Assembly: GCA_965153285.1 (NCBI GenBank) | Contig: OZ229112.1 | Reading direction: 5' to 3' (one strand) | Source of the DNA: Podarcis tiliguerta | Lineage: Eukaryota | DNA: 64,000 nucleotides | Shown here: in pieces, positions 1 through 64,000 of the stretch | How positions within the stretch are numbered: the stretch's first letter is position 1 | Layout: each line of letters opens with the position of its first letter | Notes under the pieces: model-generated | Database searches by the model: none | Told to the model about the DNA's origin: nothing | What the model saw: the letters and a program-made list of their open reading frames with translations, nothing else | Made by a program: the position numbers and the translations under genes

Positions 1-89
1 GGTTTTGATTCCTAAGAGCTCTTGGGGATTTTCCAGCTGGTGTGGCTGAAACTCCTGTCCTGGGTGCAGTAATGGACTAAGATGAGGGT

Positions 90-615
90 TTAAAAAACCA
101 AGACTCAAGCAAGATGAAATGGAGGTACTACTGGCAAGTGCTATAAACCTGTTCTAAAAGGAATGCAGCCCTCTTAAAGCATTGGGTATTCAGTCTGGAC
201 AAGCTTGCTTTATCAAGCATCTTCACTAGAGTCTCAGGTGGCCTATGTGGGTTGAGGTGTTCTATTTGTTAGGCTGTCTTTGAAAATGATCTGGAAACTG
301 TAGCTGGTCCAAAATAGGAGTGCATTTTTATTAAGTGGCAGAGGACATTTCACTCACATTATGCCAGTGGTTTGTCAGCTGCAATGGCTCTCTGTGCACC
401 TCTTCCCAGTTCAAGAGCTGGTCACCTTAACTATCACTTTCTCCCATATGTATCTTCCTGAACCTTACAATCCTCTTCAAAGGCCCTCCAAGTGGCACCA
501 ACTCCCAGTGAAGTGGGGTAGATGGCTGCTAGGGAGAGAGCATTACTGGAGTTCAACTGGTACTTTCTCCGTGGTATTTTTTAAAAAAATGATGCAGGCC
601 TTTAAAAACTAGGCT
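90..615 (+). mobile_element. Old degenerate L2-type LINE fragment
   Basis: Remnant L2 RT C-terminal motifs (ctggaaactgtagctggtccaaaat; gctgcaatggctctctgt); boundaries approximate. Confidence 0.5.
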
Positions 616-1290
616 TGTGGTGTGTGACTTGTTTCTTTCTTTTTATCAGTAAGACTGTAGCTGCTCTTCCTACTACACAGCCGTGATTTCACTCCAGTAT
701 GAAGGTTATGTTTGCGGCTTGTCGGTTTAGAAAAAAAAGGAGATTAAAGGGAAAGATGACATGCAGAAGTGGGGAGAGGTTTTTATTCTAATACAAGAAC
801 CCCAGGGTCACCCAGTGATGTTGAATGTTGGAAGATTGATGTCATACCAGGTCCCAGCCAGATTCTAGATAGCTCATTCTCCAGCAAAGATACAGACTAC
901 CCTGGTCAGGAGACCATGGGGAAGAAACAGAAACCCTGAGCTCCAGCACTGATCCAGAAGATCACAGCATATAGGGAGAGATGAGATTAGGTGGGCCTCT
1001 GGAATTTTCTTACCTTCTTATTTTAACTTGATCTAGCAGTGCTTTTGAGATTTACAGAGAATATCGGACGTTATTCTTTTTACATCCTGCCTTTCCTAAG
1101 AACAGTGGAATTGTTGGTAGATGTGTTTTGCTTTTGCATAATCCCATCTCTTGCACCATAATTCTTCTCTAGCTGTTGTTGGTTTGTTTCTGTGCTGAGT
1201 GTTTGATAGTTATTTGTATGTTACTTCCCCACCACCACACATAGTCTGGTCCTGATTTAACTTGTGTCCAATACAGTATTTGTAGGTTGT

Positions 1291-1315
1291 GTATCGTATC
1301 GTATCGTATCGTATC
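1291..1315. repeat. (GTATC)5 microsatellite
   Basis: gtatcgtatcgtatcgtatcgtatc. Confidence 0.9.
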
Positions 1316-2449
1316 TACCTTGCTGTGTCCATATTCTTCATTGTGTGTATTGCGGGTGCCTATGTTATGCACATTCACACACACCCCTCGCATACACATC
1401 CAGGAAATATTATAGTAAGCACAATCCACTGCAATGGTGTACTCTTACAGATGAAGCAGGAGGGTGGCAAAGGTCATGGTGCCCCCAAGGCTGTTTCTGG
1501 GAGGGGAAACAGAGGCAACAGGATCCATTCCAACCCAATCTGCTGTAAAGCTACCTATCGCACACCCCTTATCTTTGTAAATTTGGAAGGCTTCATCTGC
1601 CCCACAGAAGTGCCTAGTAGGCCTGCAAACATAATCTGTAGTTAATTTTCTCATTATAATCAATGTGGAGACATCCTAAACTTCTGAAGACTGCAGGACG
1701 ACTCTGCCTCAGATATGAAGTGAAGCCCTGGCAATTCTGAAGTGAATCTGCCCATGGTGGATCTCCTCTAAATTATAGGGTCAGTTGCTATCTATAGCAT
1801 GATGTGGTCTCTGTACCATCACTCTGCATTGCTTCATTTTTCATGTGGGGGATCCAGTTTTTCCAGTTATGATCATGCTGGGCAGCATCCTCTTGGTGAC
1901 GACACTGTGCTCCAGCCTTGTGGTCTCTGGCACCAGATGCATGCTTCCTCCATAGAAGGAACAAATTTTAAATCAGTGCCACAGCCTCTAAAAACTGATT
2001 AAGCTTAATGTCTAGTATGTTTAACATCGTTATAAAATCCCACTGGTTATAAATTACGTTTCCTGCCAGAATACAGAACGTTATATTAGACATGAAAGAC
2101 CTGCTGAGCACAAGTCAGTGGAATTTAAAAATCGTTCTGCCATTGAACAGGGCAACACATATTGATATTTTCAATATTAATAGTATACTTCAAACCAAGT
2201 TCACTGATTGGTGGTTAGAATTTAAAATCTGTCACCAGCAAAGAGTGATGGCTGGCAAATATGCATTGCTGAAGATGGAAAATGGCAGAAAAATATCCAC
2301 TGATTTACTGAGCTATATTTTTCAGCTACATAGTTTATTTTCATAAAGGCACCTTGAAGTCTGAAATGTTCTCACACAGGGAACAAGCTTCTAAATGTTG
2401 TTTACTTCTAAGATGAAGAATATCAAACAGCCTTCACTTAAAAATTAAT

Positions 2450-2577
2450 TTTATTCAGAGTGAAAGTCATACCATGTAACCAGATTAGAAAAGGGAAGTG
2501 TGATAGTTTAATACCACAAAATTCAAAAGAACTACATACTTTGTTTTGAGATGTTACTGCAATGTATTCCTTTTATT
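2450..2577 (-). terminator. Candidate polyadenylation signals of UTRN
   Basis: Minus-strand AATAAA at 2572-2577, ATTAAA at 2507-2512, AATAAA at 2450-2455. Confidence 0.6.
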
Positions 2578-2877
2578 TATCAGTGTCTTGGAGGAAGAAT
2601 ATTACAATGTAAGGTTTTAAGTAGCTTTTACTTGACAGCAGAGGACAGAATTTACATACAAACACAGGCAGAAAAACAATTCATACATAACCTTTCAGTC
2701 ATACCAAAAAGCCCATCATATCCATTACTGGGATTTTTTTCAGCTAAAATGTTTTAAAAGGGGGCTAACTTTTTTGTTGCTGCTTTTGCTTTGATGTGAC
2801 CTGGTAAAATAAAATACCTTGCAAAAATCAGAACATCGAGTGGTTTCCAAAAGTAAATACTTTAAAAAAAATGGATT

Positions 2878-2885
2878 TGAGGTAG
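2878..2885 (-). promoter_or_regulatory. let-7 8mer target site in UTRN 3'UTR
   Basis: Minus strand AGCCATGACCACCTTT-CTACCTCA; CTACCTCA is the canonical let-7 8mer. Confidence 0.8.
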
Positions 2886-4344
2886 AAAGGTGGTCATGGC
2901 TTTCCTTTTCTGCAAAACATTTTTCCTTCTCAAAATATCTATACCAAAATATATTTCTTTCTAGATGAAAAATCCACATAGTAACCTGCTTTTCTGTATC
3001 TTGCTTTTGGCAACACTCCCCCCACCCCACGCTAAAAAAAATAATACTTTTCATTTAGATAGCACTTTGAGTCACGAGTATGTAACATATATTACCTAAT
3101 TTGAGCCTCATAATACCTCTGAGCATAGCTGTTAGTATTAACAGCACCGCTTAAGAGATGGGAGAAGCGAGTGGTTACAGTGATGTTTTATTAGGAGAAG
3201 TAAACACCATGCCAGGAGTATTACTGCTCCTACTATGGGATCATTATGGAGTCATTATTCTGTTATGCGTCCCCTTGCAGAAGACAAGCAAACATTAGAG
3301 GCAGGATTCAACTGAGTCCCATCAGTGAAAGCCATCCTGTAAAAGGCCTTCTGCTCCTCTCAGGAAATTGGCTTGCAGGGGGATCAGCAGAACCCCCAGA
3401 ACAGTGCATGGGGGTAGGAGTTGTGGGGGTCATTCCGTCTGGCAAACCAAAACACTTGCCCTCACTGAATGGTCACTTTTGTGCAATGCTGAATTCCTCC
3501 CTGCTTTTCTCCATCCCAAAAAATCAGAGTTGAATTTCTCCAGCGCTTTTTGGATGCTCCAGAGATGTTCACTGCACATCTCACTGAGCAAATGATTTTT
3601 ATTTTTGGTAATGAAAGCAGATACCCATGCAAATCCGAAAATGCACTAGTGAAGGAAAATGCCCAGCTACTTTACTTGAAGTATGGCTGAACTTCCCCAG
3701 AGTTTTCTCTGCCTTTAACATGATGTTAAGGGAGCCATTGAAAATGTGTAGAAGTTGATACTGATTGAAGTTATACAGGGCAGACAACCTTTCTGATATA
3801 AAGGCAGAACACTTTACCATCAAACTAGTCAGAGCTCCTTCATTTATTAACACTACCAAAAAGGAGGATAAAATAATTTCAAGTCGATCTGAGCCATTGC
3901 ACTGGGTGATTTACACAATAGGACTTCACAAAATTTGGCACATTTAGACCATAATGTCCCGTCCCCCCCCCCCATAATAGAAACAATGTATATTTAGAAT
4001 TATTTTATTAAGTCAAAATGCAGCTTAGCTCACATTTTAAAGTAAAAACAAAGCCTGGATGGAAAAGATCAGTCTGCATTCAGTTGGGAGAAAGAATCCA
4101 TTAAAATGCCATTCTAGTGCCAACAGCTACTGCAGTTGAATGAGGTTAGCTGGGGCAAAATAGAGTCTCATGTGCTCATACACAGCCAGAAATGCTATTT
4201 GTCAAATACTAGGGGCTGTGAGGGTTATAGAAGCTGATATTTTGTCCATGTTTTGAAACTATTAGGCTAAGTATAAATAACCTGTGCAGAATGGTATGTG
4301 TTGGAAGAGAAGTTACTTGAAACAGTAAATGCAACAAGCCAAAA

Positions 4345-4351
4345 GGAATGT
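4345..4351 (-). promoter_or_regulatory. miR-1/miR-206 7mer-m8 target site in UTRN 3'UTR
   Basis: Minus strand ACATTCC, complementary to seed GGAAUGU. Confidence 0.55.
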
Positions 4352-4736
4352 AAAAATGTAACTCTTTGCTCCAAACTCAGTATGCAGTTCACGTCAGCAA
4401 TATCAAAAGAGAATGGATATAAACCCCCGCCCCTTTTCCTGATGCTGCATATTATATAAATCAGTGACATTTGTGTAACCATTTTGAAATACTCCACGGT
4501 TTGTTAATTTACAGTTGCATAGAGAGGGAAAGAGGAGGGGAAAACACACACAATATTATATAAAACCACAACATCCTCATCTTTGGGTAGTTCAAGTGTT
4601 TTCCTATTTGAAGTAAGAACACACAGAGCTAACAGTATGTTACAAGGTCCCATGCAGCCGTATGATTATTGGCATCTGTAGAAAAGGAGTTGCATTTAAT
4701 GTCAGGAAGAGTGGGCAGTCTTCAAAACAGAAAACT

Positions 4737-4745
4737 TCACATTGC
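4737..4745 (-). CDS. UTRN: UTRN last exon, coding part (AM*)
   Basis: cttctttgacttcag|GCA ATG TGA. Confidence 0.92.
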   Translation of the reverse strand, partial: AM

Positions 4746-5557
4746 CTGAAGTCAAAGAAGGAAAAGAGCAAGAAGAAATTATTATCTTACATACTGTTCT
4801 TAGGGAGCAACATCATTCAACATAAATATTTTGAATCAAGTTCTGAAAGAATGGCCATTTCTGCAACAGCAGAAGGTGCTGATGCACAGCTTGCAGAATT
4901 TGATGGGCCCAATGGAAACAACACCTAACCATGGTTTGTTTTCCTTACCTCTATATGCAATCCACTTTAGCAGTATCTAAAAGGGTGGATTTACAAGCTC
5001 TTGCTTCTAGGCTTCACAACTATATCATGCCTCCCACAGACAAGACTTAGCTTGGCAAGTTAAACCAGTTTCACTGTATGTTTGTGGCCTTTTCCAGATT
5101 TAGCAAACCATAGGTATCAGTAATGTCTGCAGTGGACAATGGTGGTCAAACCTAGAGCGTCCTGTGAGCTCCTCATATTGCAAAACAAAGTGAAAGGGTT
5201 CAAACAAAATATTGTTTCTCTCTCTTGTTTAAACTAAAAACACACACAGGCACAAACCAAGATTGTGCAGCGAATTATGGCACACTTGCTATGGGATCCC
5301 AACAAAAAACTGCCGTGGTTGTAACAGTTAGAAGCATATTGCCATCAATCACCAGACTGAATTTTGCAAACAAGTAGATGTGCACATTTGTTTTAAACTG
5401 TGTTCATAGTGAGGAATGAATTGTAGATGTGCGAGTTTACTTATCTAAACCATGAAACAAAAACTGCTGAAAAATGCAGAGTTAATTACAAAGTTGCATG
5501 TAAGTTTATACTTCAGTTGTGGACACACAACTTTAAAAGTACTGAAATACATCATAC

Positions 5558-5580
5558 CTGTGGTCTGCCGGCAAGATTTG
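5558..5580 (-). CDS. UTRN: UTRN penultimate micro-exon (DMD exon 78 equivalent, 23 nt)
   Basis: ttatttacag|CAAATCTTGCCGGCAGACCACAG|gtatga; TNLAGRPQ, similar to mammalian PNVPSRPQ. Confidence 0.9.
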
Positions 5581-7825
5581 CTGTAAATAAGAAAACAAAA
5601 CGATTAGCTGCAATGAAAAGTCAAGGACTAAGATGAAACTTTCACAAAAAATAGCCAGCTAAATAGCAATATATATTCTCCCCACCCCTTTGATTCTGAG
5701 CATAACTACTATTTTATCATAACTTGTTTCTATTAAATCTGCTGGCACATACCTTTCTGGTTTTGCATAGTCCTGTTAAATTAAATTCAAACTGTTCTAA
5801 ATTATGGGTGATCTCCAGTGTTAGCACTATTCGGAGTTGTGCAGTCCAGCCACTTCTGCTAAGAACAGCCTAGCCCTAGCATACTTGGCACCAAAAAGGA
5901 GCCTCAGGTTTCTTAGGCAGTTCGGCCACACCACTTGCTCCCCTTTCTTTGTTTGGGGTTGTGATAGAGGAGATGGTCCATATGCAGAGTGGTTTTTCTT
6001 TTCTTTTCAGGGTGTCATGCGTGTAGCCTCTGTGAAAAAATATGGGGAAGTGCTATATGTATGAATGGTGTTTTGTGTCCTGTTGTATGATACTATACCT
6101 GCATACTGTGAGTAAGGGGTGGGGTGGGTGGTGTGGGAGGTCCATTGCAAAAAGGAGATTTGCAGTTCAGGAAGGTGTGTTTATGCTTATTCTGTATGTA
6201 GAAAGTTATCCATTTTACAGAAGAGAAACACTCTGCCTTTATGTTCCCTGTCTGCAAAATGGACAGCTCATTTTTGTATACCAGCTTTCTGGGCAATAAT
6301 CTGTCTGGGAACGTGACTTGCTTGAATTATTTGACCTGTGTGTGGTTTATTTTCTGCCTTCTCGTTGTGGCACAGTTAGGGTGGATTGTGCTGTGATCTA
6401 GGGGGACCTAACAGCATGGAAAGAAGTAATACACAGATATTAGTCATGTGAGGGGTAAAGTTTGAATTTGCCCAGGATAACAAAATATCTTGAGCAGGCC
6501 TCGGAAAAAATTATTAGTTTTTGAAGGTTTTTACACTTTATAATTCATACAAGAGAAAATAGTCAAATGCATACCATCTGCTGAACATAATGGGCCTTTG
6601 CCTCAGTGCTATGGACCAGTTAACATCATACAGCACAACACATTTCCAGCCCATTATATTTTTGATTGTAAGATTCAACTACATAAGGTCTTCCCTGAGG
6701 GACTCTGCTTCCATTAAGATTTTTTTTTGTGTTTTTTGGAAGCCACAGTTATCACAAGCTTTCTCCCAGGAACTGCAAGTCATTAATTTGAGAAACAGAA
6801 ATTATATATTAAAAATAGCTGTCTGTTGTTAACTCTAATGTTTATCAGAAGGGAGGATCTGTCCTTAAGTCACCCTGCAAGAGTTTCTCATGGCACGTGG
6901 CACATATGCTGCAGTAGGAGAAACAGTATGCTGTTAAGCCAATTAGCAATACAATCAAGGTTTTTCTTCTTCGGCAGTATTTCAGAACGGAATTGCAATG
7001 CAGGGGGTTTAACAACCTCTCTCCACCAGCTGCCCGTGTCGGTGCTCAGTGGAGCCTCTGTCAATATTCCCTGCCTATCCTCATTCAAACAGTTACCCCT
7101 TGCTTGAGTAATCCACAGACTGAATTCCTCACACTTTTGTGCCTGACCCAGTAGACTGTGGGGAATATGTGCATTACAAACATTTACACAGTACATGGTT
7201 CCCACAAGAATCCTGGTTTGATTAGGGTACTTAGAAATAGAGATTCTGAGCCCCAGAGAACCAGTTCCCAGAGTCCCCCTGTAGCAAGAAGAACTTTTTA
7301 ACCATTTTAGAGCAGCCTAGCTATATATTTTTACTTTGCTGTTGGATAACATCCATATGTATTTATGACTATTTACAACCCTAGGTTATTTGTTTAATTT
7401 TGAAAAAGAGAATAGCAAACAATAAGAAACCAGGAAGTGTTGTCTGCAACTATTGAGCATGGATAGTCTTGATTTTTCAGGTTGTGTGTGTCAGGGATGA
7501 GGTGCCCCTTTAGGGTTTTTGCTGTATTTCTGCAAACTATGGGGTTCCTCTAAGCATCCAACATGTCTCTTATTAGAAACTGCTTCTGCCCACCCTATTT
7601 AGAGTCAGTCTAGGCTGGGAAAAGACAGATGCATTGGGCAACTGGACATTTTTGGAAATTGCCTCAAGGGCTGGTGGTGACATGTCCGTAATATGAGACA
7701 GAAATAGCTGCCAACACCACCTCTCGTTCTTCCCTTCCCAGTGCCCTAAATGAGGGACAGAAAGCCATGCAGAGGGAGGCTGAGGCATCATCTTTGGGGA
7801 AATAGTTGGTATGGGTGCAGATGTC

Positions 7826-7968
7826 AGATAGCTCAGTCAGTAGAGCATGAGACTCTCAGGGTCATAGGTTTGAGCCCCACATTGGGGAAAAGTTTCCTGC
7901 ATTTCAGGGGATTGTACTAGATGACATTTATGGTCCTTTCCAACTCTACAATTCCATGACTTTATGAA
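7826..7968 (+). mobile_element. tRNA-derived SINE with CR1-like tail
   Basis: A box (tagctcagtcagtagagc), B box (ggtttgagccc), tail ttccaactctacaattccatga. Confidence 0.65.
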
Positions 7969-9559
7969 GACATATATGGTCTGTTCTCACACACAAATTC
8001 TGAGACTACAAAGTCCAAATTCTCTGCCATCTGCGTCCAGGTGTTCCTTGTTGTCTATATCAAAACACACTTTCGTTTTCAATCTATCTATCTTGGGAAC
8101 ATCTCTTGAGAATCTGGATAAAGGCCAAGCATGCGAGCCTTTCCTAACTAGTTTGCTCTAAAGACCATCACAAAGAAAGCACAATAACATTGCATGAATT
8201 TGACCCTTACCACAGTGGATAAAAGAGTTGTTTAATTGTTCACAATCAGCACATCCGCCTAATGACGTCAAATGGCTGTGCTTGTTTAGAAATAGACTCT
8301 CAAGTTCTGAATTAAGCGTAGAGGTCTGGGCAATTATCTTGAACTAACCCCAGACTCTAGAGATCAGTTCAAACTAGCTGGATTTTAATTTGCTTTCTAT
8401 TTATGTGTGAAGTGTATCTTCCCAGACGTAGTTTTTCAAAAAGGAAGAAACTGTGCATGAGAGATAAAGGGAATATTTAATAGAGTTCAGTGGTGTCTGG
8501 ACAACACAATATAATTTGATTTTATCTGAGTATTTTGCATGGGATTATGCACCACATAAGCCTTAGTTTTCATAGAACTCCACTGCGTTTACTTTTATGG
8601 TCATTTCAAAGGAAGCAATACAAAGTTGTTACTAAACTACAGAGCTGAATTTAGCTTCCAGTCCTAACAGGCAATCAAGATTGAAAATGATCATAACAAA
8701 AGTTAGCCACAATAATCTCTCTAGTAAGGAAAAAGTTGCACTATACACTGTGAAGGACCAGAATAAATACAAGCAAAACTGCATGGGTATTATCTCTGAT
8801 TTTCCAGTGAAAGGAGGCCTATAAATAAAGACCATTATTATCTGTCTTTGTAGAGAGAGAATGAAAAATTAATAGGAAATGTAATCTCTCATTCCTAATA
8901 AGATATTTCTATGCTTCCATTTCTATGAAGTCTGGGACTGGTATATGAGACCATAATGTGCATGATGGAACTACTCCATTGCTACTTGTCCATGTGGTTA
9001 AGTGTGTGTGGTGCTAAGAGTCAGGCATTGCACCACTGTCACCCATCAGAAATATAGTCCAAATTAAAGTCACTCCCCAGCTTTGGGTTCATATGTTAAT
9101 TAAAGCTCTGCATGGCTGCAGCAGCAAGGCAAGGATATCTCCCTCCTCTTCTGTTGGAGAGAAATTGTGGAAACTGGCATCAAAATTTATGTCATTTCTG
9201 CAATGGAGGGAGAAGCATGCCATTCCTCCACCACATGAGGGCTCAACATAGTTTATGAATCAGGGCAATGGATTATTCTGAATGCACTTAGCTACACAGG
9301 CAGCTACACAGGCAGCAATGACTGATCCAAGTGGATACTGCATATTTATCAAGACACCTTGTTTTCTTACAGCATCCTGCTATGGACATACTTTGTACCA
9401 GAGGACAGTCCTGGCCCAGTTCATAATCTCCCAGATGCCTTGGACACTCGTCTCGTAGGTTAGTATTCCCCTCATCATGGGCTCATAGTTTTTGACAAGG
9501 TTTTTTATTGTCAATTACTACTTTTATTTTATTTTCATTTATTATTACATTTATATATC

Positions 9560-9730
9560 ACCCTTCAAGGTGGTGTTATGTGGTTCTTGGCCTCCTCATT
9601 TCATCCTCACAACAACCCTGTGAAGTAGGTCAGACTGAGAGATAGTGACTGGCCCAGAGTCACTCAGTAAGCTTCATGGGGATTTGAACTGTGGTCTCCC
9701 AGGTCGTAGTCTGACACTCTAACTACTACT
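9560..9730 (-). mobile_element. MIR/CORE-like tRNA SINE
   Basis: catcctcacaacaaccctgtgaagtagg...ggatttgaac...tctaactact; same family as 41985-42130. Confidence 0.6.
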
Positions 9731-10099
9731 GGCTCTGTTCTGACTTGTTTACATCTGGTTTTTGTCAGCAGAAGGATATGGCAGTGCTGCCTGTTGCATT
9801 GTGTCACCCCATTTTATCACTTCTTATTGGCTGTTCAAACAGCTACTTTGCTGGAAAGGTAATGAAAGTAAGGATTCTTTTGGAAGCAATAGGGTTTGAA
9901 GTTTAAACAGCGAAACGGGTCACCATGTAATTATTTCTGAAGCATACTGCTAACTGTTCAAGTCTCACTTTAGATCCTGTTCAATCCATTTGCTGAGCAG
10001 CCCTATAGAGTGTTACAAAGGCTTTGAATCTCCGTAAATGACTGCATCATTGCTCAGCTTCAACCTCCCTTTCCTTGGCTCAATATACTTAACACTTAC

Positions 10100-10192
10100 T
10101 GCGGCAAGCTGGAAATGTGCTGTTGATTTGTTCCATGACTTCTGTTAGGTCTGTGCTAGTGTCATGAGGTGGGACTAACAAGTCGTCTACAC
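10100..10192 (-). CDS. UTRN: UTRN exon (DMD exon 77 equivalent, 93 nt)
   Basis: tcattag|GT GTA ... CGC A|gtaagt; [31 protein letters not shown]. Confidence 0.95.
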
Positions 10193-10623
10193 CTAATGAA
10201 AACAAAAGGTGCAATCAGTTTAGTAATAGAGAAGCAGCATTTAAGAGCCCGAAAGCCATTTCCACCCGTCCTTCCCACCTTAATGTATTTAGAGAAAGAA
10301 GAAGAAATCCCCTGTTTGAAATCTCTCTCATTTGATATGCAAGAATTGCTCATTGATAATGGCCAGGCAAGAGAGGCATAGATACCAAATTATACATTTA
10401 TAGCTGAACTCATTTCTGCATTATAAAGCTTAGCCACTGTGCTTGAGATAAACCAGGTTGAATTGCGCAGAAGCAACTAGATGTAAAAAAATTGCTATTA
10501 AGGTTTATATTATTAAGCACTAAAAGGGTGCTCGATGGCAGTATATTCCAAAGTCATTTAGGCAGCCTCAGTGCCCAAAAGGTCACTAAGTATTGCTATG
10601 TGGAAGGTAGGAGAGGGCCTCTC

Positions 10624-10981
10624 TGTCAGGAGTGCGTGCAGGAGCCAGGCCCTGTGACTGGTAGGGCCTCGCAGGACTGGGGCCTTCCTGAGTTTGGCCT
10701 GAAAGGGCAAGGCGTGGCCGCACAGGTGAGGCTTGACAGAAGACTCGTAGCACGTGGTGGCAAGGGCCGGGAGGGGTATATAAGACCAGAATTTCCCTAT
10801 GGCTCTTTGCCACAGCAACACGCTACCCACCTAGCTGTGCTTTGGCTTCCTGACTCCTGGTTTCCTGACTTGGACTCTTGGCTTCCTGACCCCTGGACTG
10901 CTGATTCCTGCTTCCCAACCTCTACCCTGGTCCCAACATACCAAGCCGGGACTCTGGCTGCCTGTGACACGGCCTGTGACA
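10624..10981 (+). mobile_element. Solo LTR of a second Gypsy-like family (358 bp)
   Basis: TGTCA...TGACA inverted termini, near-perfect 5-bp TSD ctctc/cactc, TATA box gtatataaga (~10776), internal short repeats (ttcctgac). Confidence 0.75.
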
Positions 10982-11878
10982 CACTCCCAGTGCAGCCTTT
11001 CCATGGTTGGGGAAGAGGAGTAGAGGTCAGGATGAGCTCCTCTTGCACACTAATGCCTCTTCCCAAACTGGTGTGGACAAATATCTGAGGATATGTATTT
11101 TTCTCATGCCAATAAGGAATATTGCTGGCAGCAGAGTGCTAGGATCTAGTTCATTAATATTGTTCCAAACCCTGTTCTGCTTTTTATCAAATGTTTGCTT
11201 CCCCTGCCAAAGAGGTTTCCATTTTTCTGCCGCCTCTTCAAGGGTTATGAGAATTTCTTGTGAATTTTTGTGGATTTTGAGCCAGCCTTATTATTGCAAG
11301 GTGGGTGGCTAAGGGTGGGGTGGGGGGTTCCTTTCAAGTAAGCATTTATCCAGCATTCTGGATCATTTCCCTGGCAGCAAACACTTCTTGTTCTGAAAAA
11401 GCCCCATGGGAAATTACCTCATGTTGTCTTCACTTCGCTTTAAGTGAAACATGGGAAGCTAGGGAGGTTGCAGGCGATTTGTAGAATGAGAAGAAAGGAC
11501 ACTCATAACCACCCCTTAGCTGCCTCAGAAACAAGGTAACTGCATCAAAAACCCTGCACACAATTTACGAGAATTTCAACAACATTTCCTTTCATCTTGA
11601 TAATTTTCAAATTTTATTGTTCCCATTAATTGATGGAGAATGGCCAGGAAAAAAACAACAGGTGAAAGTTTTGGTAGAATGCTACAGATAACTGGGCCTA
11701 GGAACTTGCCTTTCTGAAGAGAATGGTGTCTGCACCTTATTCTTCTAAGTCTAGTACAAGCCCCCATAATGGCTTCTGGGCTGAAAAGAAGGAGCACATT
11801 CTCTCCCTCAATTTGGTCTCTTCAGTGGCTCAGAGTTGCAAGTTAATTTCCCTTGATCCCAAAACCAGGATGGAGAGG

Positions 11879-12095
11879 CACTGGCGGAGGAAGAAGGGGG
11901 CGGGGGGAGCACACCACCCCAGGCAGCTCAATCCCGGTGGGGTTCCATCGCGGCTGCCCCCCGCAGGCGGCATGCCTCGCCCCCAGAACATGTGTCCCAC
12001 CCCTTTGGGCAATGCACCCAGCCCCAGGGATGCGCACCAGCCATGGCCCCACCTGCTGTCCATCCCCAGTGCCAAAGCATGAAGCTCCGCCACGG
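11879..12095. mobile_element. hAT-like non-autonomous element (MITE)
   Basis: TIR-like CACTGGCGGAG / CTCCGCCACGG, degenerate 8-bp TSD tggagagg/tgaagaga, GC-rich interior. Confidence 0.55.
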
Positions 12096-13246
12096 TGAAG
12101 AGAGGAACCAGAATTAAACTATATTACCTCAAAGGTAACATATACTTTTTAAATACCAATATTGTGTATAGAATAGAAAGATCAAAGAAAGAATGAAAGA
12201 CCTAAATGTATTTTGTAGTGGTTCCCACTACAACAGAACCAAACTTTTCCAGTAATAATGTACAACATTGTTTTACTTTGACAAGCATCTGGGCTGAGTT
12301 TTATTATTAAGCGATTTGGCTGTTGCTGAAAATTGAGCAACAATGTATTGGCCATGTTTGCATGTAATAAGCTGTTAACAGTTGTGTGCTGGTGCATGCA
12401 GCCTGATCACTCCTTTCTTTCTCTTTTTGTGTAAGTGATTAAACAACATCAGAAAGGGGACATGCTTTGTGCTTTGTTCCTCCCAACAAGCCATTTCTAA
12501 ATAACAACAAACTTTGGTTGAAGGCCTGCTGGTACAGAGGGAGGAGAGATCAGGCCTCTTGTACCAGTATGTGCATAGTACGGTTTATTAAGCCAAGGCT
12601 CTTGGCTTATTGTTACATACAAATGTGGCCACTTTATTGCTGGTTTTAGATCATTTCACCTACTTGTTTTATGAGGTGCATTTTATTGTTTTGTATTAAA
12701 CTTTGTTAAGCTGTCCTGAGGGGCTCTATGCAGCCATGTGGCAGGCTAACACTGATAAATGAATAATTAAATTTCCATACACTGGTTCATTTAAAGTGTT
12801 ATGAATCTTTCAGCTAAAAGTTCTGCTGCCTTGATACAAGCAGGAAAGATGATGAAAGACTACATATATTAATTACGTCCTTCAGAACAAATCCAATACC
12901 TGCTTTAGAGAAGTGCCAAATTTCCATAATAAGCAGTTTTTTTAATATTTATTAATAGGGAATTTATATTCCAATTTTCCAGTTCTAGAAGGATGTAGTC
13001 AAGGCAGCTAAGGAAGTCTGTGTGCATGCTCTCTCTGTTAATGCTTTAGTTCTGGATAAATATGTACATAAAACTATTATAGTGGACAGAGTTGAAATCG
13101 TATAAGCAAAGAGCTAGAAAAACATACTTCAACCCTCATGTCTTGCATTTTGCAAGGCGTCAGCTCTTTGATTTAATACTATAAAGTATCTGGAAACCAA
13201 ATCATGACAAATAGATCTCTGCCACTGCAGTGACCAGGCGACTTAC

Positions 13247-13355
13247 CTGTCTGATTAAACTGTGAAGTGGCCTCCTCATCAGGTGAATAGCTGAGGCCCG
13301 AATGCTGAGGTGAAGTGCAGGAAGAGCCTCCATTAACTCTGGAATCTGTTTCAGG
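13247..13355 (-). CDS. UTRN: UTRN exon (DMD exon 76 equivalent, 109 nt)
   Basis: aatttag|CCT GAA ... ACA G|gtaagt; PETDSRVNGGSSCTSPQHSGLSYSPDEEATSQFNQT. Confidence 0.94.
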
Positions 13356-14796
13356 CTAAATTAGATTTTAAAATAATTTGAGTCTAGAAGTCCACTTCAG
13401 AATATCAAAGCATACTTTATATCATATGATATAATCTATTGGTACGGTTTTGATATCCAGGTTGGAGATGATGCTGATACAAATTTAATAAGATTAAATG
13501 AATAAAAGCATGGGTTACAGAGTTTGGTAAGGAATCTGTGGAACTAAATGTATTGCTTTGATTTGCTTTAGAATCGCCACACAGATTACTTAAATAGGTC
13601 TTTGGTGTATCTGGAAGAAACTAAAGAAGCCTGAATAAATGGGCTGAATTATTTCATTATTTCCCCTTCTTTTTAATTAACATGTCTTTTGTCAAGGTGC
13701 CACATGCCAGCTCTGCTTCACCTCCGAGTGTGACATTGTAATCAATCTTTCGGACAAAAATGACAGCATTTCACAAGGAGCACCAATCCTTTGGGCTTAC
13801 TAAAATAAAAATAGCCAGCACACCTCCCAATGGCAACCTGCAAGTTCCAGTGTAAAGACGTGCATCATTTTCTTCTTAACGACACACTCCAGTGTTCTAC
13901 GCTACTACACTGTATTCACCGGGCTCAATAAGTTTTCCTTCCCATAAGCTTTGAGATAATGCATCCACCTTGACAGGTTATTACTCTAATCAACACGATT
14001 CAGCCAACATATCACTATAATAAAGCCGACTTTAAAGAAGAGTGAGCGGCTAATGGGCAAATGATATATTGGAAGAACAAACAAACAACAGCTCACGCCA
14101 CAAGGTAACAAACTAGCTGTCAACGCATAGCCTATTTTCAAACTAATAACAACAGTACATAATCATATTTCTGTCTTTTAAGAAGAAATCTCTGAAGCTG
14201 TCAAATTAAGAGAAATATAATTGAGCTAGATTTTAAATTCATTCTCTCTCTCTACACACACACACAAACACTGAAAATTTCCAGAACTTCTCAAACAAGC
14301 TAAGGAAAAGTGGAATGAAAGCTTGGTTGAGTGTATAAGCTAAATAATTTGAATAATCTGTTGTGAAAACCATCAAAACAAGTGGCACTATTTTTAAGAA
14401 TGATTTTAGAAGGTTTGTAATTTCCAGGTGCCTCTATAACTATGCAACACTGGCTTTTAAGTACAGTCATTTCAGCATTAAAAACCTTAAAATATTCCCT
14501 TCAAATGTGTCTTTCCATTTTCCTGGCTGTGGCTATGGGAATAGCATTTGGAAACATTTGTAGCTAGGCATTTGTGAACAACATGGTTTTAATTTCAGCA
14601 TATGTCTTATAAAAACTTGAAAAGAGGGGCATTTTGAAGCTGTAGACAGACACTTAGCCTTGTATGACACAGCATGCCTGAAATTTACATGAAAGTGTAA
14701 TGGAATGAATTGAATTCAGAAGGAATCTAGTTTGGAAGGACACAGTGTCCCTAAATAACCTTTGTTGCCAAGGCAGAGCAAATCTGACTACTGTAC

Positions 14797-15040
14797 CTGC
14801 TCAAGCAACTGCCGTAGTCGGTGAAGTTGAGATTCCAGCTGCTTGTTGTGATCTTCCAAAATCTGCATTCTGGCCTCCAGTCGGCCTTTGTGTTGCCTTA
14901 AAAGTTTGGCCTCTGCAATGAGCTCAGCGTCTTCAGATGTGTGCTGTGGTGAAACAGCCGAGTCTGGCGGTGAGCTAGGTGCACTAATTCCTCTCCGAAG
15001 ATGCTGTTCCTTTAGTTGCTCATATTCGATTTGCAGCATC
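14797..15040 (-). CDS. UTRN: UTRN exon (DMD exon 75 equivalent, 244 nt), coiled coil H2
   Basis: ggtttag|G ATG CTG ... GAG CAG|gtacag; [17 protein letters not shown]...[44 protein letters not shown]. Confidence 0.96.
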
Positions 15041-16095
15041 CTAAACCCAGTTTTAAAAGAATAATAACCAGCAGATTTCATGGCAGCCTAGACACAGAAC
15101 AAATGCACTGGAAACATCTTCCCTTAAAAGAGCATGTCTGCCATCATTATTCTACAGTTATGGAACTTATGTAGCAGCTGCCAAGTTACAATAGACTGTA
15201 ACATATGCTTAGGCATGGCACATTGGAAACACATCAATAGACTAATGGGTGTCACTAGATACACTGAATGTTTTTTTTTTTTGCCAGATGTGGAAGTACA
15301 GTTTAAAGCAGGCTTTTTCAACCTGGTTTCCAAAACATCTGGAAGGCACCAGGTTGGGGAAGGCTAAGTCTTCACTGTCAAACCCACCTCCGCTCTTGAT
15401 TTCTCGCCACCTGATTAGTCTACACCAGATGCCATGCTGCAAATGCATTAGCTGCTTTCACTGCAAAGCACTCTTTTTGTATGGATGATGAAGAAAATTC
15501 TATCTGGGTTGATGCCATACAAGTCACCTCTTGATGCTTAAACCAAGTGGTGAACATGTGTGGTGTTACTCAACATCCAGTTTTTGGGGAAGCCAGGGAC
15601 TGAACCCTTTGGCATGCAAAACATGAACTCTACCACTGAGTTATGAACCGCATTCTTAAGAGGAACAGTATGGCTTTGGCTCACTTCAAATCAAGTTTAA
15701 AGAAGAAAATAGAATGATTAAATAACTGCCTTGAATTTAAACGAGGAGAGGGGAGGCCCAAGCTAACCAGTGGAGGGTTCCAGGCATCAGGACTGGGTTG
15801 AACAATGATTTATATTGGAGAGTTGATTTATGGGGTGAATAAGGAAAGAGAGTAGAAGAAGAGAGGGGATAGTAGTGGCAAATAAAGGAAAAAGGCAATT
15901 CCCACCATTAAATTATTGGAGGATGATTTGGTTCCTCTGTTCCTCCTGTTTCATGAGCAGATGGTGCATGTGTTCTACGTGTAATTTTTTTTTAAAGTAA
16001 TCTCTAGCGCTAGTGCCCTTTTCACAACCAAGCCTGAAATATATGAGCACATATATCAAGATATGTTAATAATGCACAAGGGAAGATCACAGCAC

Positions 16096-16254
16096 CTTTG
16101 TTCCTCCTCAAGGTCAGCAATGATGCGCTCAAGCTCTCCGCGTTCTTCCTTCTCCACCGATTTCAAGATCTGTGCTGGGCTCTGTGGCTGACTCACTGGT
16201 GACTCCCCTCCCAGAGTCTGGCAGTACTGCTGGATAAGGGCATGCTCGTCTTCC
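16096..16254 (-). CDS. UTRN: UTRN exon (DMD exon 74 equivalent, 159 nt), syntrophin-binding / coiled coil H1
   Basis: tccctag|G GAA GAC ... CAA AG|gtgctg; [53 protein letters not shown]. Confidence 0.96.
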
Positions 16255-16538
16255 CTAGGGAAAAAGAAACCTAGCATAAATATCTTTTACATGACTAAGG
16301 CATAAATAACAATTGCTATAAATTCTTTACAGAAAGCATGAAGAGTGAAGCCATGGTGCATTTACAAATTCAATATCTTATGGGATAGCTGCAAATCTTG
16401 TAAGATGCAAAACTGCTGTGATGGATTGGCTTAAAGGAAGACAAACTCTGATTTCAGTATCTATCTTATTAAATGCTGCTTGAAACAATTATAAGGATTG
16501 TCCTCTGTTTTCTAAGGCTATGTTCTTATGCACAGTTA

Positions 16539-16937
16539 GGTCTAGTTCACACCCGTACACCCAACAAAGCAGGGAGGGTTAAAGTGATGTAGAGGTTCAC
16601 ACACAGCTGGAACTCAGTTTCAACTGGAAGGCAGTTCCGGCACCTCTCAGGTGGGCACCATTGCCATTACAAGAGAACAAGGAAGGTGTTCCTGGTGAGT
16701 TTAGGCACTTCTTTCTTGAGAAAAATAGCACTGTTCACATACATACACACTGTCACATCTAGGAGGTCATGCGGGATAGGTGGGCACCTCACAGATTTGA
16801 ATAATCCACCCCTTTTTCAGCAGACAGATACAAGTATATTCTCAAGGTGAAATGGCACAAATGAACTCAAAGCCTACTTCCTTGTCCCACTGTGGGACAA
16901 GGAGATTACCATGCCAGAGCAAAGTGTGAACTGGCCC
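16539..16937. mobile_element. PIF/Harbinger-like MITE with a nested hAT-like fragment (~16600-16735)
   Basis: TIRs GGTCTAGTTCACAC / GTGTGAACTGGCCC flanked by TTA TSD. Confidence 0.5.
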
Positions 16938-19234
16938 TTACACGCACACCAAACTCATATTTTAGCAGGACATGTACATACAGGATGACAACCAAAAGCT
17001 ATATGTATGCATGACCTCATTGCACCGTGTACATATCAGAGTTTCCAAAAGGTTGGGATTGCATTATTATTTAGCAAGAATCTGGAGTTGTTCTGACCCT
17101 GAATAAGGAATGTATTTATTTGCAAGAGAAACAGAAGCAGATGCATCTTTTGAAAACCAGCAACATCTCTCCCAACATTTTGTGCTTTGGACATCTGTTT
17201 TCCCAGCTAAATGTGTTGCATTCTGCATAACAACTTTCATTATATCTCTTGAAAAGTTAGATAATGAGCAAAAACAGGAAAAATATGTTCCCTGTATAAT
17301 ACCGGAGAGAGCAGACATTTTTAGATTGCACTTTCAAAAGAAACAGGCTGATGAAGAGAAGAGGAAAAAGAATTCCAGGTGGTAGACCTCTCCAGGTAAG
17401 ATAATATTTTAAATCGGACATGCCAAAAATAGTTGGAAGGGCCTAGAGGTTATCAAGTGCAAAACCCTGCTGCACACAGACCAAGATAATGTGCACATGA
17501 GATGCTTTCTCCACACAGATCAAACCACAAGGTCTAGATGACAGTATGCATTTTCATAAAGCTTCCTATGGATCAGATAGCTCCAGATGACTTAAGTAAG
17601 TGAGTAACAGATTGCTAGTTATAGAGATTGGAATGAGAGAGAAAAAACTGAAATTTAGAAGCTACCAACCTCACTTTACAATGTATTTGTAAGAAATCAA
17701 GCAAATTTTGTGACAGCTGGAAAGGTAACCTTGAAATAAAATGGGTGATGGACTCCCAGACCAACTTTGATTCACCAGACCATTCCTGGCATACTGCAAT
17801 CACCTCTCGCACACCTGAAGTCATTCTTATGCCAGGTATGAGGATGGTATGGGAGTAGCTTCAAAGGAAAACATGAGAGATTAAAGTGTGGTTCCTTTGC
17901 TGGAGCAAGGCACCCTCTGTCTACCCAGCACCTGATGGGCGGCAGGACTGTGCCTTGCTCCGGTATCACAAAGTGCTTTATATTGAAACTACACATGTTC
18001 AATATGTGCATGACTGTGTATACACACATCAAAGTGTCATAAAGATGTCACTAAAAGGGCGGAATAGGAGCAGAGCAAGGTGTTTGCAGGCTTTTTCAAT
18101 GGGTTTCAATTATATGTGATTTCATCAAGGCGTGCGGTGCCTTGGAACATATCCCCGCATAAACGAGGGGCTGCCTGTGCTGCTAAAATGGAGGAAGAAA
18201 CTTAGGAGGAAGGGATGCAATACAAGCCCCTTTGTGATCCTGGAGCCAGCCTCTCTGAAGGCAAGCTGAGTGCACACCTTCAAAGAGGCCCATCATCATT
18301 GGGACATCAGGCCTCACCAACCTGTGGGTCATTGAGTCAAAAATATTGTCCCTCACCAAGCCACTTTCTTATGTGGAGGATAGGGAAACTTTCCCACAAC
18401 GGGCCAGTGGCAAGCCAGCAGGTGTGGGTATTAACATACTTATTTTAATATTTTTTGTATGTAGATGCCTTAATGGAAGCCCCAGTATATATTATCCCAT
18501 TATGTTTTGCAGACAAATTCTACATTGCTGTTAACTAACAGGTGGTGCATGGAAAATATCCTATATCACAATGCATTTTTGAGGGTTTTTTGGGGTTTTT
18601 TTTGTAAAAAAGCTCATTTTCAATGGAAAATAAATGTACATAGCTACATTACATGAAAAGGTTATTCTGCAAAACTTATTTATTGTGCGATTTTATTAAA
18701 ATGTGAGCTATATCCATTATTCATTTCCTTTTAATTCAGAGGTTTCCATGTTAGTTCAAAACATGCAGCTTTGCTGTTATCTTCCTTTAGTTAGCTTACA
18801 CAAATCTAACTGCGATACTGCGATTGTCCTCGGCTGAAATTTCACTGCTGTGGAAGCTTCAATGTAATTTTCGGCTTTTACAGCACTCTAAAGTTATGCA
18901 GAATAAGAATTATTCCTCTTGAAATATGTAATGCTCAGCTGCCAGGTGAATCAGAAGTGAAGGAAAATAATTTTGAACAAAATTGAAGAATCTGATTACA
19001 GTCATCATGTTTGCTAAAAATAAATATATTCTAAATCTCTTTAAATTATAGAGTACAACTATTGCTTTTGAGCAGTCATGTTCAAAAACATGAGGAGTTG
19101 GAGGCACCTCAATGCTATCACAATATGCTAATAGGAAATTCAGGGGAATACATAGGATTGGGCCTTAATGGTTATTTTATTTTATTTTTTGTTTTTAAGC
19201 TGATATCAGAAATCATTATCTTCATTACAATATA

Positions 19235-19568
19235 AAGGACCCTGACCATTAGGTCCAGTCATGACCGACTGGGGTTGCGGCGCTCATCTCGCTTTATTGG
19301 CCGAGGGAGCCGGCGTACGGCTTCCAGGTCATGTGGCCAGCATGACTAAGCCGCTTCTGGCGAACCAGAGCAGTGCACGGAAACACTGTTTACCTTCCCG
19401 CTGGAGCGGTACCTATTTCTCTACTTGCACTTTGACGTGCTTTCAAACTGCTAGGTTGGCAGGAGCAGGGACCGAGCAACGGGAGCTCACCCAGTCGCGG
19501 GGATTCGAACCACCGACCTTCTGATCAGCAAGTCCTAGGCTCAGTGGTTTAACCCACAGCACCACCCT
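19235..19568 (-). mobile_element. Near full-length Sauria SINE (lacertid type)
   Basis: tRNA head (ggttcgaatcc), GTCATGCTGGCCACATGACC core, GGTCCTTTA tail, TSD ttcattacaa(t/c)ata. Confidence 0.9.
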
Positions 19569-20543
19569 TTCATTACAACATAGCTGAGTTCAAATTTCAA
19601 TTTCAAATATAAAGTGGCCGTCAAAACATACTTTTTAAATTTTACTTTTTTTTATTTAAAAAACCAAGATTGTTTTTCAAGCCGGGACCTGATCACACAT
19701 GCAGAAAAATATTCCATGACTTCAGTCACTGCAAATCTCTAAAGTACGAAGTGTTCAAATATGAACTTAGGTCAAGCCCTTAATTATTCTGACACCAGCC
19801 TCAATGGCAGGGAAAGGATTGAGATAAGTAAGCTATGCCACCGCGCACCACAATAAGTCCCCCACTTTCTACTGTTTCAATCTCAGATGTTTTGCAGAGG
19901 ACAAAGAGTGGGCGTATTGATTTGTCTATTATAAGCAGTATGCTCTGCAACTGATAACACTGTACTTCACCGAAGTAACACCTGACAAAGAAGCACCATC
20001 TATTTATGGAAGAGAGATAGCCTTGTTACAGATGCCGCTCCCCCCTCCCCAAATCTGCTTTTCTAACTGATTGGATTGAAAGGCGGAGTATTGTGCCAGC
20101 CTGAACAGCTCACCTGCCCACAGACAGATCTATCAGCTGCACAGTGACCCCAGTTGAATTCTTCCATACTGACAACCCATGCTAGAAGAAACGACAAGAA
20201 GCCAGCAGAAAACCCTCTGACACTGAGTCATAATGATACTGGAAATCCAGCTCCACAGAAGAAAGGGAGAGAGCAACTATAGATCAAAATTAGTGTGGCT
20301 CACACAAATAGTTATTACTTGCCCCAAAACTTTAAGTTCACTTAAGACAACCAGCACAGTCTTCCATTGTGGAGGAAGGTCATTGGAAACTAGAGCGTTT
20401 TGCTTAATACTGAGAGGGGTGATGTAAAATACAATGGAAGCTATTTTTCACTGCCACTTCTTAAAAGATGCATCTGTAAATGAGTAATCTCATTTACAAG
20501 TGCCAATGAAAATCTGTATTATATCACCATGTGCCCTCATCTA

Positions 20544-21750
20544 CACACACAAACACACACACACACACGCCCTTCCTGGTTCAGAACTGGGCTCAGGGTG
20601 GCTAACAACAAATTTAAAACACTTAATTGTAATATAACATAAAAGCAGCATAAAATTCTATAAAAGCATGAATAACAATAAAATTTAAAGTTCAAAAATC
20701 AATTTGGGGGAAATCTATCCAATAAACATTAGATAGTCACCAGGGCTAGCTGGCTGAATTAGTCATACTTGGGCCAGCGAGGAAGCCAGGGGAGAATTAG
20801 CTGTGGGGGTCTCAGAGCGGGTAATCTTCATAAAAGGGGAGGGGGAGGGAAGAGAAGGGAAATAAAAGATTAGGCTGAATTCAAATTAAAGGCCAGGCAG
20901 AATAGCTCTGTCTTACAGGCCTGGCAGAAGGAGGTTAAATCCTGAAGGGCCCTAGTCTCATGGGACAGAGCATTCCACCAGGTTGGAGCAATCACTGAAA
21001 AGGCTCTGTCTCTGGTGGAGGATAGTCAACTTCCTTAGGGTCCGGGACCTCTAAACTATGGTTATTCATGGACCTTGAGGTCCTCTGCGGGGCATACCAG
21101 GAGAGGCGGGCCTGTAAATACGAGGGCCCTAAGCCACAAAAGGCTTTAAAGGTCAAAACCAGCACCTTGAACCTAACCCTGTACTCCACCGGGAGCCAGT
21201 GCAAGTGGTAAAGCACTGGGTGAATGTGATGCTCCCATGGCAGGGACCCCGTGAGGAGTCTCACTGCAGCATTCTGCACCTGCTGGAGTTTCTGGGACAG
21301 TTTGAAGGGCAGCCCAGCATAGAGCAAATTACAGTAGTCAAGCCTAGAGGTGACCGTCGCATGGATCACTGTGGCCAGATCGGGGCGGGAAAGGTAATGC
21401 GGCGAAGATGGAAAAATGTCGCCTTGGCTGTTGCTGTAACCTGCGCCTCCATGGAAAGGGAGGCTTCAGGGATTACACCCAAACTCTTAACGGAAGGCAC
21501 TAGCACTAACTGGGCCCCCGCAAGAGAAGGGAGTTGGTGCCTCATCCCCATACCATCCCAACCCAGCCAGAGGACCTCTGTCTTCGAAGGATTTTATTTT
21601 AATCGGCTCCCACAAAACCATCCAGCCACAGCCTCCAAGCATCTGGTCAGTGTCTGGGGCCGAGTCGGTGTGGCCACCCATCAGCAGATAGAGCTGAGTG
21701 TCATCAGCATATTGGTGACAACTCAGCCCAAAGCTCTGGACAATCTGACT
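20544..21750 (-). mobile_element. 5'-truncated, frameshifted L2 LINE
   Basis: HQYADDTQLY RT motif, VTSRLDYCNLLYAGLP...KLQQVQNAA, (TG)n tail. Confidence 0.85.
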
Positions 21751-22267
21751 AGTAATGTACAAGCAGACCACAATGACATACTGGAATCTTTATCCTAGAG
21801 CAAAATACAGCAAACATTGGGCCATAGCTAACAAAGTAGCTCGTTGGTAGAACTTCTCCAAACAGCTTCTTCCTTTTGTCTCCCCATGCACCCCCTAAGT
21901 ATGCAGACTGGAAGAAAATATAAAACAAAAATGGGTTTTGCTCAAAAATTAGCTATGAGAACTGTTGGTAGGAACCTTTCTTGTAAACTACAGTATATTT
22001 TTGTGAGGAAATACATGCTGCCTCACACACAAAAATAAACCTCTCCTCTGTACTAAATTACTCTCTTTGGCTTATTGAACACTGCAAGTTTATGCTACCA
22101 GCTTACATACTACCAGTTTACGCTATTATGGCAGTGTGACATTAACGCAGATCCCGGAGAAGTTCTAATTGTTACTTGCTGGAAGCTAAATTCCACTGTA
22201 ATTGGTGAAGAATTATAAGCAAAGGAGTTGACCTTTTTTAGCAATTATACTTGTTTAATTTACTTAC

Positions 22268-22333
22268 ACACTTCCTGTGGTGGAGCTACCATCTGTGAAC
22301 AGAGAACCATTGGTCCGTTCCATCTGGGCCAGT
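22268..22333 (-). CDS. UTRN: UTRN exon (DMD exon 73 equivalent, 66 nt)
   Basis: cttttag|A CTG GCC ... AGT GT|gtaagt; LAQMERTNGSLFTDGSSTTGSV. Confidence 0.95.
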
Positions 22334-23501
22334 CTAAAAGAGAACAAGAACTCAGGCAAAAAAACCCAAATAAGACCACACTTCATTCTGCTTTGAGCCT
22401 ACTTTAGGTATGCTAGTTATAGCGTTAGACAATCAATGGAACTGAATGTGAGGATGACACACCAATTCGTAATTGATTCCACTGAATGTTTTCATGCTTA
22501 AAATCTATACCCCATCATGTCATCCTTTCTGTATAAACTGCTATTAGATCACTACTTCAATTTTTGTTGCTTCTTCATCAAGATTCATCTTCTTTCATCC
22601 TATCTTTTTTATCAAAACGTTTGTGCCTTTCAGTGGATCGAGGAGGAGATAGCTAAATCGCAAGCCATGTTTGGCTGACCTTCTAAGTGAAATCTACAAT
22701 TTGTCTTACTCATATCATTTAGGCCAGGCTGTAGGAGGATGCTTTTGAAATCAATGACAAAGCCATTGTACTATGTGCATTTCACTGAATCAAGGCAACA
22801 TGAAAATAAGCCCTATTGGAGGGTGTTAAATATATTTGTGAAAAACATATAGAATTATATTGAAAATGGACAAATTGAAGCGAAGACTGGAGCACTACCA
22901 CCTGCATGGAACCTATTGGAAAACTTGCAACGTATGGAGACCCTTTTCTGTTTGCTTCCTGCATCATAGATGCAGATGCTGGTGATGAAGAACAGGGCCT
23001 TCTCATTTGTGGCACCAAAGATGTGGAACTCAACCTTAACAAATCTTGCCTTCTTTATTAGTTTTAAGAAGTCAAGTGAAAACAGTTTTCTTTCATGCGG
23101 TACTTGGGATCAATTGAGTAATGAATCTGTGATTCATAATATTTCTGTTGGAGTTCTCAGTTTTTCTTATTTTAAATGTTTTAATCTGTTTTACTATTGT
23201 TTTTGTGTGCCTCTTCATGGAACCATTCAAGTAAAAGAAGTGCTTTAAAAATTCTATAGCCAGTCTACAATATTGGCCATCCTATAGCAGCTCTCTCCAG
23301 GGGGCCCAATAGCATCCTATAGCAGCTCTCCAGATGTGCCAATTTAATTAAATATTAAACTTTATCACCTTACTTTAACTTTCAGTGATTTCCTATACAA
23401 TTTTATGTACAGGTCTGTACAACAGACTTTTAAAAGCATATTCTATTTTGTCCACATCATGTTCTGCAATGTAAATAAAACGTACTTTCCCCTGTGCTTA
23501 C

Positions 23502-23567
23502 CTATTGGCATACTGCTCTATCCTGGAGTGTGTGTCGTCATGAAATAGTTGGGGAGACTGGGAGGGA
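23502..23567 (-). CDS. UTRN: UTRN exon (DMD exon 72 equivalent, 66 nt)
   Basis: ttgacag|T CCC TCC ... AAT AG|gtaagc; [22 protein letters not shown]. Confidence 0.95.
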
Positions 23568-23886
23568 CTGTCAAACCAAAGAGTAAAGGAAAATAAATGA
23601 AGACCAAATTGTAAAAAAAAAAAAGTTTAGGCAAACATAATGTTGTTCATATGAGTATTCATTAGCTGGGGAGTTCATGCAAATATATTACTAAGTGCAC
23701 AACATTCATTTACTTGGTTACAATCTGAATTTCTCCAGTGCCTATCCAACAGGAATGAATGAGAGATGCAGAAGAGCATGGTTGTGCACAGGAAGAAGCC
23801 TCATTAATTTTCATAGAACGCGCATAAGGAATTCTTAGTGGATTTAACCCAGCACCTCTTCAGGTGCGAGTATAGCAATTACTCAC

Positions 23887-23925
23887 TCATATTGCTCTGG
23901 CCACATACTGATGAGTGTAATAGGA
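23887..23925 (-). CDS. UTRN: UTRN exon (DMD exon 71 equivalent, 39 nt)
   Basis: cttgcag|T CCT ATT ... TAT GA|gtgagt; PITLISMWPEQYD. Confidence 0.93.
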   Translation of the reverse strand, partial: SYYTHQYVARAI

Positions 23926-25061
23926 CTGCAAGAAAAAAACACACACAGACAGAGAAAGGGAAGAAAAATAGAGGACAGCAAAAGTTAATGCAATTCAAGC
24001 AGGTAAAAAGCATGATCTGTTTATCCATTGGCCCTCCCAAATACTTTGGTTTAGCTATGACTGAGACATTAAAAAGTGAACCACAACAGAGACTTTAGCA
24101 CAACCTGCTCAAGACATTCAGACAAGCCTACCCAGATGTGCAGAATGCTTTCCCGTGTTTTAATCCGCTTTTAGCATATTGTTGATTTTGATTTGTATTT
24201 GAATGTTTAAAATACTTGTCGATAATTGTTTTTACTGATGTTACTGTTTTATTCTTTTGTAAACTGTGTTGAGCGTGTTATTGGTTTGTACAGCAAATAG
24301 TCCCAAACCAACTTAACTTCACTATCCCATGGCCAGAAGTGGAACTCACTTAAAACCTCAGGTCCTGAGGTTTCTGACATGAATGAGGATCACAGAACCA
24401 GAGTCAAAATGTGGAGGAAAAAATCACGATACGGAATTATGAAAAACATTGATGATGATGAGAGGCAGGACTATGATGTTGAAAGCGCTTCGCAATTCAG
24501 ACCGTGGGAAGCCAAAACAAAAATTATTACAATTTGGAAGACAATTGAACTTTTTTTATATTAGTTTTTTATTTTTATTGGATTGGATTTGATATGTTAA
24601 TTAGATGTTCTTATTGGAAAATTAATAAACGCTTTTTTAAAAAAACAAACAAACCTCATGTCCTTAACCACTAGGAATTTGTTTAAATCTTCCTAAAACC
24701 AACAGAACCAACTGCTTTCATTGGGAAAAATTCACTCCGATTATGCTGCACAGTTGTATTTGATTCCAGCATTTAGGTGTACTATCCAGTTTAAAAACTT
24801 CGGCATGGTTATTGTTGAACAAAAGGGGAAGCAGAAGGCAAGGGTATTCCAGAAGCGTGAATACTACATAGTAGTAATGCTGACTGTACTTTCATCTTAT
24901 TAATGATGCAGTTGAGGTGCCTACATACCTAGAAAAATACAGTTTAAGTTGAAAAAATCCTTAAGAATGAAAATACTTGTTGAGGACATCTTAGGTAGTA
25001 GCTGCATTTTCTCCTCTTTTCTCATGTTTGGAAAAGCATCTTCTCCTTCATGGAGAGCACG

Positions 25062-25853
25062 TGTTGTGATGGGGGCCGCCAGGACACTCCAAAGTTGGGA
25101 GCGGGCTAATTGTTCGTTGGCCACTGATGCGATTGGGGCTTCCCTTGTTGTAGGGAAGAAGTTAATGTTGCCATTTGTTGAGTGACAGCCAGAAATGCTA
25201 AAACTCCTTGCACAAGGCTAGGGCTTCCTCTTTTCGCCCGTGCATCGGATTGCCCGTCCCCCCCCCCCCCAGAATTAGGGTTGTTCGCTTTGACCTTGCT
25301 ATGCTTGTCATGGGGTCGTCTGCTCTTGGGGCAGGGGCCCGGTAGGAATTTTGTCCATCTGGATGATTGGCTGGGGCCATTTGGTTTTTGCCTACTGCGT
25401 AGGAAATCGTCACAACTTGTAAGGTTGCGGTTAGGCATTGGTTTATGGTTTGGTTGGTTGCGGGGCATGGATTGGCTGTGCCTGCCCCTCTAATGCTGCT
25501 GCTGCAAGGGATTCCGTTAAAGGAATCGGGGGCTAACTATTGCTTGTCCACTCTGTCAAGGGGGCTTGGGCCATAGCAATGAGCTCCTGGTTGCATTTGG
25601 GGAGGGCTGAGGGCAGGTTCCCTGCTCCGTCACTACCCCCAAGTGTATTCCCCTTTTCTGACTTTCGCATCTTGCGGAATGTCAGTCTGTCCCCCATGGT
25701 GGGGGCAGATAGTCGCAACCAATGCCTAAGCAACCACTCACATTTTTGTATTTTAATAAAGTTGTGGCCAAAATTATGCCAAAAACCTTAAACAAAAAAT
25801 TCTGTGTGATGTGTGAGTTATTGGGGTGGCCCTGGGGACCTCGACACGCAACA
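25062..25853 (+). mobile_element. Solo LTR-like retroelement remnant (~790 bp; ERV-like or other)
   Basis: TGTTG...CAACA termini, CCAAT (reverse), AATAAA at 25755-25760, GC-rich relative to flanks; TSD ambiguous. Confidence 0.55.
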
Positions 25854-26188
25854 TGCCTTCCCTCTTTTTCAATGAATGCACTTTTGTTGTTGTTAAGGAA
25901 CAGATTTTCTGGGCACAATCCAGCACTTTTAATATTAATCATTCAGATCAACAGAACTGAAAAGTGCTTAGCTTTAGCTGCACTGGGTCATTTCATCAAA
26001 ACATTTCATATTGCTTCCTTAATCAGTCATTGTAGCTGCATCTAAGTTTTAATGCACAATTATTGCCTTAATCCATAATTCACTCTAATGTTCTTGGAAT
26101 TACTGTGGCTTTTAACAAAAAAATATGTATTAACGGGAGAAAATTGTATATAAAAACCCATTGGTCTGTCTGTGTATTCAAAACTTAC

Positions 26189-26325
26189 GTCTCCAAATTG
26201 TCACCTTCTAGAACAGTTTGCACTGGTAGGTAGCCAAGCCGTGGGTGTTTAGCAAAATATTTCTTTGACCGGAACTTGTTCTTTAGCACTTTGGTGAAAT
26301 CTCGCACATCTTCTCCTGATGTTGT
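26189..26325 (-). CDS. UTRN: UTRN exon (DMD exon 70 equivalent, 137 nt)
   Basis: tttctag|ACA ACA TCA ... GAG AC|gtaagt; [46 protein letters not shown]. Confidence 0.96.
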
Positions 26326-27026
26326 CTAGAAAAAAGAAAAATACAGAAAGTGCAAATTAAATATTTTCGATTCCGCTGTCAATGACTAATACTGCCAACT
26401 GAAATAGTAGGAAAGTGTAAATGGCAATGATTTTAAGAGTTGGAGCATTAAAGATGAACTTAAGCTGAACACAAAAGAATAAGAATAAATAAGTCTGGGA
26501 CTAAAAAGCAATTTCTTCATTTGTTACTAGCTTTACAAGCCAGCAGTTCTTAAATTATACAGCAACTTATATACATTTTTCAATTTAATAAAGTGACTTG
26601 CAACAAATGCTAGAACTGGCAAAATGCTAAAAGCTATCCAATTACGTTCAAAAGGAAAGGTAATTTAATCACAAACATTAGAGACTATTTTAATCCTCCA
26701 AAGTACTTTATTTTTTTGTAAAACTGAGGATTTTTAGCTTGAGATTCTGTTGCTACCTCTTCTCCAGAGGTATCCAAACTAAGAGGGAAAAAAACACTGC
26801 TTGCCAATCCTCATAAGAACACAGCAGAGTAGCACAGTAAGTGGTTGTCTGTCCACATCTCTACAGTCAGAGGCTCCCAATTCAAGCCCCCCTTAGGTTT
26901 CAGTCTTAATGGCAACAAACATACAGAGCTTCTGGGAAAGAAGCTTGGTTAGAAGCTGGTCAGAAGTATCAAAGGGTTTATATTGAGATGACATTGCTGT
27001 AGACGAAGATGCAAAATGTATAATGT

Positions 27027-27053
27027 ATAATAATAATAATAATATGCAAAATG

Positions 27054-27104
<51 letters not shown>

Positions 27105-27852
27105 TTATACCCCACCCATCTGGCTGGGTTTCCCCAGCCACTCTGGGCAGCTTTCAACAGAATATTAAAATACAATAATCTATTAAACATTAAAAGCTTC
27201 CCTAAACAGGGCTGCCTTCAGATGTCTTCTAAAAGTCTGGTAGTTGTTGTTCTCTTTGGCATCTGGTGGGAGGGCGTTCCAAAGGGCAGGTGCCACTACC
27301 AAGAAGGCCCTCTGCCTGGTTCCCAGTAACTTGGCTTCTCGCAGTGAGGGAAACGGCAGAAGGCCCTCGGCACTGGACCTCAGTGTCTGGGCAGAATGAT
27401 GGGGGTGGAGAGGCTCCTTCAGGTATACTGGACTAAGGCCATTTAGGGCTTTAAAGGTCAGCACCAACACTTTGAATTGTGCTCGGAAACGTGCTGGGAG
27501 CCAGTGTAGGTCTTTCAGGACCAGTGTTATGTGGTCTTGGCGGCCGCTCCCAGTCACCAGTCTAGCTGCCGCATTCTGGATTAGTTGTAGTTTCCGGGTC
27601 ACCTTCAAAGGTAGCCCCACACAGAGCACATTGTAGTAGTCCAAGCGAGAGATAACCAGAGCATGCACCACTCCGGCAAGACAGTTCGTGGGCAGATAGG
27701 GTCTCAGCCTGCGTACCAAATGGAGCTGATAAACAGCCACCCTGGACGCAGAATTGACCTGTGCCTCCATGGACAGCTGTGAGTCCAGAATGACTCCCAG
27801 GCTGCACACCTGGTCCTTCAGGGGCACAGTTACCCCATTCAAGACCAGGGAT
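27027..27852 (-). mobile_element. 5'-truncated young L2 LINE with (TTA)n tail
   Basis: Uninterrupted 219-codon ORF2 C-terminus (VHALVISRLDYYN...LQLIQNAAARL...LHWLP), 3'UTR and (TAA)n microsatellite 27027-27103. Confidence 0.88.
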
Positions 27853-28074
27853 TTCCAAAACGTTCATTAAGTACTGATTCAAAACATCTTTAACCATAAG
27901 TTAGATCATATTTATATTGATTATGTATATATTATAAATTAAATATATTATAATGTATAATTATAACAATAAATGCAAGGGTGCTCTTGGATCCAGCATT
28001 TTAAGTGGATGGACATGTGGCCTCTGTAACTCAGAAAACCTTTTATTAGTTTAGGCTAATATACCAATCATGGC

Positions 28075-28496
28075 TCTTTTGGGACAGATTAGCCTTAGTT
28101 ATCCATGCTCTGGTAAACTCTGACTGCAAAGTGTTGCATGTGGGGCTGCCGTTATAAGCAGCCCAGAAACTTCCGCTGGTCAAAAACAGGATAGGAAGAA
28201 TGTTAAGCTGGGTAAGATAATAATATCATGCCAGTGCTTTGTCATCCGTTTCTAGTCTAATTCTGGATCCAATTCACAGTGCTCTTATATTGACCTTTAA
28301 ATAGCTTCAGATCAGATTAGCTGAAGAACCACCTTTCTCCCAAATATATCTGCCCAGAGCCTAAGAACTTCATCTTGAGGCCCTTCTCAATGTGCCCCCA
28401 TCTAAGGAGGTGTGGTGGGTATCTGCCAAAGAGAGGGCCTTTTCAGTGGTGGCACTCATCCAGTGCCATCTCCAGGGGGACTGGCCTATTGCCTAT
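28075..28496 (+). mobile_element. Old L2-type LINE 3' fragment interrupted by the Gypsy insertion (continues ~33998-34200)
   Basis: Degenerate VIHALV...GLP...KLxLVxN reading and the L2 3' motif gagagggccttttcagtggtggca; resumes after the second TSD. Confidence 0.65.
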
Positions 28497-28904
28497 TGTG
28501 ATGGGATGAAGAGCTGCTTGTGTGTAAACTGCAAGTCCCTCAGAGTTTGAACAGGTTCTCAAACCTCTGCCTGTGACGGAGCCCCTACAGCATGGCTGCG
28601 TCAATCGCTAGCAGAATCCGAAAGTGGCTGCTTTCGGAAACGTTTCCAACATAAAAGCTCCTTAACGGAAACACGTCTTCTGGACTCTCTGCGTGACAGT
28701 TTCCGCCGAGGAACGGGTGCTCCTATAGGAGGTCCTGAGACCTCCCCACTGTTTTCGCTGGAAGCATCTCTGAGCCATTCCTCCGACTCTCCTTCCCTTG
28801 ACGTTCCTGTTCGCCCCCTACTGGTTCCCTCTTCAGGTGTCAAGTCTCTCTCTACCTCAGAGAGCCTTGGCACCTCCTGTCCTGCCGATGGCAGTTCCCT
28901 GACA
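28497..28904 (-). repeat. 3' LTR of the Gypsy element (408 bp)
   Basis: Second LTR copy, immediately preceded on the sense strand by the polypurine tract. Confidence 0.97.
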
Positions 28905-31900
28905 TCCACCTCCCCTCCAGGGCCCCCTTCACCCCCTCCCGTCTCCTCCCCTACGGGTTGGGAGGAGGTAAAACCCCGGAAAGAACCTTCCTCATCGTCT
29001 GAAGTTTCGAACACCTTTCTCCACTTGTTGTGGTTCCTAGTCTCTCGGTACTCCTCGTCATCTGAGTCCGTTCCTTCTTCCAACTCCAACTCCGCGAATC
29101 CTTCCAGTTCCTCTTCCTCGTCTGTGGTGCCGAAATACTCCCTTCTAAACCTTGCTACCGGCTGTGGTTTACGCGGGAATCTTTGGTGGAACGTTTCTGT
29201 TAAAACCTCGTCATTGACCTCCTCTGCAGTCACCCAGGTGTTTTCTGACTCCGGTCCCCCTTCCCACGCCACTAAATACTCCACCTGATTGCCCTTCCAC
29301 CTGGAATCGAGGATTTCCGCTACATGGTTACTGCTTTCCCTCTCTTCCAAGACCGGTCCCCTGGTGTGCTCCCCTTCACCTCCCCCCTTGTACGGTGACA
29401 GTAACGACCTGTGGAACACTGGGTGCAATTTCATGTGGCTGGGTAACCGGAGTTTGAAAGCCACTGGGTTGACCTGCTGAATGACCTCAAAGGGTCCCAA
29501 TCTCTTGGGTCTTAATTTTTTACAACCCCCTTTGAACGGCAACCCTTGGGTGGACAGCCACACCTGATTCCCCACCCTTATTGTTTCACCTTCCCTTCTG
29601 TGCTTGTCTGCCTGCTTCTTATATTGTGCCTTGGCCCTTTCTAAGTTGACCTGAAGCTGACGATGGATCGCTTCCATCTCTTCTACAAAATGTTCGGCCG
29701 CTGGGACGCTCCATCTCTCGCCTCCCTCCCCTGGGAATGCCCTGGGGTGACACCCGTAATTGGCCAAAAAGGGGCTCATTCCTGTGGACACATGCTCCGC
29801 ATTGTTGTAGGCAAATTCTGCCAGCGCCAGCTTTTCGACCCAATCATTCTCTCTGTCATTGACATAACACCTCAGATATTGTTGGAGGATGCCATTTGCT
29901 CTTTCCGCCTGCCCGTTGGTTTCAGGGTGCCGGGCAGTCGAAAAATTGACTTCCACGTGCAGCAAGCTCATGAGCTTCCTCCAGAACCTGGAAGTAAATT
30001 GTTTGCCGCGGTCTGAGATCACCCTCAAGGGGGCGCCGTGCAGCCGGAAGATGTGTTCTACAAACAACTTCGCTGTTTCTTCCGCTGTGACTGCATGTGA
30101 ACATGCTACAAAGTGGCACATCTTAGTTAACAGGTCCACTACTACCATAATGGCCGTTTTCCCCTTGGATTTGGGCAGATCCGTCATAAAATCTATCGAT
30201 ACCGCCTCCCAAGGCCGTTCTGGCGTGGGTAATGGTTCTAATAACCCTGCCGGCGCCCTTCTTTCTCCCTTGGCCCTCTGGCATTGGTCACACCCTCTTA
30301 CATACTCCTTTACATCTTCCCTCACCTTGGGCCACCAAAATTCCCTGGTGACCATCCACATGGTCTTGTGTTGTCCAAAATGTCCCGCCGTGGGACTATC
30401 ATGCAACTGCTTGAGTACCCTCCCTCTCAATTCACCTTCTGGTATATACAGTGCCCCTTTGTAATACAATGCCCCGTTTCTTTCCTCAAAACCCTCCGGG
30501 CTCTCACCCTCTCCCCTGAGACCTCTGAGCTTATTTTGGGCATATTCGTCATTTTCTGTTTCCTCCACCAGTTCTCGTCTCCCCACCAGCGCCGCCCCAC
30601 ACACCCAGCGGTCCTCAGGAATGACATGTCTTTCTTCGATTGCCCCCTCCCCCTCCAAATACTCTGGTTTGCGTGAGAGAGCGTCCGCCCTGACGTTTTC
30701 CGGGCCTGGTACATAACAAATCTCGAAGTGGAATTTGGAAAATTCCTGTGCCCATCTCACTTGTCGTTGGTTGAGTACTCGAGCTGTTCTCCAATACTCC
30801 AAATTCTTGTGGTCGGTGCACACTTGCACCTTGTGTTGTGCCCCAATCAATAAATGTCTCCACCTCCGGAACGCTTCGTGAATGGCGAGTAGTTCCCTGT
30901 CATACACCGTGTAGTTCCGCTCGGACTTATTCAGCTTCCTCGAGAAAAAGGCACACGGTCTCCACTCCGCCGTATTTCTTCCCGGCTGAAGAAGTACCGC
31001 CCCTACCGCTCTGTCTGACGCGTCTGTTTCCACTCTCATGGGCTTCTGTAGGTCCACATGCAGCAGTTGTTCTTCCGAGGCGAAGGCCCTTTTCAGCTCT
31101 TCAAAAGCTCGCTCTGCCTCCGCCGTCCAAACAAATTTCTTCTTGCTACTGAGACAGTCGGTGATGGGCGTCGTCAAGTGTGCAAAGTTCTTAATGAACT
31201 TCCGATAAAAGTTCCCAAACCCCAGGAATCTTTGCACATCCTTCTTGGTCTTCGGTGTCTTCCATTCCAGCACCGCCTGCACCTTGCCTGGATCCATGGC
31301 CAATCCTTTGTCTGACAAGCGGTACCCCAGGAATTCCACCTCCTTGGCATGAAACTGGCACTTCTCCAGTTTCACCCACAGCTGATTGGCTTGCAGCCGG
31401 CCCAACACTTCTCTCACGTCTCTCACATGCTGCTCTTCATCTTCGGAATACACCAACACGTCATCCAAAAAGGCCACACAATTCTTGTAAAGTAACGGTC
31501 CCAAGACGTGGTTGATAAAACTTTGAAAGCATGCAGAGCCGGCTTGGAGACCGAAGGGCATTACGAGGTATTCAAATGCTCCCAAAGGGGTGAACATGGT
31601 GGTCTTCCATTCATCCCCTTTCCTTATGCGTATCAGATTGTACGCCCCCCGCAGGTCCAGTTTTGTAAAAATCTTCCCCTTCCTCACCCTGGTCAGAATG
31701 TCATCAATTCGGGGCATAGGAAAAGCCAGGGGTTCCGACACGGCATTTAGGGCCCTGAAGTCAACTACAAGCCTCGGCTTATCTGTGTTTTTTTTGTCCA
31801 CAAAAAACACTGGGCTGCCCCCCACCGCTCGGGACTCTCTGATGAAACCTCGCTTCAGGTTTTTGTCAATTAACTCCCTCAGCTCCTGCATTTCCCTGTC

Positions 31901-32689
31901 TGACATGGCGTACAGCTTGCCCACTGGGAGTTGAGCCCCAGGGAGTAGGTTGATTTGACAGTCAAAGGGTCTATGCGGCGGCAGTTTGTCCGCTTCCCTT
32001 TCGCTAAATACGTTGCTCAGATCTGCATATTGCGGAGGCACCTCCCCTTTATTCATTACCTCCATCCCAGCTAGGGTGAGCCTGGCTCCCCCTGGATCCT
32101 TCCCCTGCTTGCAGTGTTCTAGGCAATGCGCTGACCCAAAGGAGACCACCCTCTGAGGCCAGCCCACCAAAGGATCGTGTAGTGCCAGCCAGCTCATCCC
32201 CAAAATGATGGGAGCTCCTCCCAAGGTGGCCACATTAAACGCTATCCTCTCGGTGTGCCTTGCCACCCTCATTATCATGGGGACTGTCTGTTGGTTCACT
32301 TCTCCTCCCAACAACTCTCTGCCGTCAATCGTGGTCACCTGCAGGGGTTTACTTAAGGGGAGGGTTTGTATTTGGTGCTCAGCTGCGAACTCCTTACTCA
32401 TGAAATTACAGGAGCTGCCTGAGTCCAGAAGGGCCTTGATCTGTAGGGGGTGTCCGTTTGGCAGCTCTAGCAACACCTCTATCAATAGAGCAGGTCTGGG
32501 AGGTTCTGGTGAGGGCACTTTCACTGCTTTGGAGCCTGGCTGCTGTGCCCCGACGGCAGCCAGGCGTTGGCTTTTACTTGCTCCTTGCTTTCCTCCTCCT
32601 CTCCCCCAACAGCTCCTGCCATGCCTTGCCATTCCTTTCTCCGTGGGCAGACTCTGGCAAAGTGTCCTGGCTGTTGGCAGAGATAACAT
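28601..32689 (-). CDS. pol: Gypsy Pol (protease, RT, RNase H, integrase, chromodomain, acidic tail), expressed as Gag-Pol by a -1 frameshift near 32572-32578
   Basis: ALLDSGSS (PR), MPFGL and AFLDDVLVYS (RT), VETDASD (RNase H), HDSPTAGH...CDQC plus DDE core and GPF (IN), VAEILDSRW..VEYLVAWEG..ENTWV (chromodomain); lies in the -1 frame relative to gag. Confidence 0.95.
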   Translation of the reverse strand: MLSLPTARTLCQSLPTEKGMARHGRSCWGRGGGKQGASKSQRLAAVGAQQPGSKAVKVPSPEPPRPALLIEVLLELPNGHPLQIKALLDSGSSCNFMSKEFAAEHQIQTLPLSKPLQVTTIDGRELLGGEVNQQTVPMIMRVARHTERIAFNVATLGGAPIILGMSWLALHDPLVGWPQRVVSFGSAHCLEHCKQGKDPGGARLTLAGMEVMNKGEVPPQYADLSNVFSEREADKLPPHRPFDCQINLLPGAQLPVGKLYAMSDREMQELRELIDKNLKRGFIRESRAVGGSPVFFVDKKNTDKPRLVVDFRALNAVSEPLAFPMPRIDDILTRVRKGKIFTKLDLRGAYNLIRIRKGDEWKTTMFTPLGAFEYLVMPFGLQAGSACFQSFINHVLGPLLYKNCVAFLDDVLVYSEDEEQHVRDVREVLGRLQANQLWVKLEKCQFHAKEVEFLGYRLSDKGLAMDPGKVQAVLEWKTPKTKKDVQRFLGFGNFYRKFIKNFAHLTTPITDCLSSKKKFVWTAEAERAFEELKRAFASEEQLLHVDLQKPMRVETDASDRAVGAVLLQPGRNTAEWRPCAFFSRKLNKSERNYTVYDRELLAIHEAFRRWRHLLIGAQHKVQVCTDHKNLEYWRTARVLNQRQVRWAQEFSKFHFEICYVPGPENVRADALSRKPEYLEGEGAIEERHVIPEDRWVCGAALVGRRELVEETENDEYAQNKLRGLRGEGESPEGFEERNGALYYKGALYIPEGELRGRVLKQLHDSPTAGHFGQHKTMWMVTREFWWPKVREDVKEYVRGCDQCQRAKGERRAPAGLLEPLPTPERPWEAVSIDFMTDLPKSKGKTAIMVVVDLLTKMCHFVACSHAVTAEETAKLFVEHIFRLHGAPLRVISDRGKQFTSRFWRKLMSLLHVEVNFSTARHPETNGQAERANGILQQYLRCYVNDRENDWVEKLALAEFAYNNAEHVSTGMSPFLANYGCHPRAFPGEGGERWSVPAAEHFVEEMEAIHRQLQVNLERAKAQYKKQADKHRREGETIRVGNQVWLSTQGLPFKGGCKKLRPKRLGPFEVIQQVNPVAFKLRLPSHMKLHPVFHRSLLSPYKGGGEGEHTRGPVLEERESSNHVAEILDSRWKGNQVEYLVAWEGGPESENTWVTAEEVNDEVLTETFHQRFPRKPQPVARFRREYFGTTDEEEELEGFAELELEEGTDSDDEEYRETRNHNKWRKVFETSDDEEGSFRGFTSSQPVGEETGGGEGGPGGEVDVRELPSAGQEVPRLSEVERDLTPEEGTSRGRTGTSREGESEEWLRDASSENSGEVSGPPIGAPVPRRKLSRRESRRRVSVKELLCWKRFRKQPLSDSASD
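28905..28918 (-). promoter_or_regulatory. Polypurine tract
   Basis: GGAGGGGAGGTGGA abutting the TG of the 3' LTR. Confidence 0.85.
32513..32578 (-). promoter_or_regulatory. gag-pol -1 frameshift signal with H-type pseudoknot
   Basis: A_GTA_AAA, 6-nt spacer, stem 1 GCCTGGCTGC/GCAGCCAGGC, stem 2 GGGCAC/GTGCCC. Confidence 0.75.
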
Positions 32690-33537
32690 TTCTTGGCGCT
32701 CTTTCCCTCCTTCTTCCGCCCTTCACCGATGTTTGAAACTGCGCGCGCCCGCGCTGTTCCCACTTCCATCGGCTCTGCCGGCGGGAAAGGCGGCTCTGGA
32801 ATGTCTGGAATGCGGAGCTCCCTCCAACGTTCTCCTTTCCCCTCCCGCTTCTCCAAAGCCCTCGCTTCCTGGCGCGCTCCTATGGCCAGCGCGGATTTAG
32901 TCAGCTGGTCCATAGACTCCGCTCTGGGGGTCCGGGAAAGTTCGTCTTTTAAGGACGAAGAGAGTCCTTCCTCGAAAAGCATCTGAATGGGCTCCGCAGA
33001 CAGGTCCCACCCCAATCTATGAATCAACATAGTGAACTCAGTCCAGTACTCACGGACAGTCCGGTTCCCCTGTTTGCAAGCCATTAACTGCCTTCGCACC
33101 CCTCCCTGCTCAATGTCGCTGGAAAACATCAGGTCCATGGCACGAAAAAACTTCCTTGTGTCCTTTAGGATCTCATTATTTGCTGCCATCAAGGGTCTAA
33201 CCCAGTCCTTCGCCCCTGATTCGAGATGGCTAATTACAAAAGCCACTCGCGATTCCTCATCAGGGAAGTCATCAAATTGCAGATTGAGAGCGTATTGCAT
33301 CTCTGTCCTAAAGGCATGATAATTCCTGGGGTCCCCCCCAAATTTCTGCACCAATCCTGGCATCTTTCTGGTGAGCGGGGTGGCTTTCTCCTTCCCCCTC
33401 TCTGCATCCTGAGCCCTCCTCTCTTCCAGCCTCGCCGTCTGCAAGGCAAGCTGGATTTCCAACGTCCTGTACCTCTCCTCCAGACTTGGACCTCCTCCAG
33501 CTGCCCCTGCTTCTCCGGTTCCTGCTGGTTCGCTCAT
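32521..33537 (-). CDS. gag: Gypsy Gag (338 aa from first ATG): Ty3/PEG10-like capsid plus CCHC nucleocapsid
   Basis: KFGGDPRNYHAFRTEMQYAL and CKQGNRTVREYWTEF capsid motifs, EPMEVG, zinc knuckle CYLCQQPGHFARVC. Confidence 0.92.
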   Translation of the reverse strand: MSEPAGTGEAGAAGGGPSLEERYRTLEIQLALQTARLEERRAQDAERGKEKATPLTRKMPGLVQKFGGDPRNYHAFRTEMQYALNLQFDDFPDEESRVAFVISHLESGAKDWVRPLMAANNEILKDTRKFFRAMDLMFSSDIEQGGVRRQLMACKQGNRTVREYWTEFTMLIHRLGWDLSAEPIQMLFEEGLSSSLKDELSRTPRAESMDQLTKSALAIGARQEARALEKREGKGERWRELRIPDIPEPPFPPAEPMEVGTARARAVSNIGEGRKKEGKSAKKCYLCQQPGHFARVCPRRKEWQGMAGAVGGEEEESKEQVKANAWLPSGHSSQAPKQ

Positions 33538-33571
33538 GATGCCTCTCCCTGGCACAAGCTAGCTGTCGATG

Positions 33572-33582
33572 ACTTTCGGATT
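33572..33582 (-). promoter_or_regulatory. Self-priming primer-binding site (Tf1 type)
   Basis: Sense AATCCGAAAGT, 2 nt after the 5' LTR, is the exact reverse complement of ACTTTCGGATT inside the LTR (33703-33713); no TGG tRNA-type PBS. Confidence 0.85.
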
Positions 33583-33584
33583 GC

Positions 33585-33992
33585 TGTGATGGGATGAAGA
33601 GCTGCTTGTGTGTAAACTGCAAGTCCCTCAGAGTTTGAACAGGTTCTCAAACCTCTGCCTGTGACGGAGCCCCTCCAGCATGGCTGCGTCAATCGCTAGC
33701 AGAATCCGAAAGTGGCTGCTTTCGGAAACGTTTCCAACATAAAAGCTCCTTAACGGAAACACGTCTTCTGGACTCTCTGCGTGACAGTTTCCGCCGAGGA
33801 ACGGGTGTTCCTATAGGAGGTCCTGAGACCTCCCCACTGTTTTCGCTGGAAGCATCTCTGAGCCATTCCTCCGACTCTCCTTCCCTTGACGTTCCTGTTC
33901 GCCCCCTACTGGTTCCCTCTTCAGGTGTCAAGTCTCTCTCTACCTCAGAGAGCCTTGGCACCTCCTGTCCTGCCGATGGCAGTTCCCTGACA
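33585..33992 (-). repeat. 5' LTR of the Gypsy element (408 bp)
   Basis: Direct repeat of 28497-28904 with 2 substitutions (28587/33675, 28720/33808); sense strand TGTCAGG...CATCACA. Confidence 0.97.
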
Positions 33993-34904
33993 CCTATGTT
34001 ATCCTCTTTTTGGTGCCAGGTGAATACCTTTTAAATCTTAAAATCTATTCAGGTTGGATTTTTTTTTATGCTGTTGTGAGCTTGTTATATTGATGTTTGT
34101 ATCTGCTTGTTTTATGGTTTTAGACATTTCCATTTTATGGTTTTATTTGTGTGTTTGTTTGATTTTAATTTCTGCTGCAAGCAAGAGAGTTGTGAAATAA
34201 ATAGCGAATGACTAATATGTGGGGGGCATTTTAGTCAATTGAACTTGTAGAGATAAATCCCTACGCTAATAATAGAGACCACATTGGTTTGCATTATAGA
34301 AAACAAAATCATCACGATGCCAATAATCACAGGGCAACAAACAATTTCTTTGTCCGTTGCTAAGGCTATGAGATATTTAGATACCTTAATTGCAGATTGC
34401 GTTTTTTAGCTGGTGGTCAAATAGCCCCCAATGAAGTTTCATCCAGTATGCAATTCCAAAACTATATAGGAAACACCTGTTGATCAGTAGCTGCGTGTTT
34501 GTTGGCCTTGTGTGGTTTTAAAATAATTCAAGATGGTTTTAAGATTGGTTGATTGGTTTTTCAGATGTTGCATGGACAAAATCCATTTCACTTTGCTTGA
34601 CTTATTGCTCCATTTGTTCCTTGCCATAGTGTGAGAAGTGCTGAAGCTGACCTTTTTCCAATTCCATAATTTCCCTTTGAGGCTTAAAACTAGAGGAGAG
34701 CTTTTTAATGCATCCCTGCCAGGGAGCACAGTCACTTCTATTGAACTTCATCATGTTGGGACAAGGGAAGATTTTAATGTATGTGAGACCTTATTTAACC
34801 TAGCTTTCCCCAATGCTTGAAACTTTAACAGTATACAAACCTTTAAATAACTGTTCACACTTGTTTGTGCTGATTTCTTTAAAGGAAATGGCAAGCCACA
34901 CAAG

Positions 34905-35135
34905 CCACCAACTTGGATGGCATTAAAAGAGGATTAGGCAATCTCATGGAGGATACAGCTGTCAATGGCTACTAGTCACAAGGGCTTTGTACTACTTCCG
35001 CTCTAAGAGGCAGTATGCTTCTGAATGCCAGTTGCTGCGAACCACAAGTGGGAAGAGTGCTGCCACAGTAAGGGCCTGCTTGCAGGCTTCCCACTGACAT
35101 CTGGTTGGCAATGTCTCAACATGATGATGGTCTTT
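34905..35135 (+). mobile_element. CR1 LINE 3' fragment
   Basis: aacttggatggcattaaaagaggattag...tcaatggctactag...ctgaatgccagttgctg. Confidence 0.65.
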
Positions 35136-37024
35136 GGCAGGATAACTTTCTGTGGAGCAACCCACAGCTTTTTAAGTACTTCACTCGTAATACCATGTTA
35201 TTCCGAAAGCAGATTGATTCTTCAGAGCTCCTCTGCAGAGTTCTTCCTGCCATTTTCATTTCCTCAATAAAGATTGTCTGTCAGAGCTATTCACTAAGGA
35301 AATCCCATTTATTCACATCAAGATACAAACTGTTGATTCTGTCTGTATTATAACAATAGCTACAATTGCCGTATGGAAAAATAACCCTGTGGTGGAGTTA
35401 AAAGTTACGGAACTCCTGAGTGAAGCACTTACTGGACTATAGGAGCAGCTGCATACTAGCCTATCCAATTTAAGTGTCTCAGTTATATGTAGTTTCCATT
35501 CTGTTTTTCTGCTCTAATTCTTGCAGCCCACAACGCATAATTAGATTACCTCTATGTAATAAGTCTGAATACAAGAAAAAGATATTGCTATTTGAACAAT
35601 TGTACCAAATTCCTAGAAACTGTCATTTCAGTGAGTTGTTTGTAATATATTTAAGCTGAGAAGTATCAGATCTTACAAACTTGTGTTGCAATTTGAGGCT
35701 TTCTTGAATAATTATGTACTTAAGATAATCCAAGGATCTTTTTACCAGGCCGTACAGATAATAGTACTTGAATGCATCTCAAAATTGATGCTTTTATCCA
35801 GCTCTTAATTCACCAGTAGAACTTTCATAATTCTTCCTAGCTGTCATGAGAAATTAAAGAGATGCCCTCTATATATTTACTGCAGTAACTGATGATCTGC
35901 TGGTAGTGGTTGGAGAGGTTTATAGAGGCATTTTCAAACTGTCCCATACAAAGATTGGCAACTTCTTAAGTCATGTTGAATCTATGGCAATACTCTTGCT
36001 TGCCAGTACAATTTTTCATTAGAATGGGAAAATATGTTGGTCCAAATAAATTTAAGACAGTGAAAAAATAAAATGAGGAGGGTAGTAGTGATGTTGGGAC
36101 ATCATCTTTCAAATTCATTCTGTTAGGACCTCCTGTTGTGTGATGCTGATATCCTGTAATTTACTGATAAAAAAGAAGTCTTTAATGTGGGATTTGAGCT
36201 TGGCAACCCCTGGTCTTGGGGGTGGGGGGTGGGGACCCTACATATTTAGAGAATGACTCATATGTGGAATTGCAGCCTGCTTGGTGGAAAAAATACCACT
36301 CTGTGGATTTTAGTCAATATATAACATTTGATGTTTTGATTAAGTAAATATCCACAATCACTTTATGGAATAGAGGAAGGCATTGCTCAGATGTAAGGTA
36401 GCATTGATGCTGGGTCCCATTTCTGGAACAGGATCACAATCGCATGAAAAATAGAAATACATACCCTATAATTGTTTATAAATCTTTCACAATCATGTCT
36501 GCTCCAGATAACAATACTACATTCCCTTATCAGCTGGTGCAGTAATAACGTTTTCATCGCTGAAAGTGTTATCATTTTATTCTGCTGACACTGGTCTGAA
36601 GTCTATTGTGTTTGCTTTTAAATATCAAGCAGAGCAATCCAAGCGGTTCTTCAGTATTTGATAAGGTTTTTTCCCTAGTAAGTGTGCTTAGGTATTGCAG
36701 CCTGGCTCTTTCAGAACCAATTTGCAAGAAACCTGGACAAGTGGCTTGGACAAGGGGAATGAAAGTAGAAGTAGGCTAAAATAGCCTGTTCATTGCAGAG
36801 ATGGGGAGTCTGTGCTCCTATACATGTTGATGGGTTACCACTCACACCATCCCTGACCGCTGACCATGGTGGCTAGAACTGATGAAGGTCAAAAAACATT
36901 CGGAGGGCCACAGATATCCCATCCCTGGTATACTACACAACATGGTAGGGTTCAGCTCTTTCTGAAATAACCTGAATCTATGACTCCTACTACATTTGAA
37001 TAATTCTTATTCTTATTTTTAGTA

Positions 37025-37228
37025 AGGTAAAGGTAAAGGTAAAGGACCCCTGGATGGCTAAGTCCAGTTGAATTTGACTATGGGGTGCTGCACTCATCTC
37101 TGCTTTCAGGCTGAGGGAGTTGACATTGTCTGCAGACAGCTTTTCTGGGTCATGTGGCCCACATGACTAAACCACTTCTGGTGCACAGAACACCGTGCCG
37201 AGTGCCAGAAAGCATGAAAATGCCTTTA
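37025..37228 (-). mobile_element. 5'-truncated Sauria SINE
   Basis: (ACCTTT)n tail, core motif, TSD atttttagta (37015-37024, 37233-37242). Confidence 0.8.
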
Positions 37229-38222
37229 AAAAATTTTTAGTAGAGCATGCTGGGCAGGTACCTCCTCTAGGTAGCATGTCACAATCTACATCCTCTGCAT
37301 GTCACTTAGTTCGCTTATATAATCCACAAAGGAGAGCTATTTTTATGATGTCTAGGTTTTTCCCAAACTCTGTTTTATTTTTGTAACTGTTTTTATCTTC
37401 AGCTTCCATTGGAAACACCCACACAATTGGCCCTGTTGACATGGTTGAAAACCTTTAAATATCACAACTGTGACTCCATGAAAAAAGCAGTTTTCACAGT
37501 GTGATTTTAATTAGTGCCGCACTGAATTTTCATATGGCTTGATTTTTCTTTTAAAATGTGGCATTTAGGATGGAGGACAAAGCTTTCATCAAAAGACAAG
37601 TCACTACTTGCAAAGAATCCAGAAAACTATTTTATGAGCCCCATAAGTAATCTCAAGCATTGCAAAAGGAATATACTCAAGAATAGGTATCAACATCATC
37701 TAGCACATATTCAAGGACATTTCACATTTCTTATTAGCATTTCTTATTTTCCGTGAAAACTAATTAGTATAATTTATCAGAATAGTAACAATATTAAATT
37801 ATTTTTAAAAATTCTACTAATAAGAATTTTACTTTTTTAAAATGTAAGATCATATAGATTCTATTTACAAAACATTTTTCTCCTTCATTTTTCAGTTAAG
37901 AATGTACAGGGCAGCTAATAGCAAACATTGGGTTGGATACTGTTCAGCACAGTCCTAACTGGTATCTACTCAAAAGCTGATAGGTTGAATTCATGGAATT
38001 ATCAAATTGGTGATGTTGTCTTGGGGGGGGGGCATATTGAGTATTTTTATTGTGAGCTACTTTGAAAGAACCTTAGTCCTGAAACTAGTAATTTTTTAAA
38101 AAAGCCACATTGCTTAAACAAAATAAATGAATAAATAGGTTCCCAAAGAATGGGAGAGACAGGGAAAGTATGGTATAATACAAGAACAATCTATTAGAAA
38201 GAGTCAGTAGATGACTACTCAC

Positions 38223-38334
38223 TGGTATGCAGTACTCCACCATCGGGTAATGTAATTTATGACCCTTTGCTGTACGACCAGAAAAGAAACAACTCTGACA
38301 GACATCGTAGTTGAAATGTTTCAGGCTCCGATAT
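38223..38334 (-). CDS. UTRN: UTRN exon (DMD exon 69 equivalent, 112 nt), ZZ zinc finger
   Basis: ttcacag|A TAT CGG ... ATA CCA|gtgagt; [37 protein letters not shown]. Confidence 0.96.
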
Positions 38335-38833
38335 CTGTGAATGTAATGGAAAAATAATGAAGGCTCCATTTTAAGGAAATCTTAACCACTTTGTAGCCCA
38401 TCTCCATAGGCTCTGAAGCTTGAAGTAGATCTCCACACAACCTTACTGTTTGGGCTCACCATCCTAAACCTTTACCCCACTGTGTTACTATTTGCCCATC
38501 ATCCTATTGTAATTACTACACACTGCAGTGTTAGCAGTTCTTATATTGCGATATGTTAAGGAACCCAAATGAATGGGAGCAAGCACAGTGAACTGCATCC
38601 AGATTTTGCTCATGCCACTCCTACTGGTGGAAAGGTGGAAAGTGATTCTCCCTATTTTCCTCTTCCCTCTGCAGTCCCCAGCAGAAAGGGGTGGGGATTA
38701 TAGGGGGAAACCACCTTCCAATTCCACTCCACATTCCATTAGTAAGATTACTCTGCTAGATCAGAAGTTTTCTGCAGACAGAAGGAACGCTTTTCATTGC
38801 TGGGAAACAAAGTCTGGACCCAGTCTTATCAAG

Positions 38834-38893
38834 TCTATCTATCTATCTATCTATCTATCATCTATCTATCTATCTATCTATTTATTTATCTAT
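38834..38893. repeat. (TCTA)n microsatellite
   Basis: Imperfect tetranucleotide run. Confidence 0.9.
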
Positions 38894-41800
38894 CAAACAT
38901 GCTTTTATGCTGCTTTTCAATAACTTACTTTTCAGAGCAGTTCAGAACAATAACAACAAGTACAATCCATTAAAAGCAATAAAATGCATAAAATAAAACA
39001 CAATTTAACAACCAAAAGTTCAATGGTAGCAAGATAAATCCTCAATACCTATAAGCAAACAAAGGTATTATTTTTCAAAGATTTTATGTGGGTCTACGAG
39101 GAAACAAATGTAAGACTTTGGATTAAAAATTCCTCAAATCTTTGGAACTGACTGTTGTTATGGTTGTCCCCTCCCTGACATAAATAGTAGGTACAGGGAT
39201 CCATATTTGTCTTGGGATCGTGGCAGGGGTGGGTGGGTAAGGATGCCGTAGTCATTTGCCCCTCACTGGAATCCTGATTCCCCACCCAACTATTCATTCT
39301 TTTTATTATTATTAAAAAAAACCACTCATGGAATTGCTACACATCTGAAACTGCCACAACTAGTGTAATTTTTACGAACAGGATATTGAACTGAGTAGAA
39401 TCTTGATCAAAATCAGATAAACAGTTTTAATGAAATCTAAGTGGAAGCACTGTTTTGTGTGGCCCATGTTTCATTATTTATTGGCTGGCACAACAAGACA
39501 CAATCATATTTAAAATATTGTTACTGTTATTATTTAGATTTATTACCTACGCACCCTTCACTTTAAGGTTACAGGGCAGGTTAAAATGGTTTAAAGCAGT
39601 TCAAAAACATACAATTTGCCCAAGAAGAAACATGGCCCTCTGGATTCCTTATCCCTGCTCTACATAAACAACAACTTTAACTAGACCACAGCATACTAAT
39701 AACTCCTACTAATTATACTAATAAATGTGAAGAATCTCATTTTCGCTGTACCTTTCAGATATTAGGAAATACATAATCTTTATCTGCTTTAAAGTTTATC
39801 TGGCTTTTAGTCTCATTTCTGTAAACAATTCTCAGTGCAGCTCACAGCATCTTAAACCAATGATTCAAAGTAAAATAAATGAAAAACAATGGGTGATAAT
39901 CCAGTGTTAGTCAAACTCAGAGTAGCCAAAGAGATGTGAAGACCCATTTGTGAATAACAATTTATGCCTTGCTTTTTCCTTCTTCTCATGCACATAAAGG
40001 CATATAGCCACATTATATTTCCATAACTATGTTTACCATGTTACTGATTCTAATGTAGGTTAAAAAAGGGAAAGAAGCACTCTTATTCTCGTTTCCAAGT
40101 GCTTAAGGCGCAATCCCAATGGTCATACTCCAAGCTCTGCCAATTAACCACTTATTTAAACAATGTATATGCCACTATTATATATATAAAGTATTTGGAA
40201 ACTATGTGATTTAATATTTTAAATCAAGGCAAGGAGTGATCAACTGTAGGTGATTCAGGCTGTGGATGAACCACTTTATGTGATGCTGTCATCTATTGAG
40301 TAAAAATCTTTCAGCTTTTATTTTGGAGGGCCCAAAGTTTTTTCCCCTGAACCTCTGAAGTCCAAAAATACAATATGGGAACAAGTGTACAGGGTTGTGC
40401 CATCAAGAGGCAGGGAGGAGTATATGGACTCAATGAAAGGCAACACATTTCTAAAGACTAACAACAAGTGACAGCATATAGAAAGCTGATCTACCCGTGC
40501 TATACAGCTGTTCACTGAATCTCAAAATGACTGTCAGAGACATCCAGCAATATGCAAATTTAACGTCAGAAAGTGTCAAGTGACTAAGACGAACACCTGA
40601 GAAGGAAGCATTCATTAATTGTAGCATTAATTGTAACCTGCCTTGAGAAAACTGTTTTGATAGGCAGCATATAAATGCCTATATAAATAAATAAAGTGAT
40701 TGACAGCTAACACAATTAGTTCTTGACCCTTACATGTGTTTGGGTGACAAGCCTAGTACGAGTTCTCATTATGGCTCGGAAATTTCCTACTGGGTTGTAA
40801 CAATTACACAGTTGTGAAATCAGTGGAGAACATGTGAAGGAAAGACCTTAGGTTTCCTATTGTCACGATCAATCGAAGAATCATTTTACATATAGATGAC
40901 AGAATTAGAGAAGCAAAATATACTCTTTCTCTCTAATAAATTCTGTGGAGCAGAAGATAGAACTGGTGATACGCATTGCTATATATCTACATTCGTTCAA
41001 CATTAAAATGGCATTTAAAGAACCTGAGGCTTTGCTTTCTTAAAAACAAACTTAGAAAGGGCTTTTTATACTTTACCTTAGTGTTCAGTGGCAATCTCTA
41101 ATGATGCAGGTAGATGATAATAATTATAATGAGCAACAGATATCAGAAATACTAGATTGCTCTTCTTGTAGAAGGCAGATTATATTCTTTTGTGTAACAG
41201 ACATGTTAAGGCAGTCCATGCTACAGTAGATAGATTGCCATCTAGGTTTGAGAGTGATTGCTTTAGTCAATTCTATCTCGTTTTGGAACTTTTTATAGCT
41301 AGATTTAATGCAGATGTCTGCTATTTTTGTTTTCTGATGCATGAATATATGTTTATAATTTAGAGAATTACATTTAGAGATGCTGAACCAGCTGTTTCAA
41401 CATTTTATGTGGAGCCCTGTTTTTCATGACCTCCACTGTAATATCACATTGGCCATATAATTCACCTTTATGAGGAGATGCAGTAAAATTCAGCTCACTG
41501 CAGTACAAAAATTGCCACATTACTTTCTGTGCTCTCAGTGTTAGTGTTCTTTCAACTTCTCTTTAGTTCAAGAGTGAGACACCAGTGGCCCTCCAAGTAT
41601 TGCTGGACTCCACCCATCACCCCTGAGAATTGACCACGTTAGCTGAGGCCAATGGGAGGTTGTAGTCTCAGCTTGCCAAGCCTGCTTTAGCCCAGTCTGT
41701 TTTGCTATACTTTGCCTTCTCAAAACAGAAAAAGCAACAATATATGCAACTCGGGTTCCTGCCTTAAAATGGCGGAATAATTTTTTTAAAGCAACCTGAA

Positions 41801-41984
41801 GATGTCTTGCACAATCCAAAAGAATGAAACAGAGAAAATATGCATTCTACCAGATCTTATGTGAGAAGATTAATGGTTTTGTAGCAGCACTTATGTAAGT
41901 AGGATATGTGGTAGTTCAGGGCTCAGCAGCCTTTATTTGACTAGGCCACATGTGCCATTTGGGGGGAGGGGCATGACCAGACCC

Positions 41985-42130
41985 AGGTTTGGTGTAGTGG
42001 TTAGAGTGTTAGACTAGCACCTGGGAGCTAAGGGTTTGAATCCCCACTTGTCCATGAAGCTCAACTGGGTGACCTTGGGCCAGTTACAGCCTCTCGGCCT
42101 GACCTACCTCACAGGGCTGTTGTGGATTGA
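41985..42130 (+). mobile_element. MIR/CORE-like tRNA SINE
   Basis: tggtgtagtggttagagtg A box, ggtttgaatccc B box, gtgaccttgggc core. Confidence 0.65.
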
Positions 42131-42345
42131 ATCATGTATGCCATCAGGAGAAAAAGATGGGTTACAAAATAGACAAACAGACCATGTGGACGTGGCCCAA
42201 TCAAAAGAGGGTGGGGGCAGTTTAAAAGCACCCCTCTCCTCACAATCAGGAACCAAAGAAAATTTAGATTTCAACAGTTTTTAAGTGCAAGCCACCCACT
42301 TCTCTTCCTTCTCCTCTTAACATGTAAATGATTTATTCTGCTTAC

Positions 42346-42512
42346 CTAAAGCCGACAATTGGGCATTCCTTGCAGATATTGCACTTCGCCTGATGCTTTG
42401 CTGTTTCTGCAGCTGCCACTCTGTGTAGAACAGGCAGCCACACCATGGACTGCGGCTCGAGATGCATCCAGTCTATGAACTGCTTTACATCGATTTCTGG
42501 CTTGTTGTTATT
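42346..42512 (-). CDS. UTRN: UTRN exon (DMD exon 68 equivalent, 167 nt), start of ZZ zinc finger
   Basis: ttattag|AAT AAC ... TTT AG|gtaagc; [56 protein letters not shown]. Confidence 0.96.
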
Positions 42513-43002
42513 CTAATAAATGAAAACCAGAATAGAAAATATTTGAATGTTCATTTTAAAACTTATCCACCCTCACATTTTTCTTCTTCTTAAAGAAACT
42601 TGGATCTTTCCCAACTGGGGGTCCCCACAGCAATGATACTGTGACTAACACTGAAGTCATCGGAGCACTCCTGCTACCAATATTCAATTAAGTAAAGATG
42701 ACAATAATCAGCTTTCTGCTGCTGATGGCACACTGAGTACGCCATCATGATTTATTTGGGTCAGAGTGACAAAACTGATTGGTTTTTTTTTACTCCAGTT
42801 CATAGAAAAATTCCTTTAATATAATTATCTGCATGAAGCTTTAGTAGTTGTATTTAGTATTATAGATCTGTGACATCATCCCTCCCCATTTTTTCTTTTT
42901 AAAAAGGTGGTTTCTGTAAATTCCAGAGCTGGCCCAAACAGAAGAGTCTGAGTAAGTCAAGAGATACATTTAAATCTGCTAAAGGAAAGCTAAAGTTACT
43001 AC

Positions 43003-43160
43003 CTGCTGAAAACAGCTGCGGACGCTGGGTTCTATATTACTGCCTCCGAAAGCAGCTACTTCACCAAGTTGTCGTGGAATTTGGATGGCATCATGAAGCA
43101 ATAACCCAAGCTGCCTCTGATCACACATTTCTGTAGGTCCTGCCACTTCCTTAAAGAGAT
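43003..43160 (-). CDS. UTRN: UTRN exon (DMD exon 67 equivalent, 158 nt)
   Basis: attccag|AT CTC ... CAG CAG|gtagta; [53 protein letters not shown]. Confidence 0.96.
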
Positions 43161-43647
43161 CTGGAATGCAGGCAAAGAAGGGAGGCTTTGTTTGCTTTTA
43201 CATTAGCAATTTTTAGAAGTAGCAATTACCATTTCTGCATATGTTCAAAATTCCTCTTGTTTTCCCCTGGTTTATTTTTGTCAGTCATTGCATCAGTGAA
43301 GTTGGCATAACTTGATATAAAATATACCCCTCAATAAACTATACTGACCCTGGTACTATTCCTTATCTTAAATGTAACTTGGAAGGCATGAGTTACTATT
43401 TTGACCTCCTGATCTTGTGTTTCCAGCAAAGTCTAATCATCACCTCCTGTAGGAGAGAATGAGGTTTTGTACAGATACTGGAATTTTTCCTCCAAAAGTA
43501 AAGTCATGATTCAGGAAACACACAAGATAACTAGTTAATCATTTAACATTAGGGTAATGCCCTTTCAAACTGGGTATGGTACACAAAACCCATCTCAAAA
43601 TATCCCTCCCTTCTCCAAAAGGATACCTTGGTTCAAAATAATACTTA

Positions 43648-43907
43648 CCGTATTTTTTGCTCTATAAGACTCACTTTTTCCCTCCTAAAAAGTAAGGGGA
43701 AATGTGTGTGCGTCTTATGGAGTGGATGCAGGCTGCGCAGCTATCCCAGAAGCCAGATCAGCAAGAGGGATCGCTGCTTTCACTGTGCAGTGATCCCTCT
43801 TGCTGTTCTGGCTTCTGGGATTCAGAATATTTTTTTTTCTTGTTTTCCTCCTCCAAAAACTAGGTGCGTCTTATGGTCTGGTGCGTCTTATAGAGCGAAA
43901 AATACGG
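43648..43907. mobile_element. Tc1/mariner (pogo/Tigger-like) MITE
   Basis: TIRs CCGTATTTTTTGCTCTATAAGAC / GTCTTATAGAGCGAAAAATACGG flanked by TA. Confidence 0.85.
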
Positions 43908-45800
43908 TAATCTCCCAGATGTTCAGTGGTTGGGGAGCTCAAAGTTCCACTGTGAACCACCTCTGTGCTCCTCGATGCTCATCCCTTTGCCTCACTATGG
44001 ACCAAGGAATGGGTGAGAGAGACTATGCCTTGGCTGGTTATTGATGGGGAGAGGGTAACTCTCAAACAAAAGGCACAGTCCTTGATCCACTAATATTGTA
44101 ACTGCTGTCTGAAAGTAGCATCTACGCTTTCATTTCAGGTAATAAACCAATCTTTCTTTTTTGCTGTTGTGTGAACTTGGGGCATAAGATTAAAGGTAAG
44201 CACGTTTTATAGTGAGTGCACGTTTACAACAAAATAAGCCAAACCTCTTGGGAGTGTGAACAGGAATACATGTAAGTACTAAACATACACGTGGGTTCAT
44301 ATGCACACCTCTTAACACAACCAGGATGATCTAGGAGACAAAAGTTCACCTGGAGGAGCAAAGTCAATGTCAGCCACACATTTTGTCTGCCTGAGAAGGT
44401 CATCTAAAATTTGTGAACTCCTAGAAAGAGGTTTTGTTTTAAAATCTTTACCTTCTAAAAGCACTAAAGTAGTGGAATTTATTGATGCATAGTACTTAGA
44501 AGACAGACACATACACAGGACTCAAAATGATTGATTTTTGTTAAGAAACCTGAAGTAAGACAGTCAAGTTGATAGCTTTTAAGCAAAGAACAAAACCTAG
44601 CTTGTTTAAATTTACAATAATATTAGCCTTTATTCAATTCTATGGATCTCAGATCCACAGCATCGGTATGAATACAACAGCATTAAACATCTGTTTTAGT
44701 TACACAGAAGACTGCATGTTCATCTTTAGAATAATTTTTAAACAATAGATGCTATCTCCACAATTTAAAAAGCTAATCCTACTGTGAACAGCAAGCATAA
44801 AAACTAGCTTGTAAAAAGGACTGTAGAGTTACAAGTTCATGTTCTTGGGAGACCATTCAGGCATGCCTTCTGCAGGATTTTCCATTAACATCAGACTTTC
44901 ACTTAAGTCATTCTCAAGAATTCAACTGTAACAGCTAAATTGTACACAGTTGAAATATATGTGAAAACTACTGTGATTTCTTGAGTCACCTGGGGAAGAA
45001 ATAATGGTTTTAAGTTTTGACCCTATTACATGCTAGTTAAGACATTTGCTTTTTGACAGTAAGGTTCTGGAAAGTCACCATGGAAGAAAGAAATACAATT
45101 GGCAACTAGGAACACGTGGGTATGGATGGAAAACCATTACCTGTGTTCCTCTAGATGTTGGACAGCCAGTTCCCATATGTACAATCAACTGCCAGATGTG
45201 ATGGGTGCTAGACAACATCTGGAGGACCACAAGATCTCTCATCACTGCATTTAAGTAAGTCCTAAAACACTTTGACCTTGACACTGATGGCCTTGGGCAT
45301 TACAGCACATTTTCAATGCACATTTCATTTGAAAGCTGGCTTGGTTGAGAATGAAGCTGAAATATTCCCCAAGATCAAATATTAGAGCAAAAGGCGACTG
45401 TAAAGTCACCACATCTAGCATAGTGGCGCTATACCGGCATGTTCTTTTGCAGTGGTGTTATCACACAACTGCACCTGCTTCCATCAACTCTGGTTCACTC
45501 CTCACTGCTTGCTGCTTCCATAAATTAAATATATGCATGTTCTGTTTGTGCTGTTTATCACAACAATGAGCTAATCATTCTAAACTATGCAGAACAATTA
45601 ACGTTTCTAGTCCCTCTGCCCAAACGTGACATAATTGACAGCTCTTGCTGGAATTGAGTACCTGAACCTCACTCTGCAGACATGTTCCTGTAATATAATG
45701 GTCACTGACTTTTGGCAACATTATTGCTAAGCATTTTGGCGCGATAAAACCATATTACGATATTGCTTAAAGAAAATGGGGGCGTTCTCATAATACTCAC

Positions 45801-45886
45801 ATCTATACTTCTCCTCAAGAAGGCCCTTAGAAAGAGACATCAAGCCAATCTTCAGGGACTGCACTCTGATTTTTCCAGTTCGGCCA
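45801..45886 (-). CDS. UTRN: UTRN exon (DMD exon 66 equivalent, 86 nt)
   Basis: ataacag|T GGC CGA ... AGA T|gtgagt; [28 protein letters not shown]. Confidence 0.96.
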
Positions 45887-46645
45887 CTGTTATGAAAGCA
45901 ACATTAAAATACTTGGCAGGTGGTAGTGTAATTTCATTCCAGCACTAAAACAACTGACAAGCACACCTGGTGTATTTCAATTCTTAGACATTAGCTGCTA
46001 ATCGTGTCAATGAATCTCCTTTGCAAATATTCCACAGTACAGGCACTAAATATTTACATTCTGTATAAACATTTCATATTAATTATAATATATTGAAGTT
46101 TAGGAATGTAGCATCACAGCATGTTCTAATAATGGGATATACACAGTTGCACGCAGCTGGGAGCCACATTACACAGTATGTAGCAGACAGAAGTTATATT
46201 ATCTAGAGATACATTAATATTTTTCAGAACATTGTTTCCCTAGTCTGTGTTAAAAACACTTTGATGTATAGGTACAATTGGGCATAAAAGCTAGACATAT
46301 GCAGCAATTAGATAACAAAGAGTGTCTCTTTTATCTGAGCAGTGCGACTTCAGGCTCATGCAGCCCAATTTTTATAAAAACATAATGGCAGCATAATGGG
46401 CTACAAAGGATGTGTTTTTAAAGCCGTAAGGAAAATACTCCTCAAACACTTAAGAAACAGAGAGGACAATTGCTCTTGAAAGTTAACATAGCACATGGGA
46501 TTAACAGAAGATTTGCTTGGGGCAACCACCTCTGGGACAAAAATCTACAAGCACAAGAGTTAGTCCAGACTTTGCTTCAGTGAGGAGATGGTACATATTT
46601 CTAAACCTTCTGAATATTTCACAATTACCTAAGTAACTATCTAAA

Positions 46646-46885
46646 CCAGCGGGTCCTAAACTCTCCCACCTCGCTGCCCCATGGACCACCTGAAAATTGC
46701 TGATGGTCCCCAGATGTTGTTGACTGCAGCTCCCATCATCCCTGACCACTAGTCATGCTGGCTAGGAATTATAGGAGTTGTAGTCCAACAACATCTGGGG
46801 ACCCACAGGTTGAGAAACACTGCTGTAGACCATCTGAATCAAACTGGAGGACTTCCGGTGGTTCACAGGCCACAGTTTTGGAACC
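46646..46885. mobile_element. Nested hAT-like non-autonomous elements (ctcccatcatccctgaccact family; related copies ~36803-36927, ~41570-41680, ~45150-45250)
   Basis: Recurrent palindromic core cagatgttg...ctcccatcatccctgacc...ggagttgtagtccaacaacatctgg. Confidence 0.55.
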
Positions 46886-48414
46886 TGTGACCTACATAAT
46901 TTAACTGTTGGTGAACAGCCATGACTCAGTGGCAGAACATTTGCTTTGCACCCAGAGGGTTCCAGGTACGACTATGTTCCATTCATATATTTAGAAGGCT
47001 TATCCAACCTGAAGGGTTCGTGTACTCCTGGCACTCCTGTGTAGATCTTGTTTTTCCCCCTTGTAATAAAGAGCTAACTGCATGTAATTTACTACTGCTT
47101 CCCTCCTGTCAGTTGGGAAAACAGTTTGACCATTTTAGTTCAAACACTTTTAAGTTTAGTCCAAATCTTCACTGGACATTACAAAAAAGTTGGAGGGGGA
47201 GATTCAGATGGCAGGGACGGAGGCCACAGAACTGAAAAAACTCCCCAGTAGATAAGTGCCAGACATGAGGAATCTGTGGGCCTACAGATGTTCTAACTTC
47301 CAATTGGAGTCCAATTTCCATCAGCCCCATGCAGCAACATCAATAGGGAGGAGGGGAGTTGGAGCCTCACTTCTAGTCTAAGCACAAGTTCATCACAAAG
47401 TATTTTCTTTAAAAAATAATAACTAATTCTGGAGGTTGTTAATGTTTTACAAACTGGAACCTAGGAACATTATACAAGCAGTAAAACACCATGACAAAAA
47501 TAATTACTTGGTTATGAATGCATCTTTTAGCTTGGTGAAGTTGTCATACTTCCAGACAGCACAGATGAATTAAAAATAAAAGCCTACTGATGTGTTATAT
47601 CAGTATTTAAATCCATACCACCACCACACTATTGCTTTGTTTTAAATGACACAAGACACACTGTTCCATGGAATTATCCTGGCATCTCGTAAGCAAGATT
47701 TACTGTGCACTCTTACTCAGGTTTATTGATTTCTTTGTTTCTTCCTGCTTTAAAGAAAAAGCAGCCAGGATTGTGAAGTCTTTATGTTATCCTGATCCAT
47801 ACTCACAAGGTCCTTATAGTTGTTATTTCTCTTCCACATACATATGTAATTATTACTTTTAAAAGTAAATAAAAGTGTACTTTTAAAAATGCCATAACTC
47901 AATATTTGTAAGTCACAATCCATAGGAAATTATTGCAAATTCAAGTGTCTAGGATCATCATAAATAGTAGCCTTTTCTTCATAAGAAGACTATTCCACAA
48001 ATGTTGATAAAGATCTTCAAAAAAACAGTTTTGATGCATGTTGCCAAAACAAAAACAAATTGCAATCTCTGCATCTAACCCCCCCCCCCCCAAAACACAA
48101 CTAATAATACTTAGCTAGATTCAGAATTTTATTCACAAAATAAGGTGCTTTGGGTCACAGCTTTTGGCTGCAGGGTAGATTGGCAAAAATTGTCTTCCAC
48201 TTCTATTTCCTCAAGTTTCTGCTAGACCCAAGCTGATTCCATGAACAGAATGACTCCTTCAGCAGCCACTATATGTTCCCAATTGTCATTACCTGTTCCA
48301 CATATGATGTCAGGTGTGGGTCAGGGATAATGGCCTCACAGCTCTAATTAAGCCCACAGGACAAAATTTCCACCTCACTAATATATTTGGTAAATCACAT
48401 GGACTTTTCTGTAA

Positions 48415-48540
48415 AATACTGTATTACAGTATTTTAATATTTTTTGGGAAGCCGTCCAGAGTGTCTGGGGTAGCCCAGCCAGATGGGTGGGATATAAATA
48501 ATAAATTATTATTATTATTATTAGTAGTAGTAGTAGTATT
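48415..48540 (+). mobile_element. L2 3'-terminal fragment, same family as 27027-27852
   Basis: cagagtgtctggggtagcccagccagatgggtggg followed by (TTA)n. Confidence 0.7.
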
Positions 48541-48964
48541 AACAAGCAGTGGATTCTAGTCTGAGTTAACACTAAAATGTTTAGTGTCTTCACAAAAAGC
48601 AGACTACCAACATCAAAATATTTTTTAAAAAATATGAGAGCCAGCTACTCATTAGAAAGTCACGTTTTCATCTTGCACAGATGTTCAGTGCTATATATAG
48701 CTGAGCCAGTCCCTGCTATAGGAATCATTAGGAAAGGAACTGAAATAAAAGTGCCAATATCACAATGCCTTTATACAGATCTATGATGTGACCACAGTGG
48801 GAATCAGAGGCGAATTTATGGCAGTGCAACCACTTCCACCACACCGGGCACCGAGCCTAGGGGCGCAACAGGGCATCACAACTATGATGTAGTGAATTGA
48901 GCAGAATGGAGGTTGAGAATTGGGCTAGCACTGGGCGCTGCTGAAATCTGAAATACCAAAGTCC

Positions 48965-49150
48965 GTCCTGCATCTCAAAAAAAGGATATTGTAAAGCTGG
49001 AAAATGTACAGAAAAAAAGACAACTAAAATAATGAAGCAATTTAAGCAACTCTGATCAAGGCTACAGTGTATTAGACTTTTTAGTTTTGAAAAAAGATGA
49101 GGAAGGGAAGGCATGACAGAGGTGCCTAAAATTATGCCTGGTGCAGAGAA
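48965..49150 (+). mobile_element. CR1 ORF2 fragment (further CR1 pieces ~49865-50015 and ~56720-56865)
   Basis: catctcaaaaaaaggatattgtaaagctggaaaatgtacag...ttttagttttgaaaaaagatg. Confidence 0.6.
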
Positions 49151-52100
49151 ACACACAGGTGGGTTGTACATCACAGCTGGCTATCTGCAACAGCTTAATA
49201 AATTTAATAATTAGCTTTTAGAAAACAGTCTGCTTGCGATATCTAAAAAAATCTTTCTCAGAATTCAAAATTTATCAAAATGGCAAAACATAGTAACTCT
49301 GTCAAAGAGGTCCATATGTTCCCTCTCATTCGTAAAGGTCATGCTTTGCCTATATATTGAATTTTCAGAACTAGAGACTTAAAAGATATTTCAAATAAAC
49401 TATTGATAGGCTTATGTTTAATGCTGAAAATTATTTAGAGTGCAGATGTTAATCAATTATTTAACCTTTGAGTTCTTGAAAAAATAAAGTTCAAAGATAT
49501 TAGATTTCATCTCTGTTCAGCTTGTTGACCTAATGTGAGGGATAAACAGTTCTTGATGTGCCAGAAATAGAAAGGATAATAGGTGTTCCTGTCAATTGTT
49601 TTCATTTAATATCTTATAGAGGCCATAAACATCTGTAAGCATGCTTAACAGCAAATGTTTCTTCAGTCTGTGAAGCTAATTAAATTCTAGATTAACAATA
49701 GCATGAGAGAAGCAGATGGTTTTTGTAGGTGCGTTAATTACTTCAAAAATTGTATACAACAATGACACGAACAATAAAAATGTTAAGTGATGAATTAGTG
49801 GCAACCTAAGGCCATTTGCAAGATTGTAACGTTGCATGAGCTGAATATCTGAATATCAGCTGATGAGAAACATGAGTGGGAGAGCACTGTGGTGCTCAGA
49901 TCATGTCTATATGCTTTTCTCATGGGCATCTGACAGGGCACTGTGGGAAAAGGATGCTGGAATAGATGGGCCTTTGCTCTGATCTAGCAGGCCTCTTGAG
50001 ATGTTAACTTCTTATGTTTTTGAGCTAGAGCAATGCCAAGATTCAAATTTCACACATACTGTGTCACCATGGAAATCAGGAATGACAGCACTGTCAAGAT
50101 GGATTTGTCAATCAAGTCATGTGAGTGCATTTTCCTCTACTCTCTTCCCTTCTTGCTCTCTTCTAATTTATTTTATCGAATTTTAAATCTTACAATTTCC
50201 ACATCAAAATAATTTATATCATGCCATAAGCTCTGATGGTGCGACATAGGAACCTGAATTTCAGATAGGATTTCCCAGCCTTCTAAGAATATAAGAAAAG
50301 GCCAGTGGCCCATTCATTCCTGTATCCTGTTCTCACTGTGGCCAACCTGATGCTTGGGGGAAGCTCACACCTGGAGATGGTACATCATGATGACAATAGT
50401 AATCCTTAAAATGCATTAAGGCAACAATGTGAAAGTAGAAAATGTTGTTTCTTACATTTAAACAGCATATGTGTGGGTTTCATTTAAAATCAGTGAGAGG
50501 ATGACATGCAGAAGAAAACTATGAGAATACTCTAAAACCTACAAGAGGATAATATCTTTACTGGAAGCAATCACAAAATGTGGCAGGCTTACAGAGTAAC
50601 ATCTTGCCTGATGACGAGTTTTCGAGAACTTGGGAAATGTGTGTTTATTTATTTTTGTTAGTCCTTATAAAATAATTGCTCAACTGTGGATTTTGGAGGG
50701 AAATTTATGAACTAACATGATTATCTTTGCTTTTTTATTATGAAAATATTTTCTCTTTTAAACCCAATGGTTCACCTGCTCTATGAACTCCAGCTTTTCC
50801 ATTAGAAAGCAGCACTGGAGTCCTTTTCTTCATATCTCTCTATGACACATTATATATTTCAGCACATTGCTTCTGAATTCACACATTCGGAGCCCTAGCT
50901 TAGATGTCTATACTTGACAGATGTAGCACAACCAAATGAGAAATGTGCAATGCAATTATCTAGCTACTGAGTGAGTACCTTTCAAAAATTGTTCATTTAA
51001 CCTGTTTACACAAACTGTAATTGCTTTCTTTCTCCCTGCCCACTTTCTTCGTTAATGAACCATAAATCCTCTGATTGCCCATGTTAAAAATTATTATAAT
51101 AATAATATTCATTCTTTACACAGATTCTGGGCATCAGTTAAAGTATGATTTCATATAGGATTCCTTCCAACACTTTTGAATAAGTGCAACAAGAGACCAA
51201 TGATTTCAAGTAATTATGCAGTCATTGACATTTGAAGGATTTGCAATTCTGAATTCTATTGCTTAGAAGCAGAATATATGCATAAATAGATCATGACTTT
51301 AGAGGCCACATCGATGGATGCACTGTAAGTCACATGACGATTAAGCTACCCCGTAGCTTACACAGATGTTGCTAGATCTTAAAAAAGCATTTACAACTGA
51401 GAGCATAAGTCATATAGCATGCTCTACAAAATGCAAATGACTGTAGCAGTGTGTGTCACACAATGCAAGCTGTCATGCACATTTCTTGAATATCATTCTT
51501 GCTTTCCTGTTGAGTGTCGCACTGCAATGACAGCTACATTCACACTGATATGGATTTCAGTAAGCACAGAACCATGTATGCAAGGTCCATTTCTTGTTTA
51601 GTCTTCTACCACATTGCACCTCTGAAATGCTAAGGTGAAATATCTATGTTGCTCATTAAAATGTGGGTTAGTCATTCATATTACACAACAGAGTATGAAC
51701 CACAGGGGCAAACACAATAAAGGGTGTGTTGGAAGTGTTACATAGAACATAACTAAGTTCTGAAGTCAAAAGCTTTTCAGCTTTTCAGTTAAGTACTAGT
51801 TTGCTATTGTTAGCAATGGGAAGGAAAAATCAATAAATGAAGGGGATTCATACCTTTCCCATATATGACAACAGAAATGCATTTTTCCGCACTAAGCCCA
51901 GACTGCCCAGCGTACCTCAGGGCCTCAAGGGCCAGTAAACCTAACTTGATGATAGAAGAAAAGTTGTAGAGGCTGATGGGTGTTGTATGTACATGCATTG
52001 TCTTTGGGGTTTGTTTCTTGCATTTTAAAAGGTTTTATTTGTCTGGTCTTTTGGCAAATAGTGGGAGAAGAAGAGAGACTCTCTTACCCATCAGTCACTC

Positions 52101-52853
52101 GGATTAGAAATAGTAATATTTGGTGGATTTAATACTAACTTATTTGATGGAGGCAGGGGGAGTTTCCTCTGCTGTAGATTCCAGAATAAGAATGCATCAC
52201 TCAAGTCTTACAAAGAGAGGGGCAGATGTACTCCACAAAGCCCAATAGAATATTGATTTCTAATTAAATGGAAGCACTTGCATTTAACAGACAGTCATAA
52301 CCACAACTGATTCTGACGGAAGCTCCGTAGACCTTTCCTCCAGAATAATGTCATTAGGATTAAAACCTTCCTGCTTTTCAGTCTAAATGGTTCAACTTCA
52401 GCAAGGTCTGCTGGGAGATTAAGTTTCTTTATTGCCTTTTATTCCGTTTTGGTTTGAGGCAGCAAAGAAACTTTGCTGTGTGAACACACATGCAAGGCAA
52501 CTTACCTCTCCCTCATCTGTTTTGCTTCTAGAAAAAAATTGATTTGCAAATAACACAGCAGGGAGCACCAAACTTGTGCGATGTTCCACTCTATTTACAG
52601 AAGCGGCTTTTACATCATGTGAAAGTTCAAATACAATCCGAAAATTAGTGAAACTTCAAGAAAATGGTATAAACTGCCATGTAAATGCAGCCTAAAATAA
52701 GATGTGCTTCCTCAGTATCCTCAGCACAGAGCCTTCAGCCTGAACTAATGCCAGATCTGATTTTTAGTCTCAGTGAGTCACTGTTGTACATGCAGATGTA
52801 GCAGCGCAGAATGAGGAGCAATGTTTATTTAGTGCCTGACATCTCATACTTAC

Positions 52854-53055
52854 GTGTCATAAACATTCAACAGCCAGTTGAGACACATATCTACACACAC
52901 TGGAACATTCACCAACTCCTTGTGCTTCTCTTCCATTCTGCTGTAAATCGTAGTGAGGCAGCTGACTACATCCTGAACACCAAGGAGCTGGTCATTTTGA
53001 GTCAGCTTGTGCTGCTTGAAAGCTTCATTTGTTGTATTTAAGTCCAACAAGTCCA
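52854..53055 (-). CDS. UTRN: UTRN exon (DMD exon 65 equivalent, 202 nt), EF-hand region
   Basis: ttgccag|TG GAC ... GAC AC|gtaagt; [68 protein letters not shown]. Confidence 0.96.
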
Positions 53056-53848
53056 CTGGCAAAATAGTCAAGCAGAGAAGATTTAATGAATGACATTATA
53101 TTTTGAGAGAGATATATATTTTAAAAACTTTTCTATAAAAGAATCAATTGACACACCAGAGCACCCATAATCTACCTCTAATTTTAAAAGGGAACTCATT
53201 CTAATGTTTATTTAGCTCTTAATCTACGGTTGTATTATTAATTTTCTTATATGTAACAGATTTCTGGCCAATTTTTCATGGTAAAATCCCTCATGAAGCA
53301 GATTGCAACACATTTTAAAATACAGATTAAATAATGAAAACATAAAAACAACAAATAAGATTCAATACATCATCCTTAAAATTACAAATAAGTTAGTAGC
53401 TAAAATGATAGTTGAAAGCAGAGTGTGTTAAGTTAATCAAACACACAGTGAAGGACCCAAGTCTTTAAAATTATCATAAAGGCCTGCAAAGAGTGGGCAA
53501 TTTGTGCTTCTGCCAAAGAAATTATAGAAATTATAGAATGAAATTGAAATGTGTGCAAGAAGGGCTAACCAAGTGAAAGCTGAAATGTGAAGGTTGTGCT
53601 TGCAAGAGAGCCGTGAGCAGGAATTAAGTAGCACGTGAGGAGGAGTTTGTTATTAGAAACTATTGTACGGGAAGAGATAAGGAAGTTAGAAGAAAGTTGC
53701 TATGCCTTGTAGAAGTAGAAGCTAGTAGAAGGAAGTCTTGCCATATATAAGTTTAATGGCCCCTTTGCTTGGAAGTGCATAAAGCTAGCGCTATTTTCAA
53801 TTTGGTGTGTCACCCACCACTACTTGCTGGTTGAAGTTGTGTTGCACC

Positions 53849-54205
53849 CAGGGCCGTCTTTAGCATATGCGCCGCCGGGGGGCAAAGATCTGCCCAGTGC
53901 CCCCAAATTTAGTTTAGCCCACAAATCAACTTTTATTATGCTTAAGTCACTATTATCATTTGATAAATAGCGCTAACACCTGCACAGCTCGAAAAGGAGG
54001 TTTTTTGGGGGGTTATTTTGTTTAAAACCAGCTTTTCTAAAACCAGTGTGAGATCAGTGGTGTCAAAGGTGCCGCTAACCCCGCTGTCGCATAGCAGCTC
54101 AATACAATACACTTAGGCGGCTTCAGCGGTGGGCACCTGGTGCCCCCCAGAATTCAGCGCCCGGGTGCCCGACACCCCTTGCACCCCCCGGTAAAGACAG
54201 CCCTG
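53849..54205. mobile_element. hAT non-autonomous element (MITE)
   Basis: 14-bp TIRs CAGGGCCGTCTTTA / TAAAGACAGCCCTG, perfect 8-bp TSD GTTGCACC (53841-53848, 54206-54213). Confidence 0.88.
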
Positions 54206-54744
54206 GTTGCACCGACCTTGTAATGCTTAAATAAACGTCCCGTTTTGCTGGAGTCTGGATTTTATTGGCTGTCCAGGCTTAACCCACAGGTTATTGAGTA
54301 TTGAACCCTGATATTTCCTCAACACTTCCCTGGGGAGGTTATTCCAGAGATGTGGAAACCACCCCCCTCCAAAAAAAAGAAAAGAAAAGAAAGCCCTGTC
54401 CCTTTTACTCACTAATATTAGAGTTTTTATACTGGACCTGAAAGCCGATGCTGATCTTACAGGTCAGGTAGACTCTTATGGGTTCAGACTGTTAACAAGC
54501 ATTTCCTAAGAATTTCTTCTGCAGCATGGTATGTTAAATGAGAATCCGTACATGAACAGTCAGCATTTAACTGTTCAAAGGCATTTGCTTTGTAAATACA
54601 GAAATCCTTTGTTTGCTATAGGGAACACTTGAGTCATGATGTTGTGCCATCCATGTCCTCTCAACTTCAGTCATGCATGCCATTGTGCTTTTACACACAT
54701 ACCACCTTTCCAGATAAGCTATGCTCAGAGTGGTTATGCATGTA

Positions 54745-54970
54745 CAGTGGTACCTCGGGTTACATACGCTTCAGGTTACAGACTCCGCTAACCCAGAAAT
54801 AGTGCTTCAGGCTAAGAACTTTGCTTCAGGATAAGAATAGAAATCATGCTCCGGCGGCACTGCGGCAACAGGAGGTCCCATTAGCTAAAGTGGTGCTTCA
54901 GGTTAAGAACAGTTTCAGGTTAAGTACGGACCTCCGGAATGAATTAAGTACTTAACCCAAGGTACCACTG
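54745..54970 (+). mobile_element. Tigger/pogo-like MITE
   Basis: TIRs CAGTGGTACCTCGGGTTA / TAACCCAAGGTACCACTG, TA on the left flank. Confidence 0.8.
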
Positions 54971-57900
54971 CAATACCAGACTAAACTACAGTCATTCTCA
55001 GGGGATAGCGCTGAATGTATCCACCAACTTTTAAAGCCTTCTGATCGCTGAAGAACTTTGTAAACATTAAGCCACTCTGAGAGCCTATTGCTTGAAGAGT
55101 GGAATAAAAATTTCTAAACTACATACATACATACATACATACATACAGTGAATGCATGCATACTCTTCTGTCTTTAACCATAATGTTGGTACCAGATGAA
55201 AAGCCTGAGTATTCAGGCAATATTTACAGATTTGCAGTTGGAACCAAGAATTCTGTTAGGGTAGAGATGAGAATTTCCCAGTACATGCAAGCATTATATC
55301 ACGATGATTTAAAGTGCCCTGACTAGGAATCATCTTACTACATTCTATTTGCACTTAACAATTCTGGGCAGAACATGCAGATTAAGGTATCATTTAAAAT
55401 CCCTTCACGATCTACAAAGAGCAATAATGGAAACATGCCCATATGCACTGACAGGCATCCCTCATGGAAGATCACATTTCTGCTATGAATTCCTGTCTTG
55501 AATGATGACAAGAATATGTGCCAGTTCCAAAAAGCACACTCGGTTACAACAGTGATTATGGGAAACTAATTATCATCTAGACAATGAGATAGAAGGAAAA
55601 TAGCTGATCGTGAATTTTTCCCCAAGTAGTCTTAAGTTATGGAGACAGACATTTCATGGGCATAAAAAGAGTTTAAGCTGAAAGCCAAATGGAAGCATAA
55701 TCTTTAGAGACATCTTTCACTAGAAATGGTTGAAAATTTAGCAAACCGTGGCAGTTTCTTGGCATTCTTTTCACTGTATATGTACAATGAGCAAGTTAAA
55801 ATTTCATTTCCTGCAAATTATTTTTTTGCAGGCAGAATCAGAAGTGAATTAACACTGTAAGCTATCATTCTGAAGGAAAGGAAGACTGACAATTCTAGAG
55901 TGAATTATAAATTATTGTCTGTCTCGGGGGGGGGGGACAATAACAGGGCAGAGTAATTTGTAATACATAGGAAACAGGATATGGAAGGCTGGGGAATAAC
56001 AGATACCACAAACAATATGGCTGTGGTAACAGCTAGAATGCCACTGCTTGTATTTCCTTATCTATGAAAAATGCAGATGAGTCCCTTTCTGTTGAGCTCA
56101 GAAGACTTTCTGTGCAAGTCTCAGGAGATAGGTTTTGATTCCTCTTCCTCCAATCCCCAGTATGCACACATGTCATAATAATACAAAAATACTCAGTAAC
56201 ACAATAAAAGTTGTCCTTGATGCTCCTCATCTTCTCCCCATTAGCATATAAATTCACACTGAATTGCTCCTGGGCAAGAGTCAAAAATGGTCTGGGGACC
56301 ACCTGGGACTTCTTGCTAAATAAGGTACTGACCAGCTGTCATCTCAGATACGAAATTAGCAGTAACTCTCTCCTGTTTTTTTAAAGGTTTGTTTCCTTTC
56401 CCTTTCAGTGTATGGCTTGGTCTGTTTGCCGAGTCATTGTCAAGCTATTCTCCTTGTAGGCGCCTTCCACTGACCTTGTAAATGCTTAGAAGTCCGTCAC
56501 TGTCTAGTCACGCTAAATATAGCCATTAAGTTTGATCTGGACCTAGAAAGCTGGATATCACTGAAGGTCTCTGAGCTCAGGCTTCGAAATTAACTTTAGA
56601 GGCTCACAAAAGGAAGGGCAAGTCTACAAACTTCAAAATTCTTTTCTGATTTGAATTAAAACAATTCCCAGCCTCATCCTGCCCAACCTGCTAGACACAA
56701 GAGCTGGAAAAGGTTCAAAAAAGGAAGTCTTTCTTCACAAAGCACATAGTTAAATTTTGGAATTCATTTCCACAAGATGTAGTGATAGCCATAACTTGGA
56801 TGGCTTTAAAAGAACTTTAGACAAATTCATGGAGGTTAAGGCTGTCAATGCCTACAAGCCATAATATTTGATTTCTACATCATTTTCCTCATATTTATGG
56901 CTTCACAGTGCCAAATCAATCCTATTAAATGTTAAATAGACTATAGCTCGGCTATCACAGTATTTCAAGAGACTATAATGATTCCTATCAGGTACAAAAG
57001 AAACAAAATTATTATGCAGGAAATGTTAATTTATGCTGGAAATGTTAATGTATAGGGTTTTCTGTACCCCTCCCCCAGAAAAATAAAAATATCTGCAACT
57101 AAATTCCTTTCATTTCCTGCTAAATAGTCTCTTTTGGAAAATCTAGAAGGATGGACAGTAATTAATGGTTTCCACATTTACAATTTGAAAAGCATTCTAC
57201 TGGAGCGCCTTACATTGGCAAAGGCCCTAAGACACAAACTTCAGACACGTCCTTGTGGTTTCCCCCCAGAAGGCCTTTGCAGTTTGCCACTGTTAAGCTG
57301 TGACAGCAATTTGTCACATCTAACAGTCAGATGATGGCCCTCTATTTCAAGTGATTCAATCTGACACTCTCTTTGCCTTAGTGCATTAGCCCTGCTGAAG
57401 TGTTATATAGCCTGACATCTTTAGAGGCTATCTGCATTTAAATTATGGGAAATGATTTCCAATTTCAAATGGAAGCTGCATGACAGCTTGGCTTGGGTGG
57501 TACATAAGGAAGAGGCATAGAAATTTCGACTACCTGCTTGTCCAAATTTAAGGATAGAGAAACCTCTAGAGGTTCTTAACTTTCTTTGGTTGCCCTCTGA
57601 TGATATAAAGCAACAACAAAAAAAGCTTGTTCCTTTCTACATGAGAGGCCACCAAGGCAACACTTTGCAGAGCAAGGACAGAAAATTGATATTTGTCAGA
57701 TGTTTTGCTAAAGGCTGAACAAAGTAGTGTTTTCTCAAGGCTCATACACTGCTGAATTTCGAATTCAGTAAATGCAGGATCTTATTGCACAGGAAGCTGC
57801 ATATTTCTGAATAGAGACTGTAGGGTATTTTACTTTCAAAGCAGTTTAATAGTAAAAAGGACTACAAACTCACAGGTTAGCATTTCAGTTGCAGATGGAT

Positions 57901-58993
57901 TAGCTTAAGAGACAAAATTGTGTTTGGACTTGGCAAGGCAGACTGCAAACTAGGATTTTTCAGCTGCGTCATTTGTAGTCATTCTGAACCTCATCAGCAC
58001 TAGAGAGATTTCCAGTAACTTGTCAGCTGAATTGTGCAAACATTGAGGTTTTTGGGAGAGGACTAAAAATAAAAGTGCTACTACTAACCCACTGAACAGT
58101 GCCTGAGTTATCTCTCCACTTTCTTCGCTTCAGTTTTTTTCCTTCTTCAGACACTTGTCTTTCAGCTGGCTTCAGTGCTATTCTACTTCACAAAAGAATG
58201 CTTGAGTGAAGCAATCACAACATGAACAGCAGCTCTCCTGTATGAACCTGCTTACTAGAGCTGCAGAAACTGATCAGCCAGGCTCAACCACTAGGCTGCT
58301 TTTGCTTTTCCCTCATCTTACATACAAAGAGGGGTTGAGAAATCTGTTTTAAGTGGTTTTAGCCAGAGAATTTGATGGTTCCGTCCCAATTGAGCTTTGC
58401 CCACATCAGACTGCCACTTGCATTGAGCACTCACTTATGCCCAAGCCACTTCTACAATGGTGGTTTTTGGTTTTTTTTAAAAGGACCAGCTAGTTATACA
58501 TAATATTATGTACAAATAAATGTATATATTATGCATACATACAGAGACACATACCTACATAAAGAATAAAGCCCCTTGTACTATATTTCTGCACCGTAAT
58601 TTTATAAGTATTAATACATAAGTATTTTTATATGGTTGTATACATAGTATGTATCTGTTTATGTGCTCACAACTTTAGAAAAGCTGGAGATATGTGTATA
58701 ATATTACATTATAGGGATTCTTATAATGATGCATATAATATGCAAGAATTGTTCATCTTTTTAGCCAAGTCGGGGAGAATAACTCACTTTTCATCAAGAT
58801 TAAGGAATTAGACAGTAAATGGGGGGGGGGATCTGTGCCGATAAATTTGACATCCAAGTTTTTCAGAAAATTCCGTCCCTCCTTACATTGTAGGACAAAA
58901 CTATGCACAGATTTCCATAATTTTTAAACGTTTAAAGAGTCTCATGCCTGAATTCCCATTAGCCAACGCATAAAATCACAGACAATACACATA

Positions 58994-59211
58994 CAGTAGT
59001 GGTACCTTTGGTTACGAACTTAATTCGTTCTGGAGGTCCGTTCTTAACCTGACACTGTTCTTAACCTGAGGTACCACTTTAGCTAATGGGGCTTCCTGCC
59101 ACCGGCGTGCGATATCTGTTCTCCTCCTGAGGCAAAGTTCTTAACCCAAGGTACTACTTATGGGTTAGCGGAGTCTGTAACCCAAAGTGTTTGTAACCCG
59201 ACGTACCACTG
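58994..59211 (-). mobile_element. Tigger/pogo-like MITE, same family as 54745-54970, opposite orientation
   Basis: Reverse-complement homology (gtaccactttagctaatggg; gggttagcggagtctgtaacc), TA flanks. Confidence 0.8.
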
Positions 59212-60210
59212 TATTATCTATTGTTTAAGGCTTAGCTGAATATTCTCTCATAAGAACTTTAGGGTTGAATCTGGTGGGCAGACTGAAAAGGAGATGAAAC
59301 TGGCAAACACTATTAGCTTTTTGCCACGACTTCTTTCACAGTGATAACTAGGGTGTGTCCCATTTTGCTGAAACAGGAAGGTGCCATGCTGCACTGCCCC
59401 AGACACAACTGGATAGGTTCAGAAAGATCCCCCCTTTCCCAGCTTCTTCTCAAATGCACTGACAGTTTGTAAAGTTTAGAAATAATTTAGTTCAAGTGGT
59501 GTCCTTTTTAAAAAAAATTATTTAAAAAACCAACCCCAGAGAGTAAAGAAATACACTGAAACGTGTCTTGGGGAAAAACAAACTATAGCTGAAGTTTACC
59601 GTTAAATGGTTTTTCATGGCTCAGTTCTCCTGGGCTGGCTAAGCGATACACAAATCAAAGCCTCCGACTGGATACATAGATCACCAATGTTAAATGATGT
59701 TAATTAATCTAAGGAATTGTGATGAAAGCAAGTGGAGGTGAAATTTTCAAGGATCCAAGCAGCTGAGAACTTTAAATTGTGCCAGAACTGGTAAAAATTT
59801 CTGGTGTCACATCGCTGTCAGGACATGGAAGAATAAGTTTTGTACATTCAGGGAGTTAAAAAATAATAATACCTAAAAGCATTTAAAGCCTACACCTGCA
59901 GCTCTACTATGAGTACTGGAATCATTTATTGGTCTGGATCTTTCACTGTTCTTTACTGCTTTTTATAAATATTCATTCAGCTCATATAATTTTGTTTCCC
60001 AATGAGAATGTTAGTTCTGAAAAGATAAGAGAGATGCCATTGTGCTAACTTGTCCATTAACTATACTGATTTTCAACAACCCATACTATAGGTGACCACA
60101 ATCAGCAAACTGGAAGTATGAATCTGTCTTTGGTTATCATTTCCTATGAGGAGGAGGATCCGCTAAACCTCTTTGCTGAAAAAATAATGAGCTTTGAGAA
60201 GTAAACTTAC

Positions 60211-60285
60211 AGCACAATGCCTTCTGTAGCCTCCGGATTTTGATGGCTGTGCGATAAGCAGAAAAGCGCACGTTGTTCAAATCAG
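60211..60285 (-). CDS. UTRN: UTRN exon (DMD exon 64 equivalent, 75 nt)
   Basis: ttttcag|CT GAT ... TGC T|gtaagt; [25 protein letters not shown]. Confidence 0.96.
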
Positions 60286-60849
60286 CTGAAAAAATGGCAA
60301 AGGGCAGAATGTAAGAGTATTATAAGGAACCATTTTGTTCAATGTCATGTTGTCATGAATTTGTTGTCAGTTAAAACACGTGCACACATGAATGAACACA
60401 CACACACACCTGAGACCCAAAAAAAGGGGGAAGGGAAGCAGTACTTTATGTCAAGCTAAATTGATATTAATGTCTGTTTCCAGTCAAAATAGTGGAAGAG
60501 ATGACAACACTTGTGAGACATTTTAAAAAGTTCTACCAAAACTTCCAGGACAGAAATGTACAAGTAAAATCTCTCTGTGTATGGAACCTATAGCTTTCAT
60601 GTAGCAAAATACAGAGCACCATATTTGCTAAGACCTTTCATGGGCATCGTATGAGGCCTTAGCAAATAAACAATATGCCATGCTCCCATGACATTCATTC
60701 TGTAACCGGCACCAGTAACACATTTATGTACTGTGGGTTACCCCCTATCTGCACATTCAGCGAAATCCTACATTTAGCAATAAACACTTTGACCAGCTAT
60801 CAGATAGACTCTTTGTGACTTAGTTTTACCAAAGGAGAAGTGCACTTAC

Positions 60850-60911
60850 CTAATGACTGGAACAGTTCGGTCATTTTAGGGTGATCCCAGCAGGTTGTCT
60901 GCGTCTGATGA
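60850..60911 (-). CDS. UTRN: UTRN exon (DMD exon 63 equivalent, 62 nt), end of WW domain
   Basis: ttttaacag|T CAT CAG ACG ... TTA G|gtaagt; [20 protein letters not shown]. Confidence 0.96.
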
Positions 60912-62599
60912 CTGTTAAAAGAAAGAATCATATTTTCAGCCACCAAGAAGCAAAAATTAAATATTTCATTTCAAGCATGTGCAGGACTTTCACAGCACAA
61001 CCTTCCAGCTTATATGCAGCTTGTGTTGTGTTGGAATGCTGACTTGTTACGACATACAGTTCACAACCTTATAATTTTTAGGTGCAAATATGTACAGTTT
61101 CAGTCTTATCTATTAATTAGGGTCTCTTCGACAATGTGTGCCAAATTTAAGCCTTTTCAGGGAAATACAGTACCTCACATATGTTGGAGTACACTTCTAG
61201 CTATCTCTTTTGAGAAAAGATTTCCAAGAAGTTTTCATTTCAGATTTTGGAAGTAATCAAAGCACCTTGGGGTGTGTGTGTCAGATTACAATTTCATAGC
61301 TCGCACGCAAGTAATCATTCTGGCTGCCAATCTGAGTTCCCTCTTTTGAAGGATGTACAAGCATCCTCCTTTCAGAGCTTTCTACTCATCACGGTATCTT
61401 GGACTTAACGTATGTCAAATACCACGAGTAACCGGAAATAGTTTAGCTATTGTGAACACACTGAGTCTTGTATTAATTTTAAGATCCCAGCCATTTGGGA
61501 AGTATCACAATATTGGCAAGGCACAAGTATCTGTCTTCCTCTCTAGTTTGTTTAAAGAAAAGCTAAATGTTACATTGGTTTAAAAATATATAGAGAACCT
61601 TTTCCTCAATAGTCAAAAGTATCAGTATACATATTAACCTTAATAGTTAATAATGTACTTGGAGTACAAAAATGACCTTTAACTCACTCATGCTAAAGAT
61701 CATGGAGTAATTACTTTAATGCATTGCTACATTTACCCTCTAAGAGCATTCCAATGCAATGAATATTACAATTTTATCCACCATTTAACCCATCAAGATC
61801 TTGTGTATCCAGCCATACATATAAGATTAAATTTAGCCTTCTCACAAAACTTTCAGATCTATCGCTGTCGATTTGTCATTTTCTGTTTCCATAAATTATT
61901 AGTCTGTAAGAATACTAATTCCAGCCACACTCTGGTGTATAAATTTTCATCAGTAACTGGAAAATTAATTTCAGTGGATTTGTCATAGAACAACCCCCGC
62001 CCCCATCAAATGTACAATGTGATTTAATATTAAATGAACCCTATATATTAGCAAATTAAGCAGTACTTAATGAAGCAGTACACTATATTCTCTCACTTTA
62101 TTTAAACTTAAACCTGCTCTAACAAGAAACCACACTGACTTGAAAGTAATTTATAATGCTGATGTGCAAAATCTATCGGGAAGTTTCCTTGTATGAGCCA
62201 CACTGAAAAGTACAGCTGAGTAAGAACATATCCATTGCATTTTAAAACTTTAGCCAATTTTAATAGGGTCTGTACTGGAAAATCCCAGTGAATTTTACCA
62301 GAACCAAGAGCAGGAAAAAGGATGATACCTGTGTGGCCTAGAACATGCATCTAGTTTAGAGTAAGCAAGTCCTCCTGGTCTCTAGTGAAACTAGACCACT
62401 ATGATGCCATACTGAGGCGACTTGAGCAGACATTACAGCATGGGTAAAGAACAATACAGAAAAGAGACAATGCAAAAGTGTGCATCTTATGGCTTCTGGA
62501 CACAGGCAACATATCAGGAAGCACATCTGCACCACACCTTACTAGCATGTCTTTTAAACAGGTCCTTTTGAAGTGCAGTTATCATAAAAAAGGTGGAGC

Positions 62600-62715
62600 A
62601 ATAGGTCAGTGCGCATGGCTATTAATCAGAAGGTAGGTAGTTTGAACCAACCCAGGGACAGCTGCGGGCAGGATCCCGGCACTGCAGGAGGTTGGTTGAC
62701 ACCTATGATTCTAAG
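62600..62715 (+). mobile_element. Degenerate tRNA-derived SINE with CR1-like tail
   Basis: attaatcagaaggtaggtagtttgaacc...ctgcaggaggttgg...ctatgattct. Confidence 0.45.
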
Positions 62716-62740
62716 TGATGTTGCTAATAATTTTACAATA

Positions 62741-63143
62741 GGTAAAAAGGTAAAAGACCCCTGGACAGTTATGTTCAGTCAAAGGTGACTATGGGATTGT
62801 GGCGCTCATCCCACTTTCAGGCCGAGCCACAATCAGTTTTCCGGGTCATGTGGCTAGCATGACTAAACTGCTACTGGCACACAGAGGACTGTAAATAAAT
62901 AAATAAAAAGTAGATAAATAGGTCCCGCTGTGGCCGGAAGGTAAATGGTGTTTTTGTGCGTTTTGGTTTCCGTCACAGTGTCCCGTTGTGCCAGAAGTGG
63001 TTTAGTCATACTGTCCACATGACCCGGAAAGCTGCCTGTGGACAAACGCCGGCTCCCTCGGCCTGAAAGCGAGATGAGCGTTGCAACCCCATAGTCACCT
63101 TTGACTGGACTTAATCGTCCAGGGGTCCTTTACCTTTACCTTT
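62741..63143. mobile_element. Head-to-head pair of 5'-truncated Sauria SINEs sharing one TSD
   Basis: Left copy on minus (62741-62891), right copy on plus (62907-63143), tails at both outer ends, TSD ATTTTACAATA (62730-62740, 63144-63154). Confidence 0.85.
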
Positions 63144-64000
63144 ATTTTACAATAATCAGGGACTTCACTACATTAGTAAAATAAACCAATGTTTTGAATT
63201 TGTTATAACACCAGATGGCACCAGAGAGCAAAAAGATATTCTATGTGATTTTTACATAGCTCCCCACCCCTTTGTTATAACCATTTAATTTCTGACATAT
63301 TTTTAGTGGTCCTCCCCCCCGTTTGTTTGTAGATCCACCGCAGGATGGAAATGTTGGTGGGGCCCTGGCAAAGACCCAAATGGACAAGATCCCTTTGGAG
63401 CATACCATACCTCTGGCAGCAAGCTAAGTCTTTGTGGGCTTCTGTTTGGATGGAGCTTGCAGGTGGGCAGCCCACCCAGATGAAATAAGCTGCAGCCCTT
63501 CTCTCATTTCTAGATGCATGGAAGCTTCATTAGGTGGCAGGTGTCCTTTATTCTCAGAGCTTATACTGAAATTATGGGGCTGAAATGCAATTGTACTCTT
63601 TTGATCCAATGGGCACCTCTGCTAAGAGAAGAGGAGGAAAGGAATTTTTTTGCCAATTCCTCCTTTCTCCTTGCAACCTCTACACCACCTTCCATACTGC
63701 TCTGTAGGCAGGGTCCCCGAACCCTTTGAAGCAGATTTTTAGGCAGCACTGGGGACTTGCCATCCTCTTTTCCATTAGTGGAGGCACCTGCTGGATCAAA
63801 AGCCACTGCACAAGTAGGAGGGCACTCTGCATATAGAGAGAGCTAGTTTTCAGAAGTAAAATGGTTTAATTCAGGATTTAACTACTAGATGGTATGGATT
63901 TTTATTTTCAAAGCCTCAGAAGTGGTGGGAGGTGTTCAACTGTACTATAGAATTTTTATTATTATTTACTAAAGGCAAATATATATCATTCATAATGGGT

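Follow-up and report, generated by a model that had tools for sequence, protein, structure and literature searches.

The window, a stretch of 64,000 nucleotides of contig OZ229112.1 from the lizard Podarcis tiliguerta, harbours a young Ty3/gypsy chromovirus on its minus strand, in which both gag and pol are open. The element possesses the complete set of chromoviral features, i.e. LTRs, a target-site duplication (TSD), gag, a pol with the order PR-RT-RH-IN and a C-terminal chromodomain. Its two LTRs (408 bp each, TG..CA) are 99.5% identical, with mismatches at 2 of the 408 positions in a direct-repeat comparison. The element is laid out as follows.

33993-33997 and 28492-28496, no strand: the two copies of the 5 bp TSD CCTAT, read from the flanks
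33585-33992, minus strand: 5' LTR, 408 bp, TG..CA, direct repeat with 28497-28904
32521-33555, minus strand: gag ORF, 344 aa, with Retrotrans_gag, Ty3 capsid and zf-CCHC
28601-32689, minus strand: pol ORF, 1362 aa, with protease, RT, RNase H, integrase (H2C2, rve, SH3_Tf2-1), chromodomain and tail
29180-29323, minus strand: chromodomain, Pol aa 1123-1170 (Pfam Chromo, E 4.4e-9; AF2 pLDDT above 90)
28905-28951, minus strand: polypurine tract within the pol ORF, adjoining the 3' LTR and encoding GEETGGGEGGPGGEVD
28601-28904, minus strand: Pol end encoded by the LTR (aa 1263-1362), first acidic/Ser, then basic with LLCWKRF
28497-28904, minus strand: 3' LTR, 408 bp, direct repeat with 33585-33992

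Pol extends ~190 aa beyond the chromodomain, and the first 304 nt of the 3' LTR (28904 down to 28601) are translated by the pol ORF, which stops at 28601-28603. The polypurine tract is nearly invariant in relatives of the element, as expected of a cis-acting element. Sequence comparison also reveals that the basic end of Pol is kept in P0001, P0003 and P0007 and partly in P0006.

The original prediction placed two spaced acidic motifs behind the chromodomain, each consisting of an upstream Phe, an S/T-D-E-rich linker and F/L-x-G-F. ORF translation together with the Pfam Chromo match locates both motifs at exactly the predicted coordinates, and the translated Pol displays the predicted design, with L at the first core position of motif 1 and F at that of motif 2.

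29132-29155, minus strand: ARFRREYF (aa 1179-1186), a predicted short helix that provides motif 1 with its hydrophobic anchor (DSSP, residues 75-82 of the segment in the AF2 model, modest pLDDT)
29096-29140, minus strand: motif 1, EYFGTTDEEEELEGF, Pol aa 1184-1198, with the anchor YF, an 8-aa T/D/E linker and LxGF
29015-29095, minus strand: acidic stretch linking motif 1 to motif 2, of varying sequence and length in relatives and containing TDSDDEE, the third CK2-type cluster
28970-29014, minus strand: motif 2, VFETSDDEEGSFRGF, Pol aa 1226-1240, with the anchor W-x-x-V-F, a 9-aa S/T/D/E linker and FxGF

The linkers, GTTDEEEE (8 aa) in motif 1 and ETSDDEEGS (9 aa) in motif 2, both fall within the 8-16 aa of the TIM definition. 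The core of motif 1 is LEGF (LxGF, not FxGF) and that of motif 2 is FRGF; a strict F-x-G-F is thus present only in motif 2 of this copy. At position -2 to the first core residue, motif 1 has E (E-E-L-E-G-F) and motif 2 has G (E-G-S-F-R-G-F, with S at -1), while relatives possess S (P0007), D (P0003) or T (P0006). The CK2 consensus S/T-x-x-D/E, as read from the sequence, is present at TTDEEE, TDSDDEE and TSDDEE, and TTDEEE and TSDDEE are the two sites for which it had been foreseen.

In the AF2 model the chromodomain is predicted with confidence (pLDDT above 90), and the tail, with pLDDT below 50, is called disordered. Besides the helix at the anchor of motif 1, three helical residues (aa 1224-1226) were predicted at WRKVF of motif 2; the anchor helices of both motifs reach a pLDDT of only about 45-69. 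A comparison of the tail with solved structures returned chance-level matches only (E 0.44 and 8.6), which is to be expected because the motifs are short, and a search of the ESM Atlas with the tail gave no usable match. Similarly, a protein homology search with the P0007 tail returned only P0007 itself and one with a 258-aa C-terminal piece returned nothing, both blanks being weakened by a length filter and 90% clustering. No matching host protein was found for the tail in these homology and structure searches, of which the length-filtered ones could miss an origin from a host gene.

All relatives that reach into the tail (17/17 in the protein comparison) keep the motifs, while the core position x varies (R/W/Q/L/V/E) and the linker between the motifs changes in sequence and length. 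These tail-bearing relatives comprise Podarcis muralis subfamilies, a second P. muralis family and the proteins P0006 and P0007; all identifiable ones are from P. muralis. The core of motif 1 is LEGF, MEGF (P0002), FVGF (P0007) or FQGF (P0010) and is degenerate in P0006. In the window family, P0007 and P0006 motif 2 is FxGF, x being R, W, Q or L; at its second site, the other family from P. muralis has LSGF. The spacing of the anchors, W-x-x-[VM]-F and F-x-x-x-[YQW]-[FL], is likewise conserved. In the integrase tree the seven tail-bearing rows form one split (SH-aLRT 100), and the path from the window copy measures 0.62 substitutions per site to P0006 and 1.11 to P0010. Over divergences of as much as 1.1 substitutions per site, the core thus stands as a conserved island amid a changing x, linker and spacing and a flanking tail that can no longer be aligned. 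The first check proposed with the original prediction thus has a positive outcome: the motifs are conserved above background in every family member and also in three lineages of greater divergence.

Outside this clade, the motif is absent from all of the ~110 other chromoviral relatives that reach the end of the chromodomain, whose tails are short, basic or Pro-rich. A further 80 loci on metagenome contigs, all distant chromoviruses with a chromodomain identity of 35-48% that served as outgroup only, have a Pol that stops a few residues past the chromodomain and carry no motif; a scan of viral contigs detected no relative of the element. Among the sequences compared, the tail is specific to one lizard chromovirus lineage. 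We read the modules as being kept by selection, i.e. as a real, selected pair of linear motifs.

The predicted likeness to the IBM/TIM motifs of cellular proteins agrees with the published definition (PMC9987994, PMC7337902): a hydrophobically anchored helix, then a linker that is acidic and can be phosphorylated, then FxGF. A TIM comprises an obligate helix with F/V/L/I anchors, an acidic linker (8-16 aa) in which D/E/G/S/T are abundant, and then FxGF, which is essential in all known partners of LEDGF/HRP2 but optional for other TNDs; several LEDGF/HRP2 partners carry two or three motifs, located in disordered regions (PMC9987994). The same combination of helix anchor, acidic S/T-rich linker of 8-16 aa with CK2-type sites and FxGF, disordered and often in 2-3 copies, is seen in JPO2/CDCA7L, MLL1/KMT2A, IWS1, POGZ, ASK, MED1, DPF3a and Drosophila JIL-1. 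All of these are host proteins, whereas the lizard motifs, as putative ligands, are situated on a retrotransposon integrase. Recognition of FxGF by the LEDGF domain is conserved out to Drosophila JIL-1/JASPer (PMC6877644).

A cellular comparison is offered by DPF3a, whose peptide LFGSTSESDTSTFHGFDEDD binds the HRP2 IBD and loses binding when either Phe is replaced by Ala (PMC7337902). This peptide resembles YFGTTDEEEELEGF of the lizard element and LFTPTLSASTFQGF of P0010, and the DPF3a peptide LFGSTSESDTSTFHGF is near in pattern to motif 1 of the lizard element and to the P0010 motif. Two deviations are apparent: known IBMs have Phe at the first core position, where motif 1 of the window subfamily has L/M, and the IBM consensus S/E-x-F-x-G-F (PMC7337902) has S/E at -2, where motif 2 of the lizard element has G. 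We tentatively regard LEDGF/HRP2, judging from the motif sequences, as the best candidate partner, because among TND-type domains these are the ones described as depending on FxGF. The Leu of motif 1 (Met in P0002) at the first Phe, seen together with the loss of DPF3a binding upon Phe-to-Ala exchange, counts against LEDGF/HRP2, and so do the Gly of motif 2 at the S/E position and the ability of acidic-aromatic peptides to bind many other nuclear targets.

It is rather unlikely, though a real contender, that the motifs are selected docking sites for a different partner, such as TFIIS, Elongin A, IWS1, MED26, PNUTS, histones H2A-H2B or another acidic-aromatic reader. Conservation, disorder and clade restriction would be the same as with LEDGF/HRP2, and the deviations of motif 1 from strict FxGF and of motif 2 from S/E-x-FxGF would be accommodated. 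Histone chaperones provide an analogy, in that an acidic stretch with an aromatic anchor contacts H2A-H2B. A helix plus acidic linker is read, too, by TNDs besides those of LEDGF/HRP2; for these, however, FxGF is optional, while it is essential and characteristic for LEDGF/HRP2 partners (PMC9987994). Moreover, the residues invariant in the clade are exactly the [F/L]-x-G-F core, which goes beyond mere acidic-aromatic content.

We consider it improbable that the motifs have no docking function at all and were retained through recent common descent or through constraint on the nucleotide sequence close to the polypurine tract and the LTR end, their likeness to IBMs being a coincidence in an acidic, Phe/Gly-rich tail. 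The relatives do come mostly from one genome, the codons immediately downstream, which belong to the polypurine tract and LTR end, hardly vary because of their cis-acting role, and conservation was assessed at the protein level. Against this, motif 1 lies ~190 nt away from the LTR, and the core has been kept over 0.6-1.1 substitutions per site of integrase divergence, with unalignable flanks and a variable x. Chance was further assessed with a strict pattern (a hydrophobic pair, a D/E/S/T-rich linker of 7-16 aa without K/R, and [FLM]xGF). When the 92-aa segment of the tail was shuffled 200,000 times with its composition retained, a single full motif came up in 0.1% of cases and a pair in none, and the pattern had no match either in 153,551 aa of 148 chromoviral proteins from outside the clade or in 110,117 aa from a six-frame translation of the remaining window (>260,000 background residues), figures that are indicative only because the pattern was set after the motifs had been seen. 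The evidence from conservation does not depend on the choice of this post hoc pattern. A chance origin of the motif pair is unlikely.

Least probable of all, to the point of being very unlikely, is that the tail works within the element, by folding onto the basic LTR-encoded C-terminus or the DNA-binding surfaces of the integrase or in particle assembly or nuclear import, with the aromatics as intramolecular contacts: the tail does contain an acidic segment ahead of a strongly basic, conserved end (RRKLSRRESRRR..LLCWKRF), and the rise in Tf1 integrase activity upon removal of the chromodomain (PMC3350952) indicates that C-terminal modules can be regulatory, but the AF2 model has no confident contact between the tail (pLDDT below 50) and any folded part, and charge-based autoinhibition needs no invariant x-G-F core present twice.

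The chromodomain that precedes the tail is itself unusual. In the alignment, the equivalents of HP1 Y24/W45/Y48 are N/W/G in the window copy and SWE, NWE, YWE, HWE or NRT elsewhere in the clade. The third aromatic cage residue is missing in every member of the clade, in contrast to three aromatics in 37 of 47 other relatives. The aromatic cage Y24/W45/Y48 that defines group I chromodomains (PMC3350952) is thus lacking in the window copy, and this degenerate chromodomain is probably no longer able to read methyl-lysine. The MAGGY chromodomain (group I) has a full cage and reads H3K9me2/3, whereas group II chromodomains, known only from plants at the time of that study, are without Y24 and usually without Y48 (PMC3350952). 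The N/W/G pattern of the lizard element is similar to the latter. MAGGY and the plant group II elements share the Ty3/gypsy chromo-integrase layout with the lizard element, but neither was reported with an FxGF tail. That one and the same clade has lost the cage and bears the tail is consistent with a switch in the mode of targeting; these two changes count as one evolutionary event only, because all identifiable relatives are from Podarcis muralis.

From the presence, anatomy, disorder, conservation and clade restriction of the motifs, and from the loss of the cage, we infer a partner, a regulation by phosphorylation and an effect on integration sites as follows. The tail behind the chromodomain would be an intrinsically disordered C-terminal extension of the integrase in which a short linear docking module occurs twice, each copy consisting of a short amphipathic helix with its anchor (FRREYF; WRKVF), an acidic linker of 8-9 aa that may be phosphorylated at CK2-type sites, and [F/L]xGF. 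The docking site of these modules would be the IBD, a domain of TFIIS-N-terminal type, in LEDGF/p75 and HRP2, two H3K36me3 readers of the host, and the intasome would be tethered to transcribed chromatin by mimicry of JPO2, MLL1, IWS1 and DPF3a. Such a tether would replace the methyl-lysine reading of the degenerate chromodomain. As a whole, this explanation (a selected disordered tail, docking on LEDGF/HRP2 by mimicry, and a tether in place of chromodomain reading) appears to us a good possibility that falls somewhat short of probable, and a convergent acquisition of the tail is plausible. With more reserve, we suggest that this lizard chromovirus lineage may have swapped the reading of a histone mark for a tandem, phospho-tunable IBM mimic that hijacks LEDGF/HRP2 and steers insertions to transcribed gene bodies.

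Tethering of the integrase to a host chromatin protein is how retroviruses and yeast retrotransposons choose their targets. To our knowledge, no tether except the chromodomain is known from vertebrate Ty3/gypsy elements. HIV-1 integrase binds the IBD via the folded interface of its catalytic-core dimer and not via a linear FxGF peptide. If the proposed docking on LEDGF/HRP2 is true, the lizard element would have in common with lentiviruses both the host domain and an intasome tethered to transcribed chromatin that bears H3K36me3, but instead of a core-dimer interface it would use mimicry of cellular ligands, and any likeness would be convergent. In MLV, a short peptide of the disordered C-terminal integrase tail docks on the ET domain of BET proteins and sets the integration preference. 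The lizard tail is comparable to that of this gammaretrovirus as a putative short docking peptide; motif, host domain and chromatin target (promoters and enhancers in MLV) are different. Similarly, the targeting domain of the yeast Ty5 integrase binds Sir4 through a phospho-regulated motif, and a C-terminal linear motif of the yeast Ty1 integrase binds AC40. Both resemble the lizard element in having linear motifs at their integrase's C-terminus and differ from it in superfamily (copia), partners and targets.

For fly LTR elements that prefer active genes, LEDGF was raised in 2023 as a possible cofactor, without data supporting an interaction (PMC10018349). In the literature we found no description of FxGF/IBM motifs on a retrotransposon integrase, and this cofactor idea gains a concrete handle, mutable and cheap to test, in the conserved pair of IBM-like motifs of a young lizard integrase. 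If the proposed reading is true, the lizard element would become the first LTR retrotransposon demonstrated to exploit the integration cofactor of lentiviruses, by a different, ligand-mimicking route, with retrotransposon and lentiviruses having converged on LEDGF/HRP2 through different interfaces. It would likewise exemplify how a transposable element mimics linear motifs and how a targeting module is swapped in evolution (cage lost, tail gained), and would explain where this chromovirus family lands in lizard genomes.

The two acidic motifs lie in a young Ty3/gypsy chromovirus, recognised as such by its LTR pair, its target site duplication (TSD), its open gag and pol and its chromodomain. 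The insertion is very recent: its two LTRs show 2 differences over 408 positions, its TSD is perfect and both reading frames are open. The window holds only one copy of this element, with the following features:

28497-28904, minus strand: 3' LTR, 408 bp, TG..CA (direct LTR pair)
33585-33992, minus strand: 5' LTR, 408 bp, TG..CA (direct LTR pair)
28492-28496 and 33993-33997, flanking the LTRs: TSD CCTAT, 5 bp, perfect
32521-33555, minus strand: gag ORF, 344 aa, with Retrotrans_gag, Ty3 capsid and zinc-knuckle matches
28601-32689, minus strand: single, open pol ORF, 1362 aa, with protease, RT, RNase H, integrase and chromodomain
29180-29323, minus strand: chromodomain (domain match), Pol aa 1123-1170
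29096-29140, minus strand: motif 1, Pol aa 1184-1198
28970-29014, minus strand: motif 2, Pol aa 1226-1240
~28905-28951: polypurine tract (PPT), inside the pol ORF

The integrase section of Pol comprises zinc-binding, core and SH3 domains (domain matches). The gag and pol ORFs share 169 nt (32521-32689, minus strand), pol being read in frame -1 with respect to gag, which suggests that Pol is expressed by frameshift. Just inside the 5' LTR, the usual TGG start of a primer-binding site is absent.

Translation placed motif 1 (EYFGTTDEEEELEGF) and motif 2 (VFETSDDEEGSFRGF) exactly where the original prediction had located them, both downstream of the chromodomain and within one pol ORF. The PPT, which codes for GEETGGGEGGPGGEVD, lies inside this ORF, and the frame extends 100 codons into the 3' LTR (U3) before its stop, so that the order of the tail is chromodomain, motif 1, acidic linker, motif 2, PPT-encoded Gly/Glu stretch and LTR-encoded end. 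The two modules are alike in layout, and the pair may represent an old internal duplication. The LTR-encoded end of Pol is acidic first and finally basic, strongly so in RRKLSRRESRRR..LLCWKRF..; this basic end is kept at the protein level in P0001 and P0003 (from Podarcis muralis) and in the more divergent P0007, and partly in P0006 (60% identical). Such conservation suggests that the LTR-encoded peptide is translated and functional, possibly in nuclear localisation or nucleic-acid binding.

In an AlphaFold2 model of Pol aa 1105-1362 (9-row alignment), the chromodomain is predicted to fold, with pLDDT above 90, while the remaining tail, with pLDDT below 50, is predicted to be disordered. Two short helices were modelled with low-to-moderate confidence, one at aa 1179-1186 (ARFRREYF), ending at the motif 1 anchor, and a three-residue one (aa 1224-1226) located at WRKVF, which anchors motif 2.

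The nearest database proteins are UniRef entries from P. muralis named 'Gypsy retrotransposon integrase-like protein 1', and a search with the tail alone recovered three Pol clusters of P. muralis, 67-85% identical in this part. A lacertid lizard is the probable host of the element. One further protein, P0011 (802 aa), combines an integrase-like stretch, 82% identical to the window Pol over ~280 aa, with a C-terminal multi-pass membrane region and is probably a gene model into which a piece of retrotransposon was incorporated. A HMMER scan of 1.84 billion representatives with the integrase plus tail gave 112,479 matches, among the best 150 of which only P0007 (67% identity; Logan assembly), P0006 (60%; ENA) and P0010 (54%; another P. 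muralis family, which clusters with P0155 and P0156) aligned past the chromodomain. The module is present in all P. muralis clusters and in these three relatives, with site 1 degenerate in P0006.

Motif sequences in the window copy and its relatives (site 1; site 2)
Window copy: YFGTTDEEEELEGF; VFETSDDEEGSFRGF
P0002: ..DEEQEMEGF; ..DDDEGSFRGF
P0003 group: YFATTDEEEELEGF; MFETSEDEEDSF[R/W/Q]GF
P0007: QFATTDEEEEDFVGF; VFESTDDDSSSFRGF
P0006: degenerate (..VVSFAPF); VFESDENEDTDFLGF
P0010 family: WLFTPTLSASTFQGF; ..PEGSLSGF

Constant in the alignment are the [F/L/M]-x-G-F core and the upstream hydrophobic pair, while the x position, the residues following GF and the inter-motif sequence vary, and the inter-motif spacing ranges from 20 to 46 residues. 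An invariant core in fast-evolving, disordered surroundings is, on these alignments, the mark of a short linear motif under selection. By contrast, the motif was found in none of ~110 other relatives reaching the chromodomain end, whose tails are short, basic or proline-rich. In a quick IQ-TREE tree of the integrase core through the chromodomain (52 rows; P0001 and P0007, which do not cover this region, omitted), the seven rows that bear the tail group together in a single split (SH-aLRT 100); measured as path length, P0006 lies 0.62 and P0010 1.11 substitutions per site from the window copy. The tail motif appears to be a single gain in this clade. A contig scan of metagenomes yielded 80 loci (L001-L080), which are distant chromoviruses with Pol terminating a few residues past the chromodomain. 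They include many near-identical copies in one JGI metagenome set (Ga01539xx / Ga01573xx), with chromodomains starting VEEILDSRWRG and Pol stopping ~20 residues beyond; these copies come from a eukaryote in the sampled metagenomes and have no connection with the FxGF tail.

For chance expectation, a strict pattern was defined as a hydrophobic pair, a linker of 7-16 aa (at least 60% D/E/S/T, without K/R) and [FLM]xGF. Among 200,000 shuffles of the 92-aa tail, 0.1% contained one such site and none contained two; no match occurred in 148 chromoviral proteins from outside the clade (153,551 residues) or in the six-frame translation of the remaining window (110,117 residues). We weight conservation above these tests, because the pattern was written with the motifs already known. 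The expectation that the cores would be conserved above background was borne out, as they are kept in the family and in divergent relatives against zero background matches. The motifs are conserved linear motifs specific to this clade, they sit in an integrase tail predicted to be disordered, and it is highly probable that they are functional.

In the chromodomain, at the positions of the aromatic cage (HP1 Y24/W45/Y48; PMC3350952) the window copy has N/W/G and the clade reads SWE, NWE, YWE, HWE or NRT, the third residue being aromatic in none, whereas 37 of 47 other relatives possess all three aromatics. Classical methyl-lysine reading has probably been lost, to judge from these residues. The state resembles 'group II' chromodomains, which have been reported only from plant elements (PMC3350952). 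Cage loss fits a transfer of targeting from the chromodomain to the tail. Since the clade is monophyletic, cage loss and tail gain amount to a single event in evolution, not to independent replicates.

The original prediction had likened the motifs to the IBM/TIM class of cellular proteins, and this likeness holds in part. TIMs comprise an obligate short helix with F/V/L/I anchoring and a flexible linker, 8-16 residues long and acidic, that abounds in D/E, G and phosphorylatable S/T, and their affinity is increased by CK2 phosphorylation (PMC9987994). Several proteins carry more than one copy (two in JPO2, ASK, SPT6 and LEO1, three in IWS1; PMC9987994). The window copy agrees in the predicted disorder of its tail, in linkers of 8 and 9 residues with fitting composition and CK2-type sites, and in the strict FxGF of motif 2. 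It departs from the IBM consensus S/E-x-F-x-G-F (PMC7337902) in motif 1, where Leu replaces the first Phe, and in motif 2, where Gly occupies the S/E position. Fully canonical forms nevertheless occur in relatives (E-D-F-V-G-F and S-S-F-R-G-F in P0007, S-T-F-Q-G-F in P0010).

Many potential partners exist for acidic-aromatic peptides, and other TNDs or histone H2A-H2B are live alternatives. FxGF is optional across TIMs but essential and characteristic in all known LEDGF and HRP2 partners (PMC9987994). The HRP2 IBD is bound by the DPF3a peptide LFGSTSESDTSTFHGFDEDD, with F325A or F328A abolishing binding (PMC7337902), and Drosophila JIL-1/JASPer preserves the contact between FxGF and the LEDGF domain (PMC6877644). 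Since the conserved core is FxGF, the strongest candidate for the partner is LEDGF/HRP2, albeit a tentative one. Gene-body targeting, which would depend on a LEDGF/HRP2 partnership, is more doubtful. Work published in 2023 on Drosophila LTR elements preferring active genes raised LEDGF as a possibility but stated that the interaction lacked supporting data (PMC10018349), and in the literature searched we found no report of an FxGF, IBM or TIM motif on any retrotransposon integrase. The tethering of an integrase to a host chromatin reader is a type of system already known, of which the putative arrangement in this clade would be a new variant.
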